64,000 nt of DNA from Candidatus Bathyarchaeia archaeon (GCA_050015395.1 JBEKBM010000015.1:689-64688), one strand, 5' to 3'; shown: positions 1 through 64,000, counted from the first letter of the stretch. The notes: generated from the sequence alone by a model not told the origin. Translations and numbers: made by a program.

Positions 1-425
1 GTTGCGAACTTGTAAGCGTAGTATGAACCTTTCTTTGGTTTGGTACCAGTTACGCCTTGCGTTTCTGGGTCGCCGTAGTACATTTCATCGTGTAAATCTA
101 TTGCTAATGTGAGCAATCTTGAGAAGGCACCGTATCTCTTCATTTCCTGCAGTAGATCTGTGTTGGCTTGAAGAATTCTTTTTGGTTCTTGGTGTTTAAG
201 GTGGTTACGTACGGTCTGGCCACACAGGCTCAATGTATCAGCTGATCCTTCGACGTAACCGTTGTTTAGGGAAGCTAGAAGCGTAACGCGGAAGATGTCT
301 TCTGCGTTTCTGGCTTCTCTAAAATCAAAGAGCGACTGTGCTTGGCTCTTAAAGTACAAATATGCCTTAGCCCTATCCCTCTTGCGAGGGACGGCTCCAA
401 AACCAATAAAACTAGTGTTCTTCAA
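1..425 (-). mobile_element. DDE transposase gene, N-terminal part (ISH3/IS4-like); continues beyond window start
   Basis: Own minus-strand translation from the TTG at 425, the first start after an in-frame TGA, is open to position 1: MKNTSFIGFGAVPRKRDRAKAYLYFKSQ...VRNHLKHQEPKRILQANTDLLQEMKRYGAFSRLLTLAIDLHDEMYYGDPETQGVTGTKPKKGSYYAYKFAT. The block AIDLHxxxYYGD...K.G..YAYKFAT resembles the first-Asp region of ISH3-type IS4-superfamily transposases. It is absent from the ORF track because the window edge cuts it. Confidence 0.55.
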
Positions 426-493
426 AATTATACCTCAAAGAACCTAGGGAGCCGCCCTTCTAAAGTTTTGATCTACTGTTGAGAGGCGAGCCT

Positions 494-1177
494 ATGGTAA
501 ATGATTCCACGACTCAAGTTAAAAGTTTTGCTGAAAGCAAGACCGTAAGAACCGTTTTTACTACACATCGAAAGGCGCCTAAGTCCTCTATTGATATTTG
601 CCGTAAGGGGTCAATCGTTAAGGAACGCTGTAAACAATTAATCGCCATTATCAATGATATGTTTCCTAGCCAAGTCTTATCTGATGAAGATTTAACCTGT
701 TTGATTGAGGATTACATCGGAGCGGATAAAGAAACTTTACGAAGCTACAAAGGATATGGAGGACACGTTCGCACCGGGAGATGTGGCGACAACCACATAG
801 TCGGGATATCACGCAAAGGCTACCTTGAGAAATTCGGGTTTCTGCGTAAGATTGGCGGTCGCCGTTGGGCTGTTTGCCAAGCGGTCATTTTCTCTCAAGC
901 TTGTATGAAAGGTGATAGTGGTTTAGTTGCCAATGAAAAAATCTCTATCTCCGTTAATAGTCATGTTGAGGCACTCATTCCTAAGGGGATGGGGTCGGAG
1001 GGGAAACCGATTCTGGAGGTTCCCCCTAGTAAGGAACTAGAAGAAGAAGCTACCGAGAAAGAGAGAAATTTTACTCCAATGATTTCTCCAATGATTGAAG
1101 ATAACGACCCTAATCTTGCATATCTGAAGCTGTTAGCTGAAGCAAGTAAAAAACAAGAAGAAAAAGGAGAGGCTTAA
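494..1177 (+). CDS. hypothetical protein, first gene of a small-ORF operon
   Basis: ORF track 479..1177 with an ATG at 494. No recognisable motif; acidic and Lys-rich C-terminus. The stop lies 1 nt before the next ATG. Confidence 0.5.
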   Translation: MVNDSTTQVKSFAESKTVRTVFTTHRKAPKSSIDICRKGSIVKERCKQLIAIINDMFPSQVLSDEDLTCLIEDYIGADKETLRSYKGYGGHVRTGRCGDNHIVGISRKGYLEKFGFLRKIGGRRWAVCQAVIFSQACMKGDSGLVANEKISISVNSHVEALIPKGMGSEGKPILEVPPSKELEEEATEKERNFTPMISPMIEDNDPNLAYLKLLAEASKKQEEKGEA

Positions 1178-1178
1178 G

Positions 1179-1409
1179 ATGTCGGTTAAAGCAATTCTCG
1201 AACGATATACCAAACTGAAGGTCGATCTTGCAAGCCTTTCCACTAAATTCAGTGAGCATGTTCTTGACTATAACGGCAAGTTAAGGCGTCCTTGCCCTAG
1301 CTGTGGACGGCCTTTAAGAACCTACAAATCGAAACTCTGCAAAAAATGCAACATGCAGAACGTAGGCAAAAGGCATCTTGAAACACGTAAAAAGAAGGGG
1401 TTTTCTTAA
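1179..1409 (+). CDS. small zinc-ribbon protein
   Basis: 76 aa with two CxxC pairs (CPSCGRP...CKKCN). The stop overlaps the next start (TAATG at 1407-1411). Confidence 0.55.
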   Translation: MSVKAILERYTKLKVDLASLSTKFSEHVLDYNGKLRRPCPSCGRPLRTYKSKLCKKCNMQNVGKRHLETRKKKGFS

Positions 1410-1765
1410 TGGTGTTGAAAGCTCAGACCGTTAAGGTTCAAAAGCAGATGCAAGAGGCGCTTAGTCGTTTAAATGTTAATTTGATTGTACTCTGGAAGCC
1501 TGATAAGACAAAAAGCGTTCATGGTGAAATTAAGGGTAATGTTATTTTTCTTTGTGATTCTGAAGAAAAAGAGGCATGGGATACTTTCACGCATGAGGTC
1601 ACAGAATATAAGTTACAAGCGGTGACACGGCCCTATAGAATCTTAATCAACAACTTAATCGAAGCGGTTGAAAAGTCGATTTATGTAGAAAAAGAGCAGT
1701 ACATTGATTTCCTACCTAAAATGATAGAAATCATTAGAGAAAGCCAACTTAAAAGTGAGGCTTGA
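1409..1765 (+). CDS. hypothetical protein
   Basis: 118-aa ORF, translationally coupled to both neighbours. No motif recognised. Confidence 0.5.
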   Translation: MVLKAQTVKVQKQMQEALSRLNVNLIVLWKPDKTKSVHGEIKGNVIFLCDSEEKEAWDTFTHEVTEYKLQAVTRPYRILINNLIEAVEKSIYVEKEQYIDFLPKMIEIIRESQLKSEA

Positions 1766-2004
1766 GTTTTTTGGTTGACGCTGATCGTGTTAAGCGTAAA
1801 TTGCCAAGTTTGCTATTAGACGGCAGCACTAATACTAAAAAGGGCTGGAAAGCCTTTATGAGATCACGTTATCGCCTTGACCGATTCAAAGGAAAGCATC
1901 CTGAGCGATTCAACACTTTAATAAACAAGGTTATAGCTGATCTTAACGAGTTGGAAAAGCCGTTTCTGACTGATTTTTTCTTGTTTATCCTTATTTATAG
2001 TTAA
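1762..2004 (+). CDS. hypothetical protein
   Basis: 80-aa ORF with a TTG start overlapping the previous stop by 4 nt. Basic N-terminal half. Confidence 0.4.
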   Translation: MSFLVDADRVKRKLPSLLLDGSTNTKKGWKAFMRSRYRLDRFKGKHPERFNTLINKVIADLNELEKPFLTDFFLFILIYS

Positions 2005-2124
2005 TAAGTCACCCTTTAACGTGACACTTATTCGGGTAAATTAGCCTCTCTCTTATTTTTAACCAATTTTTCCCCAAAAATTATTTATTCTCTACTGTAG
2101 ACGATAAAACTAAGAGAAAGCTGT

Positions 2125-3333
2125 CTACTGTATAGGTAAACTTTGTTCTTTGGGTGCTTCGACTGGTTCCTTAGCAACTGGCATTTTAGCTAGCTTGTTT
2201 CTTTCGCTAAGTAATTTCCAAGCGATAATGGGTGCCCAACCGCTAATAATCATCACAGTTCCTGGAAAACCGCCGATGTCTCTGCCAACGATTGGCTTTA
2301 GCCCATTTATTATGTCCTCTAGGAATGCTTCCCAGATGCCGAAAGCTACGGCCATTCCCACGGCAGCTATGAAGGCAGTCTTTTTACCGAATTTGTTGTA
2401 TGTTTGAACGGTTAATACTCCTGCAAAGAAAAAGTCGCCTAAACCAAGCCCTCTAAGCAGAATGCCACCGCTCTGCGTAATAAGGGGAATGTTTGGCAAC
2501 CAAACCAGCACTGGAAGCCCAAGTGAAGTGAAAGAAGTTGCAGCCGTAACCATTGCTGGTGTCAGTATGACCAGAGTAATGTCCATTGCTGTTAGGAGAG
2601 CTGCGAAGAGCCCAACAGTCTTCCAGCTGAACAGTGAGCTAAGATACAGAATTATTAAAATCGCGAAGGTTAAGCCAAAAACATCCAGAAGATACGGAAA
2701 CCAAACTGCTATGGTGCCTTTGTTGCTAATGAAGTTAAAGAACACAAATAACAGCACAAATATTGCTGGCGGCTGAACAGCCACATACCAGCGCTCTTTA
2801 AGGGATGTCTTTTTCTGTGCATAAACTAAGCTGCCAAAGCAGAAGGCGGCTAGACCAAAAAACGCTATTACCCTATAAATTGTATATGCATCTTGAAGTG
2901 GAGCTAAAAGGCAAGCGAAGCCAGCCACTAAGCTTGCAACGCCGAACCCCACGGAAATTAACTGCGCTCTTGTTTTTGGGAGGTTAGAGAACACGTATGA
3001 AAACGTGAAAAGCAGCACAGTGTACGATGAGAGAAAGAACACAAGAAGGACGTTTTCAAAGACCGCGCCTGGGTTAATTAGTGATGTGTAAGCAATTGCG
3101 GAAATTATGATAGTCATGAAGATGACAAGAAGGATTATGTCTTTTGTCTTGAACTCTTTTTCCTCAACCGTTGCCATCAGTTTTCCTTCAGCACGTTTGT
3201 TTAAAAGCATAGCAACAGTAACCACAATCAACAACGCAGTCGGCATTGCAACGTCAAGATACAGCATAGAGAGCCAAATAATCAAAGATGCATTTATTTC
3301 TTTAGCTAAAAAACAAAAAAAACAATCGGGCAA
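2125..3333 (-). CDS. polytopic membrane protein, possible presenilin/signal-peptide-peptidase-type (GxGD) intramembrane aspartyl protease
   Basis: 402 aa with many hydrophobic helices. It has LGLGDFFFAG (GxGD motif) in a late helix and a membrane-embedded Asp earlier (LTAMDITLV). The family assignment is tentative. Confidence 0.55.
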   Translation of the reverse strand: MPDCFFCFLAKEINASLIIWLSMLYLDVAMPTALLIVVTVAMLLNKRAEGKLMATVEEKEFKTKDIILLVIFMTIIISAIAYTSLINPGAVFENVLLVFFLSSYTVLLFTFSYVFSNLPKTRAQLISVGFGVASLVAGFACLLAPLQDAYTIYRVIAFFGLAAFCFGSLVYAQKKTSLKERWYVAVQPPAIFVLLFVFFNFISNKGTIAVWFPYLLDVFGLTFAILIILYLSSLFSWKTVGLFAALLTAMDITLVILTPAMVTAATSFTSLGLPVLVWLPNIPLITQSGGILLRGLGLGDFFFAGVLTVQTYNKFGKKTAFIAAVGMAVAFGIWEAFLEDIINGLKPIVGRDIGGFPGTVMIISGWAPIIAWKLLSERNKLAKMPVAKEPVEAPKEQSLPIQ

Positions 3334-3355
3334 AATATGAAGAAGAATGAATTAT

Positions 3356-4210
3356 TTAGCTGTGAAATTGTATGTTCAAAATAGCTAATGAAGCCAAAAG
3401 CGCCTCTTCAGTCCTAACTGTCGCAGTACCCTGCTCAGGAATCATGTTTACAACAAAATCAACAATCGCCTCAAGCCTTGCGCCTTCCTCTTTGGCAATC
3501 TCATGCAAACCACGCGACGGAGCACCAAAAGCCACTAAAACATGCTGCGCGTCGCTCAATTTTTGCCCTATCTGACCTGCAACATCCAAGAATTTATCGC
3601 CAATCCTTGCAGTAGCAATAACCAAATCAAACCCGCCATCCCTCGCAAGTTGCCCAAAAGATCGTTTTTCCACACGAACCCTGAAACCCCAATAAAACGG
3701 AACGCTCTCACGATCTACAGTTTGAACTTCAACCCGTTCGCCCACTTTAACAACTTGTACCGTTAAGCGGTCACCGTCAGCGAACTGTTTTTCCCTCAAA
3801 AGTGCCGGCTGATCAACGCCAATGTCCACAAGCAAACCCTCTTTAGCTTGAGACAAAACCACTGCTTCACGGTACTCGCCAACCTTCAAATCCCGAGTTT
3901 TACCGCTCACAGGATGATGAGGCGTACGCAACGGAGGCAAAATCCCAGCAAATTGCAAGCTGGGCTCAAGTTTGAAGAGTCTTTTGCGAAGATACTGGGG
4001 CGTTTCCAAGTAACTTAGCAGCAACACGATAAAATCCAAGTCTCTTACCTGATTGGCTTTAGGGTTGTCTGGGTAAACTATGATTTCATCCACCCTGAAA
4101 ATCGCCGCTGCCCTTCCAATCAAGCCGATTTTTGATGTTTTCTCTCGCAAATGTGGCGTGTCAGAGATTACGGATGCTGGAATGGCGATTGCAAGTTTCT
4201 TTTTATCCAT
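3356..4210 (-). CDS. SPOUT-class RNA methyltransferase, DUF171/MTH1-like
   Basis: The N-terminus LAIAIPASVISDTPHLREKTSKIGLIGRAAAIFRVDEIIVYPD is typical of the archaeal DUF171 SPOUT family. The length (284 aa) and the central OB-like insert fit. Confidence 0.7.
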   Translation of the reverse strand: MDKKKLAIAIPASVISDTPHLREKTSKIGLIGRAAAIFRVDEIIVYPDNPKANQVRDLDFIVLLLSYLETPQYLRKRLFKLEPSLQFAGILPPLRTPHHPVSGKTRDLKVGEYREAVVLSQAKEGLLVDIGVDQPALLREKQFADGDRLTVQVVKVGERVEVQTVDRESVPFYWGFRVRVEKRSFGQLARDGGFDLVIATARIGDKFLDVAGQIGQKLSDAQHVLVAFGAPSRGLHEIAKEEGARLEAIVDFVVNMIPEQGTATVRTEEALLASLAILNIQFHS

Positions 4211-4309
4211 GACGCTTTCTGCTTCCTGCCGCTTGGTTAATGTGTGTCTGCGTTGAGCTTAAAAGTAGGGATGAGATATAAAAGTGCGGGTTATTGGAGG
4301 ATTCAAAAA

Positions 4310-5410
4310 ATGAAGACACCCATTTTAGATGAACCTGAAAAAATTAAAGCTATTGATAAGAGCAACATGATTAATTTTTGTTTGGACTCCGCTAAGCTTT
4401 ACGATAAAGCAGCTAAATTAGCTCAGAAAATCCAAGTAAACTACCCCAAACCAGACAACATTATTGTTAGTGGAATGGGTGGCTCGGGAATCGGCGGCGA
4501 CCTACTGAAGGATTGGGCTCGAAACAAAACAGATGTGCCGATTGAGGTTAACCGTGAATACCAACTTCCTGCATACGCTGGCAAGAGAACCCTAGTGTTA
4601 ATAACCAGCTACTCAGGCGACACAGAAGAATCCCTAGGCGCTTTTCTTGACGCACTAAAGCGGAAATGCATGATTTACTGCGTAAGCAGCGGCGGCGCCC
4701 TGCTGGAGAACGCTGAAAGGCTCAATGTACCGTATCTGCGTGTTCCGGGAGGTATGCCTCCTCGTGCAGCGCTTCCCTACCTGTTCGTTCCCCTGCTATT
4801 GTGCATGGAGAAAATGGGGTTGGTTTCAGGCGCCTCCGAAGAACTCTCTGAAGCCTTGACACTTCTTGAAAAAATCAGCAAGGATAACTCACCTGAGAAG
4901 CCAGCTAAAGAAAACTTTTCCAAAACCTTAGCTTTAGGCATCGGGCAGACCGCTCCTGTCGTTTATGGTTTTGGTTTTTACCGCAGTGTAGCTGAGCGGT
5001 TTAAGACGCAGTTCAATGAGAACAGTAAGATTCCTGCGAAATGGGAGGTTTTCTCAGAGCTTAACCATAACGAGATTGTGGGTTGGGAGAGGGCTGGTGA
5101 ACTCGGCAAATGCTTCTCTGCAATCTTCATCAGAGACAAAGAGGAGCCAACTGAAATTCGCAGCAGAATTGAAATCACAAAAGAGCTGGTGGGCAAAGCT
5201 GGCTTGGGAATGTTTGAAGTACCAGCTCAAGGCAAAAGCCCATTGGCAAAGATGCTATCGACCATTTGCATCGGCGACTTCACAAGCATCTACTTGGCAC
5301 TTCTGCACGGCGTAGACCCGACACCTGTAAAAACAATAAACTATCTAAAAGACACATTGAAAGAAAACGGCGTTAAAGAAAAAATAATAAGCGAATTGGC
5401 AAAGCTTTAG
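4310..5410 (+). CDS. bifunctional phosphoglucose/phosphomannose isomerase (SIS domain)
   Basis: SGMGGSGIGGDLL and ITSYSGDTEE SIS motifs. Length fits archaeal PGI/PMI. ATG at 4310 preceded by GGAGG; the track's GTG at 4244 is probably too far upstream. Confidence 0.8.
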   Translation: MKTPILDEPEKIKAIDKSNMINFCLDSAKLYDKAAKLAQKIQVNYPKPDNIIVSGMGGSGIGGDLLKDWARNKTDVPIEVNREYQLPAYAGKRTLVLITSYSGDTEESLGAFLDALKRKCMIYCVSSGGALLENAERLNVPYLRVPGGMPPRAALPYLFVPLLLCMEKMGLVSGASEELSEALTLLEKISKDNSPEKPAKENFSKTLALGIGQTAPVVYGFGFYRSVAERFKTQFNENSKIPAKWEVFSELNHNEIVGWERAGELGKCFSAIFIRDKEEPTEIRSRIEITKELVGKAGLGMFEVPAQGKSPLAKMLSTICIGDFTSIYLALLHGVDPTPVKTINYLKDTLKENGVKEKIISELAKL

Positions 5411-5425
5411 CTAACTTGAACGTTT

Positions 5426-6478
5426 TTAAGCTATGAACTTGGCAAATTCTTCTGCTGCAACCTCAAGCGATACCATTCGGGGTGGACGTTTAAATGCGTA
5501 AGCGCAAACTGGCTCAACGGCGCCATTAAGCTTCTTGTTCAACGCCAATTTCATTGCACGCACTATATCGAAGAGTACTGAGCCAGCGTTTGGCGCGTCA
5601 ACAGTTTGGAATTTGAGGTCAATCTTCATAGGTGCATTGCAGAAGTAGACGCCGCTTATCCAGAAGTAACTGTCACGCTTGTTCTGCAGGAAATCCACGT
5701 AATCCGTGGAGCCAGCCACAATCTCAGCCTTGTAAGGTATTGAAGCAGCCACTGACTCAGTTTTAATTTGGCGTTTAGCATCACGAGTGCGATCCAAAGT
5801 GTCAACAGATTCGGTTCCTCCACCAACATCAAGCTGATAAGTCTCATCTATCCTTACCCCATTATCTGAAAGCAACTTAAGCAACGTTTTGTGCAAAGCA
5901 GTTGAGCCCACCTGATCTACCAAGTCGTCGCCGACGAGCGGAAGCTTTGCATCAGCGAACCGTTTAGCCCACGCAGCATCGCTGGCAATGAAGTTCGGCG
6001 TTGCATTGACGAAAGCGCATCCTGCCGCTAGGGCTTGTTCAGCATACCATTGTGAAGCTTTTGAGGCTCCGCTTGGAAGTAAATTAACCATTACTTCAGC
6101 GCCCGCATCCTTAAGAACCTTAGCAACGTTCGAGTCGGGCGCACTGCTGACTTGAATAATAGCTTTAGTTGATTTTCCTACACCATCAAGCAATGGTCCC
6201 TTGTTAACTTTAACGCCTGTTGAAGGCACATCAGAGACCTGCGGCGCATTATTTGGATTAGCAAAAATGGCTTCTGAGAGGTCTTTTCCAACCTTGCGTT
6301 CAGCCACATCAAAAGCTGCGACCACCTCTATGTCTTTTGGGCTTAAACCTGCCAAAACTGGATTACGCAGTCCAATGCGATCTTCCGCTTTCTCAAGTTT
6401 CCCATAGTATTGTATGCCTTGGATGAAGGCTGAGGCGCAGTTTCCAACGCCGATTAATGCAACTTTTACTTTGGGCAT
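5426..6478 (-). CDS. ino1: myo-inositol-1-phosphate synthase (archaeal short form)
   Basis: N-terminal Rossmann motif KVALIGVGNCASAFIQGIQYY, and a size of about 350 aa, are characteristic of archaeal IPS. Confidence 0.85.
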   Translation of the reverse strand: MPKVKVALIGVGNCASAFIQGIQYYGKLEKAEDRIGLRNPVLAGLSPKDIEVVAAFDVAERKVGKDLSEAIFANPNNAPQVSDVPSTGVKVNKGPLLDGVGKSTKAIIQVSSAPDSNVAKVLKDAGAEVMVNLLPSGASKASQWYAEQALAAGCAFVNATPNFIASDAAWAKRFADAKLPLVGDDLVDQVGSTALHKTLLKLLSDNGVRIDETYQLDVGGGTESVDTLDRTRDAKRQIKTESVAASIPYKAEIVAGSTDYVDFLQNKRDSYFWISGVYFCNAPMKIDLKFQTVDAPNAGSVLFDIVRAMKLALNKKLNGAVEPVCAYAFKRPPRMVSLEVAAEEFAKFIA

Positions 6479-7053
6479 TCCATTTGCACCTTGCTTGGCT
6501 TTTCTATTTGCGTTTGCCTTATAAAAAGCTACGCCGCATTTTCTTGGGGTAGATTAGCTCTTATGCGATATTTGTCATAGATTTTTTAAATCAAACTTGT
6601 TTATTCGGTATTGACCTTTGATCAACCGGTTCTTTAAGCATCAACTTAGTTAAAAAAAAGTAAGCACAGAATTATTGCCGCTATACCGAGTTTTTAATCG
6701 TGCCCTGATGCCGTTCTGTTGTTAAATTGTTTGCCAAGATATTTCTTTTGTTTTGCTTCTGGAAGTTCGCTTCGTTGTCTTGCGTAGGTACTATTTTTTG
6801 TTTAGGAAAAATTTAATGGTGAAAAATGAGTTTTTAATATTTAGTGTTGGAGGGCTGGTTTTGTGTGTTGGCTACTCTCATTGCCATCCGTCATCGAGGA
6901 GAAAGGAGAAGGCTTCGAAAACGGAAAAACTCTTTTGGCTTGAGTGGTTTAGCCTTCAACCTTAACTAACCCTCCAATCACTAACAAGACTTGAGATACT
7001 GGTAAAATACTTAAAAGATTTGTGAATTAAAAATAAGGATTAAAAATATTAGC

Positions 7054-7608
7054 TTACCCTATCGCTAAAACGCCTTCCAAAATATTTGTTTCAGGAACAT
7101 CCAGTTGCTTAGACAACGACGCTTTCAGAATAGAAGAAAACTTTGGAAGTGCACCATTATAAGTGATAATTTGGTTACCCTTAAGCGCATCAGCTTGGAA
7201 AACCTTCTCATCTTCCTTATAGCTAAAAGACAACGTTTGAGCTCGGAAAGCTAAAGTTTGAAAATCTTCCCACTGCTTACAACGCAAAATCACGGAAGGC
7301 CCACCCTGAACCACCGGAACAGGTGAAGCTTGACTTGTTTGCTCCTTGACTGCTGCGGGAAGTGCTTCTTTTGGTGCGCTGCCTGACACGTAAGTGATCA
7401 AGTTTGTTACTTCTTTCTGCAGACTGTTTATTTTTTCTTCAACTTTTTCTACTTTACCGCTTAATTCGCCTGTATCTCCAAGTTGCTCGGTAACCGTTGC
7501 CAACTCATTAATCAATTTGTCCAGATCTCTCTCATGCTCTTTGAGAACGTTCACTATGAAATCTAAAGCCTCTAATGAATCATCCTTTGACTGTGGATTC
7601 TTTGTCAA
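7054..7608 (-). CDS. hypothetical coiled-coil protein
   Basis: 184-aa ORF. The N-terminal half has heptad-like, acidic sequence (LKEHERDLDKLINELATVTEQL...). No enzymatic motif. Confidence 0.6.
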   Translation of the reverse strand: MTKNPQSKDDSLEALDFIVNVLKEHERDLDKLINELATVTEQLGDTGELSGKVEKVEEKINSLQKEVTNLITYVSGSAPKEALPAAVKEQTSQASPVPVVQGGPSVILRCKQWEDFQTLAFRAQTLSFSYKEDEKVFQADALKGNQIITYNGALPKFSSILKASLSKQLDVPETNILEGVLAIG

Positions 7609-7730
7609 TCTATATATCCCCCATTACCTGCCAACTCATTATGAGGAAACTGTAAATAAAGATAGCGAATCCTCAAGTAATATCACAGTGAAGGCATACC
7701 TATAATTATTAAGAATCATTCTTTCTAATA

Positions 7731-7770
7731 TATGATGATTTACGATACTATATGACGGTTTACGATACTA
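7731..7770. repeat. 2 x 20-bp direct repeat (tatgaYgRtttacgatacta)
   Basis: tatgatgatttacgatacta at 7731-7750 and tatgacggtttacgatacta at 7751-7770, with two mismatches. Intergenic, about 120-160 bp upstream of the start of 7054..7608. Confidence 0.8.
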
Positions 7771-7876
7771 GCTAATTTGCCTTTCCTACACCTGCCACTA
7801 TAAATAAAGTAGCCTACTGCCACCAACTCCATGGTTATTCCGAGAACAATTCCATTTACAATTAAAAGTGGAAAGC

Positions 7877-10057
7877 CTAAGCTTGAACCTCGTGACTGGA
7901 ATCTGGAGGCAGAGCTGCTTCAGGTGCAGGTTGAGTACCATTTGTTGGAGGTGCAGCTGGCTCAGTGCTGACCCCCTCAAGTATTCCGTTAACTTGATCT
8001 ACCAATTTACCAAATAAGTCAGTTTTTTCCTTGGTGAAAAATGTGTAGGTAGCACCCTTCCACGTTACGCTTAACTCATTTCCAAACTTCTCAATGTGCT
8101 CAATTTCAAGAAGAGGAATTTCCTTAACAACAATCCACTGTTTTTTACGGAAACCTTTGGCAGCAAAAAACTTGGCTATATTGTCGGAAACTTCAACTTT
8201 AGATACCTGTATACCCTTCTGCTTTTTTTCGTCTTTAGAGACTGGCTCAGTGACTGGCTCAGTGACTGGCTCAGTGCTGACCTCGACTTTAGAGACTGGC
8301 TCGGTGACTGGCTCAGTGCTGACCTCGACTTTAGAGACTGGTTGGGTTGTGGTTAAAGACTCCTCTTTGGGTTTTAATTGCTGTTTTAGTTGTTGCTTGA
8401 AAATTTCTCTGCTGCGCTCAATAACGCTTTCTCTGTTGCTGTCAACATCGATTTTATTGATGGTGCTCTTTAGCTCGTCAATGTTGACTTTGAAGTTAGT
8501 TTCGGCAGCTAAATTCTGCAGGGCACTTTCAAGCTGACTGATTTCTTCCTTGTTTTCTTTGTCTCCGACAATTTTGCCGAGTAAAAGGTCGTTTAACATG
8601 AAATACGCTGAAATTACAGCTTTCGCATCGTGAAAGTTCGGTTGATTCTCTTTGGGGTCATCGTCAAGGCTTAAGCCGTTAAAGTATCCATACGCCGCTT
8701 TTAAGATGCTGTAGGCTTCGTTTGAAGTTTCTTTTGGAAGTTGGCTTTTTACGGCGGAGGCGATTTTTGAGAAGTCCAAGTTCAAAGGCGGCATCGTTTG
8801 CCCTGTGAAACTTAGGTTCTCGCCAAAACCGTTAGTGTAGCCTTCTATCCGTTGCCAATTTATCCGTTTCTCCTGCAAGCCAATCAGGACATTAAACGAT
8901 GAGTCAATGATGCCTATTGAAGTGTTAATTACTCCTAACAGCTCGTTTCTTCTTATTTTTCTTAGAGCGGCTTTCTCGTTGTTCTCCTTGGATTTCCGTT
9001 GGTCCTCAAGCTGGTCCTCAAGCATTCCGTTAACTTGACCGACCAATTTACTGAATAAGTCAGTCTTTTCCTTGGTGAAAAACGCGTCAGTAACATCCTT
9101 CCATGTTACGCTTAACTGATTCCCCAAATTCTCAATGTGTGTTATCTCATAAACGGGAATTTCCTTAACAATAACCCACTTTTTTTTACGGCGCCCTTTT
9201 GCAACAAAAAACTTTACTGTATTATCAGCGATCTCAACTTTGGTTACCTGAACAGCGACATCGGCGGGTTGATTCTTCTTTCTGCTCATTTTGCGCGTGC
9301 GCTTGCGCCACGCAAACAGGATTATTATTAGGAGCACTGCTATTACGACGATGGCAATCAATAGGTCACTTACCCAAGGGGGTAGCGCAGCACGCGCATT
9401 AACAGTCACTGATGCGGCAGTAGAATTCACCGCTGCACCCGTACTGTCAGTCACCTGAAGTATGAAGCCCCAACTACCCGTAGCGTTGGAGACTGAAGTG
9501 ATAAAGTTGTAACTCGTAGAACTCGTACCCACCGTAGCATAGCTTCCGCTTGGAGCCTTCGCAAACCACTGATACGTGTAACCGCCAGAGCCAGTGGTCA
9601 CTGCAGAAGAAGACAAAACCGAAGTCTGGCCCTGGTCAACCGTAACCGGAGCAGTCGTCACCGTCGGGGCAACAAGAGCAGAATCCACTGTAACAGAAGC
9701 CGCAGTAGAATTCACCGCTGCACCCGTACTGTCAGTCACCTGAAGTATGAAGCCCCAACTACCCGTAGTCGTAGAACCCGCAGTTACAAAGTTGTAACTC
9801 GTAGAACCCGTACCCACCGTAGCATAGCTTCCGCTTGGAGCCTTCGCAAACCACTGATACGTGTAACCGCCAGAGCCAGTGGTCACTGCAGAAGAAGACA
9901 AAACCGAAGTCTGGCCCTGGTCAACCGTAACCGGAGCAGTCGTCACCGTCGGGGCAACAAGAGCGCTTTGAGCTTTGCCAAAGTGTACAGTGCCAAATAA
10001 AACCAACGAACTAACCATTAAGGCTATTAAGACTATGCTTAAACGTGATTTATTCAT
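7877..10057 (-). CDS. single-pass receptor-like surface protein: signal peptide, 2 Ig-like repeats, TM helix, then two PH-like ~80-aa modules separated by a helical region and a Pro/Thr/Glu repeat
   Basis: 726 aa. Signal peptide MNKSRLSIVLIALMVSSLVLFG. Two 95-aa repeats with a YTYQWF motif. TM helix LLIAIVVIAVLLIIILFAW followed by RKRTRK. The module VxKVEhxDNxxKFFxAKGxRKKxWhhVKEIPhxEIxHIExxGNxLSVTWK...FFTKEKTDLFxKLVxQVNG occurs twice. Confidence 0.8.
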   Translation of the reverse strand: MNKSRLSIVLIALMVSSLVLFGTVHFGKAQSALVAPTVTTAPVTVDQGQTSVLSSSAVTTGSGGYTYQWFAKAPSGSYATVGTGSTSYNFVTAGSTTTGSWGFILQVTDSTGAAVNSTAASVTVDSALVAPTVTTAPVTVDQGQTSVLSSSAVTTGSGGYTYQWFAKAPSGSYATVGTSSTSYNFITSVSNATGSWGFILQVTDSTGAAVNSTAASVTVNARAALPPWVSDLLIAIVVIAVLLIIILFAWRKRTRKMSRKKNQPADVAVQVTKVEIADNTVKFFVAKGRRKKKWVIVKEIPVYEITHIENLGNQLSVTWKDVTDAFFTKEKTDLFSKLVGQVNGMLEDQLEDQRKSKENNEKAALRKIRRNELLGVINTSIGIIDSSFNVLIGLQEKRINWQRIEGYTNGFGENLSFTGQTMPPLNLDFSKIASAVKSQLPKETSNEAYSILKAAYGYFNGLSLDDDPKENQPNFHDAKAVISAYFMLNDLLLGKIVGDKENKEEISQLESALQNLAAETNFKVNIDELKSTINKIDVDSNRESVIERSREIFKQQLKQQLKPKEESLTTTQPVSKVEVSTEPVTEPVSKVEVSTEPVTEPVTEPVSKDEKKQKGIQVSKVEVSDNIAKFFAAKGFRKKQWIVVKEIPLLEIEHIEKFGNELSVTWKGATYTFFTKEKTDLFGKLVDQVNGILEGVSTEPAAPPTNGTQPAPEAALPPDSSHEVQA
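8233..8345. repeat. in-frame coding micro-repeats (12-nt gactggctcagt units nested in a ~51-nt unit)
   Basis: gactggctcagtgactggctcagtgactggctcagtgctgacctcgactttagagactggctcggtgactggctcagtgctgacctcgactttagagactgg. On the minus strand this encodes EPVSKVEVSTEPVTEPVT... repeats. Confidence 0.85.
9398..9967. repeat. 2 x 285-bp tandem repeat inside the 726-aa gene
   Basis: 9421-9480 equals 9706-9765 and 9541-9683 equals 9826-9967 by eye. The copies differ only in a ~45-bp patch (9481-9530 vs 9766-9815). Confidence 0.9.
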
Positions 10058-10144
10058 CCGCTCAGCTTCCTCTAAATCTTATTATCGCTTATTCGTTTCG
10101 TTTTCTTCTTTTGCCTGCTTAGGCTATTTCTACGCTATGCAGAT

Positions 10145-10462
10145 TTAAGACTTATTAAGCATTCCGTTAACTTGACCGACCAATTTACTGAATAAGTCAG
10201 TTTTTCCCTTGGTGAAAAACGCGTCAGTAGCACCTTTCCAAGTTACGCTTAACTCATTTCCAAGCTTCTCAATGTGTTCAATTTCAAGAGCAGGAATTTC
10301 CTTAACAATAATCCACTTTTTTTTAACCAAGCCTTTGGCAACAAAAAACTTGACTATATCGTCGGAAACTTCAACTTTAGATACCTGAATACCCTTCTGC
10401 TTTTTTTTCGGCGATTCCTCTTGGCCTGCAGAATCTTTGGATTGCTTTCTTCTAAGTTTCAT
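10145..10462 (-). CDS. stand-alone copy of the PH-like module found twice in the 726-aa protein
   Basis: The 105-aa sequence KGIQVSKVEVSDDIVKFFVAKGLVKKKWIIVKEIPALEIEHIEKLGNELSVTWKGATDAFFTKGKTDLFSKLVGQVNGML aligns residue for residue with both modules of 7877..10057. Stretches of nucleotide identity occur, e.g. ccgttaacttgaccgaccaatttactgaataagtcagt. Confidence 0.75.
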   Translation of the reverse strand: MKLRRKQSKDSAGQEESPKKKQKGIQVSKVEVSDDIVKFFVAKGLVKKKWIIVKEIPALEIEHIEKLGNELSVTWKGATDAFFTKGKTDLFSKLVGQVNGMLNKS

Positions 10463-10761
10463 TTTGCATCTATCTTTAATTGATTTTTCAATTTATAAAT
10501 TAATGCATTAAACGCTGTAAAGTTAGCTGTAACTTGGAACTATTAAAGGAAGCCCACACGGTTCTTTAGCCTAGCGATTTGTGTGTGCTCTCTCACAGCT
10601 TACCCCCTCGGTCTACTAGATGATCCTAATAGGCTCCAAATATGATTCAACATAGTTCAACATACACTCAACGTCCCGCACTTTCAACATGAAACAGTGC
10701 TTTTGTATGTTGAATAATTTAGTTATGTTGGTTTTAGACAAGATTTTAGAGCTTTGCCGAG

Positions 10762-11205
10762 CTAAGTAGTTTTGAAGGCGGAGTGCACGAACAAAACAGG
10801 TTTTGTATCCTCCATAAAAGACGATTGACTTTTCGGCTTAGTTTTCAATCTCTTTTGAAACATTAAGAAAACCACTGCGGCAACAATAACTACCGCAACT
10901 ACCGCCCCAATCATAATGGGTAGAGTGTTAGACGACGTAGGTGAAGCCCCAAAAGCATAAGCGCTGCCGTCATCTGAGCCTACGTAGACCACGCCGTTGA
11001 CAACAGCAGGACACGAATCAACCCAGTTGCCTGTGGTGTATTTCCAGAGCAACGTGGAAGTAAGCACCGGATTACCTGTGCCTGCGCCGCTGTGAGACGG
11101 GTCCGCGTGGAACATTATCCAGTCCGCGTTCGCAAACGGAATCAAAACTAAGCTGAAAAGAAAAATCGTGCAAACTACTGCCGCTACCACACGCAACCTG
11201 TGCAT
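10762..11205 (-). CDS. membrane-anchored protein with a single PQQ-like beta-propeller repeat
   Basis: Signal peptide, then DWIMFHADPSHSGAG...LWKYTTGNWVDSCPAVVNGVVYVGSDDGSAYAF (PQQ-enzyme-repeat-like), then a C-terminal TM helix and basic tail. Confidence 0.6.
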   Translation of the reverse strand: MHRLRVVAAVVCTIFLFSLVLIPFANADWIMFHADPSHSGAGTGNPVLTSTLLWKYTTGNWVDSCPAVVNGVVYVGSDDGSAYAFGASPTSSNTLPIMIGAVVAVVIVAAVVFLMFQKRLKTKPKSQSSFMEDTKPVLFVHSAFKTT

Positions 11206-11343
11206 GTGAATAAATCACCATCTCGTCTTTCAGCGTTAAAGAACTATTAAAGGTCTTTTGCTATCGGCTCTCTAAAGTACTTCCACGGCTAAAACAGTAA
11301 ATAAAGAAGCATTTATTTAGTTTATTAAGCGATTTCCAAAATT

Positions 11344-12714
11344 TTATGCGTATTCTGGTTCAATATGAACTGTGACAACCGCGTTTGCAAAGCGCTCTTT
11401 TGTTTCTTTCTCAACCTGTGAGGCAATCCTGTGAGCTTCTTTTATATGAATCTGCTTGGTGAAGCAGCAGTCGATGTTAATGTAACGTTTACCCTCAGCA
11501 GCGTAAGTTACTATTCGTTTTATGCGCAGGTTACCTTCGATGCCTTTGGCAACTTCGTAAATGACTTTTCTAAGCTGTGCCTCATTTACTTCGGCGGCAG
11601 GAACCGCCATACCTGAAGGCTCTATATGTACAGTGACGTTTTCAAGCGGCTTAATTTCAGCCTGCATTCTTCGCTCGATAGTTTCAGCTATTTTATGTGC
11701 TTCTTCAACTGACAGTTCAGGATCTACGTAAGCGTGCAAAGTAATGTAGAATTTACCGCCAGTGTAAATAGTGGAGATTTCATGCACCTCTTTTACGCCC
11801 TCCACCGTTGCCAGTTTTTCTACTAGCTGATCCATTTTTGTTTCTTTTTCTGATGGTTCAATATGGATGGTGGCGTCTACATTGCCAAGGGCTTGCTTCA
11901 AGTCAGCCTCAATCGTAGATACTAAAGAATGCGCCTCTTCCAAGGGCATATGGCTTGGAACTTGTACGGATGCATCTATGAAAATTTTAGAGCTTACTTT
12001 GCGAACTTTGAGGTTTTCAATTTTCACAATGCCCTCACGTGAAAGAATCACTTTTCTTGTTTTCTGAACAAGCTCCTTTGATGCCGTATCGCTGAGTTCC
12101 ATCACGCTGGATCGCACGAGCTTAACGCTCAAATAACTAAGCATAACTCCGAGGAAAATTGACGCCAAAGCGTCTCCATAATTAAACCCTAAAGTGGCTA
12201 AGCCAAACCCCAAAAGAGCTAGCAAAGTTGAGCTTAAATCTGAAACAGCGTCGTAAAAACCTACTTTCATAGAAGGGCTTTGGATATGCTCTGTTTTCCT
12301 GAAAACCGTAACTCTTAAAGAAGCAATAAAAAGAGCGTAGCCGATTGCGATGAAACCCGCAAACTCTACTCCTTTAACAATCTGCGTGTTCTCTATCAAT
12401 CTTATTGCGGCTTCGTAAAAAATTAAGAATGCCACTGCAATTAAGACTACTCCACCAATTAGTCCACCTATGGTTTCAAACTTCTCATGTCCGTAAGTGT
12501 GTTCCTCGTCAGGAGGCTTAATTGAAGCGCGAACCGCAAAAAACAACATGATAGTTGACACAACATCAAGCAATGCATGTAAACCGTCGCTCTGTATAGC
12601 TAAACTCCTAACAATCCAGCCTATCGAAAGCTCAACTATTACAACGCTGAAGATTGCAATAGCTGAAATTTTCAATGCTTTAAGTTTGTATTTTCCTTCG
12701 CCAGAGCCTTGCAT
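11344..12714 (-). CDS. cation diffusion facilitator (CDF) family metal efflux transporter with three tandem cytoplasmic domains
   Basis: CDF signature SLAIQSDGLHALLDVVS...PPDEEHTYGHEKFE and a second site YDAVSDLSS. The C-terminal half has three copies of the alpha-beta CTD, each ending in (T)(I/V)HIEP. Confidence 0.9.
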   Translation of the reverse strand: MQGSGEGKYKLKALKISAIAIFSVVIVELSIGWIVRSLAIQSDGLHALLDVVSTIMLFFAVRASIKPPDEEHTYGHEKFETIGGLIGGVVLIAVAFLIFYEAAIRLIENTQIVKGVEFAGFIAIGYALFIASLRVTVFRKTEHIQSPSMKVGFYDAVSDLSSTLLALLGFGLATLGFNYGDALASIFLGVMLSYLSVKLVRSSVMELSDTASKELVQKTRKVILSREGIVKIENLKVRKVSSKIFIDASVQVPSHMPLEEAHSLVSTIEADLKQALGNVDATIHIEPSEKETKMDQLVEKLATVEGVKEVHEISTIYTGGKFYITLHAYVDPELSVEEAHKIAETIERRMQAEIKPLENVTVHIEPSGMAVPAAEVNEAQLRKVIYEVAKGIEGNLRIKRIVTYAAEGKRYINIDCCFTKQIHIKEAHRIASQVEKETKERFANAVVTVHIEPEYA

Positions 12715-13031
12715 TTTATTAATCTAAATATGCTCTTTGCAAGGGCGATTTAAGAATTGCGGGAAAAATGAACCAATCATTTTTGAATCAAACGCTCTTT
12801 TCGCCGTTCTTAATTTAAATATGCTTGAGCCGATTACATAAGCATAATGAAGTTGGCAGCGCTTTTTCGCGGAGACTCAGTCGTTCTTAGAGGAAACTTG
12901 CTAACTTATAACATTAAGTTGGATAATAATGTTCTTTGCGCAGCCGATCAAATGTATCTAAAAGTTAAAAGCCTAAAATCGATAGGCATTTAGGTTTGAA
13001 AATAAGTATTAATGGAAACGGTTGATGCTTG

Positions 13032-14315
13032 ATGGCTTTGGTAAAAATAAGCAAAGTCTTAGAAGGATGCTGTCCAGACCAGAAAGTAGCTGTACGCGGC
13101 TGGGTTTACCGTAAACGTGAAGGAAAAGAGCTTGTTTTCCTAGTAATCCGCGATTCAACAGGAGTAATCCAATGTACAGTAAAAAAAACCAGCCCATGCT
13201 GGAACGAAGCACTGCGCTTAACAATTGAATCTTCACTAACGCTTGAAGGCACCGCCAAAGAAGATAAGCGCGCCCCAGGCGGATACGAAATAAGTGCAGA
13301 AACCATAACGATTATCGGGTTAGCAGAAACCTTTCCAATAGCGAAAGATAAAAGCGAAGAATTCATCCGCGACATGCGCCACCTTTGGCTTCGCAGCCGA
13401 AAAATGAATTTAGTCATGAAGGTTCGCGCTGACGTGCTAGAAGCAACACGTCAATACTTCAAAAGCCAAGATTACACTGAGGTTTCGCCGCCAATGTTTA
13501 TTTCAGCAGCAGTTGAAGGCGGCTCAACACTTTTCGGCTTAAAATATTTTGATCAAGACCTTTACTTAACGCAGAGCTCTCAGCTTTATCTGGAAATTCT
13601 AATCTACTCTTTAGAAAACGTCTACTGCATCGCTCCATCGTTTAGAGCTGAAAAAAGCAGGACAATCAGGCATTTAACCGAGTACTGGCACATTGAAGGA
13701 GAATGGCCCTTTGCGGATATGAATGATTTAATGAAGTTTGAAGAGGGCTTAATGGCGCATGTTTGCCAAAGCATCGGCGACAAATGCCAAAAAGAGTTTG
13801 CAGAGTTAGGCGCTGACATACCAAAGCTGAAAGCAGTAAAGACTCCGTTTCCAAGGATAACTTATGCAGAAGCAATCAATAGGCTTAAAGTTAAAAATCA
13901 AGCGTTGAATTGGGGTGTTGATTTAGGTTATGAGGATGAGAAGGTTTTAGCTGAGGATTTCGGCAAACCCTTCTTCGTTTATGATTACCCTACAGCGATT
14001 AAGGCGTTTTATTGCAAGACGTACCCTGACCATCCTGAAGTTGCAATGTCGGTGGATATGATGGTTCCACGAATAGGCGAAATCAGCACAGGCGGAGCAA
14101 GGGAAGAAGACAAGGACATACTTATTCAACGTATGAAAGAGCAGGGCTTGAAACCTGAAGATTACGAATGGTACCTTGACTTAAGACGCTACGGCACCGT
14201 GCCCCATGTTGGCTTTGGCATGGGACTAGAGCGATTGATAACTTGGATGCTTGACCTCGACAACATCATCGACGCTATTCCGTTTCCAAGAACAACCCGC
14301 AGGTTCTACCCATAA
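13032..14315 (+). CDS. asnS: asparaginyl-tRNA synthetase
   Basis: Class IIb motif 2 FRAEKSRTIRHLTEYWHIEGEWPF (AsnRS-type EKS, not the AspRS type). Motif 3 GFGMGLERL and an ...IPFPRTTRRFYP end. 427 aa. Confidence 0.9.
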   Translation: MALVKISKVLEGCCPDQKVAVRGWVYRKREGKELVFLVIRDSTGVIQCTVKKTSPCWNEALRLTIESSLTLEGTAKEDKRAPGGYEISAETITIIGLAETFPIAKDKSEEFIRDMRHLWLRSRKMNLVMKVRADVLEATRQYFKSQDYTEVSPPMFISAAVEGGSTLFGLKYFDQDLYLTQSSQLYLEILIYSLENVYCIAPSFRAEKSRTIRHLTEYWHIEGEWPFADMNDLMKFEEGLMAHVCQSIGDKCQKEFAELGADIPKLKAVKTPFPRITYAEAINRLKVKNQALNWGVDLGYEDEKVLAEDFGKPFFVYDYPTAIKAFYCKTYPDHPEVAMSVDMMVPRIGEISTGGAREEDKDILIQRMKEQGLKPEDYEWYLDLRRYGTVPHVGFGMGLERLITWMLDLDNIIDAIPFPRTTRRFYP

Positions 14316-14326
14316 TATTTTTTTGT

Positions 14327-15037
14327 TTACGGGTAACCCGTAAAATACTCAAGTTTTAACTGTGCCTTCTGCAAGCCGATGCTTACGACAAGTTCCTCCA
14401 TCGCTGCAACCATCGGCGGCGGTCCACAAACATAAAACACGTTTTCCAGGTAATCAGGTAGTTCCTTCTTAATAATGTCTGCAGTGATTACGCCGGTTGC
14501 GCCTTTCCATTGACTGGTTGCTTCGTTAACGATAAAAACGACTTTTAAATTCTTGTTTTCTTCTTGCATGTATTCAAGTTCTTGTTTGAATGCTATGTCA
14601 TTTTCAGTGCGGCAACCATAGAAGAGCGTAATTTTCGAATTCAAGCGTTTGTCTGCGGCGTATTTGCATATGCTCACAAATGGGGTTATTCCTATGCCTC
14701 CTGCAAGCAATGCGATTTTGGGATACTCACCCTCAAAGGTGAATTGGCCATATGGTGCGTCTATTCTTGCCCAGTCGCCTACTTTGGCGGCTTTTAGCGC
14801 CATTGAATATTCATGGTCAGTCAGTTTTTTAGTAAATTCAAAGTGTTCTTTTTCTGTTGGGCTGCTGCTAAAACTAAAATGTTTAGTTAACTCTTTGTCG
14901 CCCTGTTCTATAGTTATGAAAAAGTATTGCCCCGGCTTGTAAGTTAATTCAGGTGGTCTGGAAAACCTGTAACTGATTACATCAGCAGTTCTAGGTATAA
15001 TTTCTTTGATTTTTGTTTCCAGCTTCATAAAAATCAT
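14327..15037 (-). CDS. ferredoxin-reductase-type FAD/NAD(P)-binding oxidoreductase
   Basis: The FAD-binding element HFSFSSSP (RxYS-like), GGIGITP NAD(P) motif and YVCGPPPM C-terminal motif are typical of the FNR-like family. Confidence 0.8.
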   Translation of the reverse strand: MIFMKLETKIKEIIPRTADVISYRFSRPPELTYKPGQYFFITIEQGDKELTKHFSFSSSPTEKEHFEFTKKLTDHEYSMALKAAKVGDWARIDAPYGQFTFEGEYPKIALLAGGIGITPFVSICKYAADKRLNSKITLFYGCRTENDIAFKQELEYMQEENKNLKVVFIVNEATSQWKGATGVITADIIKKELPDYLENVFYVCGPPPMVAAMEELVVSIGLQKAQLKLEYFTGYP

Positions 15038-15094
15038 ATCGCTATTTAGAATGGGCGGATTAGAGTATAATTATAGATTACAATAAACTTTGCG

Positions 15095-15360
15095 CTAACT
15101 CATTTTAAGAAGACAGTATATGAATCTAAAACATGGTTTAAAGCAAAGATCTTCAACGCTAGAAGTTTTCGGGCGACCCTTTGGCTTTTCTTTAAGTCCG
15201 CTTTCCTCTTCCGTCTGGCAACGGTTCCACCAGCGATAGAACAGGTCCCTGCTTATCTTGGCAGAAGTGAAGATTTCAGTAACCGAGCAACCTTGCAGTT
15301 TCTTCCTGATAATCGACGCTTTCAGCTGATCTAAATCTCTGTATCCAACTCCCTTCACCC
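15095..15360 (-). pseudogene. remnant of an IS630/Tc1-like transposase N-terminal HTH domain
   Basis: LDQLKASIIRKKLQGCSVTEIFTSAKISRDLFYRWWNRCQTEEESGLKEKPKGRPK matches the HTH...GL.D.PR.GRP pattern of IS630-type transposase N-termini. No DDE domain follows. The track ORF's N-terminus runs into the 5S rRNA gene. Confidence 0.4.
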
Positions 15361-15460
15361 GTGCACTGATATCCTTGCAGGAGTGTAGGGCATTTTCCAG
15401 ATAGAACAAACCCCACGTAAAAAGCGAAAGGTTAATGAAGGAAAGCTGATGTGTATTGCT

Positions 15461-15585
15461 GGGTTTGCCGGTCAAAGGGCACGGGTTCCACCTGATCCCA
15501 TTCCGAACTCAGAAGTTAAACCGTGTTCCGTTTCCAGCTGTAGTGTGGTCTTAGGCCATGCGAACCTGGGAAAGCTGGTAGCCCA
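15461..15585 (+). rRNA. 5S ribosomal RNA (orphan, not linked to 16S/23S in this window)
   Basis: Contains the universal 5S loop C/helix III string gatcccattccgaactcagaagttaaac. The ends gggtttgccgg... and ...gctggtagccc can pair as helix I with G-U pairs and one bulge. About 125 nt. Confidence 0.85.
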
Positions 15586-15665
15586 CTTATACCTAAGAAA
15601 ATTTAGGTAGATTTGGCATAGCTTTATAACTAACCGTTAATAGTTTTTTGGAAGTGGTGTAGACA

Positions 15666-16769
15666 TTGAGTCTTCTTTCAGGAAATAACACGCTTCTTCA
15701 GGTACTGAGCCTGGCTTCATACGGGTTCTTTATAGTCTTAATTTTCTATGGTCAAAGAATCCAAATGTACGTTATGATCCGAGAGGTAGAAAACTCCCTT
15801 CATAAATTAAAGTTCATAAAAGAGGAAGGGCGAAAAAACGCCATAGATGCCATAAAAGAAGTTGGCAAACCACCAGCTGACCCTACGGCTCGTGTCGACC
15901 GCTATTTAGAGTATTTCACTATCGGTCCACAGAGCATGGATCCAGCAGGCATCGTTTACAAGCTTGATCATATCCTTGATGTTAGAGATGCACGGTTGAA
16001 GGATGAAGTTAAACTGATGGCGCCCGGATGCGATGACGTCCAAGTGAATAATTTAGAAAACACTTTGGAAGCCGCGATGGCGTTGAACTTTATCTACAAA
16101 GTGGTACGGCACTATTACATTCAAGGTAAAAAGACTCTGAGTCTCTATGTAATAATGCAGATACAAATGATATTGCCAATGATTATGAAAGAAGCCGAAG
16201 CATACGCAAGCGCTCTGAAAGCGTTCGCTTTTGGACAACCAATCGGCGATGGCGCAGGACCATTAGTAGCTGCAAAACTAATGCACGGCTACGAAATCCG
16301 CAAATTGCCAAAAGACTGTGTCATGGCTACAGTCCCAATTGAAGGACGCACTGCTTTAATAATAAAGGCTGAAGGTCCCGGCGGAAATGTTGGCAAACCA
16401 GGTGATGCTGTCGAAGCAGTCATTGAAGAAAATGAGGGTAAAATTGCTAATGTAATAATGATTGATGCTGGGTTAAAACTTGAAGGCGAAACACTAGGCG
16501 AAGTCGCAGATGGAATCGGCGCGGCAATCGGTGGACCAGGCGTAGACCAGTACAAGATTGAGGAAAAACTCACAAAATATCATATCCCGATAAACGCTAT
16601 AATAGTCAAAGAGGACATCGGCGATGCAGTATCACCACTGCGCAAAGAGATCAACGATGCCGTTGACAAAGTCATTGAACGCGTCAAAGCCGTCATCTTA
16701 GAGCAAACCAAAGAAGGAGACAAAGTTATAATCGTAGGCGTCGGCAACTCCATCGGAGTTGGACAATAG
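15666..16769 (+). CDS. conserved archaeal protein with N-terminal membrane anchor (resembles the DUF1512 family)
   Basis: 367-aa ORF. Hydrophobic N-terminus VLSLASYGFFIVLIFYGQRIQ and a Gly-rich C-terminal half. The family name is from memory only. Confidence 0.6.
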   Translation: MSLLSGNNTLLQVLSLASYGFFIVLIFYGQRIQMYVMIREVENSLHKLKFIKEEGRKNAIDAIKEVGKPPADPTARVDRYLEYFTIGPQSMDPAGIVYKLDHILDVRDARLKDEVKLMAPGCDDVQVNNLENTLEAAMALNFIYKVVRHYYIQGKKTLSLYVIMQIQMILPMIMKEAEAYASALKAFAFGQPIGDGAGPLVAAKLMHGYEIRKLPKDCVMATVPIEGRTALIIKAEGPGGNVGKPGDAVEAVIEENEGKIANVIMIDAGLKLEGETLGEVADGIGAAIGGPGVDQYKIEEKLTKYHIPINAIIVKEDIGDAVSPLRKEINDAVDKVIERVKAVILEQTKEGDKVIIVGVGNSIGVGQ

Positions 16770-16780
16770 GAGGATAAAAA

Positions 16781-17224
16781 ATGACTCAAAACCAAACATC
16801 AGCAGGAACCCAAAAAATCTCAAATTACATCATGATGATAGTCTTAATTGTTCTAGCGCTTTCCGTAGTTTCTCTATTATTAGCGGTCAGCGTCTACTTA
16901 AACGGTGTTTCCACACCAAGCCAAGCCGGAACAGACGATTTAGCAGCGGGTTTCCTAGCGATCGTTGGTTTAATCGCTCTGACCATGTCAATGTTCACAC
17001 TATACCAGTCACGGAGGCAAGCAGCAGAAATGAAAATTGAAATACCCAAAGTAATGACAACCGTCGAGTGCAAGAAATGTGGGACCAAAACCGTGCGAGA
17101 ATTCCAACGCGGTGATTATGTCTATAAAGAGCTTGACGCATGCCCGAAATGCCCTGACACAAAACAGTTAATCACTGCGGTTTACAAGGAAGTCAAAGAG
17201 AAAGAAAAAACATACAATGTCTAA
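16781..17224 (+). CDS. membrane protein with C-terminal zinc ribbon
   Basis: ATG preceded by AGGAGG. Two TM helices, then CKKCG...CPKCP. Confidence 0.7.
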   Translation: MTQNQTSAGTQKISNYIMMIVLIVLALSVVSLLLAVSVYLNGVSTPSQAGTDDLAAGFLAIVGLIALTMSMFTLYQSRRQAAEMKIEIPKVMTTVECKKCGTKTVREFQRGDYVYKELDACPKCPDTKQLITAVYKEVKEKEKTYNV

Positions 17225-18123
17225 GTCAAAACTTCACAGCCATCATCTTTTAAAAGCACCGTGTGCTCGGCTTGAGCAACGGGTTTTTTGCTTACTTCAA
17301 CGAATACTGGATAACTCATAATCGCTTTTGACGCAAGCAACTCCTTGAATGCAGCATGGTACTGCTCTTTGGGAACCACGCCCGTTAGCCATCGTTCAGC
17401 AAAAGGCAAAGTTCTAAAATTAGACTCAATGTACTTGAGTAGTTTTTTGGCAGAATCATTTTTTACTGATTTTGCTTTAAGTAAGCGGTAAATGGTTGTT
17501 TGCGGTGAGTCATCGACGCGTCCAACCGCTTCAGGCAATGTGACGAATGGTTCAATGGCGTAAACTTCGCCTGTTTTCACTTTCGTGAGTGACACTTGAG
17601 CCACGTTAGGTATAGATGTTCCCGCGTGAATTAGGTATCTTCCAACCGAGTGACCCGTCAGGTTTGAAATGGGTTTAAAACCGCGGTTTTTTATCGTGGT
17701 CTCTATTAAGCTCCCAATTTTGCCCAGCGCCATGTCGCCATGAATGTTTTCTATCACAGTTTTCAAAGCTTGTTCAGCAGTGTTTGCCATGCTTCTGCCT
17801 TCCGGATTGAAAGAAGCCGTGAATGCAGTGTCGGTGACGTAGCCGTCCACATGGGCACCTAGGTCTACTTTAACCGTGGACCCTTCAGGTATCCTTACCG
17901 TATCGTTGGGGGGTGAAGTGTAATGTGCGGCTACCTCGTTGATGCTGACGTTGCAGGGGAAAGCTGGTTTGCCGCCTTTAGCTCGGATTAATCCTTCGGT
18001 TTTCTCGCAGACATCGATGACTAGCATGTTTTCTTTGACGTAAGTTTTCATTTCTTCTCTTGTTTCACGCAGGATCCGTCCTGATAAGCGGAATTTTTCA
18101 AGTTCTTCTTTGTCGTATAGCAT
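17221..18123 (-). CDS. map: methionine aminopeptidase, type 2 (archaeal)
   Basis: AFPCNVSINEVAAHYTSPP, VKVDLGAHVDGYVTDTAFT, LTGHSVGRYLIHAG and AQAEHTVL are the metal-ligand blocks of type-2 MetAP. About 300 aa. Confidence 0.9.
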   Translation of the reverse strand: MLYDKEELEKFRLSGRILRETREEMKTYVKENMLVIDVCEKTEGLIRAKGGKPAFPCNVSINEVAAHYTSPPNDTVRIPEGSTVKVDLGAHVDGYVTDTAFTASFNPEGRSMANTAEQALKTVIENIHGDMALGKIGSLIETTIKNRGFKPISNLTGHSVGRYLIHAGTSIPNVAQVSLTKVKTGEVYAIEPFVTLPEAVGRVDDSPQTTIYRLLKAKSVKNDSAKKLLKYIESNFRTLPFAERWLTGVVPKEQYHAAFKELLASKAIMSYPVFVEVSKKPVAQAEHTVLLKDDGCEVLT

Positions 18124-18230
18124 CTTGTTTCACTTTGCTGTGTTAGATTGGATTATTGCGTGGATGCTTAAATGCGTAACTTATCCTGCTAAGGAGCCTA
18201 TCGAAAACTTGACTTTACATCGTAGGTTTT

Positions 18231-18791
18231 TTAGGGCTTGTAGATTTTTGGGTCAAGGATTGCAAAGTTGTTGCCGCCCGCGTGATAGAGCATCCTTGCC
18301 TTTTTCAGGTCATAGCTTTCCGTAAAGACGCCCATGTCTGCGTAGGCTTCAAGTATTTTGCCCACGAAAACCGTGTGGTCGCCTGTTGTAAATTTGCTGT
18401 CAACACTGCATTCCAGGTGGGCTATGCACTCGCGTATTGCTGGCGCCTTGACCTTTTTACCGGGCATCGGTGTCAGATTTGTTTTTTTGAATTTGTCAAA
18501 GCTTCTGCCCGTCAAGGAGCCGCATGCGTAGACGGCTTGCAGTGTCTCCAGTGTTGGAATATTCACAATGAATTCCCCTGACTCCTCAATTAGCGTGTGA
18601 GAGTGGCGGGTCGGCGCGAGGCTGATGGCTAAAAGCGGCGGGTTAATGGAGGTTGGCATAGCCCACGCGAGTGTTGTAATGTTTGGTTTGCCTGCTTTTC
18701 CACTACATGAAACCAAAACGGTGTGCATTGGGTGAAGAAGCCTATATGCCGAGGCAATGTTTACTTGAGTTTTTGCGGACACATAAATCAC
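18231..18791 (-). CDS. flavin reductase-like FMN-binding domain protein
   Basis: HTVLVSCSGKAGKPNITTLAWAMPTSINPPLLAISLAPTRHSHTLIEESGEFIVNIP is typical of the flavin reductase (DIM6/NTAB) family. Confidence 0.8.
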   Translation of the reverse strand: MIYVSAKTQVNIASAYRLLHPMHTVLVSCSGKAGKPNITTLAWAMPTSINPPLLAISLAPTRHSHTLIEESGEFIVNIPTLETLQAVYACGSLTGRSFDKFKKTNLTPMPGKKVKAPAIRECIAHLECSVDSKFTTGDHTVFVGKILEAYADMGVFTESYDLKKARMLYHAGGNNFAILDPKIYKP

Positions 18792-19360
18792 CTAATTGTA
18801 ATAACGTAATAGTGGTGAAGCACCGCACTTATTTCTTTTTTCTTTAGAGAAGTAACTGTTTTTTGCGTTTTATTTACGAAAGAGTTTTTATCTAAATTAC
18901 TTATTTACAGCAGAGAAATGGTGAGTTTATGGGCAGCATATTGATTGGTGCTTTCGCAGGTTTCATTGTAACCCTACTGTTAGGCGTACCTCTTGGTTTG
19001 TTGCTGCCTTTCGTGGGCGTCCTGATTGGTATGCTTGTCGGCGGGTTTGTTGCTGGAGTTCAGGGAGGACTTAGAACCGTTGCAGACCGCCATATTCCTT
19101 GTTGTTGCTGCAGAAGCCGCCGTGAACATGACGCTTGAATACCAAAATCTCCTATCGGGCAGAGGCTTAAGTAAAGATGATTACTTGCAACGTTCAGTCG
19201 CTTTAATGTTGCAAGGTATAGCTTCTAGCAACCTTAAAAAATGAAGCGCCTAAAAGTCAAGTTTACAGTGGGTTTGGCGGTTTATCAACATTTTTTATAC
19301 TGTTCTTTCTCGGGAGCTGTCAGTAATCATAAATTTGATGCGGGAGATTGCTGGCGTTTT

Positions 19361-19520
19361 TTTTACTCTTAGGGTTTCCTTCAAGTCATTGTATTGGGTG
19401 TCGATTTGCTTTTTTTGCGCCTTTAACGTTTCCTGTTCTTTTTTACTCTTAGGGTTTCCTTCAAGTCATTGTATTGGGTGTCGATTTGCTTTTTTTGCGC
19501 CTTTAACGTTTCCTGTTCTT
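19361..19520. repeat. exact 2 x 80-bp tandem duplication spanning the 3' end of the 588-aa gene
   Basis: 19361-19440 is identical to 19441-19520 (ttttactcttagggtttccttcaagtcattgtattgggtgtcgatttgctttttttgcgcctttaacgtttcctgttctt). Confidence 0.95.
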
Positions 19521-21189
19521 TTTGTTGTCGTTCTTCAAAGAATTTTTCCCTTTTTCCCTCAGCTATTTTCAGTAGCGTGTTTACGGTGGTGAGGACTTTA
19601 GTGTAGTGAGATTCTGGTATTAATTCCCCATTTCTTTTCTCCCAGTCAAGGTAGGATGTTACGTAATCTTTAACTGTTGATATCAATGCTTGTTCAGTTT
19701 CTTGATAATGTTCCGGAGAGTCTTTAAGGTTTTCTAACTTTTCTTGCAGTTTGACAAGAACTTCTTGCAGGAAAAGGACGCCTTTTGATAACATTTCAAG
19801 ATGGGCGATTCCATCCGATTGTTGTAATTTAACAACCTTGCGGCTGAAGTCCTCGACTTCTTTTTCCGCTTTATCGAAGCTTACAGCTTGGCTTATTAAC
19901 AGAGCCTTTGTCTCTACTCCTTTTGAAGTGTAGAAGTCTATGTCAGCCATAATTCCCTGTACGTCAGTTTGAGTAATGAGTGCATCAATCACCTTGCTGG
20001 ACCCCCAATACCCTGAAATATCGTTCGATGACATTTGTGTTCTGGTTGTTATTGCTTCTTTTAATTTGTTATTAGAAACTTTTATGTTTCGCAAAACATC
20101 CCCAGAATAGTTTGCAAGGCATTTGGATACTTCATTTGTTGAGATATCAAGCGCATTAACTGAGTTTCTGTCCAGGAACGGACAATTCAACTTAAAGTTT
20201 TCTTCGTATTCGTTCAGGTTTAAATCTATGTTTTTTAAGTCCTGGGGGATTGGTAGTTGTTTATTAGCGACCTCTTGAATCAAGTTAGCAAGATTAGAGC
20301 GATTTTTTTCTTGGTTGATTTTTATTTGTGGTCTTTCAGTCGAGTATTTTTTTATGAATTTTTTTAATAATTCCTCGATTTCACCTAAATCTATATTATC
20401 GATGATAGCAAGGTTTACAGATGTGGGAAACGTTATTTTCTCGGCAATTACATACGCCAAAAACCGCTCGACAAGGTCCTCTTGATTTTCTGAACGCAGC
20501 TGAAAGACGTATTTGGGGGGTTCAGGGTCCATCTGAGGTTTTGAGGGTTGACCGTATATTATTACGATGTTTTCTCGGTATTCTTCATCCAACGGTGTCA
20601 AGATAGCTGAGAATGACCATCTTATAACATTGGGGCTGAGCATTAAGTTGTTTAAATCGTTCAGTCCCTCTTCGAGTGTTGTCACGTACTTCTTGATTTT
20701 GCTCCCTCTGTAACCTACGCATTCTTGAAGTACATCGTACTCAGAAACGTTATTTTCGATTGTTTCGTTTGTTTCAACAGTCACTTTTTGAGGAGTAAGA
20801 TTCAAGTCTGTTTGGCTCTTTGAGAATATTTCTTGATAGTTAGTGCCGTTTTCTTTGAAGAACTTTTCAAAGTTCATACTGTATTTGAAGGCGTCGGATA
20901 GGTTGATCGCGAAGTATTGGAGGAATGGAACCAGAATGGTTTCCCTTCCCGGCTGCTTTGAACGAACTATCTCTCCGCTTCCGAATACTTGTTTGTTGCC
21001 CAGATGCGTTTTAACTGGGTACACAAAATAGAATTTTTGGCCTGGTTGAAGTAAATATGAGTATTTTTGCGCGCTTAATAATTCAGCTATGTGGTTATCT
21101 GCATCGAGTTCTGATGGGCGGGTGTCCCCCGAAATTAGGTATTTGTAGCCGCTGGTTGAATGAAAGTTTATTCCTTGTATGAACTCCAT
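19423..21189 (-). CDS. uncharacterised ~588-aa protein with a long C-terminal coiled-coil, last gene of the GTPase operon
   Basis: The track ORF 19423..21219 starts at a GTG. The ATG at 21189 (MEFIQGINF...) overlaps the TAA of the upstream reading frame (TAATG), so it is the more likely start. No catalytic motif recognised. The C-terminal ~200 aa are heptad-rich (LQEVLVKLQEKLENLKD..., EERQQKEQETLKAQKKQIDTQYNDLKETL). Confidence 0.75.
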   Translation of the reverse strand: MEFIQGINFHSTSGYKYLISGDTRPSELDADNHIAELLSAQKYSYLLQPGQKFYFVYPVKTHLGNKQVFGSGEIVRSKQPGRETILVPFLQYFAINLSDAFKYSMNFEKFFKENGTNYQEIFSKSQTDLNLTPQKVTVETNETIENNVSEYDVLQECVGYRGSKIKKYVTTLEEGLNDLNNLMLSPNVIRWSFSAILTPLDEEYRENIVIIYGQPSKPQMDPEPPKYVFQLRSENQEDLVERFLAYVIAEKITFPTSVNLAIIDNIDLGEIEELLKKFIKKYSTERPQIKINQEKNRSNLANLIQEVANKQLPIPQDLKNIDLNLNEYEENFKLNCPFLDRNSVNALDISTNEVSKCLANYSGDVLRNIKVSNNKLKEAITTRTQMSSNDISGYWGSSKVIDALITQTDVQGIMADIDFYTSKGVETKALLISQAVSFDKAEKEVEDFSRKVVKLQQSDGIAHLEMLSKGVLFLQEVLVKLQEKLENLKDSPEHYQETEQALISTVKDYVTSYLDWEKRNGELIPESHYTKVLTTVNTLLKIAEGKREKFFEERQQKEQETLKAQKKQIDTQYNDLKETLRVKKNRKR

Positions 21190-22179
21190 TATTCCACTCC
21201 GAATGTATCTCTTAACCACTCTAATAGGCGCACGTACTCTTGCCCGTTGTATTCAACTATCTTTATGTGCTTACGGTTATTTGTATATAGTGTACTTTGG
21301 ACAGCCATCTCTATCTATTTCTTCCTTTAATTTGGAGTAAAAAATTTTGAAAACCGTTCCATCACGCTTGCCAAAACGTAAAATATAATCGTATACTTTG
21401 GGAAGATGTTTTTCAGCAATTTCTTGTAGTTGCGTATCACTTGGATTTTCATAGCCTGGCAACATGAACTTATCATATTTAGAAAATAACAATGCTATGC
21501 CTCTTAGATTTCGTCCATGTGCGATGGCGTACTGATTAAATGTATCAAGATACGATGCTAAAGCAATGTCAGGGGATTCTCGTTGAGCTAATAGGCTGGA
21601 ATCTGCCACTAGAATTATCCCTTTTGCTGTGAGCACATTGTTGGTTAAATACTCGGCGTCTTCTTGTTGTAAACCAGCCTCTAGCAATTTCTGTTTAACT
21701 TGATCTGGACTCAACAAAAATTAATTCTGGGAATACCTTAATTAGCGTACTAGTAGTCTGTCCGCTCATATCTGCGAAAATTAGTCTAATGCTCCTTTTT
21801 GACATCAAGAATCGTTGTTTAAATTCTATGTTCAATTGGACTTTTGTATCCTTGTCACTGTTAGAAGAAAAAATGGAGCTCTTCCATCCAATACGAGGTT
21901 ATATGCCTCGTGATATAGGTCGAATCCTTGAGCTCTTACAAAAGGCGTGTAGATGCATTTGAACTCGTCTCAATAATTAACCAAAGTTTGGTAGAGTAAA
22001 ATTAGGCTTGTTGTTTTTCCAGACGACCGAGGTCCTATAAAGATGACGGTTGCTGCTGTATCATGTCTATTATCTCTGTTACCTTGTGCGCTACTGCTCA
22101 TTTTTGGGTCGCTCTTTTCTTTGGTTAGAGGGTATCCTTCATTATACGGCGAACGCTGGTCTGGAATGTAAGTGCCCAA
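21189..22179 (-). pseudogene. decayed paralogue of the P-loop GTPase-like gene 22231..23148
   Basis: Pieces in three frames align colinearly with the intact neighbour: VIFIGPRSSGKTTSLILLYQTLVNY, then TGA, then DEFKCIYTP...; LNIEFKQ...IRLIFADMSGQTTSTLIKVFPEL; LSPDQVKQKLLEAGLQQEDAEYL...IALLFSKYDKF...; TNNRKHIKIVEYNGQEYVRLLEWLRDTFGVE, then stop. That is one in-frame TGA (21970-21972) and at least 3 frameshifts, two at homopolymer runs (21868-21873 and 21716-21720). Confidence 0.8.
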
Positions 22180-22230
22180 GTTAGGGGTTCTTTGAACCCT
22201 GTTTGAATTAGGGCCAGATCCTTTGGTTAA

Positions 22231-23148
22231 CTATTCACCAAAGGTGTCTCTAAGCCATTCGATAAGTTGCCGGTATTGTTGTACGCTGTATTCAACCCTG
22301 TTTTGGTGGCGCGCATTGTTGGTATTCACTACAAAAAGGCGCCCACCTTCAGCATCGTCTTGTGGCTTCAATACGGAATAGAAAATCTTGAATAGTGTTT
22401 TGTTATTTTTAGTGAAATTTGACGCATAATTTTCAGTTTGACACAGGTAGTTCTTTGCCAGTTCTCTTAATTTTTCAGCCTTTGGGTTGCCGTAGCCAGG
22501 AACAGAAAACTGGTCAAATTTCGTTAGTAACAAGGCAAACCCTTTTGGTGCTTCACCGTGCATTTCTGCATACTGATAAAGGTTGTTTAGGTATTTCGCT
22601 AACTCAGGGTCTGGAGACTCTGGGGTCCCAAGTTTACTCGCGTCTGCGACTAGGATTACTCCTTTTGATGAAAGCAGCGTATGTACTAAGTAATCGACAT
22701 CTTCTTGGTTTATGTTAGCCTCTTCGAGTTGTTCTCGAACCTTTTGTGGGCTTGAGTTGATGAGGGTTGGAAAAACTTTCATTAATGTTTTGCTGATTTC
22801 TCCGCTCATATCGGCAAAGAGCAGTTTGACCTTTTTCTTTTTGTGTATAATGCCGCCGTCGAATTCGATGTTGAATTCAATTCTTGCGTCTTTTTTGCTT
22901 GGCGGCGTCGGTGTAACTGAAATTCCATTGAGTATGAGGTTGTTTGTTTCTACAAACAGGTCTAGTGCGTCGTTTTTAATCGATGGAGTGTAAGTACATT
23001 TTAAATCGTCTCGGTAATCTATGAGTGTTTGGTGAAGTAAAACTATGCCCGTGGTTTTTCCTGACTTTGATGGTCCGACGAAGATGACGCCTGCACCTTC
23101 CCCTTCGTTATCTTTATTATCTTTACTTATTGGTACTTTAGTGCTCAT
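22231..23148 (-). CDS. P-loop NTPase with GTPase-type motifs, uncharacterised family
   Basis: G1 GPSKSGKT; G3-like LLFADMSGE (DxxG); G4-like LLLTKFD ([NT]KxD). 305 aa, with unusually long G1-G3 and G3-G4 spacers. Confidence 0.75.
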   Translation of the reverse strand: MSTKVPISKDNKDNEGEGAGVIFVGPSKSGKTTGIVLLHQTLIDYRDDLKCTYTPSIKNDALDLFVETNNLILNGISVTPTPPSKKDARIEFNIEFDGGIIHKKKKVKLLFADMSGEISKTLMKVFPTLINSSPQKVREQLEEANINQEDVDYLVHTLLSSKGVILVADASKLGTPESPDPELAKYLNNLYQYAEMHGEAPKGFALLLTKFDQFSVPGYGNPKAEKLRELAKNYLCQTENYASNFTKNNKTLFKIFYSVLKPQDDAEGGRLFVVNTNNARHQNRVEYSVQQYRQLIEWLRDTFGE

Positions 23149-23197
23149 TTGTCCCCCTTAACCTCCTCCTCTAACAAGTCTTGTATAGTCAGGTTTT

Positions 23198-23265
23198 TGG
23201 ATATAAGATTATCGTATTAGCGCTAACCTGATGGATATAAGATTATCGTATTAGCGCTAACCTGA
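23198..23265. repeat. exact 2 x 34-bp tandem repeat 50 bp upstream of the GTPase operon start
   Basis: tggatataagattatcgtattagcgctaacctga at 23198-23231 and again at 23232-23265. Confidence 0.95.
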
Positions 23266-23331
23266 AAGAGCATTTGAGAGCTAAAAAAATTCATGTTTAC
23301 TCATGTGGGCTATCATTTGCAACGGTCTGTG

Positions 23332-24438
23332 TTAGCGTTTTATGTGGTATTGTTCGATTACGTCTTTGGCCTTTTCCCGTCGTTCCCTGTGCTGTTCGAG
23401 GAACTTGTTGAGTTTTTCTGCTATGTCTTTTTTGCATTCGCCGCATAGCATTTCGCCTGCGCGGCATTTACGTTCACGTTCCGAGAGCTTCCCAGAATCC
23501 TCTTCGAAAAGGTAGAAGTAGTATTGGAAGATGCTGCAGACTGTTGGGTCAGCCCCTGTTTTTCGTTGTTCTGCGGCTGTGCCTTTGCCTCCTGTGAAAG
23601 CGTTCCAAATCTTCTTCTTCACCACGTCGGGTGGGTCAATGGTGAATATGCTGGTTTCGGGCATGCTGGCGCTCATTTTTCCGCCTGCGCCGAGCCCAGG
23701 TAGGAAGCGGCAGTGGATCTGCGCGGGCTTATAATAGCCGAGTTTTTGGGCTATATCGCGTGTCACTCTCCAGTAGGGGTCTTGGTCGATGGCTGCGGGG
23801 ATGAGGGCTGGGACATTTTCGCCTGTGAGTTTTTTGTGGATGAAGCATGGTGCGGCTTGGATGGCTGGCCAGAATACCCAGCCGATGTTGGTGCTGTCTT
23901 GGAAGCCAAAGCTGCTGCGGGCGGTGCTGTAAGTGATGCGTTTGGCTACTTCAAGTGTAATGTCGTACAGTAAATCGATATCTTCGGTGTCATAAATGAT
24001 GAAAGTGTTCTCTGGTTTGAATCCCAGCGCTATGAGATCTAGGGCGTTTTCATATGCGTATTTGCGCGTTTCTTTCAGGTTGGCGTCGTCATCTATGAGG
24101 TATTTTTCGTCGTCTGTTAGCTGGAAGTATAATCGCGTATTGAATTTTTGTTGAATGTGAAGCGTGAAAATCCATGGAACGAGGTGCCCGATATGCACGG
24201 GACCAGATGGTCCCCTGCCAGTGTAAAGGACGAATTTTATGCCTTTATCGTAAAGATCCAGAACAGTGTCTAGGTCACGGTGGCTGAAGAATATTTTTCT
24301 TTCAAGTTGAACGTGCAGTTTGCCTGTGTCTTTTTCCATTTTCTCAAGAAGTTGGGTGGTTAATGGTTGGGTGCCGAATTCGCGTATTAAACGTTCGTAG
24401 TCTAATTTGCCTTTTACTTCCCAAGGTGTGACTACCAT
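23332..24438 (-). CDS. trpS: tryptophanyl-tRNA synthetase (archaeal/eukaryal type)
   Basis: N-terminus VTPWEVKGKLDYERLIREFGTQPL, HIGH-like PVHIGHLVPW and a KMSAS motif. 368 aa. Confidence 0.9.
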   Translation of the reverse strand: MVVTPWEVKGKLDYERLIREFGTQPLTTQLLEKMEKDTGKLHVQLERKIFFSHRDLDTVLDLYDKGIKFVLYTGRGPSGPVHIGHLVPWIFTLHIQQKFNTRLYFQLTDDEKYLIDDDANLKETRKYAYENALDLIALGFKPENTFIIYDTEDIDLLYDITLEVAKRITYSTARSSFGFQDSTNIGWVFWPAIQAAPCFIHKKLTGENVPALIPAAIDQDPYWRVTRDIAQKLGYYKPAQIHCRFLPGLGAGGKMSASMPETSIFTIDPPDVVKKKIWNAFTGGKGTAAEQRKTGADPTVCSIFQYYFYLFEEDSGKLSERERKCRAGEMLCGECKKDIAEKLNKFLEQHRERREKAKDVIEQYHIKR

Positions 24439-24636
24439 TTCGTTATTGTTTTCTTCAGCGTTGGATGAAGCCGTCTTGTATCACCAGTCCTATAGTCAAG
24501 AGAAAACGCGTTTTATCATATATGCTTTTTCGGTGAGGACGCTATTCTGCTGTTGGCAGCTGTATGGTTCTGGTTGTATCTATCCGAAAAGTTTAATTTT
24601 TCTGGTGATTTACTTATTATTCGGTAATTCAGAAAA

Positions 24637-24870
24637 ATGCAAGAAAGTCGAGTGGGTTCCAAAGGAGAGCTATTTCCTCCCAAGGAAATGAGAGAAAAAC
24701 TAGGGCTTAAAGCTTCCACTAAGGTAATATTCACAATCGAATCAGGAAGACTTATCGTTGAGCCTGTTCCCACCATAAAAGAACTTATTGAGGCAGGCAC
24801 AACCATTGAAATAACTCTGGATGAATTTCATAAGGACAGAAAAGAGCTCTCCAGGCTGGCTGAGGCTTGA
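24637..24870 (+). CDS. vapB: AbrB/SpoVT-family antitoxin (VapB-like)
   Basis: VGSKGELFPPKEMREKLGLKASTKVIFTIESGRLIVEP is a swapped-hairpin AbrB-type motif. It overlaps the downstream PIN gene by 4 nt. Confidence 0.75.
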   Translation: MQESRVGSKGELFPPKEMREKLGLKASTKVIFTIESGRLIVEPVPTIKELIEAGTTIEITLDEFHKDRKELSRLAEA

Positions 24871-25337
24871 AACTTCTACTGGATACAACATATCTTCTTC
24901 CAAGCGTAAGCATTGCTATCAAAGAAGTTTCTAAAGACGCAATAATCAAGCTAAACACGAAAGGGTATAATATAGTCGTTAGCCGAATAAGCATTTTCGA
25001 ACTTTTAGCAAAAAGCTCTAAATTCGTTGTCAAAAATGAGCTTTCGCCCGAAAGAGCAGCGCTCGGCATAAGAGCGATACTTTATGACGATATTATTGAA
25101 AAAATATCAACTGACAGTAGCAAAGTCATGTTAACAGCGTTCAAACTACGAAGCTTGATGAATGACTTTATCGATTGTCTCATAATTTCAACTGCTCTCA
25201 ACAACTGTGATGCCTTAATAACAGAGAACCAAGACATTCACAACCTAAAGAAAAACAAGAAATACCTCGAACTAGTAGCAAGTATAAACCCAAACTTCAA
25301 AATCCAAACTTTAGCCCAAATTTGCAGCCAGCAATAA
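24867..25337 (+). CDS. vapC: PIN-domain toxin (VapC-like)
   Basis: N-terminal LLLDTTYLL (first acidic residue). C-terminal FIDCLIISTALNNCDALITENQD is the typical PIN pattern. Confidence 0.75.
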   Translation: MKLLLDTTYLLPSVSIAIKEVSKDAIIKLNTKGYNIVVSRISIFELLAKSSKFVVKNELSPERAALGIRAILYDDIIEKISTDSSKVMLTAFKLRSLMNDFIDCLIISTALNNCDALITENQDIHNLKKNKKYLELVASINPNFKIQTLAQICSQQ

Positions 25338-25405
25338 CTTTGGTTCTATGGTTGTGCAATAGCTTTTTTAATCTTCACTTTTAACTTTATTCGCGGTGCA
25401 TAAGT

Positions 25406-26434
25406 ATGGCTGAAGATATTTGGGTTCCGATGGATGGAGACACCTTCGTAACTAAAGACGGCTTCATACTCAACACTTTTGGATACGAGCATCCGGACGA
25501 CCGCGTTTTTGCATTTCTCAAGTACATTCCAGCGAAATTCAAAGAACTCTTTAACGTTGAAATGCTGGAGAGAACCTGGAAATTCGGCGAGAACCAGCTT
25601 TTCAGAGCAGAAAAACTCTACACGGCTAAAAACTACCAGACTTTCATTGAAGCCTTCCGCAAAAACTTTCCAGACTACCTGTACTACTGCCCTTTCCGAA
25701 ACAAGGAGTTAATAACTGCACCGTTCGAGTTAATCCAGCAGGTTTTTGTCCCTAAAGACCGTTTGGTCTGGCTGGAAAACCTGCCGAAACGTGATAAGCT
25801 GCAACAAATGGCTTTAGACCTCATCCATTTAATATCCAAAGAATCAAACGTGAGCTTAAGCGATTTTGGGGTTCACGGCTCCATCGCTTTGAACATGCAT
25901 GCGCCAGAATCAGACATAGACTTTGTTATTTACGGCACAGAAAACTTCCGCCTAGTAGAAGAAGCCATAGCAAGACTTGTTAACACTGGAAAACTAAGCT
26001 ACATTGTTGGCAACCGCTTGGAAGCCGCAAGAAAATTCCAAGGAAAATACCAAGGCAAAATATTCATGTACAATGCAACGCACAAGCCAGAAGAAGTCAA
26101 AGCGAAATATGGAGCGTATCGCTATATACCGCTTGACCCAGTGCTCTTCCAAGCCACTGTTTGCGATGACACTGAAACCATGTATCGGCCAGCCACCTAC
26201 AGAATCTCAGGCTACAAACCCCAAGACGACCAATCAGAACTTGACTTGGACAAAATTCCCACCCAAGTTGTCTCAAACATCGGCTGCTACAGAAATATCG
26301 CCCGCAAAGGCAGCGAAATCAAAGTCGCAGGCAAACTAGAAAGAGTCGAATCAACAACTTCAAACGAAGTCTTCTATCAAGTGGTTGTTGGAACAGCAAC
26401 CTCAGAGGAAGAATACATTTGGCCAACAACTTGA
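25406..26434 (+). CDS. Pol-beta-superfamily nucleotidyltransferase with OB-like C-terminal domain, paralogue 1
   Basis: [24 protein letters not shown] (hG[GS]...DhD NTase signature). N-terminal block [21 protein letters not shown] is shared with paralogues 2 and 3. The C-terminus is beta-rich. Confidence 0.8.
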
Positions 26435-27492
26435 AACTTCGCGACCGCGATGCAATCCAGACAAGTGAAGGCTTAATCTTCCGCGTCTTCGGCTACTCCC
26501 ACCCACCAGACGCTTACATCTGCGATGCGGAATATGCTTCAGCAAACATTTTCGCGTCAACCGACCCGAGAGCGCCAAGAACCGGCAGAAACCAGCTTTA
26601 CTACAAGTTCTATAATGACGAAGGCATGAAGTTGGTAGCTAAGAAGTATCCTCAGTACTTGGTTTTTCATGAGATGCTTGGGCTAAAAATTGTGGGCGTA
26701 AACCAGAATGCTATCATGGAGGCAAGAAAACCTGAGGAGCAACTAGAGGCTTTGCTTGAGGCTGGGCCAACGGACGAGCTGCTGGGTGCAATGGAACGTG
26801 TGCTTAACATAGCAGTTGAAAATTCGGGGTTAAATGCGCGAAATTTTGGAGTTTTCGGCTCCATGCTTCATGGTTTCCATCACCCAAAGTTTTCAGACAT
26901 AGACCTGATAGTTTACGGCAAAAAAGAAAACTCCAAAATGAGAAAAACGCTTGAAGCACTATACGGCGATAAGAGTTCAGGGTTGCATAACGAGTTTGAG
27001 TCAGACCGAGCCATGGCGGGCAAGGAGTGGCGATTCAAAAATTTCACTGTTGAAGACTTCGTTTGGCATCAGCGAAGAAAGCAAATCTACGGTTTATACG
27101 ACGATAAAGCCAGTGGAAGAACCATAAAAGCCGAGCTTGAACCTGTAAAGACTTGGAGCGAAATCAAATCAGAATACGACCCCAAAACAAGAATCCAACA
27201 GAAAGGCTGGGTTAAACTCAAAGCACGCATAACAGCGGATGACGAAGCACCTTTCATTCCATCAATCTACGGCATTGAGCCAATGGAAGTGTTAAGCGGC
27301 GGACCAGAAGCGCTTGAAGCTAAGAGGATTTTCTCTTTCATGGAAGAGTTCCGTCAGCAAGCACAAAAAGGCGAAGTGGTAATTGTTGAAGGCAACCTCG
27401 AAAAAGTAGTGTCGCCAACAGAAAGCTTCCGTCAGGTTACTTTGACTTATTGCCCACGCTACTACGAGCAAACCTTGAAAGTGCTGCATTAA
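26419..27492 (+). CDS. Pol-beta-superfamily nucleotidyltransferase with OB-like C-terminal domain, paralogue 2
   Basis: [25 protein letters not shown]; N-terminal [21 protein letters not shown]. Start uncertain: TTG at 26419 or TTG at 26431. It overlaps paralogue 1. Confidence 0.8.
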
Positions 27493-28508
27493 ACATGTGA
27501 CAGAACCATGTAATCCGACGGCTTATTGCCAAGAATCAAACGGTAATATTCGCCACCGCTTTTCTTATTGGTTACCAATTCAACTTTTCCCTGAGCCTCA
27601 ACCGCTTCACCGTTCTCTGCTTGTTCACAGAACCTGCCGCGGAAAGAAACAATCTCAATTATTGGCTGCAACTTGGGTCCTTCAACAATTCGGACATTTT
27701 CAACCTTGTAGGTGCAGGGTGTGAAAAGCGAATCGGTGCTGTCTGCTATTTTGGCTGTTATTTTTGCGTAGCCGCTGTTCTTGAAGCACACGTCCCCATA
27801 CTGCTCGTTTACTTCGCTCCAATCTTTCACAAAACGGATAAAATAGTCTGTTCCCATGAACTTGCCCTGAAATGCTTTGCTGCTTTCGACTAAAACGAAG
27901 TCTTCGAAGCTCATCTGGGTGTCTTTCGAACGGAAATCGAATAGCTCCTGCAGCTCCGCTCGTGTATAAGGCTTGAACCCCGAATCTTTGCTTTTAAGCA
28001 ATCTCTGCAACGCGGCGTAAGCTTTTCGGCAGTTATCAACACCGTAAACCAGCGGGTCAATGTCTGATTTCTCAGTTGTTAATCCTGCCATTATCGAGCC
28101 TGAAATGCCTATGCTGCTCCAAGGGATGTTCGCTTCTGCCTTTAGGGTTTCAGCCAGACGCACCGCCTTACTCTCTAATGTCGTAAGGTGCTTGGATAGT
28201 CGTAGTGACGCAAGCTTTTCTGGAGGCTGATAATGCTCAGCTATGTCTGCAATTGGGACTTCACAAAGCGTTTCACCAAAGACTGGGTCAAAAACTATGA
28301 GGTCAGGGTGATTTTGTTGCAGGTACTTGAATCTGTCACCAAGGCTGTACACTTTGCCGTAAGTGCCTTCTTTGCCTTGCCTTATGCCCTGTGGCGATGG
28401 AATAAAACGTGGAAACGCAATAATCTTGAACAGGGGGTGAACTAAGCCTTTAACATCAAAAACCACGTTACTTTTAGTCTTAATCAAGTCTCCTTCACGT
28501 GCCCTCAT
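27489..28508 (-). CDS. Pol-beta-superfamily nucleotidyltransferase with OB-like C-terminal domain, paralogue 3
   Basis: IGISGSIMAGLTTEKSDIDPLVYG; N-terminal EGDLIKTKSNVVFDVKGLVHP. It converges on paralogue 2 and shares a TTAA stop. Confidence 0.8.
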   Translation of the reverse strand: MRAREGDLIKTKSNVVFDVKGLVHPLFKIIAFPRFIPSPQGIRQGKEGTYGKVYSLGDRFKYLQQNHPDLIVFDPVFGETLCEVPIADIAEHYQPPEKLASLRLSKHLTTLESKAVRLAETLKAEANIPWSSIGISGSIMAGLTTEKSDIDPLVYGVDNCRKAYAALQRLLKSKDSGFKPYTRAELQELFDFRSKDTQMSFEDFVLVESSKAFQGKFMGTDYFIRFVKDWSEVNEQYGDVCFKNSGYAKITAKIADSTDSLFTPCTYKVENVRIVEGPKLQPIIEIVSFRGRFCEQAENGEAVEAQGKVELVTNKKSGGEYYRLILGNKPSDYMVLSHV

Positions 28509-28585
28509 CCAAATCCCCCTTACTTAAGCATAGACTACTTGTAGTTTTTCACAAACTTAAATAAACGTTTTTTGAACCACTTAAG

Positions 28586-29545
28586 ATGGACACGCCAATG
28601 AGCAACCAAGAAAAAGCACAACACATCTCAAAATGTTTACAACTAGCGATACTGCTTGAAGTCAGCGCAGAAAAACCAGGCAACGTCAACTTCACCACGG
28701 GCTTTGAGGGGACAACATGCCAGCATTTCTTGGCTTCAGCCATTGCTGCAGGACCATCCTTCCAAAAGGCTGCTTACCGTGGGGTTTCAGTGGCAGAAAA
28801 CAAACTTGGCATAAGCGAGGTTGGCTTGGGACAACTCATAAAGACCTGCGCCAGCGATGTTAATGCTTGGCAAAGGGGCGGAAACACCATCTTGGGCACA
28901 ATAATGCTTTTTGCGCCAATCGCTGTCGCCGCAGGCATGACGCCAACCAACAAAAATTACCTTTTTGATTTTTCTGTTTTGCGCAAAAACGTTGACTTGG
29001 CAGTTAAATCAACCACAGCGTTGGACTCAGTGCACCTCTATGAAGCAGTGGACATTGCCAGCCCAAGCGGTCTTAATGACGCGCCAGACCTTGACGTTAC
29101 CGACCCGCACTCCAAAGAGCGCTTAATAAAAGAGAATGTTACTTTGTATGAAGTTTTCAAAATCGCCTCAGCATACGATGACATTTGCGCTGAATGGGTA
29201 CACAATTACCCAGTAACATTCGACTTAGCTTATCCTTACTTGATTGAGCAGCTCAAAAGTAAACCTTTGAACATGGCAGTCGTTCACACATTCCTAAAAA
29301 TCCTCTCAGAACGCCCTGACACTTTTATAGCAAGAAAAGTAGGGAAAGAAAAAGCACAAGAAATATCGTCAGACGCTAAGGCTGTTTTGGAGCTTGGCGG
29401 ATTAGAAACCGAGAAAGGCAAAAAAAGCCTCACAGCATTTGACAAGAAACTACGGCTATCCCAAAACAAGTGCAATCCCGGAACTACCGCGGATTTAACA
29501 GCGGCTGCTTTGGCGCTTTGCACCCTTAGCGGATACAGGCCTTAG
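28586..29545 (+). CDS. citG: CitG/MdcB-family triphosphoribosyl-dephospho-CoA synthase homologue
   Basis: LAILLEVSAEKPGNVN matches the E(V)...KPG(L)V motif of the CitG family. About 320 aa, and the NPGTTADL region near the C-terminus is typical. A TATA-like ttaaataaa lies at 28557-28565, 21-29 nt upstream of the ATG. Confidence 0.75.
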   Translation: MDTPMSNQEKAQHISKCLQLAILLEVSAEKPGNVNFTTGFEGTTCQHFLASAIAAGPSFQKAAYRGVSVAENKLGISEVGLGQLIKTCASDVNAWQRGGNTILGTIMLFAPIAVAAGMTPTNKNYLFDFSVLRKNVDLAVKSTTALDSVHLYEAVDIASPSGLNDAPDLDVTDPHSKERLIKENVTLYEVFKIASAYDDICAEWVHNYPVTFDLAYPYLIEQLKSKPLNMAVVHTFLKILSERPDTFIARKVGKEKAQEISSDAKAVLELGGLETEKGKKSLTAFDKKLRLSQNKCNPGTTADLTAAALALCTLSGYRP

Positions 29546-29636
29546 GCTGAAGTTAGGGTTTTCTTTAACGTTAACTTTCTATAGTGGATGGCTTTTTTGG
29601 GAAGGTTTATGTGTTTTGTAAACAGTACTGTTTACA

Positions 29637-29864
29637 GTGACTGTGATGGCTCAGGTGCAACTTAGACTGCCAGAAAAAACGTTAGAAGAGATTGACCGTT
29701 GGGTAGCAGAAGGCAGGTTCAAAAGCCGAAGCGACGCTATTAAAAGCATCATTAGCTTCTATGAGGAACGGGAGAAAACACGCGAGTTCTACAAGATGCT
29801 GCTTAAGCGCAGCCAAGAAGCCAAAGAGCACCCTGAAACGCTTGTTTCCTTAGAGGAAGCGTAA
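29637..29864 (+). CDS. ribbon-helix-helix (CopG-type) antitoxin
   Basis: VQLRLPEKTLEEIDRWVAEGRFKSRSDAIKSII is a classic RHH pattern. The stop lies 1 nt before the toxin start. Confidence 0.75.
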   Translation: MTVMAQVQLRLPEKTLEEIDRWVAEGRFKSRSDAIKSIISFYEEREKTREFYKMLLKRSQEAKEHPETLVSLEEA

Positions 29865-29865
29865 C

Positions 29866-30133
29866 TTGCTATTTAAAGTGCTTATGCATCCTAAAGCTGC
29901 TAAGGCACTGCAAAAATCGGATGCGCCGGACAAGGTGAGAATAAATGAGGCGCTTAAGGAACTTGCTGGTGATCCAACGAAAGTTGGGAAACAATTGAAG
30001 CTTTCGGATTTTTGGAGTTTAAGGATAGGCGATTACTGTGCCATTTATGAAATTGATAGAGAAAAATCAGGTAGTGGTAATTTTCATTGGGCATCGAAAG
30101 AACGTTTATAATGACTTCTCAAAAATGTTATAG
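29866..30133 (+). pseudogene. relE: RelE/ParE-family toxin, frameshifted in an A5 run
   Basis: Frame 0 reads ...SLRIGDYCAIYEIDREKSGSGNFHWASKERL, then stop. The +1 frame from 30065 reads NQVVVIFIGHRKNVYNDFSKML, then stop. That is the canonical RelE C-terminus (h.h..IGHRK.VY). The shift is at gaaaaatc (30062-30066). The usual DYR is DYC here. Confidence 0.7.
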
Positions 30134-30757
30134 CAGAAAATGATAAAGGAAAAGTCGGCATGCAGAAGGCCAGTCGAGATGCTGATGCTCGGAAAGTCTT
30201 GAAGCAAATTGAAGCAAAGCAAGGGCTGGGGCTAACGCGTACAGTGATACTTTATTTTCCACCTTAAAATTTTTTCACGTTTTATGCATAAACATGATAG
30301 ATTTGTTTTCACTTGGGGTCATTAACCGCTTTGCGTTCGAACTTGAAAATTTGTAGACCTATTTTTGAAAACAATTTATTTGCGAGTTCCGATAAGATTA
30401 AATCTGTATCAGACTCACAGGTTATTCTCATGGATGTCAGCCAAGAGGAAAAGCAGCTAAGATGGCTTGAAGCAGCAAAAGCTCTCCAGCAAAAAGACAA
30501 CTTACTGCGAAGGTTATCCTGATTGATTTAAGCAGAAAAAAGCAAAAATAGTATAAGAAAACAAACTTGCACTAATAGATCTTGCTAAGTAAAATCATTT
30601 AAATCAACTAGGCGCATATTGAAGAATAGGGCTAGCCGTTGTGGTTGAAGTGGTTTTAGTTATTTCAGTCCTAGTTTATAGTGGGTATCGAAAAGGCAGA
30701 GTGCCTTAACTTGGTTTTTACGAGCCTTTGTAATGAGATAACGCAAAAAATAATGGG

Positions 30758-31333
30758 TTAAGTGTTTAGTTTTTTGAGAAGCCACGCCATGTTCCTTCCT
30801 AAATCTTTCATGGTTCGCATGCCTTCCTTGTCTTTTTCTACGTCGCCCTTGTTTCGTCCTATGCCAACGTTCCAATACGATGAGCCTGGAATAATCATTT
30901 GACTGATTAGGAAGAAGTGGTTTATCGCATCAAAAGTCGGTATTCCACCCGCCCTTCGCACTGCCACGACCGCAGCGCCCACCTTTCTCTTAAACAAATC
31001 AGAATTTGCTCGCGCAACGAATCCTGCACGGTCAATAAGCGCTTTCATTTCAGGAGACATCATCGAAAAATACGTGGGTGAACCAAGAATTATTCCATCT
31101 GCCTCAGCCATCTTCTCAATATACGTGTTAACGTTATCGTTTACAATTTTACATTGTTTATTTTTGAGTTTCCGGCAAGTTCCACATGCCATGCAACCGT
31201 GTATTTGCTTACCTGCTAGCTGAATTAGTTCAGTTTCTATTCCTTCTTTCTCAAGAACCTGAAAAACACGACGAATCAAAACCGCGGTATTACCGTCTTT
31301 TCTTGCACTCCCATTAAAAGCAATAACCTTCAT
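30758..31333 (-). CDS. iron-sulfur flavoprotein (Isf-like NADPH-dependent FMN reductase fold)
   Basis: [16 protein letters not shown] flavodoxin-like N-terminus plus the compact Cys cluster [15 protein letters not shown]. Confidence 0.8.
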
Positions 31334-31451
31334 TTTGAAGCCTCAATTGTATCTCTTAGCTTGGTATTAAAAAGTATTGTTAGAACTTTACGCTTTATTC
31401 ACTTGCGGAATTACCGTTGGTAGCTTTATAGTGTCACGTTTGAGGACAAGG

Positions 31452-32816
31452 CTAGTCAAAGTTGTATGCTTCTTCTCCATGCTGGCTAAGGTCTAAGCCG
31501 TCTTCTTCTTCTTTAGGACTTACTCTTAGTGGCGAGAAGAAATCTACTACTTTCAAAAGCGCGTAAGAACCGCAAAATGCAAAGGCAGACACGACTAATA
31601 CAGCGAGCACTTGGATGCCGAGCTGAGCAGCGTTGCCAGAGAATAATCCTTGCACGGCAGGATTAACTGCGGCGGTTGCGAATAAGCCTATTGCGACTGC
31701 GCCGATGATGCCGCCGATTCCGTGGCATGCGAAAACGTCTAATGTGTCATCTATTCTTGACCTGCCGGCTCGCCAGTTAGCCACCAAGTTGCAAACTATC
31801 CCTGCAACCAAACCAATAATCACTGCTGCAGTAAAATTAACGTAGCCCGAAGCTGCTGTAATGGCTGCCAAACCACATACCGCACCCACTGCAATGCCTA
31901 CTGCTGAAGGCTTACCCTTGATTAACCAATCCATTATCATCCAGCTTACGGCTGCGGCGGCGGCTGCCAAGTTGGTTGCCACAACGGCAGAGACAGCAAT
32001 GTTGTCGGCTGCTAATGCGCTGCCACCGTTGAAGCCGAACCAGCCGAACCACAGTAAGCCTGCGCCTAAAATTACGTAGGGAATGTTGGTTGGTTTAAAC
32101 TCAGTTGCCGCTGATGCTTGTTTGCTTGCGCCTTTTTGGTCTAAGGCTTTGAGTTGATCTTTCCAGTAAACGTAGCCTTTTCTTCTGCCAACAACAAGCG
32201 CCGCTGCCAATGCAGATAATCCTGCAGTCGTGTGTACAACTATGCCGCCTGCAAAATCCACCGCGCCCAAAACGTGTAACCACCCGTTGGGGTTCCACAT
32301 CCAACAAGCGATGGGCGAGTAAATGAAGGTTGACCACAAAACGACGAAGATCAGGAGTGATTTGAAACGGATTCTTTCTGCGCATGCGCCTATGATTAGT
32401 GCTGGTGTGATTGCGGCAAACTTAAGCTGGAACGCGAAGAATAGTATTTCTGGAATGGCTGGCGCGTTAGGGCTAACGGTATTTATGGTTATGCCGTTTA
32501 ATCCGACGAGAGACAAGTTGCCTATTATTCCACCTATGCTTGGTCCATAGACGAGGCTATAGCCCCAAAAGAACCATATGAGACTGACCACTGCAAAAAT
32601 GATGATGCATTGGACTAGCGTCGAGACAAGGTTCTTTCTTCGGACTAAGCCGCCGTAAAAGAAAGCTAAGGCTGGGGTCATTAGCATTACAAGAGTTGTT
32701 GACATTAGAACCCAAGCGATGTCTGCTGCTCCCACGTTTGTTCCCTCGATAGCGTTATTACAGCTTATTTGTTCTTCTTTCTTGGCAAAACTAATATTTA
32801 AACTATGCATTCGCAT
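31452..32816 (-). CDS. amt: ammonium transporter (Amt family)
   Basis: DIAWVLMSTTLVMLMTPALAFFYGGLVRRKN, VDFAGGIVVHTTAG and VFACHGIGGIIGA are Amt signatures. The N-terminal ~30 aa extension may reflect a mis-set start. Confidence 0.9.
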   Translation of the reverse strand: MRMHSLNISFAKKEEQISCNNAIEGTNVGAADIAWVLMSTTLVMLMTPALAFFYGGLVRRKNLVSTLVQCIIIFAVVSLIWFFWGYSLVYGPSIGGIIGNLSLVGLNGITINTVSPNAPAIPEILFFAFQLKFAAITPALIIGACAERIRFKSLLIFVVLWSTFIYSPIACWMWNPNGWLHVLGAVDFAGGIVVHTTAGLSALAAALVVGRRKGYVYWKDQLKALDQKGASKQASAATEFKPTNIPYVILGAGLLWFGWFGFNGGSALAADNIAVSAVVATNLAAAAAAVSWMIMDWLIKGKPSAVGIAVGAVCGLAAITAASGYVNFTAAVIIGLVAGIVCNLVANWRAGRSRIDDTLDVFACHGIGGIIGAVAIGLFATAAVNPAVQGLFSGNAAQLGIQVLAVLVVSAFAFCGSYALLKVVDFFSPLRVSPKEEEDGLDLSQHGEEAYNFD

Positions 32817-33015
32817 TGATTATTAGGCTAAATATTGATAAATGTCCAATTAACCGTTTATAATCCTGATATTCATAAAACATTTAGCTAAAAAAAGTTT
32901 GGTAATCGTAAACTTGTCCAAAAAATGGCGTTAATGCAATAGCTTGTCAAATAGCCTGTTAAGCCTAAAGGTTTCGGCTAATACAAAATAGAGAAAAAAG
33001 AGCCTTGGTTATGCT

Positions 33016-34287
33016 CTAATCTAGTTGAAAGGCCTCTTCGCCATGTTCGGCTAGGTCTAAACCTGCATCTTCTGCTTCCTCGCTAACACGTAGTGGCGAG
33101 AATACGTTCACAAATTTAAGCAGTAAGTAGGAACCGAAGAATGCAAACGGCACCACCACGCCAATTGCTACCAACTGAGCAACCAGTTGGCCCGGGTTTC
33201 CGAAGAATAAACCGCTTGCACCGTTTATCGCTGCTGATGCGAATAAGCCTGTTGCGATTGAACCCCAAATTCCGCCGACGCCATGGCATGCAAACACATC
33301 CAGTGCATCGTCTATTCGTGATCTGCCTGCTCTCCAGTTAGCCACCAAGTTGCAGATAACTCCTGCTACTAAACCAATTATTAATGCCGATGGTATGTTG
33401 ACGTAGCCTGATGCAGGAGTAATTGCAACTAATCCAACAACGGCGCCAGCAGCGATACCTACTGCTGATGGTTTCCCTTTAATTACCCAGTCTGCAAGCA
33501 TCCAGCTTATAGAGGAAGCCGCTGCTGCTAAGTTTGTAACTACAAGCGCTGAGACAGCTAAGTCGTTTGCGGCTAATGCGCTGCCAGCATTGAAGCCAAA
33601 CCAGCCAAACCACAGTAACGCTGCGCCTAGCAGTACATATGGGATGTTGGTTGGTTTGAATTCTGCTGCATGGTTTTTTTGATCCAAAGATTTCATATGA
33701 TTCTGCCATGGGACAGCGCATCCTTTTCTTCTGCCTACTACAACTGCTGCTGCTAACGCTGAAATGCCTGCTGAAATGTGTACTACTATGCCTCCTGCAA
33801 AGTCAATGGCGCCAAAGACGTGAAGCCAACCGGTTGGATTCCATACCCAGCAGGCTATTGGGCAATAGATAAGTGTAGACCAGAGTACCATGAAGATAAG
33901 TAGTGACTTGAATCGGAATCTTTCTGCGCAAGCTCCAATGATTAGTGCTGGTGTTATGGCTGCGAACTTGAGCTGGAATGCGAATTGTAATAGTTGAGGA
34001 ATTTGTGGTGCAAGTGCAGTGTTAACCGTATTTATGCTTAGGTCGTTCATGCCTAGTAGGCTTGGGCTCCAGCCGATCAAGCCGTTGACGCTGTTGCCGA
34101 ACACAAGGCAGTAGCCCCACAGTGCCCAGACTATGCTTACGACTGCGAATATTACGAAGCATTGAACAATTGTTGATACCAGGTTTTTCTTTCGCACTAG
34201 GCCTCCGTAGAAGAATCCTAGTGCTGGCGTCATTAGCATGACTAGTGCTGTTGCCGTTAGGACCCATGCTATGTCTCCTGCTGCCAT
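33016..34287 (-). CDS. amt: ammonium transporter (Amt family), paralogue
   Basis: The same signatures (DIAWVLTATALVMLMTPALGFFYGGLVRKKN; IDFAGGIVVHISAG; VFACHGVGGIWGS), collinear with the first copy. Confidence 0.9.
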   Translation of the reverse strand: MAAGDIAWVLTATALVMLMTPALGFFYGGLVRKKNLVSTIVQCFVIFAVVSIVWALWGYCLVFGNSVNGLIGWSPSLLGMNDLSINTVNTALAPQIPQLLQFAFQLKFAAITPALIIGACAERFRFKSLLIFMVLWSTLIYCPIACWVWNPTGWLHVFGAIDFAGGIVVHISAGISALAAAVVVGRRKGCAVPWQNHMKSLDQKNHAAEFKPTNIPYVLLGAALLWFGWFGFNAGSALAANDLAVSALVVTNLAAAASSISWMLADWVIKGKPSAVGIAAGAVVGLVAITPASGYVNIPSALIIGLVAGVICNLVANWRAGRSRIDDALDVFACHGVGGIWGSIATGLFASAAINGASGLFFGNPGQLVAQLVAIGVVVPFAFFGSYLLLKFVNVFSPLRVSEEAEDAGLDLAEHGEEAFQLD

Positions 34288-34775
34288 TTTTTATCTTCCT
34301 CTTTTTGACATTTGTTTACTTGTTTATTTTTTACCTGTACAGCTATTGTATAGTTATATTTAAAATATACGCATATGAAACATATTGTTGTTTAATGATG
34401 TACGTTTGTTTATTTTATCAATGTATCAGGTAATGTTCATCCAATTTTTCACCTAAATATAGCCTGATAATAAAAAATCGTTCAAAATTACGCCTATAAT
34501 TGAAAGTTTCTAAGCTATGGAAATAGGGAAGTTTCTGCAAACCTTGCACAAATTTACAGGTTTAAGTTAAAATAATGGAAAAAACTGCATAACAATTGGT
34601 ACGAGAAACCAGTTAGCATATTAAAAACCAAGCACCCGACTGTTGCACAAACCCCAGTAAGTTTCTTAATTCTATACAAACTTATTTCTAATTCTTAAAT
34701 CTGGTTAAAATTAAAAACCAGCGGTTCTTCTACATTACACAAAAACCTTATAACATTACAACCGATTCTTTTGGG

Positions 34776-35699
34776 TTGAAAAAGGCGTACTGGATGAAGC
34801 TTGGCACATATACGTTTCAACCTGAAAAGGCGCAAGGATTTGATTTCCATGTTTTACGTGTTAAAACAGAAACTGGCATAAGGATTCCGCCCGTGCAGGA
34901 TATGTATAGTAATGTTGCCGTTTTCGCAGACAACATTGCCGTCCGCAATCATCCAGATTGGATATCTCAGTCACCGCTGGGACTGGCGAAAATGGGGAAT
35001 AACAACTTCAACATTTACTGGGACGTTGTATGCGCCACTCAGCCGGAGCATAGGGCTGAACAATTAAACTACCTAGCAGACGTCGATAGGCACTCACCTG
35101 GTGTGTGGTTAAACAGCCAATATTTTGCGGATCAGGGACACTGCGTTTGCCCACGCTGCGACATGCTTTGGAAGAAAAGTGGTTTAAGCTGGCTTGAATG
35201 GCGCAGAAATGAAGTTACCGAGTACATTGCTCAAATCCGAGAAAAAGTCAAGAAAGAACTAGTTTTATGTATTCAACCTGACCCTGTAAGCTCTTTTGAG
35301 CGTTACGGCGTAGACTTCGATGACCTTGCAAAGTACGCTGACGCCTTCAACGTTGTAATGTTCAGCAAAAACTATGCCACGCCGTGGTATTGGGAAATGC
35401 TTGCACGCGCCTTCAAAAAGCTGCTGAAAAAGCCATTTTACATTAGCTTTTACGTTTTGGGTCCAGGCGACAACCCTAAAGACGTACCATCCGCCTCAGA
35501 GTTGCTTACTGTGAGTGTTCGCTGTGCAAGAGCAGGCGCCGATGGGTTCCTATACCTAACTGATAACGCCAGCCAAATTCGATCTTTCCAGAAAGCAGCA
35601 GTTGAGATGGTTGAGCTTAGAGAAAAGCTAAGGAGTTATGGCGGCCAGCCAGTGCAAGAATTTTTGGATTTTGTTGAAAGCTGGGAAAAAATTATTTAG
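34776..35699 (+). CDS. hypothetical protein, possibly a glycoside-hydrolase-like TIM-barrel protein
   Basis: 307-aa ORF. HCVCPRCDMLWKKSGLSWLEWRRNEVTEYIAQI resembles the CxCxxC...W..WR..hhT block of GHL-type putative glycosidases. A weak call. Confidence 0.5.
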   Translation: MKKAYWMKLGTYTFQPEKAQGFDFHVLRVKTETGIRIPPVQDMYSNVAVFADNIAVRNHPDWISQSPLGLAKMGNNNFNIYWDVVCATQPEHRAEQLNYLADVDRHSPGVWLNSQYFADQGHCVCPRCDMLWKKSGLSWLEWRRNEVTEYIAQIREKVKKELVLCIQPDPVSSFERYGVDFDDLAKYADAFNVVMFSKNYATPWYWEMLARAFKKLLKKPFYISFYVLGPGDNPKDVPSASELLTVSVRCARAGADGFLYLTDNASQIRSFQKAAVEMVELREKLRSYGGQPVQEFLDFVESWEKII

Positions 35700-35825
35700 G
35701 TTTTTAACGTTAAATCTCTTTAACTAACTTATTTGCTTCGAGGTCATGTTATTTTTGATTCTTAAAGCCGTTACGTTTTTATCGACTCAGCCTTAAGTCT
35801 ATGATGCGTCTGGAGCAGTGCTAGT

Positions 35826-36413
35826 TTGGATTTCATCACAGATTTAACTAGAGCCACTATGGCTCTATTCATCATAGTTGACCCTTTCGGTAATATTCCC
35901 ATTTTTATGGGGTTAACCGAAAAGATTCCAGATGCCCAGAGAAAGAAAGTGTATAACACCGCAACGCTCGTCGGCTTTGCTTTGCTTCTTGTTTTCGCAT
36001 TTACAGGTCAAGAAATCTTTTCGCTTTTTGGGTTATCGATTTACAGTTTCGAGGTTGCCGGAGGTATTCTACTACTAATTATTGCAATTAGAATTTTGAT
36101 TACAGGCAGCATGCATGAGAACGTTGAATCTCCGGAAAGCTTAGGTGCTGTTCCCATTGCGATGCCTCTTCTCGTGGGTCCGGGAGCCATCACCACAACC
36201 ATATTTACCCTTCAAACTTACGGTACAATTCTAGCGATTCTGGCAGTTTTGATTGTGTTATCCTTAACATGGATCATTCTCAGGTTCATAAACGGCATTT
36301 ACAAGGTTTTAGGCAAAACAGGCTCCTTAGTTATAGCAAGAGTCATGGCGTTACTTATTGCTGCCATCGCAATCCAATACATTTTAACTGGCGTAACTCA
36401 TTTTGTAATTTAA
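35826..36413 (+). CDS. marC: MarC-family (UPF0056) integral membrane protein
   Basis: LFIIVDPFGNIPIFMGLT and PIAMPLLVGPGAITT are MarC family hallmarks. Six helices. Confidence 0.8.
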   Translation: MDFITDLTRATMALFIIVDPFGNIPIFMGLTEKIPDAQRKKVYNTATLVGFALLLVFAFTGQEIFSLFGLSIYSFEVAGGILLLIIAIRILITGSMHENVESPESLGAVPIAMPLLVGPGAITTTIFTLQTYGTILAILAVLIVLSLTWIILRFINGIYKVLGKTGSLVIARVMALLIAAIAIQYILTGVTHFVI

Positions 36414-36510
36414 CCAAAGCTATGTTATGGTTTGGGAAATATGGTTTATATACTTCTAGGTTTTTTCTTGTTTAAAAAGGGAGGGGGCTTCGACGCTTGA
36501 GTTTCGAAAA

Positions 36511-37722
36511 ATGAACCGCCACAAGCAGTTCTTCATGTTTTTAGCAGTATTCCTAATTGTCGGATTATTCTGTGTCCAAATGGCAGCCGCAGCAACAGAT
36601 GGCTGGGTAGAGTACCCAACAAATCCCGTTTTTGCTCCAGGTAAGGCGTACTATCCAAGCGTGCTTTACGATGCAAACAAGTTCAGCGGCCACGGCGATT
36701 CGTATTACTACAAGATGTGGTACTACACAGGGAGCCCATCCATAAGGCTCGCCTATTCAAACGACGGTATAAATTGGGTTAACGAAGGTGGAGACTTGGG
36801 CGTGCTTACCAACGCGGCTCATCCAGTCGTGCTTTATGATGCTGGCGGCTTTGGAGGAAGCGGATACTACTACAAGATTTGGTACTGGGACGGAACGCAA
36901 GAGGGACCAGGCGCGATACGATATGCGGAATCCACCGATGGCATCCACTGGACGAATGATCAAGCGATTGGACAGGACTCATCGGCTCCTCTTGTGACTG
37001 GTCTGGATAGCGATTACGGTACATGGTTCTATCATTCATACGGTCCTGGAGCAGTCTTATACAACCCGAGCGGTTACACGTCTCCCAACACGGCTGATCC
37101 GATGGGCAACAAGTATGTCATGTACTATGACGCCGCAAGTGAATCCGCTACTACGGTCGACAAGGAAACCATTGAAAATACAGCACTTGCGATTTCGGCT
37201 GATGGCATAACCTGGACAAGATACGGATCTGAACCGGTTTTTGAGGCCAGTGGAGGTTCCCTCACAGGTTCTTGGGACAGCCGTTATGCTTATGTTTGGA
37301 CTGTACTGAAAATCGATGGACAGTACCAAATGTGGTACAGTGGAGGTCAAGGGGGCTCCAATGCTGGCATGGGGTACGCGGAGTCCACGGACGGCATAAC
37401 GTGGACAAAGCAAGTTGACCCCGTAATGTCCGTCAGTGACGGCATAGCATGGCGGTCAGACCGAACCTACACCCCGCTTGTACTCTACGATGAAAACCAG
37501 TTTGGCGGTCACGGAGACACAGCATACTACAAGATGTGGTACACAGGCGTAGACGTAACAGACTCTTACTACGCCGTTGGCTACGCATGCATCCCAACCT
37601 CATCAGCCACGCCAGAATATCCCCTCGGAGACTTCGCTGGTCTGCTTGGATGCTTGGTTGCCTTAGTCGTATTTAAAAGCCTCAAAAGCCCGCGCTCTTT
37701 GCAGTCACGACTGAAGACTTGA
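36511..37722 (+). CDS. secreted five-bladed beta-propeller (GH43/GH130-fold-like) protein with C-terminal TM sorting-type anchor
   Basis: Signal peptide FLAVFLIVGLFCVQMAAAA. Five spaced repeats ending in YYYKMWY / YYYKIWY / KYVMYY / QYQMWY / AYYKMWY. The C-terminus is TPEYPLGDFAGLLGCLVALVVFKSLKSPR. Confidence 0.7.
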   Translation: MNRHKQFFMFLAVFLIVGLFCVQMAAAATDGWVEYPTNPVFAPGKAYYPSVLYDANKFSGHGDSYYYKMWYYTGSPSIRLAYSNDGINWVNEGGDLGVLTNAAHPVVLYDAGGFGGSGYYYKIWYWDGTQEGPGAIRYAESTDGIHWTNDQAIGQDSSAPLVTGLDSDYGTWFYHSYGPGAVLYNPSGYTSPNTADPMGNKYVMYYDAASESATTVDKETIENTALAISADGITWTRYGSEPVFEASGGSLTGSWDSRYAYVWTVLKIDGQYQMWYSGGQGGSNAGMGYAESTDGITWTKQVDPVMSVSDGIAWRSDRTYTPLVLYDENQFGGHGDTAYYKMWYTGVDVTDSYYAVGYACIPTSSATPEYPLGDFAGLLGCLVALVVFKSLKSPRSLQSRLKT

Positions 37723-38648
37723 ATGAAAACTTGAAAGCATTTTCTCTTTTTCTTTTGCAATGCTTTGAAACGTCACCCAAAAGCAGAAAGCGGACTTAAA
37801 ACCATTTTGCACCATTTTAGGAACACGCATAGGCGGGAGAAGACAAAGGCTTCAATCCTGCTTTCGAGGAGAAAGGGAAAGGGTATTTTTTGCACTTTTT
37901 AAGTCTCGTTGTCTTGTTGAGGCTTCGTTCTGGTTGTTTGTTTTTGGTTTTCAGCTACTCTAGTATTAGTGCTTGAAGCAGTTGGGTTTGCTTGATCGTA
38001 CTATTTTTTTTGCGGATCAGAATCTGGAATGGTGAATGGTACGCTTTTTTTGGGCTGAAGGTTGTTTCCTGTTCGGTTCCATCCATACTCTACGTTGTGT
38101 TTAAGCAAAACGCTTAAAAGACGTCGCAATGAGAAATGGTGGTTATGCTTGTCTGGGGATGATAGTAGCGGCTTAAAGTCCAGTTAGAGTTCCCTCTGCT
38201 TCAGGTCCACTTCCTTCAGGAAGGGATATGATAGAGTTGGCTCTAACTGTTGCTTTGTTTCTGGAACAGCTTATCTGGTTTGAGTTGTTTGTGGGACTTT
38301 GTCGGGTAATAGTCTTGGTCGCGTAAAGCATTATGCAGCTATTTTGACGCTGCAAATTTTGGCCTGCTCCAATTGAGTTGGTTGATAGAATCTGCGTTTA
38401 TGTGCTTGTGTGTGTTTAACGATATGAAGCTAAAGTTATACCGCCTAGGCCTTTGGTTTCTGGAAAGAAGAAAAATAGTTCATCATCAACAACAAGCTAC
38501 CTCTAAGTTGTTTAGGGAAAAAGAAAAGAACATACTAAACAACCTGAAAGAAAAATACATAACTTAATACGCACATGTGCTTAAATTTATAAGGCTTGAA
38601 AGTTAACTTTCCGCTTATTCGAGGGAGAAAGGGGAATTGGAAAATCGG

Positions 38649-39119
38649 ATGCGACCTAGAAGGATAATTGCAGTATTAATTTGCTTTATTATATTTGCTT
38701 AGACGGTTAGTCTTGTTTATGCACAGGCTGCCTCTTTATGGACTTCGTACGATAATAACCCGAACGATCATCAAAATACGTTTGCTCCGGGTCAAACAGT
38801 TTATATATTTTGGAGCCCAAACGGATCCAGCCAAGATATTCGCATATATGATGTTAATAATGATCTGCTAAAAGATTTTGGAATAGTTAGCAGCCAACCT
38901 GCAGAGTGGCAAATACCTAATGACGCTGTCGCAGGGACGGTATATTGGATTATTATTCCTGGAGTTTCCGTACCATACCCAATTGCAGTATCAACAATTT
39001 ATGTTACGCCGGAAAGCAGCTGAGGAACCTTAACTGTAACGGCTGCAGGATTTGCGGCGTTTGGTGCATTTGGCATATTCAAAATAAGCCGCAAAAAGCA
39101 AGACAAGGAAATAGAATAG
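38649..39119 (+). pseudogene. small secreted protein with C-terminal PEx-TM-basic anchor, interrupted by two in-frame stops
   Basis: Own codon-by-codon translation in one frame: MRPRRIIAVLICFIIFA, TAG at 38700, TVSLVYAQAASLWTSYDNNPNDHQNTFAPGQTVYIFWSPNGSSQDIRIYDVNNDLLKDFGIVSSQPAEWQIPNDAVAGTVYWIIIPGVSVPYPIAVSTIYVTPESS, TGA at 39021, GTLTVTAAGFAAFGAFGIFKISRKKQDKEIE, then stop. No frameshift is needed. Confidence 0.55.
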
Positions 39120-39315
39120 CCAAATAAAGAGTGTTCAGTTAATGCGACGTGCATATTCTTTATGCTTTTAGTTTTCCTTTTGGAGAGACTTTTTGGTTCC
39201 ACTGCGTCTTTCTTTGTTTGTCTTACTATTCTGTTATAATACGAAATTAGTAATATTAAAAACTCGTAATAATGGATATATTAATACTCGCTACAGTTGT
39301 TCTTTGGCGAACAAA

Positions 39316-40176
39316 ATGAGCAAAGAACACACCGCAAAACAGTCCGTAATAATGATTGACAAGAAAGCAAGCACTTGCACTTGTGAACAAGAAAGCGTTA
39401 TTTGTCTTCAGCCCATTAATGGAGCTTTAGCCTCTTTGCCCGAGCAATCTGAAACCCCTGACGTAAGCGTCATAATACCAGCCTACTGCGAAGAAGAGAC
39501 TATAGCAGAGGTTTTACAAAGGGTAATTAAAGTTAGTTGGTCTTTAGGCAACGTAGAAATCATTGTTGTTGACGACGGATCAGCGGACCGTACTAGTGAA
39601 ATAGTTGCAGCGTTTCCATTTGTTAAATGCATCCGGCATAAATATAATCTGGGTAAAGGCGCGGCGATACGCACTGGCATCAAAAATGCGCGTGGCAAGG
39701 TACTTGTAATTCAGGACGCAGACTTAGAGTACGCGCCTGAGTATATTCCTTCGTTAGTAAAGCCCATCTTGGATAATTCATCAGATATTGTTTACGGTTC
39801 AAGATTTAAAGGCGACCCCGATGGGATGAGCTTTTCTCATTTTGTCGGAAACTCAATATTGTCGTTAGTTGCCCAATTTCTGTATCGCGTACAGATCACA
39901 GACATAATGACTGGGCAAAAAGCGTTCAAACGATCTGTTTTGGATTCCGTTGAGTTAGAAGAAAATGGCTTTGCAGTTGAGGTAGAAATGACCTGCTTGG
40001 GTTTCAACGGTGGTGATCGAAGATTTACGGAAATTCCTATTCCCTATTCTTACAGACGTAATGGCGTTTCTAAGATAGCAAATATTGACGGCTTTAGGAG
40101 TCTTGTTAAATTGTTAAAAATTTTCATAAGAGCAAGCGCTTTAAGCGAGACAAAACCTGCTGAACCTCAACCTTAG
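39316..40176 (+). CDS. family 2 glycosyltransferase, dolichyl-phosphate hexose synthase-like
   Basis: VSVIIPAYCEEETI, IIVVDDGSADRT, VIQDADLEY and GSRF are GT2 (DPM1-like) motifs. ATG at 39316; the track start at 39193 is probably too far upstream. Confidence 0.8.
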   Translation: MSKEHTAKQSVIMIDKKASTCTCEQESVICLQPINGALASLPEQSETPDVSVIIPAYCEEETIAEVLQRVIKVSWSLGNVEIIVVDDGSADRTSEIVAAFPFVKCIRHKYNLGKGAAIRTGIKNARGKVLVIQDADLEYAPEYIPSLVKPILDNSSDIVYGSRFKGDPDGMSFSHFVGNSILSLVAQFLYRVQITDIMTGQKAFKRSVLDSVELEENGFAVEVEMTCLGFNGGDRRFTEIPIPYSYRRNGVSKIANIDGFRSLVKLLKIFIRASALSETKPAEPQP

Positions 40177-40292
40177 CACAGAGACAAATGCCTATTGTTC
40201 TTGGCAAGCTGTGCCCCTCATCCCATCTAATGAGAAAATCGTCAAGTTTGCGTTCTTTAGTGTGCGTGCGTAGGCGGTGAGGTAGGGGTCGT

Positions 40293-40331
40293 TTTTGTTT
40301 ATACGGTTTGTTTATACAATTTGTTTATACA
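40293..40331. repeat. 3 x 13-bp direct repeat (tttgtttatacNN)
   Basis: tttgtttatac at 40293, 40306 and 40319, about 145-180 bp upstream of the GT4 gene at 40474. Confidence 0.85.
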
Positions 40332-40473
40332 GTTAGCGAGTGTTTTTTGGTTAGTGTTTGCAATAGGCTCCTAAAATTACATTTCAAAGGTTAAACGTAG
40401 CTGTTGTGTTCAAAGGTAATTTCCTATAGTTCTAATTTTGTTTTGTAGAGATTGAACGTTTTGAGGTTTTGCT

Positions 40474-41643
40474 GTGAATCTGTGTTTTACAAGTCACCGT
40501 TACGCCCCTCAAGTTGGTGGTTACGAGAACCAAATAAAACTGCTCGCTGAGAGCCTCAGCAAATTCTTTCCTGTCAAAGTGGTGACTTTCAACTTAACCA
40601 ACAGTCCCGCTGCAGAGTCGATTAACAATGTTGAAGTTTACCGCGTGACGCCTCAGCTGGTCTTTTTTCGTGTCCCGTTTTCCGTAACTTACCTCAAAAA
40701 ACTCGGCGACATGGATTTTGATATATTGCATGCTCATGGTTTCGTGCCTGTCGTCTCTGACCTCAGCGTCGTCTACGCAAAATCAAAAAATAAAACTGCC
40801 GTTTACACTCACCACTTCGACGGCAACGTCCAAGACGCCAAAGCATGGAATATCCTCGCTGAAACTTACAACAAAACCGTTGCCCGCTTCAGCTTCCAGT
40901 TCGCAGACGCTCTCATTGCAACAACCAAAAGCTATGCTGAAACATCCTCCGCCCTAAAGTCACATCTTGATAAAGTGCGCGTCATTCCTTGCTTTGTGGA
41001 CTGCAACCGCTTCAAGCCCCAGTCTCCTTCGCAGGTGGAGAAGTTAAGGCGGCAGCTTGGGTTAGACGGAAAAAAGACGGTGCTTTTCGTGGGCAGAATC
41101 GTGCCCTACAAGGGCTTAGAGTATTTGATTAAGGCACTGGAGCACGCGAAGAATGAGCAGGGCGAAGAACTTAACCTGCTACTGGTAGGCGGCGAAGAAG
41201 GAAAAAACATAACCGACAAATCAGAATACTACCAACAAATCCTTCAACTCGCAGAGAAAAGCAGTGTCCGTGAGAACATTCACTTCTTGGGTAGAGTCGA
41301 AAACAGCCAACTAGCCACATACTACAGCCTCGCTGACGTTATCGCGCTTCCCTCCATCATGCGCGGAGAAGCCTTCGGCAGTGTCCTTCTCGAAGCCTTG
41401 GCATGCGGAACACCAGTAGTTGCTTCAAGCATACCTGGCGTAAAGGATGTACTAAAGGGTAATGACTCAGTTGGCAGCTATGTTCTTCCGAAAGACAGCC
41501 TCGCCTTGTCCGAAACATTAGTAAAAAACGCCCACCGGAAAAAAGATGTAACTGAACGTTGCAAGCAATTCGCCTTTGACAATTATCGTGTAGAAAAAAT
41601 CGTGAAGGATTATGTTGAACTTTACTCTTCGCTGATCTCTTGA
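40474..41643 (+). CDS. family 4 glycosyltransferase
   Basis: GT4 C-terminal signature EAFGSVLLEALACGTPVVASSIPG plus an FVGRIVPYKGL block. Confidence 0.85.
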   Translation: MNLCFTSHRYAPQVGGYENQIKLLAESLSKFFPVKVVTFNLTNSPAAESINNVEVYRVTPQLVFFRVPFSVTYLKKLGDMDFDILHAHGFVPVVSDLSVVYAKSKNKTAVYTHHFDGNVQDAKAWNILAETYNKTVARFSFQFADALIATTKSYAETSSALKSHLDKVRVIPCFVDCNRFKPQSPSQVEKLRRQLGLDGKKTVLFVGRIVPYKGLEYLIKALEHAKNEQGEELNLLLVGGEEGKNITDKSEYYQQILQLAEKSSVRENIHFLGRVENSQLATYYSLADVIALPSIMRGEAFGSVLLEALACGTPVVASSIPGVKDVLKGNDSVGSYVLPKDSLALSETLVKNAHRKKDVTERCKQFAFDNYRVEKIVKDYVELYSSLIS

Positions 41644-41712
41644 TTGCGGTTGCTTGTGTTATCGATTGCTGATTGTTAACTTTAAATAACAGTTGTTAAC
41701 TATTATTAACAT

Positions 41713-42240
41713 ATGTTAATTAAAGATAACAATTACAAGGTTATGAAGTTATTTTTTGATAACCCTGATGGGAAATTTCACATCAGAGAAATAGCTCGGC
41801 AAACCAACTTATCAGCGCCCGGCGTCCTTAAAATATTAAAGAAACTCAAAAAAGAAACTCTCTTAGTATCAGAAAAAGAAAACGTTGTTGAGAACGTCAA
41901 GGCTTCAAGAAATGAAAAATTCTTTTTGCTTAAAAAATGTTACAATTTTCTTTCATTTTATGAGTCAGGTTTACTTGACTTTCTCAAAGATAAGTATGAA
42001 GAACCAGAGGCAATAGTTGTTTTTGGAAGCTATTCGGATGGCGAAGATACTTCTGAGAGCGATATAGATGTTGCAATTGTAACGAAGAAGTCAGTTGAGT
42101 TAGATCTTAAGCTGTTTGAAAGTTTACTAAAAAGGAAAATAAACGTATTAGAAATTCAAATAGGTGAAAGCGGGAAGGAATTTTTGAACAACTTAGCAAA
42201 TGGAACTGTGGTATCCGGCTTTTTGAGGGTGCTGCAATGA
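41713..42240 (+). CDS. minimal nucleotidyltransferase (MNT) with N-terminal wHTH, antitoxin-type partner of HEPN
   Basis: VVFGSYSDGEDTSESDIDVAIV NTase signature. It overlaps the downstream HEPN ORF by 4 nt. Confidence 0.8.
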   Translation: MLIKDNNYKVMKLFFDNPDGKFHIREIARQTNLSAPGVLKILKKLKKETLLVSEKENVVENVKASRNEKFFLLKKCYNFLSFYESGLLDFLKDKYEEPEAIVVFGSYSDGEDTSESDIDVAIVTKKSVELDLKLFESLLKRKINVLEIQIGESGKEFLNNLANGTVVSGFLRVLQ

Positions 42241-42668
42241 TTGAACGTTTTCAGTACTATTTAGATGCAAAGTTGGTTAGAAAAGAGAAAGTTGATAAAG
42301 AAGAAGCTAAATCCTTGATGAAAAAAGCTGTGTATCGCTTGAATTATGTCAAGAAACAGGAGATAAATGAGGATACAGCGTCTTTTATTTTTGAAGATGT
42401 ATACGAGAGTCTTAGGGAAGCTTCTCAATCTTTAATGTCCTTGAAGGGTTATAAGCCATACTCTCATGAAGCTTTGATTTCGTTTCTAAAAGAGTTTTAT
42501 AATTTTTCAGCGTCAGAAATCTCGACTTTTGATCGTTTTAGAGCTTTGAGAAACAAGACTGTTTACTGTGCGGTTTTTGTTTCCGTGGAAGTTTGTCAAG
42601 AAGCTTTGGATTTTTTGGAAGATTTCTTGCCTAAATTAAGAAGAGAATTTGAAAGTTCCAATGTTTAA
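42237..42668 (+). CDS. HEPN-domain protein (toxin-type partner of MNT)
   Basis: All-helical, 143 aa. FDRFRALRNKTVY corresponds to the R-x4-6-H/Y HEPN motif region. Classic MNT-HEPN gene order with a 4-nt overlap. Confidence 0.7.
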   Translation: MIERFQYYLDAKLVRKEKVDKEEAKSLMKKAVYRLNYVKKQEINEDTASFIFEDVYESLREASQSLMSLKGYKPYSHEALISFLKEFYNFSASEISTFDRFRALRNKTVYCAVFVSVEVCQEALDFLEDFLPKLRREFESSNV

Positions 42669-43124
42669 CTACCACGAAGAAGGAAGAAACATAACGGACA
42701 AACCAGAATATTACCAACGAATCGTGCAACTCGCACAGAAAAGCGGTATCCGAGAAAATATCCACTTCTTAGGCAGGCGAGAAGAAAGCCAGCTAGCCAC
42801 TTACTACAGCTTGGCCGATGTTGTTGCGCTTTCCTCCGTTATGCGTGGTGAAGCCTTCGGCAGCGTTCTCCTCGAGGCTTTGGCTTGCGGGACACCGTAG
42901 TTGCTTCAAGCATACCAGGCGTGCAGGACGCCCTAAAAGGCAACGACTCCGTAGGCAGCTACGTTCCACCAAAAGACAGCCTAGCGCTATCCGAAGCCTT
43001 AGTCAAAATCGCCTATGTGAAAAAAGACGTAGCTGAACGCTGCAGGCAATTTGCGTTTGACAATTATCGCATAGAAAGGATTGTGAATAATTATGTTGAA
43101 CTTTACTCGTCGCTAAACTCTTGA
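42668..43124 (+). pseudogene. 3' fragment of a GT4 gene (paralogue of the 3' third of 40474..41643), frameshifted
   Basis: EGRNITDKPEYYQRIVQLAQKSGIRENIHFLGRREESQLATYYSLADVVALSSVMRGEAFGSVLLEALACGTP, a stop caused by a 1-nt deletion, then VVASSIPGVQDALKGNDSVGSYVPPKD...VELYSSLNS. This is collinear with residues ~243-389 of the intact gene. No 5' two-thirds is present. Confidence 0.85.
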
Positions 43125-43170
43125 TTATCCACTATGCGTTGTTTGTTTGGCTCAAAATTTGGTGTCTTTG

Positions 43171-44328
43171 ATGAAGATTTTTCAGGTTGTGCCTTACTAT
43201 CCTCCTCACGTAGGCGGCATGGAGTTTTATGTGCAGAGTCTTTCGGAAGAGTTAGCTGCGCGGGGTCACGACGTTACCGTATTTACTTCATCCAACATGG
43301 CTTCTCCGTCTGTGGGCAAGGTTAACGGCGTCAAAGTATGTTCGTTAAAAACGATGACTAAAGTTTACAATGTGCCCATAGTGCCTTCCCTTTTTTGGAG
43401 ACTACTGGACGAAGAAAAACCAGACATAATACATGCCCACCAGTATCCAGTCTTTTTCTCCGACGTGTCCGTCGCAGTATCTTGCTTAAGACATATCCCG
43501 CTACTGTTGCATGTTCACGTAGTATCTGAGGCCAAATCCGTCATGTCAGGGTTCGTTTCCGACCTGTATTATTCAACCCTTGGGCTACGCACACTCCAAA
43601 CTGCAGACGCCGTGGTTGTTCCAAGTTTAGCGTACAAATCAAAACTCCTCAAAATGCACGTTAAACCTGACAAGATACAAGTCATCCCCTACGGCATCGA
43701 CACGAAAAAATTCCACGCCAAAACCGAAGGCGAAGAATTCAAAACCCGCTACCATTGCCAAGGGTCAAAAGTCATCCTGTCAGTAGGGCGATTAAACTAC
43801 CAAAAAGGCTTCCAATACCTTATCAGAGCCATGCCGGCTGTGCTGAAGCAGATCCCAAACGTGAAACTCATAATAGTCGGCGAAGGCGAACAGCTCGCTT
43901 ACCTCAATAAGCTTTCAAAATCGCTTGGAGTAAGCGAATCGGTCATTTTCACAGGCGCCATAGGTCCAGCGGAGATTCCTAACGCGTATTCTGCGGCTGA
44001 CGTTTTTGTTTTGCCTTCGTTTTTTGAATCATTCGGCATAACATTAATTGAGGCGCAAGCCGCAGGGAAACCCGTTATTGGCACGCGAGTCGGAGGGGTA
44101 CCTGAAGCCTTAGTTGACGGCGAAACCGGTTTTCTCGTAGAGCCAGGCGACCCCAAGCAGCTTGAGATAGCAATTATACGAATTTTATCAAATAAGGACT
44201 TAGCGCTGAAAATGGGTGGAAAAGGGAAAAAGTTTGTTGAAGCACGATTCGACATTCAAAGTGTAGTAAGCTACATTGTTAACGCTTATGAAAAATTAAG
44301 CGATTCAACGATAGATAGAATAGATTGA
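43171..44328 (+). CDS. family 4 glycosyltransferase
   Basis: MKIFQVVPYYPPHVGGME N-terminus and ESFGITLIEAQAAGKPVIGTRVGGVPE C-terminal signature. Confidence 0.85.
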   Translation: MKIFQVVPYYPPHVGGMEFYVQSLSEELAARGHDVTVFTSSNMASPSVGKVNGVKVCSLKTMTKVYNVPIVPSLFWRLLDEEKPDIIHAHQYPVFFSDVSVAVSCLRHIPLLLHVHVVSEAKSVMSGFVSDLYYSTLGLRTLQTADAVVVPSLAYKSKLLKMHVKPDKIQVIPYGIDTKKFHAKTEGEEFKTRYHCQGSKVILSVGRLNYQKGFQYLIRAMPAVLKQIPNVKLIIVGEGEQLAYLNKLSKSLGVSESVIFTGAIGPAEIPNAYSAADVFVLPSFFESFGITLIEAQAAGKPVIGTRVGGVPEALVDGETGFLVEPGDPKQLEIAIIRILSNKDLALKMGGKGKKFVEARFDIQSVVSYIVNAYEKLSDSTIDRID

Positions 44329-44430
44329 TCAATTTAGCGCGTAAAGCCATTATTTATTGAATGCGAGAAAAATGGTGGCGGCTTTTATTAATCAAGATTG
44401 GCAATGTTGGATTAGTGCCAAGCTCAGGAA

Positions 44431-45546
44431 ATGGGGAGCTATTCTTTGGATTTGAAAGTTGCGATAGGCACTTGGGAAGCGCCTCCAGCGTTAGGTGGAC
44501 CAGCATACTACATTAAAGAATTAGTGGAGAGACTTTCCAACTATGTTGATGTAGAGCTTATCATTCCCAGTTATGCATCGGTCAAGGAAAAAGATGGGTT
44601 GGTAACTCGAAAGATTGCTTCAATAGATATTCCCATTGTAAGAGTTTGCATGTTCGCCGCAAGAGCAAGCTTACTGGTAAAAAAGCTTGGTGTGGACATA
44701 GTTCATGATAATGGAGTTTTAGGTTTTAGCAATTTTTCACCCTTTATAGAAACATGGCATCACAGTAACGTCGACGACCGGCGATATCTTTCTGCTTCAG
44801 CATATTATCTTTCATTCTATAGGGAATTGTTAACGCTTAGGGGAATAAAAAAAGCTGATTCTATAATCGCTGTAAGTTCAACTGCGAAAGCTGACCTAAT
44901 TAACCACTATTTCATCCCAAGTTCCAAGATTCACGTTGCACCACTCGGTGTAGACGTAGACTTCTTCAGACCTCTCCTCGCCAGCAAAATAAGCGGATAC
45001 TCTAAACAAGACGGCAAAATTTACCTGCTCTATGTAGGTGCATTAGGCTCAAGAAAAAATGTTGGCTCTTTAATTCGAGCACTAAAAATAATCGTGAACA
45101 AACGAAACAATGTACATCTTTTAATCGTTGGGGCTGGCGGTGAGAAAAACCGTCTGCAGGAACTTACTGAAATTTTGAACTTGACAAAGCATTTGACCTT
45201 TTTAGGTGCTGTTTCACGAGAACATTTACTTGAACTTTACAATATAGCCGATTATGTTGTTCTCCCTTCATACAAAGAAGGCTTCGGAATGACTATGCTC
45301 GAAGCATTAGCCTGTGAAAAGCCCGTGATAATGACCCCTGTGGGCATAAGCGACATAATCAAAAGCAACAACTTGGGAATAGTCGCCGACAACTTCACCC
45401 CATCAAGTCTTGCTTACGCGATAGAAGCCGCCATTAGCGAAGGCGAATTCAACAACCTTAGAACATTCGTAACAGAGAATTTCAGTTGGTCCAAAACGGT
45501 AGAAACAACCCTTCAAGTCTATAAACAAACATTGGAGAATTGCTGA
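44431..45546 (+). CDS. family 4 glycosyltransferase
   Basis: EGFGMTMLEALACEKPVIMTPVG and YVGALGSRKN blocks. Confidence 0.8.
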   Translation: MGSYSLDLKVAIGTWEAPPALGGPAYYIKELVERLSNYVDVELIIPSYASVKEKDGLVTRKIASIDIPIVRVCMFAARASLLVKKLGVDIVHDNGVLGFSNFSPFIETWHHSNVDDRRYLSASAYYLSFYRELLTLRGIKKADSIIAVSSTAKADLINHYFIPSSKIHVAPLGVDVDFFRPLLASKISGYSKQDGKIYLLYVGALGSRKNVGSLIRALKIIVNKRNNVHLLIVGAGGEKNRLQELTEILNLTKHLTFLGAVSREHLLELYNIADYVVLPSYKEGFGMTMLEALACEKPVIMTPVGISDIIKSNNLGIVADNFTPSSLAYAIEAAISEGEFNNLRTFVTENFSWSKTVETTLQVYKQTLENC

Positions 45547-45577
45547 TTCGTTTCTCAAAATCGCAGATAAAGGGGGG

Positions 45578-46774
45578 GTGAACAGAATCAAAGTTGTCTT
45601 CTTGTCCTCCATATTTGGGCCCCTAGCGGGAGGCGGAGAAATTTCAACAAAACTGCTGTTCAATGAATTAAGGCATGCTGGACACGACGTATACATAATA
45701 ACAACGAGGAAACAATCGAGTTTCGACGGTTGCATCACGTTAAATCATCTAGACGCAATCCCATTAAAGTTACTCGTTCCCGGAACCCCGATTACCGATC
45801 TCATCTTGGCGAAATACATAAACGAAAAACTTAGGGAAATAAAACCTGACGTAATCCATATTCATGATCCATTTACTCTTCCAGCTTCAATCCTTGCAAA
45901 TAGGAAACTGCGAGTGCCTTGCGTTTACACTTGCCGTAGTGCCGTCTTGCCTCACCCTACTAGGTCAGTAACCGCTAGAGGGCATGCTGTTAACGCCATG
46001 TTTGAGATAAGAAACCGAGTTGGCATAAGATATCTACAAAATGTTGATGCCGTGATTTCAATAAGTGAATTCATAAAGCGAGAACTAATAACAGTTGGAG
46101 TTGATAGCCGTAAGGTACAGACAATATACAATATTCCTTCTAACCTGATTAAGAATATTCAATTGAAACCTCCAAGCCAAATAAAGAAAAAACCTGAAAT
46201 CACCCTGTTTTCAGCAGGAAGATTAGATTTGGATAAGGGCTTTGATACTGTTGTGAAGGCAATGAGCATAATTCATAAGAAAAATCCTGACATTGATATC
46301 CTGCTAATAATCGCGGGTAACGGACCAGAAATGCGGAATCTCAAAAAAGCCATAATCACTTATCAGCTTGAATCTTTTGTAATGTTGACAGGTTGGGTTT
46401 GTCACGATGAGGTTATGCGGTTTTATGCTAATTCGGATATTGTTTTTTTGCCCTCGGTTTACCCTGACTCTTTTGGTAGGGGGTCGATTGAAGCGATAAG
46501 TTTTGGTAAGCCTGTGGTTGCGAGTGATATCGGGGGGATTAGTGAGGCTGTGGTTGATGGTGTTAATGGTTTTTTGGTTCCTGCTGGGGATGTTGATGCG
46601 TTGGCTGAGGCGGTTTTGCGGCTTGTTAGGGATCGTTGTTTGCGGGAGCGTATGGGGCAGGCAGGGCGAGAAATATTAGAGAAACAGTTTAATCGCAAGG
46701 AAATCGTTCGTCAAACGATCAAACTCTATGAAAATGTAATATGCTCTTGTGCTAAGACAAAAACTATAATCTAG
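45578..46774 (+). CDS. family 4 glycosyltransferase (tandem paralogue A)
   Basis: DSFGRGSIEAISFGKPVVASDIGGISEAVVDGVNGFLV. The N-terminus VVFLSSIFGPLAGGGEISTKLLFNELRHAGH is paralogous to 46989..48164. Confidence 0.85.
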   Translation: MNRIKVVFLSSIFGPLAGGGEISTKLLFNELRHAGHDVYIITTRKQSSFDGCITLNHLDAIPLKLLVPGTPITDLILAKYINEKLREIKPDVIHIHDPFTLPASILANRKLRVPCVYTCRSAVLPHPTRSVTARGHAVNAMFEIRNRVGIRYLQNVDAVISISEFIKRELITVGVDSRKVQTIYNIPSNLIKNIQLKPPSQIKKKPEITLFSAGRLDLDKGFDTVVKAMSIIHKKNPDIDILLIIAGNGPEMRNLKKAIITYQLESFVMLTGWVCHDEVMRFYANSDIVFLPSVYPDSFGRGSIEAISFGKPVVASDIGGISEAVVDGVNGFLVPAGDVDALAEAVLRLVRDRCLRERMGQAGREILEKQFNRKEIVRQTIKLYENVICSCAKTKTII

Positions 46775-46988
46775 TCAACTGGCAGTTCAAGATCCCAAGA
46801 ACTGCTGGTTAATCATAAGCGAACCCAAAAAAAGCCCAAGCAAGTGAAAAACAACTTTGTGTTCTCTATGTGTAACTATCTATTTCTTCACAAATCCTTA
46901 CTGAGCTAATAATGGAAAAGTTCATTCAAATGCAAAAAATTCAGGATAACCTGACTCATATTTATTATGCAGAAAAGTGAGTAAGCAA

Positions 46989-48164
46989 ATGAAAATCGTC
47001 TTTTTGTCTTCTGTATTTGGTTCTCCTGCCGGCGGTGCAGAGGTTGCTACAGAACTATTGTTTAACGAGTTACGGAATGCTGGTCATAGTGCTTATATAA
47101 TGACAACAAGGAAACCCATGTTAAATTCAGATAGCTTGGTTACATTAGGCTATATACGCCTAATACCAACAAAGTTTCTAGTTCCAGGAACTTTCATAAC
47201 TGATCATATCATAGCTTCTAGAATTGCTAAAAAATTGAAAGAGATAAAACCAGATGTAATTCATGCTCAAGATTCTTTTATACTTCCTGCCACCGTTATC
47301 GCAAATAGAAAATTGCACTTACCCTGTATCGTTACTTGTCACAATACCGTTCTAGATCAAACAACGAAGTCAGCATCAGCCAACGACCAAATCGTTAGCC
47401 ATATGTTTAAGGCGCGAAATAAGACGTACTTAAAATTTATAAAAAATGTTGATGCTGTGATTTCGGTAAGTAACTACATAAAAAAGGAACTGATCTTCAA
47501 AGGTATTGAGAGCAGTAAAATCCACGTAATATACAATATTCCTCCTGATAGCATTAATTTTAAAATGGCGAGCTTAAACAAGACAAAAACGACCATCACA
47601 CTGTTTATGCAAGGAAGATTAGTTCAAGACAAAGATTTTGATACTATCATAAAAGCAACGAAATTGATTACCCAGAAAGAAAGGTCACTCAAGCTAATAA
47701 TAGCGGGAAATGGTCCTGAAATGCCCAGGCTTAAGAAGCTTGTCAATACCCTTGGGCTTGAATCTTATGTTTTATTTACAGGGTGGGTTTGTCAAAGTGA
47801 GTTGATGAGGCTTTATGCTGGTTCGGATATTGTTTTGTTGCCCGCTGTTCCTTCTGAGGCTTTTGGTAGGGGGTCGATTGAGGCTATGAGTTTTGGTAAG
47901 CCTGTGGTTGCTAGTAATGTTGGGGGGATTAGTGAGGCTGTCTTTGATGGTGTTAATGGTTTTTTGGTTCCTGCTGGGGATGTTGATGCGTTGGCTGAGG
48001 CGGTTTTGCGGCTTGTTAAAGATCGTTGTTTGCGGGAGCGTATGGGGCAGGCTGGACGGGAAATTTTAGGAAAACGATTCAGTAGTGAGGAAATTGTTCG
48101 TAAAACCATCAAACTTTATGAAGAAGTAATCCGCGCCCACACCCAAAGACCGAGAAACATCTAG
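46989..48164 (+). CDS. family 4 glycosyltransferase (tandem paralogue B)
   Basis: MKIVFLSSVFGSPAGGAEVATELLFNELRNAGH; EAFGRGSIEAMSFGKPVVASNVGGISEAVFDGVNGFLV. Confidence 0.85.
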   Translation: MKIVFLSSVFGSPAGGAEVATELLFNELRNAGHSAYIMTTRKPMLNSDSLVTLGYIRLIPTKFLVPGTFITDHIIASRIAKKLKEIKPDVIHAQDSFILPATVIANRKLHLPCIVTCHNTVLDQTTKSASANDQIVSHMFKARNKTYLKFIKNVDAVISVSNYIKKELIFKGIESSKIHVIYNIPPDSINFKMASLNKTKTTITLFMQGRLVQDKDFDTIIKATKLITQKERSLKLIIAGNGPEMPRLKKLVNTLGLESYVLFTGWVCQSELMRLYAGSDIVLLPAVPSEAFGRGSIEAMSFGKPVVASNVGGISEAVFDGVNGFLVPAGDVDALAEAVLRLVKDRCLRERMGQAGREILGKRFSSEEIVRKTIKLYEEVIRAHTQRPRNI

Positions 48165-48218
48165 GATTATTCTCAGCGATCACTCACTCTGTCTTTCGAC
48201 AAATTAGTTTTGATATTA

Positions 48219-49274
48219 ATGAACCAAACAGTTTTCGTCAATCACTCCTTGAGTGAGCACGCACATTTTTCAATCGATGTCTCAATAGTTATTGTAAACT
48301 ATAATGGCGCTAAATTTCTAGAAAAACTGTTTAGTTCGTTATCTATTCAGACATTTTCTAACTTTGAAGTAATTTTTGTGGACAATCATTCCCAAGATAA
48401 CAGTTTAGAAGTGTTAGAAAAAACATTGGCTGTCAAGTCTATTCAGAATTTGCGTATTAAGATTTTCAAAAACAAAGAAAACTTGGGGTATTGCAGAGGA
48501 AACAACATTGGTTTGAGCAGCTCAGATGGAACATATGTGGTATTTTTAAATAATGATACATATGTTTCCGAAACTTGGTTGGAAGAGCTTGTTAATGTAA
48601 TGAATGCTGACTCAATGATTGGTGCTTGTCAGAGTAGGCTTATCCAGCCAGATAATGGTTGTGTCCAAAATGATGGGCATGTCTTGGATTTTTTTGGTTG
48701 GTCTCAAAGTATAGTCGTTGAGTCAGCTGATGTAATGGTGTCCGATGCTCCGGTTTTTGTTTCTGGGGCTTCGTTCATTGCTAGGAAAAATGATTTGGTG
48801 AGGATCGGAGGTTTTGATGGGGAACTCTTTCTTGGGGATTATGATTTATGCTGGCGGCTTCGGCTTTTAGGATACAAAATGGCGGTTGCCTTGCGGTCAA
48901 TCTGTTATCATTACGGCGGATCTACAATGGTTAATAGTACTTTGGCGTCTCAAATCAAAACAGCCTACCATTACGAAAAAGAAAGGCCAAGAGTACTCTT
49001 GAAAGTATATTCAAAAGGGCACCTAATTAAGCGTGCACCTGTATTAGTTGCTTTAATGAACCTAGAAACAATTTCAACATCACTCAAGTTTAAGAATCCA
49101 TTGTTTATTTTGGGCTTTGCGAAAGCTTTGGGATGGAATTTAAAAGAAATTCAAAGCACCCTTTTAGCTCGCTTTAAAGTGCAAAGAAGCCGTTTAATAA
49201 ATGACAGGGATATTGAGCGTAAAATGCCTCACTATATAATTTTACTAACAAGGCAGTTGGTAGTTAAAAAATAG
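48219..49274 (+). CDS. family 2 glycosyltransferase (rhamnosyltransferase-like)
   Basis: VSIVIVNYNGAKFLEKLFSSL, IFVDNHSQDNS and VFLNNDT motifs. Confidence 0.8.
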   Translation: MNQTVFVNHSLSEHAHFSIDVSIVIVNYNGAKFLEKLFSSLSIQTFSNFEVIFVDNHSQDNSLEVLEKTLAVKSIQNLRIKIFKNKENLGYCRGNNIGLSSSDGTYVVFLNNDTYVSETWLEELVNVMNADSMIGACQSRLIQPDNGCVQNDGHVLDFFGWSQSIVVESADVMVSDAPVFVSGASFIARKNDLVRIGGFDGELFLGDYDLCWRLRLLGYKMAVALRSICYHYGGSTMVNSTLASQIKTAYHYEKERPRVLLKVYSKGHLIKRAPVLVALMNLETISTSLKFKNPLFILGFAKALGWNLKEIQSTLLARFKVQRSRLINDRDIERKMPHYIILLTRQLVVKK

Positions 49275-49369
49275 GGCACCCTAAAATCGGAGGCACGTAG
49301 ACTTGCATTTTAGATTGCAGGTACCGGCATAGGAATGAATATTTCATTCGGTGCATGATATTATGGTAG

Positions 49370-50004
49370 GTGTGGCGTTTGCAAACCTTTAGCCGCAGAC
49401 TTAGCCATAATCCACTTATGCAGTATAAACGTAAACGTGGTAATTCTAAAATCCTGATTCCATACGGTAGACACAGCTATGGGCCCCAACCAGAACTTTT
49501 AGGTACAATGCCTTGGCTTCTCAAGAAGGCGCGAGGTAGCCGCATTGGCAATTTTTGTTCAATAAGCCCTGGCTTGCGCTTTTCTTTCCTTGGAAAACAC
49601 AACTATCAATGGTTACAACTTATCCATTTTATGAATTATATGAAAAATGGAAATTTGATGTTCCACCGTTGTGGCGTAAGGGTGCCCCTGACATGGCGAA
49701 AATCGAGCCGACGCCCATCATCGTAGAGAACGATGTATGGATGGCATCCAATGTCACCATTAAAGAAGGCGTGCGAGTCGGTAATGGGGCAGTTGTTGCT
49801 ATGGGTTCTCTTGTAACAAAGGATGTGCCTCCTTATGCTCTAGTCGGTGGCAACCCGGCGAAAGTGATAAAATTCCGCTTCAGCGAGAAGCAAATTGAAG
49901 AACTGCTTAAAATAGCGTAGTGAACTGGAGTGACGAGGAAATTGCGCCAAACGCTTCCTTTGCTCTTGCCAGATGATATAGACGCGTTTATCCGCGAAAA
50001 ATAG
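49370..50004 (+). pseudogene. xenobiotic-type (XAT/Vat-like) hexapeptide acetyltransferase, one frameshift plus a tandem TAG-TGA
   Basis: Frame A: RHSYGPQPELLG...IGNFCSISPGLRFSFLGKHNYQW. The frame shifts near 49610-49612 to VTTYPFYELYEKW...IIVENDVWMASNVTIKEGVRVGNGAVVAMGSLVTKDVPPYALVGGNPAKVIKFRFSEKQIEELLKIA. Then come TAG (49918) and TGA (49921), followed in frame by TGVTRKLRQTLPLLLPDDIDAFIREK and a stop. XAT enzymes carry WW at exactly the position of the two stops. Confidence 0.7.
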
Positions 50005-50103
50005 ATGAGGCTTCAACTTCGTCCACTTACTCTGCACTATTCGTGTTACTGTCTCCTCGACATTCCTTGTGCGAAGGCACTTTTAAATACTCAAACAAAA
50101 AAC

Positions 50104-50544
50104 ATGGAAAGAGAGTGGCAAACAGTGAAGATTGATCAATGCCGAATAATTAATTTTCCAAAAATTGCCGAAGCGAGAGGTAACTTATCTTTCATTGAAG
50201 GAAATAATCACATACCTTTTCCAATCAAGCGCGTTTACTACCTTTATGATGTTCCCAGCGGAGCAACCAGAGGCGGGCATGCCCACAAAACTCTGTCCCA
50301 GATTATAATCGCGTTAAGCGGAAGTTTTGATGTCTTGTTAGATGACGGGAAAGAGAAGAAACTGTTCTTCCTCAACAGACCCCATTACGGGTTGTATATT
50401 CCTCCAGGTGTATGGCGGGAGATGGAAAATTTTTCATCGAACTCGGTAGCTCTTGTGTTAGCCTCTGAACTTTACAACGAAGAGGACTACATAAGAGACT
50501 ATAGCGTCTTTAGGAAAATGGTCGAGGAAAGTGAGTTAATATGA
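50104..50544 (+). CDS. WxcM/FdtA-like cupin, NDP-4-keto-6-deoxyhexose 3,4-isomerase family
   Basis: RGNLSFIEGNNHIPFPIKRVYYLYDVPSGATRGGHAHK is characteristic of FdtA/QdtA/WxcM cupins. ATG at 50104. Confidence 0.8.
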   Translation: MEREWQTVKIDQCRIINFPKIAEARGNLSFIEGNNHIPFPIKRVYYLYDVPSGATRGGHAHKTLSQIIIALSGSFDVLLDDGKEKKLFFLNRPHYGLYIPPGVWREMENFSSNSVALVLASELYNEEDYIRDYSVFRKMVEESELI

Positions 50545-50676
50545 AGAGGCGTTTTAAAGTTTTGATATGCATTTGCTAAATTTTGGCAAGCCCGTCAGCA
50601 TTTATTAAGTATGTGCATCGCTTCTATGGTTTATCTGAAGTGCTGTGTGACATATGATTATGAATAGGAAAGATAT

Positions 50677-51639
50677 ATGACGGAAATAAGGAAAGCGAAA
50701 ACCTTCATAAAACGTGCAGCTGTAGAACATATTCAAGATAGTGTTACGCTTCATTGGCCTAGCTTGCATCGCTTGTTCTATAAGCGGCCTAGGGTGGTTT
50801 CGACTGAATTAACCAACGATTGTAATTTGAACTGCAACATGTGTTATAGGGGCAAACGTAGGGCTGGTGTTGGATACATGGACTTTGACTTGTTCAAACG
50901 CGTTGTTGATGAAGCTGCCCAAATTGGGGATGTTACCTTAAGCCTATTTTTAGGTGGTGAACCTACGCTGCATCCACGATTTGATAAGTTAATTGAATAT
51001 GCTATGAGTCATCGGAGGCGCCTTTATGAAGTGGGCTTTGACACCAATGGAATGTTAATGGACAAGCGAAAGAGCGAGTGTATAGTGAGGTCGGGCGTGG
51101 ACTATGTGATTTTCAGCTTGGAAGGGATTGGTGGTTTAACTGAGAACATACGGTTAGGAAGCGTCTACGAGGTTGTTGAGCGAAACATTCTGAATCTACT
51201 TGACATTCGCGGAAATCATACGAAGCCCAGAGTTTCAACAAACACGACTATTTCAGTTCAGTCTGACAGTGAGTTGAAAGCAATTTATGATAGGTGGCAT
51301 GGGAAACTTGACGCTGTTAGCTTCAACGCTTGTCTGGACGAAAATTTCAGAATCATAAATTGGAGCACTTTGCACAGGTGGAATCCAAGGTATAAGTTGC
51401 CTCAATTCTGTACGATGCCGTTCTACCAGATACATGTGTTGTGGAATGGTGACGTAACCTATTGCTGTCATGATATTAACAGTGAAGGTATCGTAGGCAA
51501 TGTGTACGATAATAGTCTGATAGACATTTGGCGTGGAGACAGACTTGCAGCTATCCGTCAAGGCATCTTGTGTGGTAAGAAGGTTGGGCTCTGTAGCAAG
51601 TGTATGAAGTTCAACAATGAAAATGAATTTGACAATTAG
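50677..51639 (+). CDS. radical SAM enzyme with Cys-rich (SPASM-like) C-terminal extension
   Basis: CNLNCNMC (CxxxCxxC) near the N-terminus. C-terminal cysteines: FCTMPFYQ...YCCHD...CGKKVGLCSKC. Confidence 0.8.
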   Translation: MTEIRKAKTFIKRAAVEHIQDSVTLHWPSLHRLFYKRPRVVSTELTNDCNLNCNMCYRGKRRAGVGYMDFDLFKRVVDEAAQIGDVTLSLFLGGEPTLHPRFDKLIEYAMSHRRRLYEVGFDTNGMLMDKRKSECIVRSGVDYVIFSLEGIGGLTENIRLGSVYEVVERNILNLLDIRGNHTKPRVSTNTTISVQSDSELKAIYDRWHGKLDAVSFNACLDENFRIINWSTLHRWNPRYKLPQFCTMPFYQIHVLWNGDVTYCCHDINSEGIVGNVYDNSLIDIWRGDRLAAIRQGILCGKKVGLCSKCMKFNNENEFDN

Positions 51640-51848
51640 TTTAACACGATTCTATTGGCATTGTTAGAGATAGGCGGTACTTACACTTTGGGATGAGCGT
51701 CTTCTTTACTGTTCTGACAATGTTAAAGGCGGTTCTGTTAACTGTCGGCGCTTTTGGATTCAAGTTTTTTAATATAAGGCACTGAGTTTAGGTTAACCCT
51801 TAATCCATTTTTTTCACAACATAAAATGGTTAATATGGTTAGTTGTCT

Positions 51849-52337
51849 ATGCCAACTTTAAAGCAGTTATGGAATAAGCTTTGCTTTATCTTGCAAATTC
51901 CATTTGATACTTTAGCGAAAAGGCTATTTAGAGACTACTTCTTTAAGCATTATCATGTTTATGGAGATCCAACTAGACTAAAAATTGCAAGCACAGCCGT
52001 GGTTAGCAATGCATCCTTTAACTTATCCTCTGGAACTATCTTCATAGAAGATTATGTTTTTTTCGGTTCTAACGTCAGCGTAATAACTGGAATTCATGAC
52101 ATAAAAAAGATGGGACTAGAAAGGCAACTAGCGGTTCCCACGTCTGGCAGAGATATAACTATAAAGAGAGGGGCTTGGATAGCAAGCAACGTCACCATCT
52201 TAGGACCATGCACGATAGGCGAGAACGCCGTAGTTGGAGCCTGTTGTCTAATACGTCATGATGTACCAGCAAATACAGTATGCTATGCAAAGGATACAAT
52301 CATTTTGAAGCCTCTAAGCTTGCCACATACAAATTAA
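51849..52337 (+). CDS. left-handed beta-helix (hexapeptide) acyltransferase
   Basis: FFGSNVSVITGIHD...RGAWIASNVTILGPCTIGENAVVGACCLIRHDVP hexapeptide repeats. Confidence 0.75.
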   Translation: MPTLKQLWNKLCFILQIPFDTLAKRLFRDYFFKHYHVYGDPTRLKIASTAVVSNASFNLSSGTIFIEDYVFFGSNVSVITGIHDIKKMGLERQLAVPTSGRDITIKRGAWIASNVTILGPCTIGENAVVGACCLIRHDVPANTVCYAKDTIILKPLSLPHTN

Positions 52338-52476
52338 CGTGTGCTTTTTTAAGCAAACACTGCTGAACACATATATATTCCAGCTTGGTAGAACATCCGA
52401 CGAAATTTCACATGAACCCAAATCCGACGAAGACTTCAAAGTACCGAAGGAAATTATTTTAAAAGGGCGATAGGGT

Positions 52477-53451
52477 TTGAAAAAAAACCTTAGAGTTTTA
52501 ATAACAGGTGCAGGTAGTACTACTGCTATTTCAGTTATGAAAGGGTTGAGAAAGCAACGCGAGTTTGAGGTTTTTATCGTAGGGACAGATACTAATGAAC
52601 GAACCGACATAGCAGGGTCGAACTTTTGTGATAAATTTTACACTGTGGCTCAAGCAACAGCGGAAAAGAAGTACCTGAAAACTCTGGAAGATTTAATCAA
52701 ATCGGAACTTATTGATTTGCTTATTCCAATTGTTGATAATGAACTTGAGGTAATCGCTCGGAATCGATATATCATTGAGCGAGCTACTTTTTTGCTTTTG
52801 TCTTCTTATGACACAATATCAACGTGCTATGATAAATTTAAAACCTATGAATTCTTTAATAATTCCAACATACCAACGGTGAAAACGATTTTGGTTGACC
52901 AAAATTGCGACATCGAAAGTCTTGTTCAAGATATAACTTTTCCAATAATCTTAAAACCTAGAATGGGAGTGAGTAGCCGAGATGTGTATGAAATCAAGAA
53001 CAAAGACGAACTTTTCCTTTTGAAACGAGTGAAAAATCCTATTATTCAGGAAATGGCTAAAGGGCAGGAATACACAATAGATATTTTTTACGATGGCAAG
53101 AAAATAATTTCAGCTGTTCCTAGAAAGAGGATAGAAACGAGAGCGGGAATTTCCTATAAGGGACAAACTGAGAAAGATGAAACACTCATAAATTATGCCT
53201 GTCAGATAGCTGAGAAATTGAATATTAAAGGTCCAGCTAATATTCAATGCTTTAAAAATGGTGATGAGATACGGTTTATTGAGATAAACCCGCGTTTTTC
53301 AGGAAGTTTGCCTTTGACAATAGAAGCGGGAGTGAATATGCCTTTGTTCACGCTGAAAATGGCTGTGGGCGAGGAATTAGAACCTGTTGAAGATTTCAAA
53401 ATAGTCAAAATGTGTCGATACTGGGAGGAGATATTTTATAGTGAATGTTAA
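52477..53451 (+). CDS. ATP-grasp ligase
   Basis: N-terminus RVLITGAGSTTAISVMKGL, then FPIILKPRMGVSSRDV, IIQEMAKGQEYTIDIF and FIEINPRFSGSLP. These are the ATP-grasp core blocks. Confidence 0.75.
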   Translation: MKKNLRVLITGAGSTTAISVMKGLRKQREFEVFIVGTDTNERTDIAGSNFCDKFYTVAQATAEKKYLKTLEDLIKSELIDLLIPIVDNELEVIARNRYIIERATFLLLSSYDTISTCYDKFKTYEFFNNSNIPTVKTILVDQNCDIESLVQDITFPIILKPRMGVSSRDVYEIKNKDELFLLKRVKNPIIQEMAKGQEYTIDIFYDGKKIISAVPRKRIETRAGISYKGQTEKDETLINYACQIAEKLNIKGPANIQCFKNGDEIRFIEINPRFSGSLPLTIEAGVNMPLFTLKMAVGEELEPVEDFKIVKMCRYWEEIFYSEC

Positions 53452-53647
53452 GGGATTGAAAGTTCTTGTTACAGGTGGTGCAGGCTTTGTGCGGTTACAA
53501 AGTATCCCATAGGGAGGGAATATTCTTAAAGCCCTTACCTAACTTCATGATGATGAATCTAAATGAGAAAATAATAAGAGGGTTTTTTGAAATAAGTAAA
53601 GAACTGCCAGATTATTGTGCCCACATTTTTGCGGCTTGTGAACAAAA

Positions 53648-54292
53648 ATGAAGCGGTCCATTTTTTTTGATCTTGATGGGACGTTAATTGATACTTCATA
53701 TCGACATTACAGAGTATATAAAGACATTTTAGATTTTCTCAATGTGCCTTCTGGTCTTTCAAAGGAAGAGTTTTGGAGTCAAAAGAGACAGGGTAAGAAA
53801 ACAGTAGATCTTCTTCCCATCAATTGTCCTAAAGAATTCGTTCAGGAATTTATGGCTGATTGGTTAAAAAGAGTAGAAAGCAGAGAATACTTAGAATGCG
53901 ATAACCTTTTCCCAGAAACTCTGAATGTGCTGTCGCGGCTGAAAGAGAAATCTGAACTAATACTTGTAACGTTAAGAAATAATAGAGAAAATCTTTTCAG
54001 GGAACTTAGCAGTTTTGGGTTAACTACATTCTTTAGCGAAATATTAGTTGGCTCGCCTTTGTTAAAAAATAAAGTGGTATTAATGGAAAAATATTTTAAA
54101 GCAAATTCTGGAAAAAATAACTGTATTATTGTGGGTGACTCTGAGGTGGACCTGTATACTGGAAAGGAAATTGGAATTTTTACGGTAGCTGTCACTTACG
54201 GCATCAGGTCCAGGGAATTCTTAAGTGAGATAAAACCCAACGTTTGTATAGATCGCCTTTCAGAAATTTTTGAGATTTTACAAGGAGTTTGA
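53648..54292 (+). CDS. HAD-superfamily phosphatase/hydrolase
   Basis: Motif I FFDLDGTLIDT, motif II LVTLRN, and motif IV VGDSEVD. Confidence 0.8.
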   Translation: MKRSIFFDLDGTLIDTSYRHYRVYKDILDFLNVPSGLSKEEFWSQKRQGKKTVDLLPINCPKEFVQEFMADWLKRVESREYLECDNLFPETLNVLSRLKEKSELILVTLRNNRENLFRELSSFGLTTFFSEILVGSPLLKNKVVLMEKYFKANSGKNNCIIVGDSEVDLYTGKEIGIFTVAVTYGIRSREFLSEIKPNVCIDRLSEIFEILQGV

Positions 54293-54301
54293 TACTAATC
54301 C

Positions 54302-55396
54302 ATGATACCCTTTGTAGATTTGAAAAGCGAATATTCCGAAGTTGGTGAAGAAGTATCACAATGTATTCAGAGAGTTTTGAAAAGTGGATTGTTTATTTTA
54401 GGAGATGAACTTGAAAAGTTCGAGATTGAGTTCTCAAAGTACATTGGAACGAAGTATGGAATAGGCGTAAATTCGGGCTCTGATGCTCTTTTGATTGCTC
54501 TTAATGCACTTGGAGTTGGTAAAGGGGATGAGGTGATAACTGTAGCTCACACATTTATATCTACAGTTGATGCTATTACAAGAAATGGCGCGAAACCAGT
54601 ATTCGTAGACATAGATCCTGAAACTTATACAATCGACGTTACACAGGTTAAAAGTAAAATTTCAAGCAAAACAAAAGCGATATTGCCTGTTCACTTATAT
54701 GGGCATCCTGCTGATATGAAGCCACTTATGGATATTGCTGCGGAATACGGTTTATTTGTAATAGAAGATGCCTGTCAAGCGCACGGCTCAGAGTATCAGA
54801 AAACTAAATTGGGCGCCATAGGGCATGTTGGTTGCTTCAGTTTTTACCCTACTAAAAATCTTGGCGCCTATGGCGATGCGGGTATAATAACTACAAATAA
54901 TCAAGAACTAGCATACAAAATCAAGAAAACGAGAAACTATGGGCAATCTAAAAAATACTACCATGACTTTATGGGTGTAAACAGTCGGCTTGATGAGATG
55001 CAGGCAGCAATACTTAGGACAAAACTGCGTTATCTTGACAATTGGAACGAGAAGAGACGAAAACTCGCTAAGCTCTATAGCGAGTTATTGAAAAATACGG
55101 CGGTTGTAACGCCAATAGAAAAAGAATACGCAAAACATGTGTACCATCTTTACGTGGTGAGACATAAAGAAAGAGATAAACTCCAACAATATCTGCTTAA
55201 CCACGGAGTCCAAACTCTTATACACTATCCTATTCCGGTTCACCTGCAGGAAGCATACAAAATTAATGACAAATTACCTGTCACAGAGAGAATCTGCAGT
55301 GAAATACTCTCCTTGCCCATGTTTCCTTGGCTAAGAGAAAGCGAAGTTGAGTATATATCAGAAAACGTAAAGCAATACTTTCGCAGCAGTTACTAA
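54302..55396 (+). CDS. DegT/DnrJ/EryC1/StrS-family PLP-dependent sugar aminotransferase
   Basis: [28 protein letters not shown] and [16 protein letters not shown] (the PLP Lys) are canonical. Confidence 0.9.
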
Positions 55397-55416
55397 AGGT
55401 CTAATGGTGAAAGTTT

Positions 55417-56367
55417 TTGGTCTTAGTCAGCGTCCTTCTGCCATCTTACAACCATGAAAAGTACATCTCCGAATCGATTGAAAGCGTTCTGAACCAAAGC
55501 TTCAAGGATTTTGAGTTAATAATAATTGACGATTTCTCCAAAGACAATTCAAGAGCCATAATTGAAACCTATCAAAGAAAAGACAAAAGAATTAAAGCCT
55601 TTTTCCACGAAAAAAACATGGGCATCGCGTCAACCCTGAACGATTTGCACTCGAAAGCATCGGGTAAATACGTTGCGTATGTTGCTTCTGACGATGTTTG
55701 GGATAAGCTGAAGCTTGAAAAGCAACTGGCAATATTGCAGAAGAATGATTCGTTTGTTGTTTGGTCTGAAGGTGAGATAATTAATGAAAATGGTTCTCCC
55801 ACAGGCCAAACGTTTACTCAGATGCATTTGGCCTCTAACAGAAGAAAGAGCGGTAAAATTTTTGAAGAACTATTAAACGGAAATTATGTTTTTGGAACTA
55901 GTTTGATTTACCGAAGAGACTTTGCGCTTGACCTTCGGTATGATGAGAAGCTAAAATACCTTAATGACTATGAATTTATGGTAAGCTTGGCAAAAGAGCA
56001 TGAATTCTTTTTTATTCCTGAGTTCCTTGCAAAATATCGAATTCACGGTAAAAATTCTATATTATATAACAATACTAAATGGAACCAAGAGCGAATTTTT
56101 ATTTACAAGTATTTTCTAAGCAAGTACAGCAGAGAAATTACCAAAGAAACAAGAGCCGGCCTGAATTTTAACCTGTATAGATGTTATCACGACTCAAACG
56201 AGAAGATACTTGCCAATTTCTTTCTCCTTAAGGCACTAAAAAGTAGCTGGTTATTGTATGAAGTAAAATCTGCGTTAACCAAAGACAAAAACAGCATCAA
56301 TAACCTTCGCTATTTCATGAGTGCTGAAATAAGAGGGACCCTGACAAGTCTTCGCTTTAGATTTTAG
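55417..56367 (+). CDS. family 2 glycosyltransferase
   Basis: VSVLLPSYNHEKYISESIESVLNQSF, IIIDDFSKDNS and ASDDVW. The start is unclear: TTG at 55417, while an ATG at 55404 is out of frame across a T5 run. Confidence 0.8.
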   Translation: MVLVSVLLPSYNHEKYISESIESVLNQSFKDFELIIIDDFSKDNSRAIIETYQRKDKRIKAFFHEKNMGIASTLNDLHSKASGKYVAYVASDDVWDKLKLEKQLAILQKNDSFVVWSEGEIINENGSPTGQTFTQMHLASNRRKSGKIFEELLNGNYVFGTSLIYRRDFALDLRYDEKLKYLNDYEFMVSLAKEHEFFFIPEFLAKYRIHGKNSILYNNTKWNQERIFIYKYFLSKYSREITKETRAGLNFNLYRCYHDSNEKILANFFLLKALKSSWLLYEVKSALTKDKNSINNLRYFMSAEIRGTLTSLRFRF

Positions 56368-56521
56368 AACTTATGAATTAAATGCAATAGTTATTACCAA
56401 GAAGCTAACTTTTGACACAATATTATTTTTAATCATTCTTAATCGCAAAATTATTTAGCCTTGAATTGATTATCTTACGTTAACTGTAGGTGAGCTTGAA
56501 TGTTACACAAAAGAGGTAACG

Positions 56522-57150
56522 ATGCTGAAAATTGTCTTTTTATCTACGGTATTTGCTTCTCGTAGCGGTGGCGCAGAAGTTGCAACCGAATTGCTCTTTA
56601 AACAGTTAAAGAACGCTGGGCATACAGTTTACATTATTTCAACAAGAAAACCAACGAGTAATTTCGACGGCTTAATCACATTAGATCGTATAAGCACGCG
56701 CGAACCAGAGCTACCAAAACTCAAAAAACTCACCAATACGCTTGAACTTCAATCTTGCGTAACATTCCCAGGCTGGGTTAGCCAAGAGGAAATAATGCAG
56801 TTTTATGAGAATTCGGATGTTGTTCTAATACCTTCCATCTATCCAGAATCGTTCGGTAGGGGGTCGATTGAGACTATGAGTTTTGGTAAGCCTGTGGTTG
56901 CAAGTAATGTTTGGGGGATTCGTGAGGCTGTGGTTGATGGTGTTAATGGTTTTTTGGTTCCTCCGGGGATGCTGATGCGTTGGCTGAGGCGGTTTTGCGG
57001 CTTGTTAGGGATCGTTGTTTGCGGGAGCGTATGGGGCAAACTGGACGAGAAATTTTAGAGAAACGGTTTAATCGTAAACAAATTGTTAGTCAAACAGTCA
57101 AACTTTATGAAGAAGCAATACGCACTTGTGCCCAAAGATCGAAGTATTGA
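56522..57150 (+). pseudogene. chimeric GT4 pseudogene (third copy of the 45578/46989 paralogue family) with internal deletion and frameshift
   Basis: The N-terminus MLKIVFLSTVFASRSGGAEVATELLFKQLKNAGHTVYIISTRKPTSNFDGLITLD joins directly to the C-terminal third (...PELPKLKKLTNTLELQSCVTFPGWV...ESFGRGSIETMSFGKPVVASNVWGIREAVVDGVNGFLVP). A 1-nt deletion near 56963 follows. The shifted frame continues DADALAEAVLRLVRDRCLRERMGQTGREILEKRF... to the TGA at 57148. Confidence 0.8.
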
Positions 57151-57666
57151 TCTTACCTAATATTGGTAATAAACAGCATTATTATGGATGCCTAATTTTA
57201 AAAGAGGGGGTTGTTTGAGAATAGCTATTGTATCGCCTTTAAGATTTACCAGCGTTTATGTTATCACAACAAAATTATTTCAAGCTTTAAAAAAAGAGAA
57301 CTTTGATGGCGAAAACTATGAACATGAACGCTTTTAAACCGGATTTTTATATTTGCCATAGTATTACAACGAGTAAAGCCAATGGAACAGAGATGGAGAA
57401 TTCGACCTTTTTGGGCATGTTACATCTGATTGAACGCTTTGCAAGTTAGCTTTAAACACCGTGTAATAATTATAAGATGTCTGAGAAAAATTCCGAGAAT
57501 TACTTATTATCCATGCGAGCGTGCTAAGGGTTCTGTGCGGAAACGTGGTTGAGGAGCTATTAATGTCGATATTTTAGAGGCAATTTTACCTCCTCAGAAA
57601 AAGACGAGAATAATGTATAAGGCGTGAAACTGGGTGAGAACAACATTGCAATCTGACAAGGCTCTC

Positions 57667-58845
57667 ATGGTGCACTTCATCAGCAACGCTTGTGAAGAAG
57701 GGAGGCTGGACACGCAGAGATTAAAACTTCTTTCGAAAGACGCGGGATTCACATGTACAAACAATGTTAGGCAGGCTGATTTCATCCTGTTCTACGCATG
57801 CGGGCACATCATCGCGTATGATGTTGACTCTGCACGAATTATCGAAAGGATAAACAGGCTGAAAAAACCCTCAGCCAGACTCATAGTGTGGGGCTGTCTT
57901 CCCAAAATAAACCCTGGGGCCATCCAAGAAATTTATGACGGTCCCCTCGTCGGTCCAGAAGAGTGGGACTTCTTCGCCGACCTTTTCAATCAACCGAGGG
58001 GAAGAATTAACCAGGTTTTTGCCAACGACCTGTGCTCTTATGCAAACTCTCATTCAAAACTCACCAAGCCCCAACGAATAATCGACTTAATGCTTGAGAA
58101 GATCTACAGTTACATCGACTGGAGGTGGTACATAAAAATAGTGAGTGGGTGTAGGAACTGTTGCACCTACTGTAGTGATCGTCTTGCCTATAAATGGACA
58201 AGAAGCGTACCCGTCGAAACAATTCTCAGGCAGTTCGAACTTGGACTGAAAGCAAATTGTAAGCATTTCTTTTTCATCGGAAGAGATCTTGGTTCTTACG
58301 GCTATGACATAGGCTTAACTCTGGCTGACCTACTGAACAAAATAGCAGAGACATACCCAAACCAGACCTACAAAATATCAATATGTAGCGTGTCCCCAAA
58401 TTCCTTAATCGACCTGTACCCCAAACTAGATCAAACATTATTATCCAAAAGGATATTCGAGATCGGCAGCCACATTCAGGTGGGAAGCGAGAGAATACTG
58501 AAACTAATGGGCAAGACGTTTAAACTCGACGACTGGAAAAAAATCATACAAGACATCGACAAAAACTACCCGAACATACGCGTAAACACAAGCATAATGC
58601 TGGGGTTCCCAGGAGAAACAGAAGAGGACTTCAAAAAAACAATAAATCTACTCATCAACCTACTTTTCGACAGGATTGATGTGTACACATATTGTGAAAG
58701 ACCGAATCTTCCATCATTGAAATTGAAAGACCGTGTGCCAGAGGCAATCAAAATGAGAAGAACGAAAAAAGCTCAAAACTTGGCGAGAGTTAACACCCTC
58801 AGGAAAAGGATTAAAAGAAATCGAATCCTACACTTGGGAACATGA
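57667..58845 (+). CDS. radical SAM enzyme of the MiaB/RimO methylthiotransferase-like architecture
   Basis: UPF0004-like N-terminal domain (MVHFISNACEEGRLDTQRL...ADFILFYACGH), radical SAM cluster SGCRNCCTYC (CxxxCxxC) and a C-terminal extension. Confidence 0.7.
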   Translation: MVHFISNACEEGRLDTQRLKLLSKDAGFTCTNNVRQADFILFYACGHIIAYDVDSARIIERINRLKKPSARLIVWGCLPKINPGAIQEIYDGPLVGPEEWDFFADLFNQPRGRINQVFANDLCSYANSHSKLTKPQRIIDLMLEKIYSYIDWRWYIKIVSGCRNCCTYCSDRLAYKWTRSVPVETILRQFELGLKANCKHFFFIGRDLGSYGYDIGLTLADLLNKIAETYPNQTYKISICSVSPNSLIDLYPKLDQTLLSKRIFEIGSHIQVGSERILKLMGKTFKLDDWKKIIQDIDKNYPNIRVNTSIMLGFPGETEEDFKKTINLLINLLFDRIDVYTYCERPNLPSLKLKDRVPEAIKMRRTKKAQNLARVNTLRKRIKRNRILHLGT

Positions 58846-59002
58846 TGAACCGTGCGCACGCGCTCATTATTGGGATTGACTGAATTCTGCTTTTTATTGC
58901 AGGGAATAACTCGCGCGCTAGTAATGTTATGCAAAAAAACACCGATATACAGACGGCATAAATGAATAGCGTTTTTTGCTATATTTGGGTTTGGTGAATT
59001 AT

Positions 59003-59627
59003 ATGAGTACTTCTCTACAAATAAATTTGGAAATAATAACCATTTTCGATCATTTTACAAAGGAAAGCAAAAGCGCTCACTTTATACTTGACATAGGTTC
59101 AGGTTTGGGGCAAAATGGTTTTCTGTTAAGGTGACATGGGTGGAGCGAAAATCTTTCCTTCAATATTATTGGAGTAGAGATATGGAAACCGTACGCGTTG
59201 GCTGTAAAATCTACTCGCGTCTATTGATGATTTAGTTATTGCTGACGCTAGGCGCCCTCCTTTTAAAGAAGATACATTCGACGTAATCGTTGCGAGCGAG
59301 ATCTTGGAGCATATGAATAAGCAGAATGGTGTCAAAATGTTATGCGAAATGGAAAAGCTATCAAAAAGCAGCGGTTTACTAATAACTTCAACGCCACAGG
59401 CAGAAGTGGAGCAGGGCGCCATTCACGGAAATTCTTTCCAGATTCATGTTAGTATATGGACTAAGAAAGAATTGGAAAGATTTGGTTACAGCGTAATCTT
59501 TAGTCCTTTAGCAATCCGGTTTCCGAGAATTGGTCATGTGTTCTTGCCGGCAAGAAACTTTAACCGAAATGTTACTGTTAACCGAATCGCTAATGTCGCA
59601 TTTTTCTTTTTTTGGCTTGCTTTCTAA
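59003..59627 (+). pseudogene. class I SAM-dependent methyltransferase, one in-frame TGA plus one frameshift
   Basis: MSTSLQ...AHFILDIGSGLGQNGFLLR (motif I), TGA at 59132, HGWSENLSFNIIGVEIWKPYALAVKSTRVY, then a frameshift near 59222-59225, then (I)DDLVIADARRPPFKEDTFDVIVASEILEHMNKQNGVKMLCEMEKLSKSSGLLITSTP (motifs II-III). Confidence 0.65.
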
Positions 59628-59887
59628 TGTTCTACCTGTACTTAGCGGTCAAATGATTGCGTACAAAATTGTGCACAAAAATGTTCCCAAGCCAAATACA
59701 ATAATCTGAGAGCATTTGGGCAGGTATAGATGAAGCGCGCGTTGTAATTGTTATTAACCAAAAGTGCTATTTTTTCCGTGAGATTAATCCGAGCGCTTTT
59801 TCCGCTTTTTTTATGTTTGAATGCTTTTGTATAGGTTAACACTTTCTTTGGCATTCTTGTCTAAAAAGATAAAAAGTATCGCTGGGA

Positions 59888-61330
59888 ATGATACAACAAG
59901 AGGGGAACATGTTCCACTTAGAATCAGTAAAGAGAATTACGCGGCATCCACTATTTATGTTGGCAGTGGTAATTGTCGCGTTTCTCGTTGCTTTTGTCTC
60001 CGTTTTATCCGAACCCAGAGTTCAACAGATGGGTTCTGATCCATATTTTATTTTCCAAGTTATTCCAGTGCCATATTGGATTGGGATTTCAGTAATTGTC
60101 TGCACTCTGTTTTTTATGATTCCGCATTTGAAAGAAAACCGTTTTAGAGCCTTGTTTATTTTTTCGTCAATAGCGCTGGTAATCTGTTTTAGAATGGTTT
60201 TTCCCATAATTTTCACTACTGTTCCCGCATACGAACCTGACGCCGCAAATTATATGAATATAATGAGCTCATGGGTTACGCGTGGGATAGATTTTGGCAT
60301 ACCAGGAAACTATCAGTACGATTTTCCTATGTCCTTTCTCGTTGCTTTTGCATTCGTAAAACTTGGCGTTCCCTTAGACACTTTTTACCGTGTTGCACCT
60401 TTCGTTATCTACGCCTTAGACATCATATTCTTGTACCTATTAGTAGAAAAGGTGATGCCGGAAAATAAGAAGAGTGCCATTCCCGCTTTGTCGGTTTTTT
60501 TGTTCTCTTTTTCATCCCTGGGCTATTGGGTCACCGTACACTACTGTCCTGATTTATTTGGGTCATTAATGTTTTTTGTTTGTTTGTACCTTGGCGTTAG
60601 GTTTGCTAAGGCTGGCGAATGGAGCGTCAAGTCTCTGCTGCCAGTTTTTGTGAGCCTTTTTGTTCTAATTCTTTCCCATCATTTGAGCACTTTGTATCTT
60701 ATCGTAACATTTTTTGGTCTTTCGCTTTCAGTCTGGTTCTTTAAACCAGTTCAGTTTAAGAGGGGTCCTCTTGCCTTCTTCATCTTGGCAATTTTCACTT
60801 ACAGTGTTTGGTTCGTTTATGGTTCACTCATGTACCCATCTTTCTTTGATGTTTACGTTTACTTCAGCGGTTTCGGAAGTGTAACTACGCAATCAGCCTC
60901 AGCAGGTTTGTCTATCAACCTGAATTTTGTCATTTATCCGTTTTTCATTTTTGTTCTTTTTGCCATAGAATTCTTAAAGGTCCTACAGATACAAAATCCC
61001 CTGTCGCTGTTCAAGCACATACGAGAAAAACTGCGCGAAATTCGGATAAGAGAATCTGGCAATACCCTCTTAGTGTTCTCGGTGGGCTTTATTTTTGTCT
61101 TTGTTCTTTTCGTGGTAGGTCTTGGTGTTCCAGTGCTTTTCGGCACCAGAATCCTCGAGGTACTTTTCATCGGTTTATATCCCCTTGCAAGCCAAACATT
61201 GCTTAATCTTGCCGATGGCAATTCTTCAAGGAAGAAAAAGGCGTTCATATTTGTGATTGTACTCTTAGTGGTCTTAGGGAGTCTTTTCAGGTATTATAAT
61301 CAAATTCAGAGACGAGTGATTTTGCTATAA
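59888..61330 (+). CDS. polytopic membrane protein (about 12 helices), candidate glycan polymerase/GT-C-type or flippase-like component
   Basis: 480 aa, very hydrophobic, with no soluble domain, embedded in the glycosyltransferase cluster. The functional class is inferred from context only. An alternative ATG lies at 59909. Confidence 0.65.
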   Translation: MIQQEGNMFHLESVKRITRHPLFMLAVVIVAFLVAFVSVLSEPRVQQMGSDPYFIFQVIPVPYWIGISVIVCTLFFMIPHLKENRFRALFIFSSIALVICFRMVFPIIFTTVPAYEPDAANYMNIMSSWVTRGIDFGIPGNYQYDFPMSFLVAFAFVKLGVPLDTFYRVAPFVIYALDIIFLYLLVEKVMPENKKSAIPALSVFLFSFSSLGYWVTVHYCPDLFGSLMFFVCLYLGVRFAKAGEWSVKSLLPVFVSLFVLILSHHLSTLYLIVTFFGLSLSVWFFKPVQFKRGPLAFFILAIFTYSVWFVYGSLMYPSFFDVYVYFSGFGSVTTQSASAGLSINLNFVIYPFFIFVLFAIEFLKVLQIQNPLSLFKHIREKLREIRIRESGNTLLVFSVGFIFVFVLFVVGLGVPVLFGTRILEVLFIGLYPLASQTLLNLADGNSSRKKKAFIFVIVLLVVLGSLFRYYNQIQRRVILL

Positions 61331-61410
61331 ATGAACAACTTTAGTGGTGCGTTTAGGGTAAAAGAAACCGTAACAGCCCCGTTCAGTAAAGCAATTTTGA
61401 GGAAATTCTT

Positions 61411-62574
61411 ATGAATATTTGCATGTTTAGTCCTTTTTCATTCTCGATGGCGTCAAGCACTCATCGGTTGGTATCTTTTGCTGAAGAATTGGTCAAAAGC
61501 GGTAATGAAGTTTGCATAGTCTTACCGAGTTTTGATAGGCATTCAAATTTTAAGATGCAAAAACTTGATTCTTTTCATGGCGTTCGCCTCATTCAGCCAT
61601 ATCAACCCCGAATTCATGCAGTCGAGTTATCAACCATGCCATATATCGTAACATCATTTTTGAAAGAGTTTCCTATAAATTACGATGTCATGCATGTCCT
61701 TAAGCCTCTGCCCATTACCTGCGCGCCTTATCTTTTAAAGCAGCTAAAACGGACTCCGATTGTCCAAGACATGGACGATTTAGATCATAATGTGATGATT
61801 GCAGAAAAACAGTCACGATCAAGAGTTCAACTTGTGGAGTATTGTGAAAGGATTTTACCTAGGCTTTCCGACCACATTACCACCTGTTCTTCTTCCTTAA
61901 AACAAATTTATGTCAATATAGGTTTTAAAAATGAAAAAATTACTTGGATTCCCAACGGAGTTAAAACTTCTGATTTTGATATAAATCCGCAAATATCTCT
62001 AAAAAAAGAGTTCGCGTTGAGAGATAAAGTGGTGGTCTATTTGGGATCGCTAAATAATCAAGTTCAAGTTTATCCTTTGATTAAAGCAATGGAACTCGTT
62101 GTAAAGGAAAGAAATGACGTTTCCTGCATGATTATTGGTGATGGTACGGCAAGATCCTTTTTTGAGCAACTGACTGAAAATTTGCGCTTGTCCGACTACG
62201 TCAAATTTACTGGACATATACCCTATGATGACGTTGCGAGGTATCTTTCTGTATCTGATGTTGGCTTTGCTTGCTTTCCTCCTCCGCTTGCAAGTACTGG
62301 CGGTGCCTTGAAAGTATTCATGTATATGGCGTCCGGACTCCCTGTTATTGTGAATCCAGTGGGTGATTTGCCCTACTACATTGACTTTGGCAAAGCGGGA
62401 ATCGTATCTCAACTGAATCCGCAAAGCCTATCTGTTGCATTGCTTGAGCTTTTGGGTGATGATACGATGAGAAGAAAGAAGGGGCAATATGCTCGAGCTT
62501 ACGTAAGAGAAAACTTTGACTGGTCCGTCTTGACTACGCGGCTTTTGAAAATATACCGTGATCTTAGCGGTTAA
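61411..62574 (+). CDS. family 4 glycosyltransferase
   Basis: VVYLGSLNNQ, GDGTARSFFEQL and GGALKVFMYMASGLPVIVNPVGD blocks. This is a diverged GT4/GT1-fold protein. Confidence 0.75.
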   Translation: MNICMFSPFSFSMASSTHRLVSFAEELVKSGNEVCIVLPSFDRHSNFKMQKLDSFHGVRLIQPYQPRIHAVELSTMPYIVTSFLKEFPINYDVMHVLKPLPITCAPYLLKQLKRTPIVQDMDDLDHNVMIAEKQSRSRVQLVEYCERILPRLSDHITTCSSSLKQIYVNIGFKNEKITWIPNGVKTSDFDINPQISLKKEFALRDKVVVYLGSLNNQVQVYPLIKAMELVVKERNDVSCMIIGDGTARSFFEQLTENLRLSDYVKFTGHIPYDDVARYLSVSDVGFACFPPPLASTGGALKVFMYMASGLPVIVNPVGDLPYYIDFGKAGIVSQLNPQSLSVALLELLGDDTMRRKKGQYARAYVRENFDWSVLTTRLLKIYRDLSG

Positions 62575-62624
62575 GCGGGTCGGTTTGTCGTACAGCGTTG
62601 ATTCGGGGTGTAATCGAGTAAACT

Positions 62625-63779
62625 ATGCATGTTTATATGATAGGGTCTCCCAACTTTTTGTTTCCAGAGCCACTAGGAGCCATTGAACGCTACGTCTACG
62701 GGCTGTCAAAAGAGTTATCAAAGAAAATTTACGTCAGCGTTTCTGGGTTCGGAAGTGGTGAGGAAAAATCTGGAACCTTTTCTCTGAAAACATACTCATC
62801 GAGAAGTTTTATGGCATTTAGTCATTTCCCTGAGGAACGATTGCGAGGGATGAGTTGTGGGGCAATTCATAATGCATACGCGTTTAGAGACATTCTCAGG
62901 GTTCACAAGAAACGCCCGATAGATATCATTCATGCCAATACCATATACTCTGTTCCTATAGCTACAGTCTGCAAGATAGCTCTTGGCATCCCGTTTGTTT
63001 GCAGCGTCCACAATGAACTGTTGACCGCCCAGCCCTTTTGCACCTGTGATAGAGTGCTACCGGTCAGCAATTATTTAAGGCGCTTTATAAGCCAGAAGAG
63101 CACACTTTCTGATAGAATGGATGTTCTACCTGATGCTATCGACACCAGTGCCTACAACGCTACCACAAGCATTGAAGAGGCAAAAAAAGAACTTGGGCTC
63201 TCAAATCGTAAAATCATCCTTTTTGTTGGGCGAAAATGTCCTGAGAAGGGACCTCAAGTTTTGGTTGAAGCGCTTCAATCTGTGGCTAAGTGCTATTCGG
63301 ATGTACTTGGCGTTTTTTTAGGTCCAGACAACTATTTCGGTTCACAGTCATCAAGCTACACCGAACGTCTGCTTGCGCAAGCAAGAAGATGCGAAGTAGA
63401 GAAGAACTTGCTCTTCAAAGGATACGTTTCTGAGCATGAACTTCGGCTTTATTACAGTGCAGCTGACGTTTTTGCCTGTCCATCTATCTGGAATGAGCCT
63501 TTTGGCATGGTTTTGTTGGAAGCGTTGAGCTACAGAAAACCTGTGGTGGCTAGCAAGGTCGGAGGAATTCCTGAAATAATCAAGGATGGAAAAACTGGCT
63601 TTTTGTTTTCACCCGGTAACTCTCAGGAATTAGCTGAAGCCATAGTTCGGTTGTTGAATAATCCAGTTTTTGGAGAAGATTTAGGTGCAAATGGTAGAAG
63701 GCTGGTGGAGGCGCAATTTAGTTTTGAGGCAGTTGGTAGCCGTTGTCTTGAAATCTATAAGAAAGTGCTAAGTGCATAG
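62625..63779 (+). CDS. family 4 glycosyltransferase
   Basis: EPFGMVLLEALSYRKPVVASKVGGIPEIIKDGKTGFLF and FVGRKCPEKGPQVL. Confidence 0.85.
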   Translation: MHVYMIGSPNFLFPEPLGAIERYVYGLSKELSKKIYVSVSGFGSGEEKSGTFSLKTYSSRSFMAFSHFPEERLRGMSCGAIHNAYAFRDILRVHKKRPIDIIHANTIYSVPIATVCKIALGIPFVCSVHNELLTAQPFCTCDRVLPVSNYLRRFISQKSTLSDRMDVLPDAIDTSAYNATTSIEEAKKELGLSNRKIILFVGRKCPEKGPQVLVEALQSVAKCYSDVLGVFLGPDNYFGSQSSSYTERLLAQARRCEVEKNLLFKGYVSEHELRLYYSAADVFACPSIWNEPFGMVLLEALSYRKPVVASKVGGIPEIIKDGKTGFLFSPGNSQELAEAIVRLLNNPVFGEDLGANGRRLVEAQFSFEAVGSRCLEIYKKVLSA

Positions 63780-63881
63780 GAATGTATACAAGCGATTTTA
63801 ACTTGGACTCATGCGAATGGGTATCTTTGTAGGCACCAAAATATGTAGACTAAATATGCTTAACCATTAAGGTGGATACGC

Positions 63882-64000
63882 ATGGGAACAATTGATATAG
63901 CTGAAAACATTTTTGCACAGCAGAAATGGGTACGTAAAGTAATCTTGAGAGCTTATGAAGCGTCAGCACTTCAGAATGTTTTCGTAAACCTTGCAGTTCG
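63882..64000 (+). CDS. start of an unidentified ORF running off the window end
   Basis: ATG at 63882 preceded by GGTGGA. MGTIDIAENIFAQQKWVRKVILRAYEASALQNVFVNLAV... is open to the window edge. Confidence 0.3.
   Translation, partial: MGTIDIAENIFAQQKWVRKVILRAYEASALQNVFVNLAV

Follow-up and report, generated by a model that had tools for sequence, protein, structure and literature searches.

A stretch of 64,000 nucleotides from a Candidatus Bathyarchaeia archaeon (GCA_050015395.1 JBEKBM010000015.1:689-64688), hereafter called the window, carries between its TrpRS and flavin reductase genes a small minus-strand locus, in which a GTPase gene, a broken copy of such a gene and a gene for a large protein follow one another. 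What does this locus encode, and what could it do for its host? Our main reading, with a probability of about 0.5, is that it is a rare, horizontally mobile two-gene cassette in which a divergent GTPase of the DO-GTPase superfamily and a family-specific partner form a conflict-type GTP switch. Its features, with genes in minus-strand order and the two duplications at the end, are:

22231..23148, minus strand: G1, 305-aa TRAFAC GTPase with GPSKSGKT (25-32), PT81xP, D113MSGE117, T209KFD212 and FYS258
22102..22230, minus strand: G1-G2 spacer, retained even in lineages without G2
21189..22101, minus strand: G2, pseudogene with conceptual product of 303 aa, delimited by tblastn and three-frame translation; its TAA (21191-21189) overlaps the Big ATG
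19423..21189, minus strand: Big, 588 aa
20545..21189, minus strand: Big residues 1-215, family-defining conserved N-terminal domain of alpha/beta type (alignments A4 and A6)
19423..20484, minus strand: Big residues 236-588 and stop codon, all-helical by prediction, fast-evolving, ending in a highly charged 60-residue helix
23198..23265, no strand: 34-bp exact tandem duplication in the G1 promoter region, two copies, 100% identity (TRF and repeat finder)
19359..19518, no strand: 80-bp exact tandem duplication at the Big 3' end, two copies (repeat search)

An initial annotation had described all three genes as translationally coupled, with the paralogue beginning 52 bp after G1. G1 and G2 in fact do not overlap, and the 52 bp were counted to a TTG that merely opens the reading frame; the homologous start is the ATG at 22101, 129 nt past the G1 stop. 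The sole overlap is the one correctly noted between the TAA of the paralogue and the ATG of the 588-aa gene (21189-21187, in TAATG), and it lies behind a dead gene.

The intact GTPase and its superfamily

G1 had been described as an intact 305-aa minus-strand ORF with the motifs GPSKSGKT, FADMSGE and LLLTKFD, separated by long spacers. The ORF was confirmed at 22231-23148, and the spacers amount to 82 aa (K31-D113) and 96 aa (D113-T209). Assignment of G1 to GTPases is borne out by the presence of all G motifs, which are invariant across the G1 family, by the AF2 model (pLDDT 77, pTM 0.81) and by Foldseek, whose strong matches, and all those above noise, are GTPases (best: SRbeta, LokiRagO, Galpha, septin and EF-Tu). 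The top matches are SRbeta bound to the longin domain of SRX and a Rag-like GTPase from Asgard archaea; since TM-scores are 0.34-0.47, thus below 0.5, the match is one of generic GTPase fold. G1 is under purifying selection (dN/dS 0.04-0.06 where dS is unsaturated) and bears no disabling change relative to the ~99%-identical strain L011. Both G1 and Big are full-length ORFs that keep every family-invariant residue.

DO-GTPase systems are predicted conflict systems, often organized as a pair of paralogous GTPase genes with the gene of a large partner, GAP1, downstream of them (Kaur, Burroughs, Iyer and Aravind 2020, eLife, PMC7159879). Two paralogous GTPase genes occur in 38% of DO-GTPase-GAP1 systems, and DO-GTPases are marked by a conserved Walker B glutamate in a TRAFAC GTPase (PMC7159879). 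No experimental work on them was found in the literature, where they appear as computational predictions only. Window G1 taken alone stays under the Pfam gathering cut-off of 27 bits, scoring 24.7 bits with the DO-GTPase2 model (PF19993) and 20.2 bits with the DO-GTPase1 model (PF19975). Across its family, PF19993 is matched by all 12 of the 12 members at E<=0.01 (best 3.5e-9) and PF19975 by nine. Using hhalign, the G1-family alignment A1 was matched over 214 columns to a 288-aa protein of L004 (probability 94.3%, E 1e-7), which at 35 bits exceeds the cut-off of 27 and is a bona fide DO-GTPase1.

The G1 family and this bona fide member have GxxSGKT, PTxP, DMSGE and TKxD in common. Ten of the 12 members of the G1 family have the DMSGE glutamate (E117 in G1), and the bona fide member has the same DMSGEI; taking the positions as equivalent, this residue is probably the Walker B glutamate described for DO-GTPases. 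One family member, P0013, is encoded in the same operon as this bona fide DO-GTPase1 and a protein with Ig-like repeats (Big_6/Flg_new_2), the latter being found only in the distant L004-L006 operon. As judged from these sequence comparisons, G1 is a divergent, distant member of the DO-GTPase superfamily (PF19993/PF19975). A family can therefore be named for the GTPase, for which the initial annotation had named none, while its suggested likeness to paired-GTPase and NTPase-based conflict systems was right.

The orphan partner and its linkage to the GTPase

Big had been thought to consist of a globular N-terminus of ~120 aa and a coiled-coil C-terminus of ~200 aa. The N-terminal domain is real, but its conserved extent is ~215 aa, with H10, S20, G50, N65, G72, R82, K166, P186, W191, P199 and D201 invariant. 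The C-terminal part is helical, but helices are predicted for the whole of ~235-588 and heptad-like windows only for ~430-491. A profile search with the N-domain in 1.84 billion representative proteins retrieved 12 matches, 11 of them real; no match was obtained in Pfam, NCBIfam, PADLOC, PHROG or PDB sequences. The AF2 model of residues 1-235 is of low confidence (pLDDT 27-59). For residues 1-126, the model (pLDDT 30-58) and the sequence pattern predict the order beta-beta-alpha-beta-beta-beta-alpha-alpha, compatible with a longin domain. We presume that the N-domain serves in GTPase docking or regulation.

In the helical region, AF2 places helices with pLDDT 70-94 over residues ~260-400, and Foldseek returned generic helical-repeat matches only. 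K, R, D and E make up 42% of residues 527-588. Hydropathy, reaching a maximum of 1.25, reveals no transmembrane segment in Big; G1 and Big are both soluble. Evolutionary rates within the locus are asymmetric: dN is 0.086 for TrpRS, 0.30 for G1, 0.17-0.27 for the Big N-domain and 0.62-0.73 for the Big C-terminal region, which evolves ~8 times faster than flanking genes. A Shine-Dalgarno-like GGAGTG is located 7 nt 5' of the Big ATG.

Could Big be a very divergent GAP1, and the locus an ordinary reduced DO-GTPase-GAP1 system? Gene order and logic would fit, namely one or two paralogous DO-GTPase-like genes and a large multi-part downstream partner with constant N-terminal and variable C-terminal part (Kaur et al. 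2020, PMC7159879). The remote homology of G1 to DO-GTPases would fit as well, and so would the relative encoded next to a bona fide DO-GTPase1 and a repeat protein of beta-sandwich type that recalls FNIII of GAP1-N2 systems. However, hmmscan of 17 Big-family proteins against Pfam gave no GAP1 match at E up to 0.1-1, Pfam presumably including GAP1-N1, -N2, -M and -C models. Likewise, hhalign of the Big profile with the 665-aa protein that partners the bona fide DO-GTPase1 shows no similarity (probability 0.1%), and the window contains neither a GASH/FNIII component, nor a zinc ribbon or transmembrane segment in the GTPase, nor an effector. We regard this reading of Big as unlikely. Profile searches leave Big an orphan family with undetectable GAP1 homology. 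Among the defence-protein models of PADLOC-DB v2, Big matches none and the GTPase family only mad8, marginally (E 0.005-0.007, ~14 bits, 6 of 12 members).

The cassette is rare, with 13 clusters of the GTPase (G) and 11 of Big. G and Big are linked, Big coming after G, normally immediately, in every context with enough sequence; where G2 is absent, the G stop and Big start overlap. The cassette is also mobile. Contigs L001 and L092 have nothing in common but a 2.79-kb block of promoter, G and Big (84.7% identity), their flanks being unrelated, and the L011 cassette has 99.2% identity to that of the window, compared with only 95.1% for the neighbouring TrpRS. G plus Big is the functional and mobile unit, not three genes as first assumed, for elsewhere a single GTPase accompanies Big and in all Bathyarchaeia copies sampled the second GTPase gene has decayed or been deleted.

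The suspected accessory character of the locus is confirmed by the absence of the cassette near TrpRS, downstream of it, in all 80 closest Bathyarchaeia species representatives; scanning 185,579 species genomes for the motif gave no match either. Its site is a variable hotspot: the TrpRS-flavin reductase gap ranges from 20 nt to ~10 kb across relatives, holding PIN, MazE and HepT-MNT toxin-antitoxin pairs in the closest ones and metabolic and regulatory cargo in others. No effector-type domain was detected in G1, Big or adjacent genes.

We also weighed an accessory switch unrelated to conflict, in which G1 as small GTPase recruits or organises a helical scaffold (membrane, cytoskeletal or regulatory) through a platform, like SRbeta-SRX, Rag-Roadblock or MglA-MglB. 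Solubility of both proteins and lack of toxin-like or effector domains would agree with it, as would the best Foldseek matches of G1 (SRbeta with the SRX longin domain, Asgard Rag-like GTPase) and the resemblance of Big 1-126 to longin topology in a low-confidence model and sequence pattern. Yet TM-scores below 0.5 denote a generic GTPase fold, the longin reading comes from a model with pLDDT 30-58, and a cassette that is extremely rare, patchy, mobile, fast-evolving and missing in closest relatives would be unusual as a cell-biological machine. A role of this kind appears doubtful to us.

Tandem duplications and decay of the second GTPase gene

The operon had been reported to be framed by exact tandem duplications. 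Both exist (34 bp x2 and 80 bp x2), but the 80-bp one spans the Big stop codon and does not frame the operon. Each 34-bp unit holds CTTATATCC (minus strand), ~50 nt 5' of the G1 ATG, which by its sequence may be a TATA-like element. Near-identical strain L011 has a single copy, the duplication thus being polymorphic; the 27-nt core is 92.6% conserved in L009. Matches to the G1 upstream region are confined to cassette-bearing loci. The 80-bp duplication causes a frameshift in Big after ...RVKK, where NRKR-stop takes the place of a predicted tail of 24 aa; the same 598-aa GTG-ORF product, 100% identical, is found in JGI metagenome contig P0014.

Since G2 is dead and the Big tail is changed by a frameshifting duplication, the window copy may be impaired. 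That the cassette is a decaying relic, currently functionless in this genome, is nonetheless improbable. In favour of a relic, G2 still gains indels between strains, Big has lost its native C-terminal tail and its translational coupling to a live upstream gene, and most relatives have lost the cassette. Against this, neither G1 nor Big is truncated or has lost a family-invariant residue, G1 has no disabling change compared with the 99%-identical strain, Big has its Shine-Dalgarno-like GGAGTG, and single-GTPase versions elsewhere are under purifying selection.

G2 was rightly recognised as a decayed paralogous copy. GPRSSGKT, FADMSGQ and SKYD are present, and the frame is broken by an in-frame TGA (21970-21972) and three frameshifts (near 21868-21880, 21712-21722 and 21283-21292); once reconstructed, its product has 44-48% identity to every G1 of the main clade. 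The lesions are real, because L011, an independent JGI contig of 99.2% identity, shares the TGA and the first two of the frameshift sites (it stops at window position 21593, short of the third) and, in addition, has two indels of its own, of 5 bp and 1 bp. Although two of three frameshifts are in T5-T6 runs, it is hardly credible that G2 is a recoded gene or an artefact of assembly or sequencing (homopolymer indels) and that the locus encodes a functional heterodimeric GTPase pair, given this second assembly, the origin of TGA by substitution (CGA to TGA), the large G2 deletions in sister lineages and the intact neighbouring genes of the window.

Orthologous G2 remnants were identified in L007/L008, L009 and L010, and by eye in L003. 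Sister lineages have lost large parts of G2 to varying extent, and the L009 G1-Big gap aligns with window positions 22211-22092 at 74.6% identity; other clades have a single GTPase. As remnants are kept in every sampled Bathyarchaeia copy, the ancestor had the order G1-G2-Big. G2, between G1 and Big, is now a pseudogene in the window and has been deleted further in sister lineages. The series of remnants, which runs from a full-length pseudogene through an internally deleted copy to a mere start, is a clean natural record of transition from a paired- to a single-GTPase system.

Proposed role and comparison with known systems

In the conflict-type switch that we favour, G1 would act as GTP-dependent switch, alone or as homodimer since the loss of G2. 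The Big N-terminal alpha/beta domain would dock onto G1 or regulate it, with invariant R82, K166 and D201 as candidate contact or catalytic residues. The nucleotide state may steer conformation or self-assembly of the helical region, which might be the sensing or output part. Because of the analogy with DO-GTPase-GAP1 systems and the genomic behaviour, biological conflict (of anti-virus or abortive-infection type) is the most likely role, over housekeeping. Points that weigh against the reading are the lack of a recognisable effector-type domain and of any GAP1 or defence-model match for Big, the Pfam score of G1 below the cut-off, the marginal PADLOC matches, the purely computational prediction of DO-GTPase systems, the metabolic and regulatory cargo that the hotspot holds in other relatives, the low model confidence of the N-domain and the possible impairment of the window copy. 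A more far-reaching version is put forward only tentatively: G and Big may be a self-contained, previously undescribed GTP-switched two-component system distinct from DO-GTPase-GAP1, in which the N-domain is a new fold that regulates the GTPase or couples it to an effector, perhaps resembling longin and using R82 as catalytic or contact arginine, and the helical region is sensor and output, for example by GTP-controlled self-assembly upon virus infection in Bathyarchaeia.

DO-GTPase systems are a large predicted class of NTP-dependent conflict systems, and the cassette extends their superfamily into Bathyarchaeia, abundant uncultured archaea with poorly known virus defence, with Big adding an orphan partner family. 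Since the cassette consists of two soluble proteins without membrane parts or accessory effectors, it could be a tractable entry point to GTPase-switch function.

With DO-GTPase-GAP1 systems, the window cassette shares family-level homology of a TRAFAC GTPase with DxxGE Walker B, TKxD and PTxP switch-I, an ancestor with two paralogous GTPase genes, a large downstream partner with constant N-terminal and variable C-terminal part, and a mobile, patchy distribution; in one relative, the operon also encodes a bona fide DO-GTPase1 and a repeat protein of beta-sandwich type. In contrast, window G1 is below the Pfam cut-off, Big has no GAP1-N, -M or -C domains detectable by Pfam hmmscan, and no GASH/FNIII third component is present between TrpRS and flavin reductase. 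Zinc ribbon, transmembrane segment and effector genes are absent from the window cassette, only the Big helical region is variable, the minimal unit has two genes, and the host is an archaeon (Bathyarchaeia), whereas DO-GTPase-GAP1 systems are mostly bacterial.

The SRbeta-SRX, Rag/Gtr-Roadblock, MglA-MglB and LokiRagO pairs include the best structural matches of G1, and they tentatively resemble the cassette in that next to a GTPase gene lies that of a partner with an N-terminal alpha/beta domain which might serve as a platform for docking. They differ from it in several respects: TM-scores of G1 are only 0.34-0.47 and it carries two large inserts, Big has 588 aa with a long helical region and an N-domain fold modelled at low confidence only, and the cassette, being accessory and mobile, is no part of the conserved machinery of the cell.

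Defence GTPases of other clades (dynamin-like LeoA/Eleos, septin/GIMAP-like, GBP-type) are distinguished from the cassette by the lack of a PADLOC match and by the separation of GTPase and helical part into two proteins in the window; the septin likeness of G1 is a weak Foldseek match (rank 7, TM 0.35). What the cassette has in common with these GTPases is the coupling of a GTPase to helical regions that could assemble, along with genomic behaviour of the conflict type.

Organization of the locus and family relationship of G1

The cassette consists of a GTPase gene (G1), a decayed paralogue (G2) and a gene for a large partner protein (Big), and is arranged as follows.

18231-18791: flavin reductase gene, bounding the cassette on one side
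19359-19518: exact tandem duplication, 80 bp x2, across the Big stop codon
19423-21189, minus strand: Big, 588-aa ORF with ATG at 21189-21187
between Big and G1, minus strand: broken reading frame of about 1 kb (G2)
22231-23148, minus strand: G1, intact ORF of 305 aa
23198-23265: exact tandem duplication, 34 bp x2, in the promoter region of G1
23332-24438: tryptophanyl-tRNA synthetase (TrpRS) gene, bounding the cassette on the other side

The genes had been described as all translationally coupled. This does not hold for G1 and G2, which are separated by no less than 52 nt, or by 129 nt when counted to the homologous ATG; the sole stop/start overlap is found behind the dead G2.

The 34-bp repeat is present in single copy in L011, an independent JGI contig from a 99%-identical strain, and is thus polymorphic. 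The doubled unit is the best-conserved piece of the cassette upstream region, TATA-like CTTATATCC (minus strand), and its duplication has possibly created two tandem promoters. The 80-bp duplication shifts the Big frame after ...RVKK, so that a predicted 24-aa tail is replaced by NRKR. In Big orthologues, a short hydrophobic or aromatic tail ends the protein after a basic stretch; this tail is gone in the window. The duplications were also considered as ends of a mobile element and rejected, as they are unrelated sequences and no flanking repeats were found.

All G1 motifs are complete and invariant in the family: GPxxSGKT, PT81xP, D113xxG, T209KFD and FYS258. E117, following D113xxG, is shared by 10 of 12 members. 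The AlphaFold2 model (12-sequence alignment; pLDDT 77, pTM 0.81) displays a GTPase core of Rossmann-like fold that carries two inserts. In Foldseek comparison with PDB, GTPases alone rose above noise (SRbeta, an Asgard Rag-like protein, Galpha, septin and EF-Tu), all with TM below 0.5, meaning that G1 has no close structural relative there.

The initial annotation had found no family that could be named for this GTPase. Sensitive comparison supplies one at superfamily level, the DO-GTPases. G1 itself scores below threshold in Pfam (DO-GTPase2, 24.7 bits with a cut-off of 27; DO-GTPase1 likewise sub-threshold), and the family as a whole matches DO-GTPase2 in 12/12 members (best E 3.5e-9) and DO-GTPase1 in 9/12. 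Aligned by hhalign with a bona fide DO-GTPase1 (the 288-aa protein of locus L004, which scores 35 bits, above the DO-GTPase1 cut-off), the G family reaches a probability of 94% (E 1e-7) across 214 columns, including GxxSGKT, PTxP, DMSGEI and TKxD. On these sequence comparisons, we regard the family-level link as firm. Membership in MADS (mad8) was dropped, since matches reach only ~14 bits and the mad8 paper gives no domain information.

Big, a partner without detectable GAP1 homology

DO-GTPases are TRAFAC GTPases with a Walker-B glutamate, and 38% of their systems carry two paralogous GTPase genes. After the GTPases come a large "GTPase-associated protein 1" (GAP1), a GASH or FNIII-repeat protein as third component, and effectors that vary; the systems are predicted throughout, with no experimental test (Kaur et al. 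2020, PMC7159879). No later experimental work on them was found in the literature. The cassette could accordingly be read as a very divergent but canonical GAP1 system. This reading is less well supported, as no GAP1 model matched any of 17 Big-family members scanned. Searches with Big of Pfam, NCBIfam, PADLOC, PHROGs and PDB sequences gave no match either, and when its family profile was compared with the 665-aa protein that partners the bona fide DO-GTPase1 of L004, no similarity emerged.

The first ~215 residues of Big are strongly conserved, with H10, S20, G50, N65, G72, R82, K166, P186, W191, P199 and D201 invariant across 11 proteins. A HMMER profile of this N-domain retrieved 12 matches from 1.84 billion representative proteins, of which 11 are real and one, an Ig-repeat protein, is spurious. 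A repeat word-indexed search with the Big alignment returned the same six proteins only and added nothing. Residues 235-588 are all-helical in the AlphaFold2 model (pLDDT up to 94), with heptad-like windows at ~430-491 and a very charged helix formed by the last 62 residues. Foldseek on the Big model was uninformative, retrieving only designed helical repeats and 14-3-3. Neither G1 nor Big contains transmembrane segments.

Another reading is a switch composed of a small GTPase and a platform protein, serving no conflict. The order of elements in Big residues 1-126 (beta-beta-alpha-beta-beta-beta-alpha-alpha) would be compatible with a longin-type platform; this is only a lead, as the N-domain model, built from 6 sequences only, is of low confidence (pLDDT 27-59).

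Constraint on G1 and decay of G2

Nonsynonymous divergence was estimated between the window and L003, a related locus with TrpRS, G1 and Big in the same position.

dN, window versus L003
TrpRS: 0.086
flavin reductase: 0.12
G1: 0.30
Big N-domain: 0.24
Big C-terminal region: 0.73

The Big helical region thus diverges fastest among these regions. For pairs with unsaturated dS, G1 dN/dS is 0.04-0.06, and G1 is therefore a constrained, functional gene, evolving several-fold faster than its housekeeping flanks. This speaks against a relic without current function, a reading to which the dead G2 and the altered Big tail of this copy would lend themselves.

As revealed by tblastn with G1, G2 is a nearly full-length paralogue. 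Three-frame translation places its homologous ATG at 22101. An in-frame TGA (21970-21972) occupies the position of G1 Arg45 (CGA to TGA), frameshifts are found near 21868-21880, 21712-21722 and 21283-21292, and the terminal TAA shares bases with the Big ATG (TAATG). L011, 99.2% identical over G1 and on to window position 21593, has the same TGA and first two frameshift sites and adds its own 5-bp and 1-bp indels, while the two G1 copies differ by six substitutions and no indel. Since the lesions recur in an independent contig, they are not assembly errors, and an artefactual pseudogene is effectively excluded.

Reconstructed G2 shares 44-48% identity with each of the main-clade G1s, and those in turn share 54-85% with window G1. 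The NJ tree did not place the timing of the duplication (G2 branch at 34% bootstrap). Remnants of G2 are present in every Bathyarchaeia-clade locus, which indicates that the clade ancestor was G1-G2-Big. L007/L008 retain N- and C-terminal pieces sharing the G2-specific motifs EF.C.YTP..RAQG, KRDGT and QEYVRL with the window copy; in L009 and L010, just the G1-G2 spacer and first codons are left; in L003, a short 5' piece seems kept, as judged by eye. Because window and L007 remnants are 62-73% identical in DNA despite saturation of G1 synonymous sites between lineages, selection may have maintained G2 through most of this period, with independent and recent inactivation afterwards; similar conservation of the non-coding spacer weakens this argument.

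A residual ORF of 39 codons at the C-terminal end of G2 (21189-21308) reaches the Big start. A comparable ORF of 63 codons in L007 (1611-1802) is annotated as a gene. Such ORFs may be kept as leader ORF or ribosome-binding context for Big.

Distribution, mobility and probable role of the cassette

The G family comprises 13 clusters among 5.8 billion, and Big six at 90% identity. A motif scan detected no member of the family in any of 185,579 species representatives, and in the 80 genomes that represent the closest species (TrpRS 86-97% identical) neither G nor Big occurs within 10 kb of TrpRS. The window belongs to a Bathyarchaeia archaeon, with a TrpRS up to 97% identical to that of peat and soil Bathyarchaeia MAGs. 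In every context with enough sequence, G is followed by Big. L003, L007/L008, L009, L010 and a JGI 15-kb contig share the TrpRS-G1-Big position, with flavin reductase downstream of Big wherever the contig reaches far enough. In L001, L092 and L002, there is one GTPase gene only, and its stop codon overlaps the start of Big. In L004 (2615-10717; also L005 and L006), five genes whose junctions are tight or overlapping form an operon. In order, they encode an 838-aa Big_6/Flg_new_2 (Ig-like) repeat protein, the bona fide DO-GTPase1, a protein of 665 aa that has hydrophobic segments in its C-terminal part and lacks a GAP1 match, a GTPase of the G family extended by 130 aa at its N terminus, and a member of the Big family. 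This operon may be a composite, or may reflect the ancestral state of the system.

L001 and L092 have in common a block of 2.79 kb only (84.7% identity), which starts ~100 nt before the GTPase ATG and runs to the end of Big, with unrelated flanks. Since just this block is shared, the mobile unit is the pair of genes together with their promoter. When the window is compared with L011, identity steps sharply from 99.2% over the cassette (G1 and G2, 21593-23231) to 95.1% in the TrpRS 3' part (23232-24024), indicating a recent recombination or transfer event that broke at the border of the cassette. IMG/VR yielded no relatives, and neither did PLSDB, where plasmids were searched by tblastn with G1 and the bona fide DO-GTPase1. 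Viral origin was rejected, as the sole IMG/VR match is a spurious DnaC-like P-loop in a high-GC phage. On the 337-kb L001 contig, three genes (3806-7816; 233, 891 with a faint HerA_C match, and 194 aa) lie divergent from the cassette and could represent another NTPase-based system.

The TrpRS-flavin reductase interval ranges from 20 nt to ~10 kb and is a hotspot also used by toxin-antitoxin pairs. In the closest cassette-less relatives it holds PIN/VapC, MazE-PIN and MNT-HepT pairs; in others, TetR with FMN reductase, or a conserved, coupled pair of DUF3417/phosphorylase-like (~725 aa) and triple-PAS (~514 aa) proteins (L042 11303-15033; also L044, L047, L051, L052, L073, L078 and L086, other Bathyarchaeia). 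This 725 + 514-aa pair was ruled out as a fused cassette analogue by the identity of its proteins. In three loci, a CBS-domain gene follows Big; it was discarded as a cassette part, being a backbone gene. The same status applies to the very hydrophobic, glycine-rich 69-aa ORF (18929-19138, +) adjoining flavin reductase, present in at least nine related Bathyarchaeia genomes and probably a real small membrane protein. On the far side of TrpRS, translations suggest an AbrB/MazE-like antitoxin with a PIN-like toxin (24637-25337, +), a putative VapBC; only some relatives (L013, L024) have it, which makes the surroundings of TrpRS variable on either side. Rfam matched the window once only, at a 5S rRNA gene (15464-15583, +).

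The best supported reading of the cassette is a GTP switch with its partner, of DO-GTPase kind and with a non-GAP1 partner, and its most likely use is in biological conflict. The initial annotation was largely right, its conflict-system intuition in particular. In the mechanism we propose, the Big N-domain would dock on or regulate G1, the nucleotide state would control the Big helical region, and the output would be defensive. Against conflict count the lack of an effector in the cassette and of any defence-database match, a parent family without experimental data, and, in this copy, the dead G2 and altered Big tail. The known part is the DO-GTPase kind, defined computationally; what is new is that the partner is an orphan, that the minimal form has two genes only, that the host is archaeal and that loss of the paired GTPase is documented.
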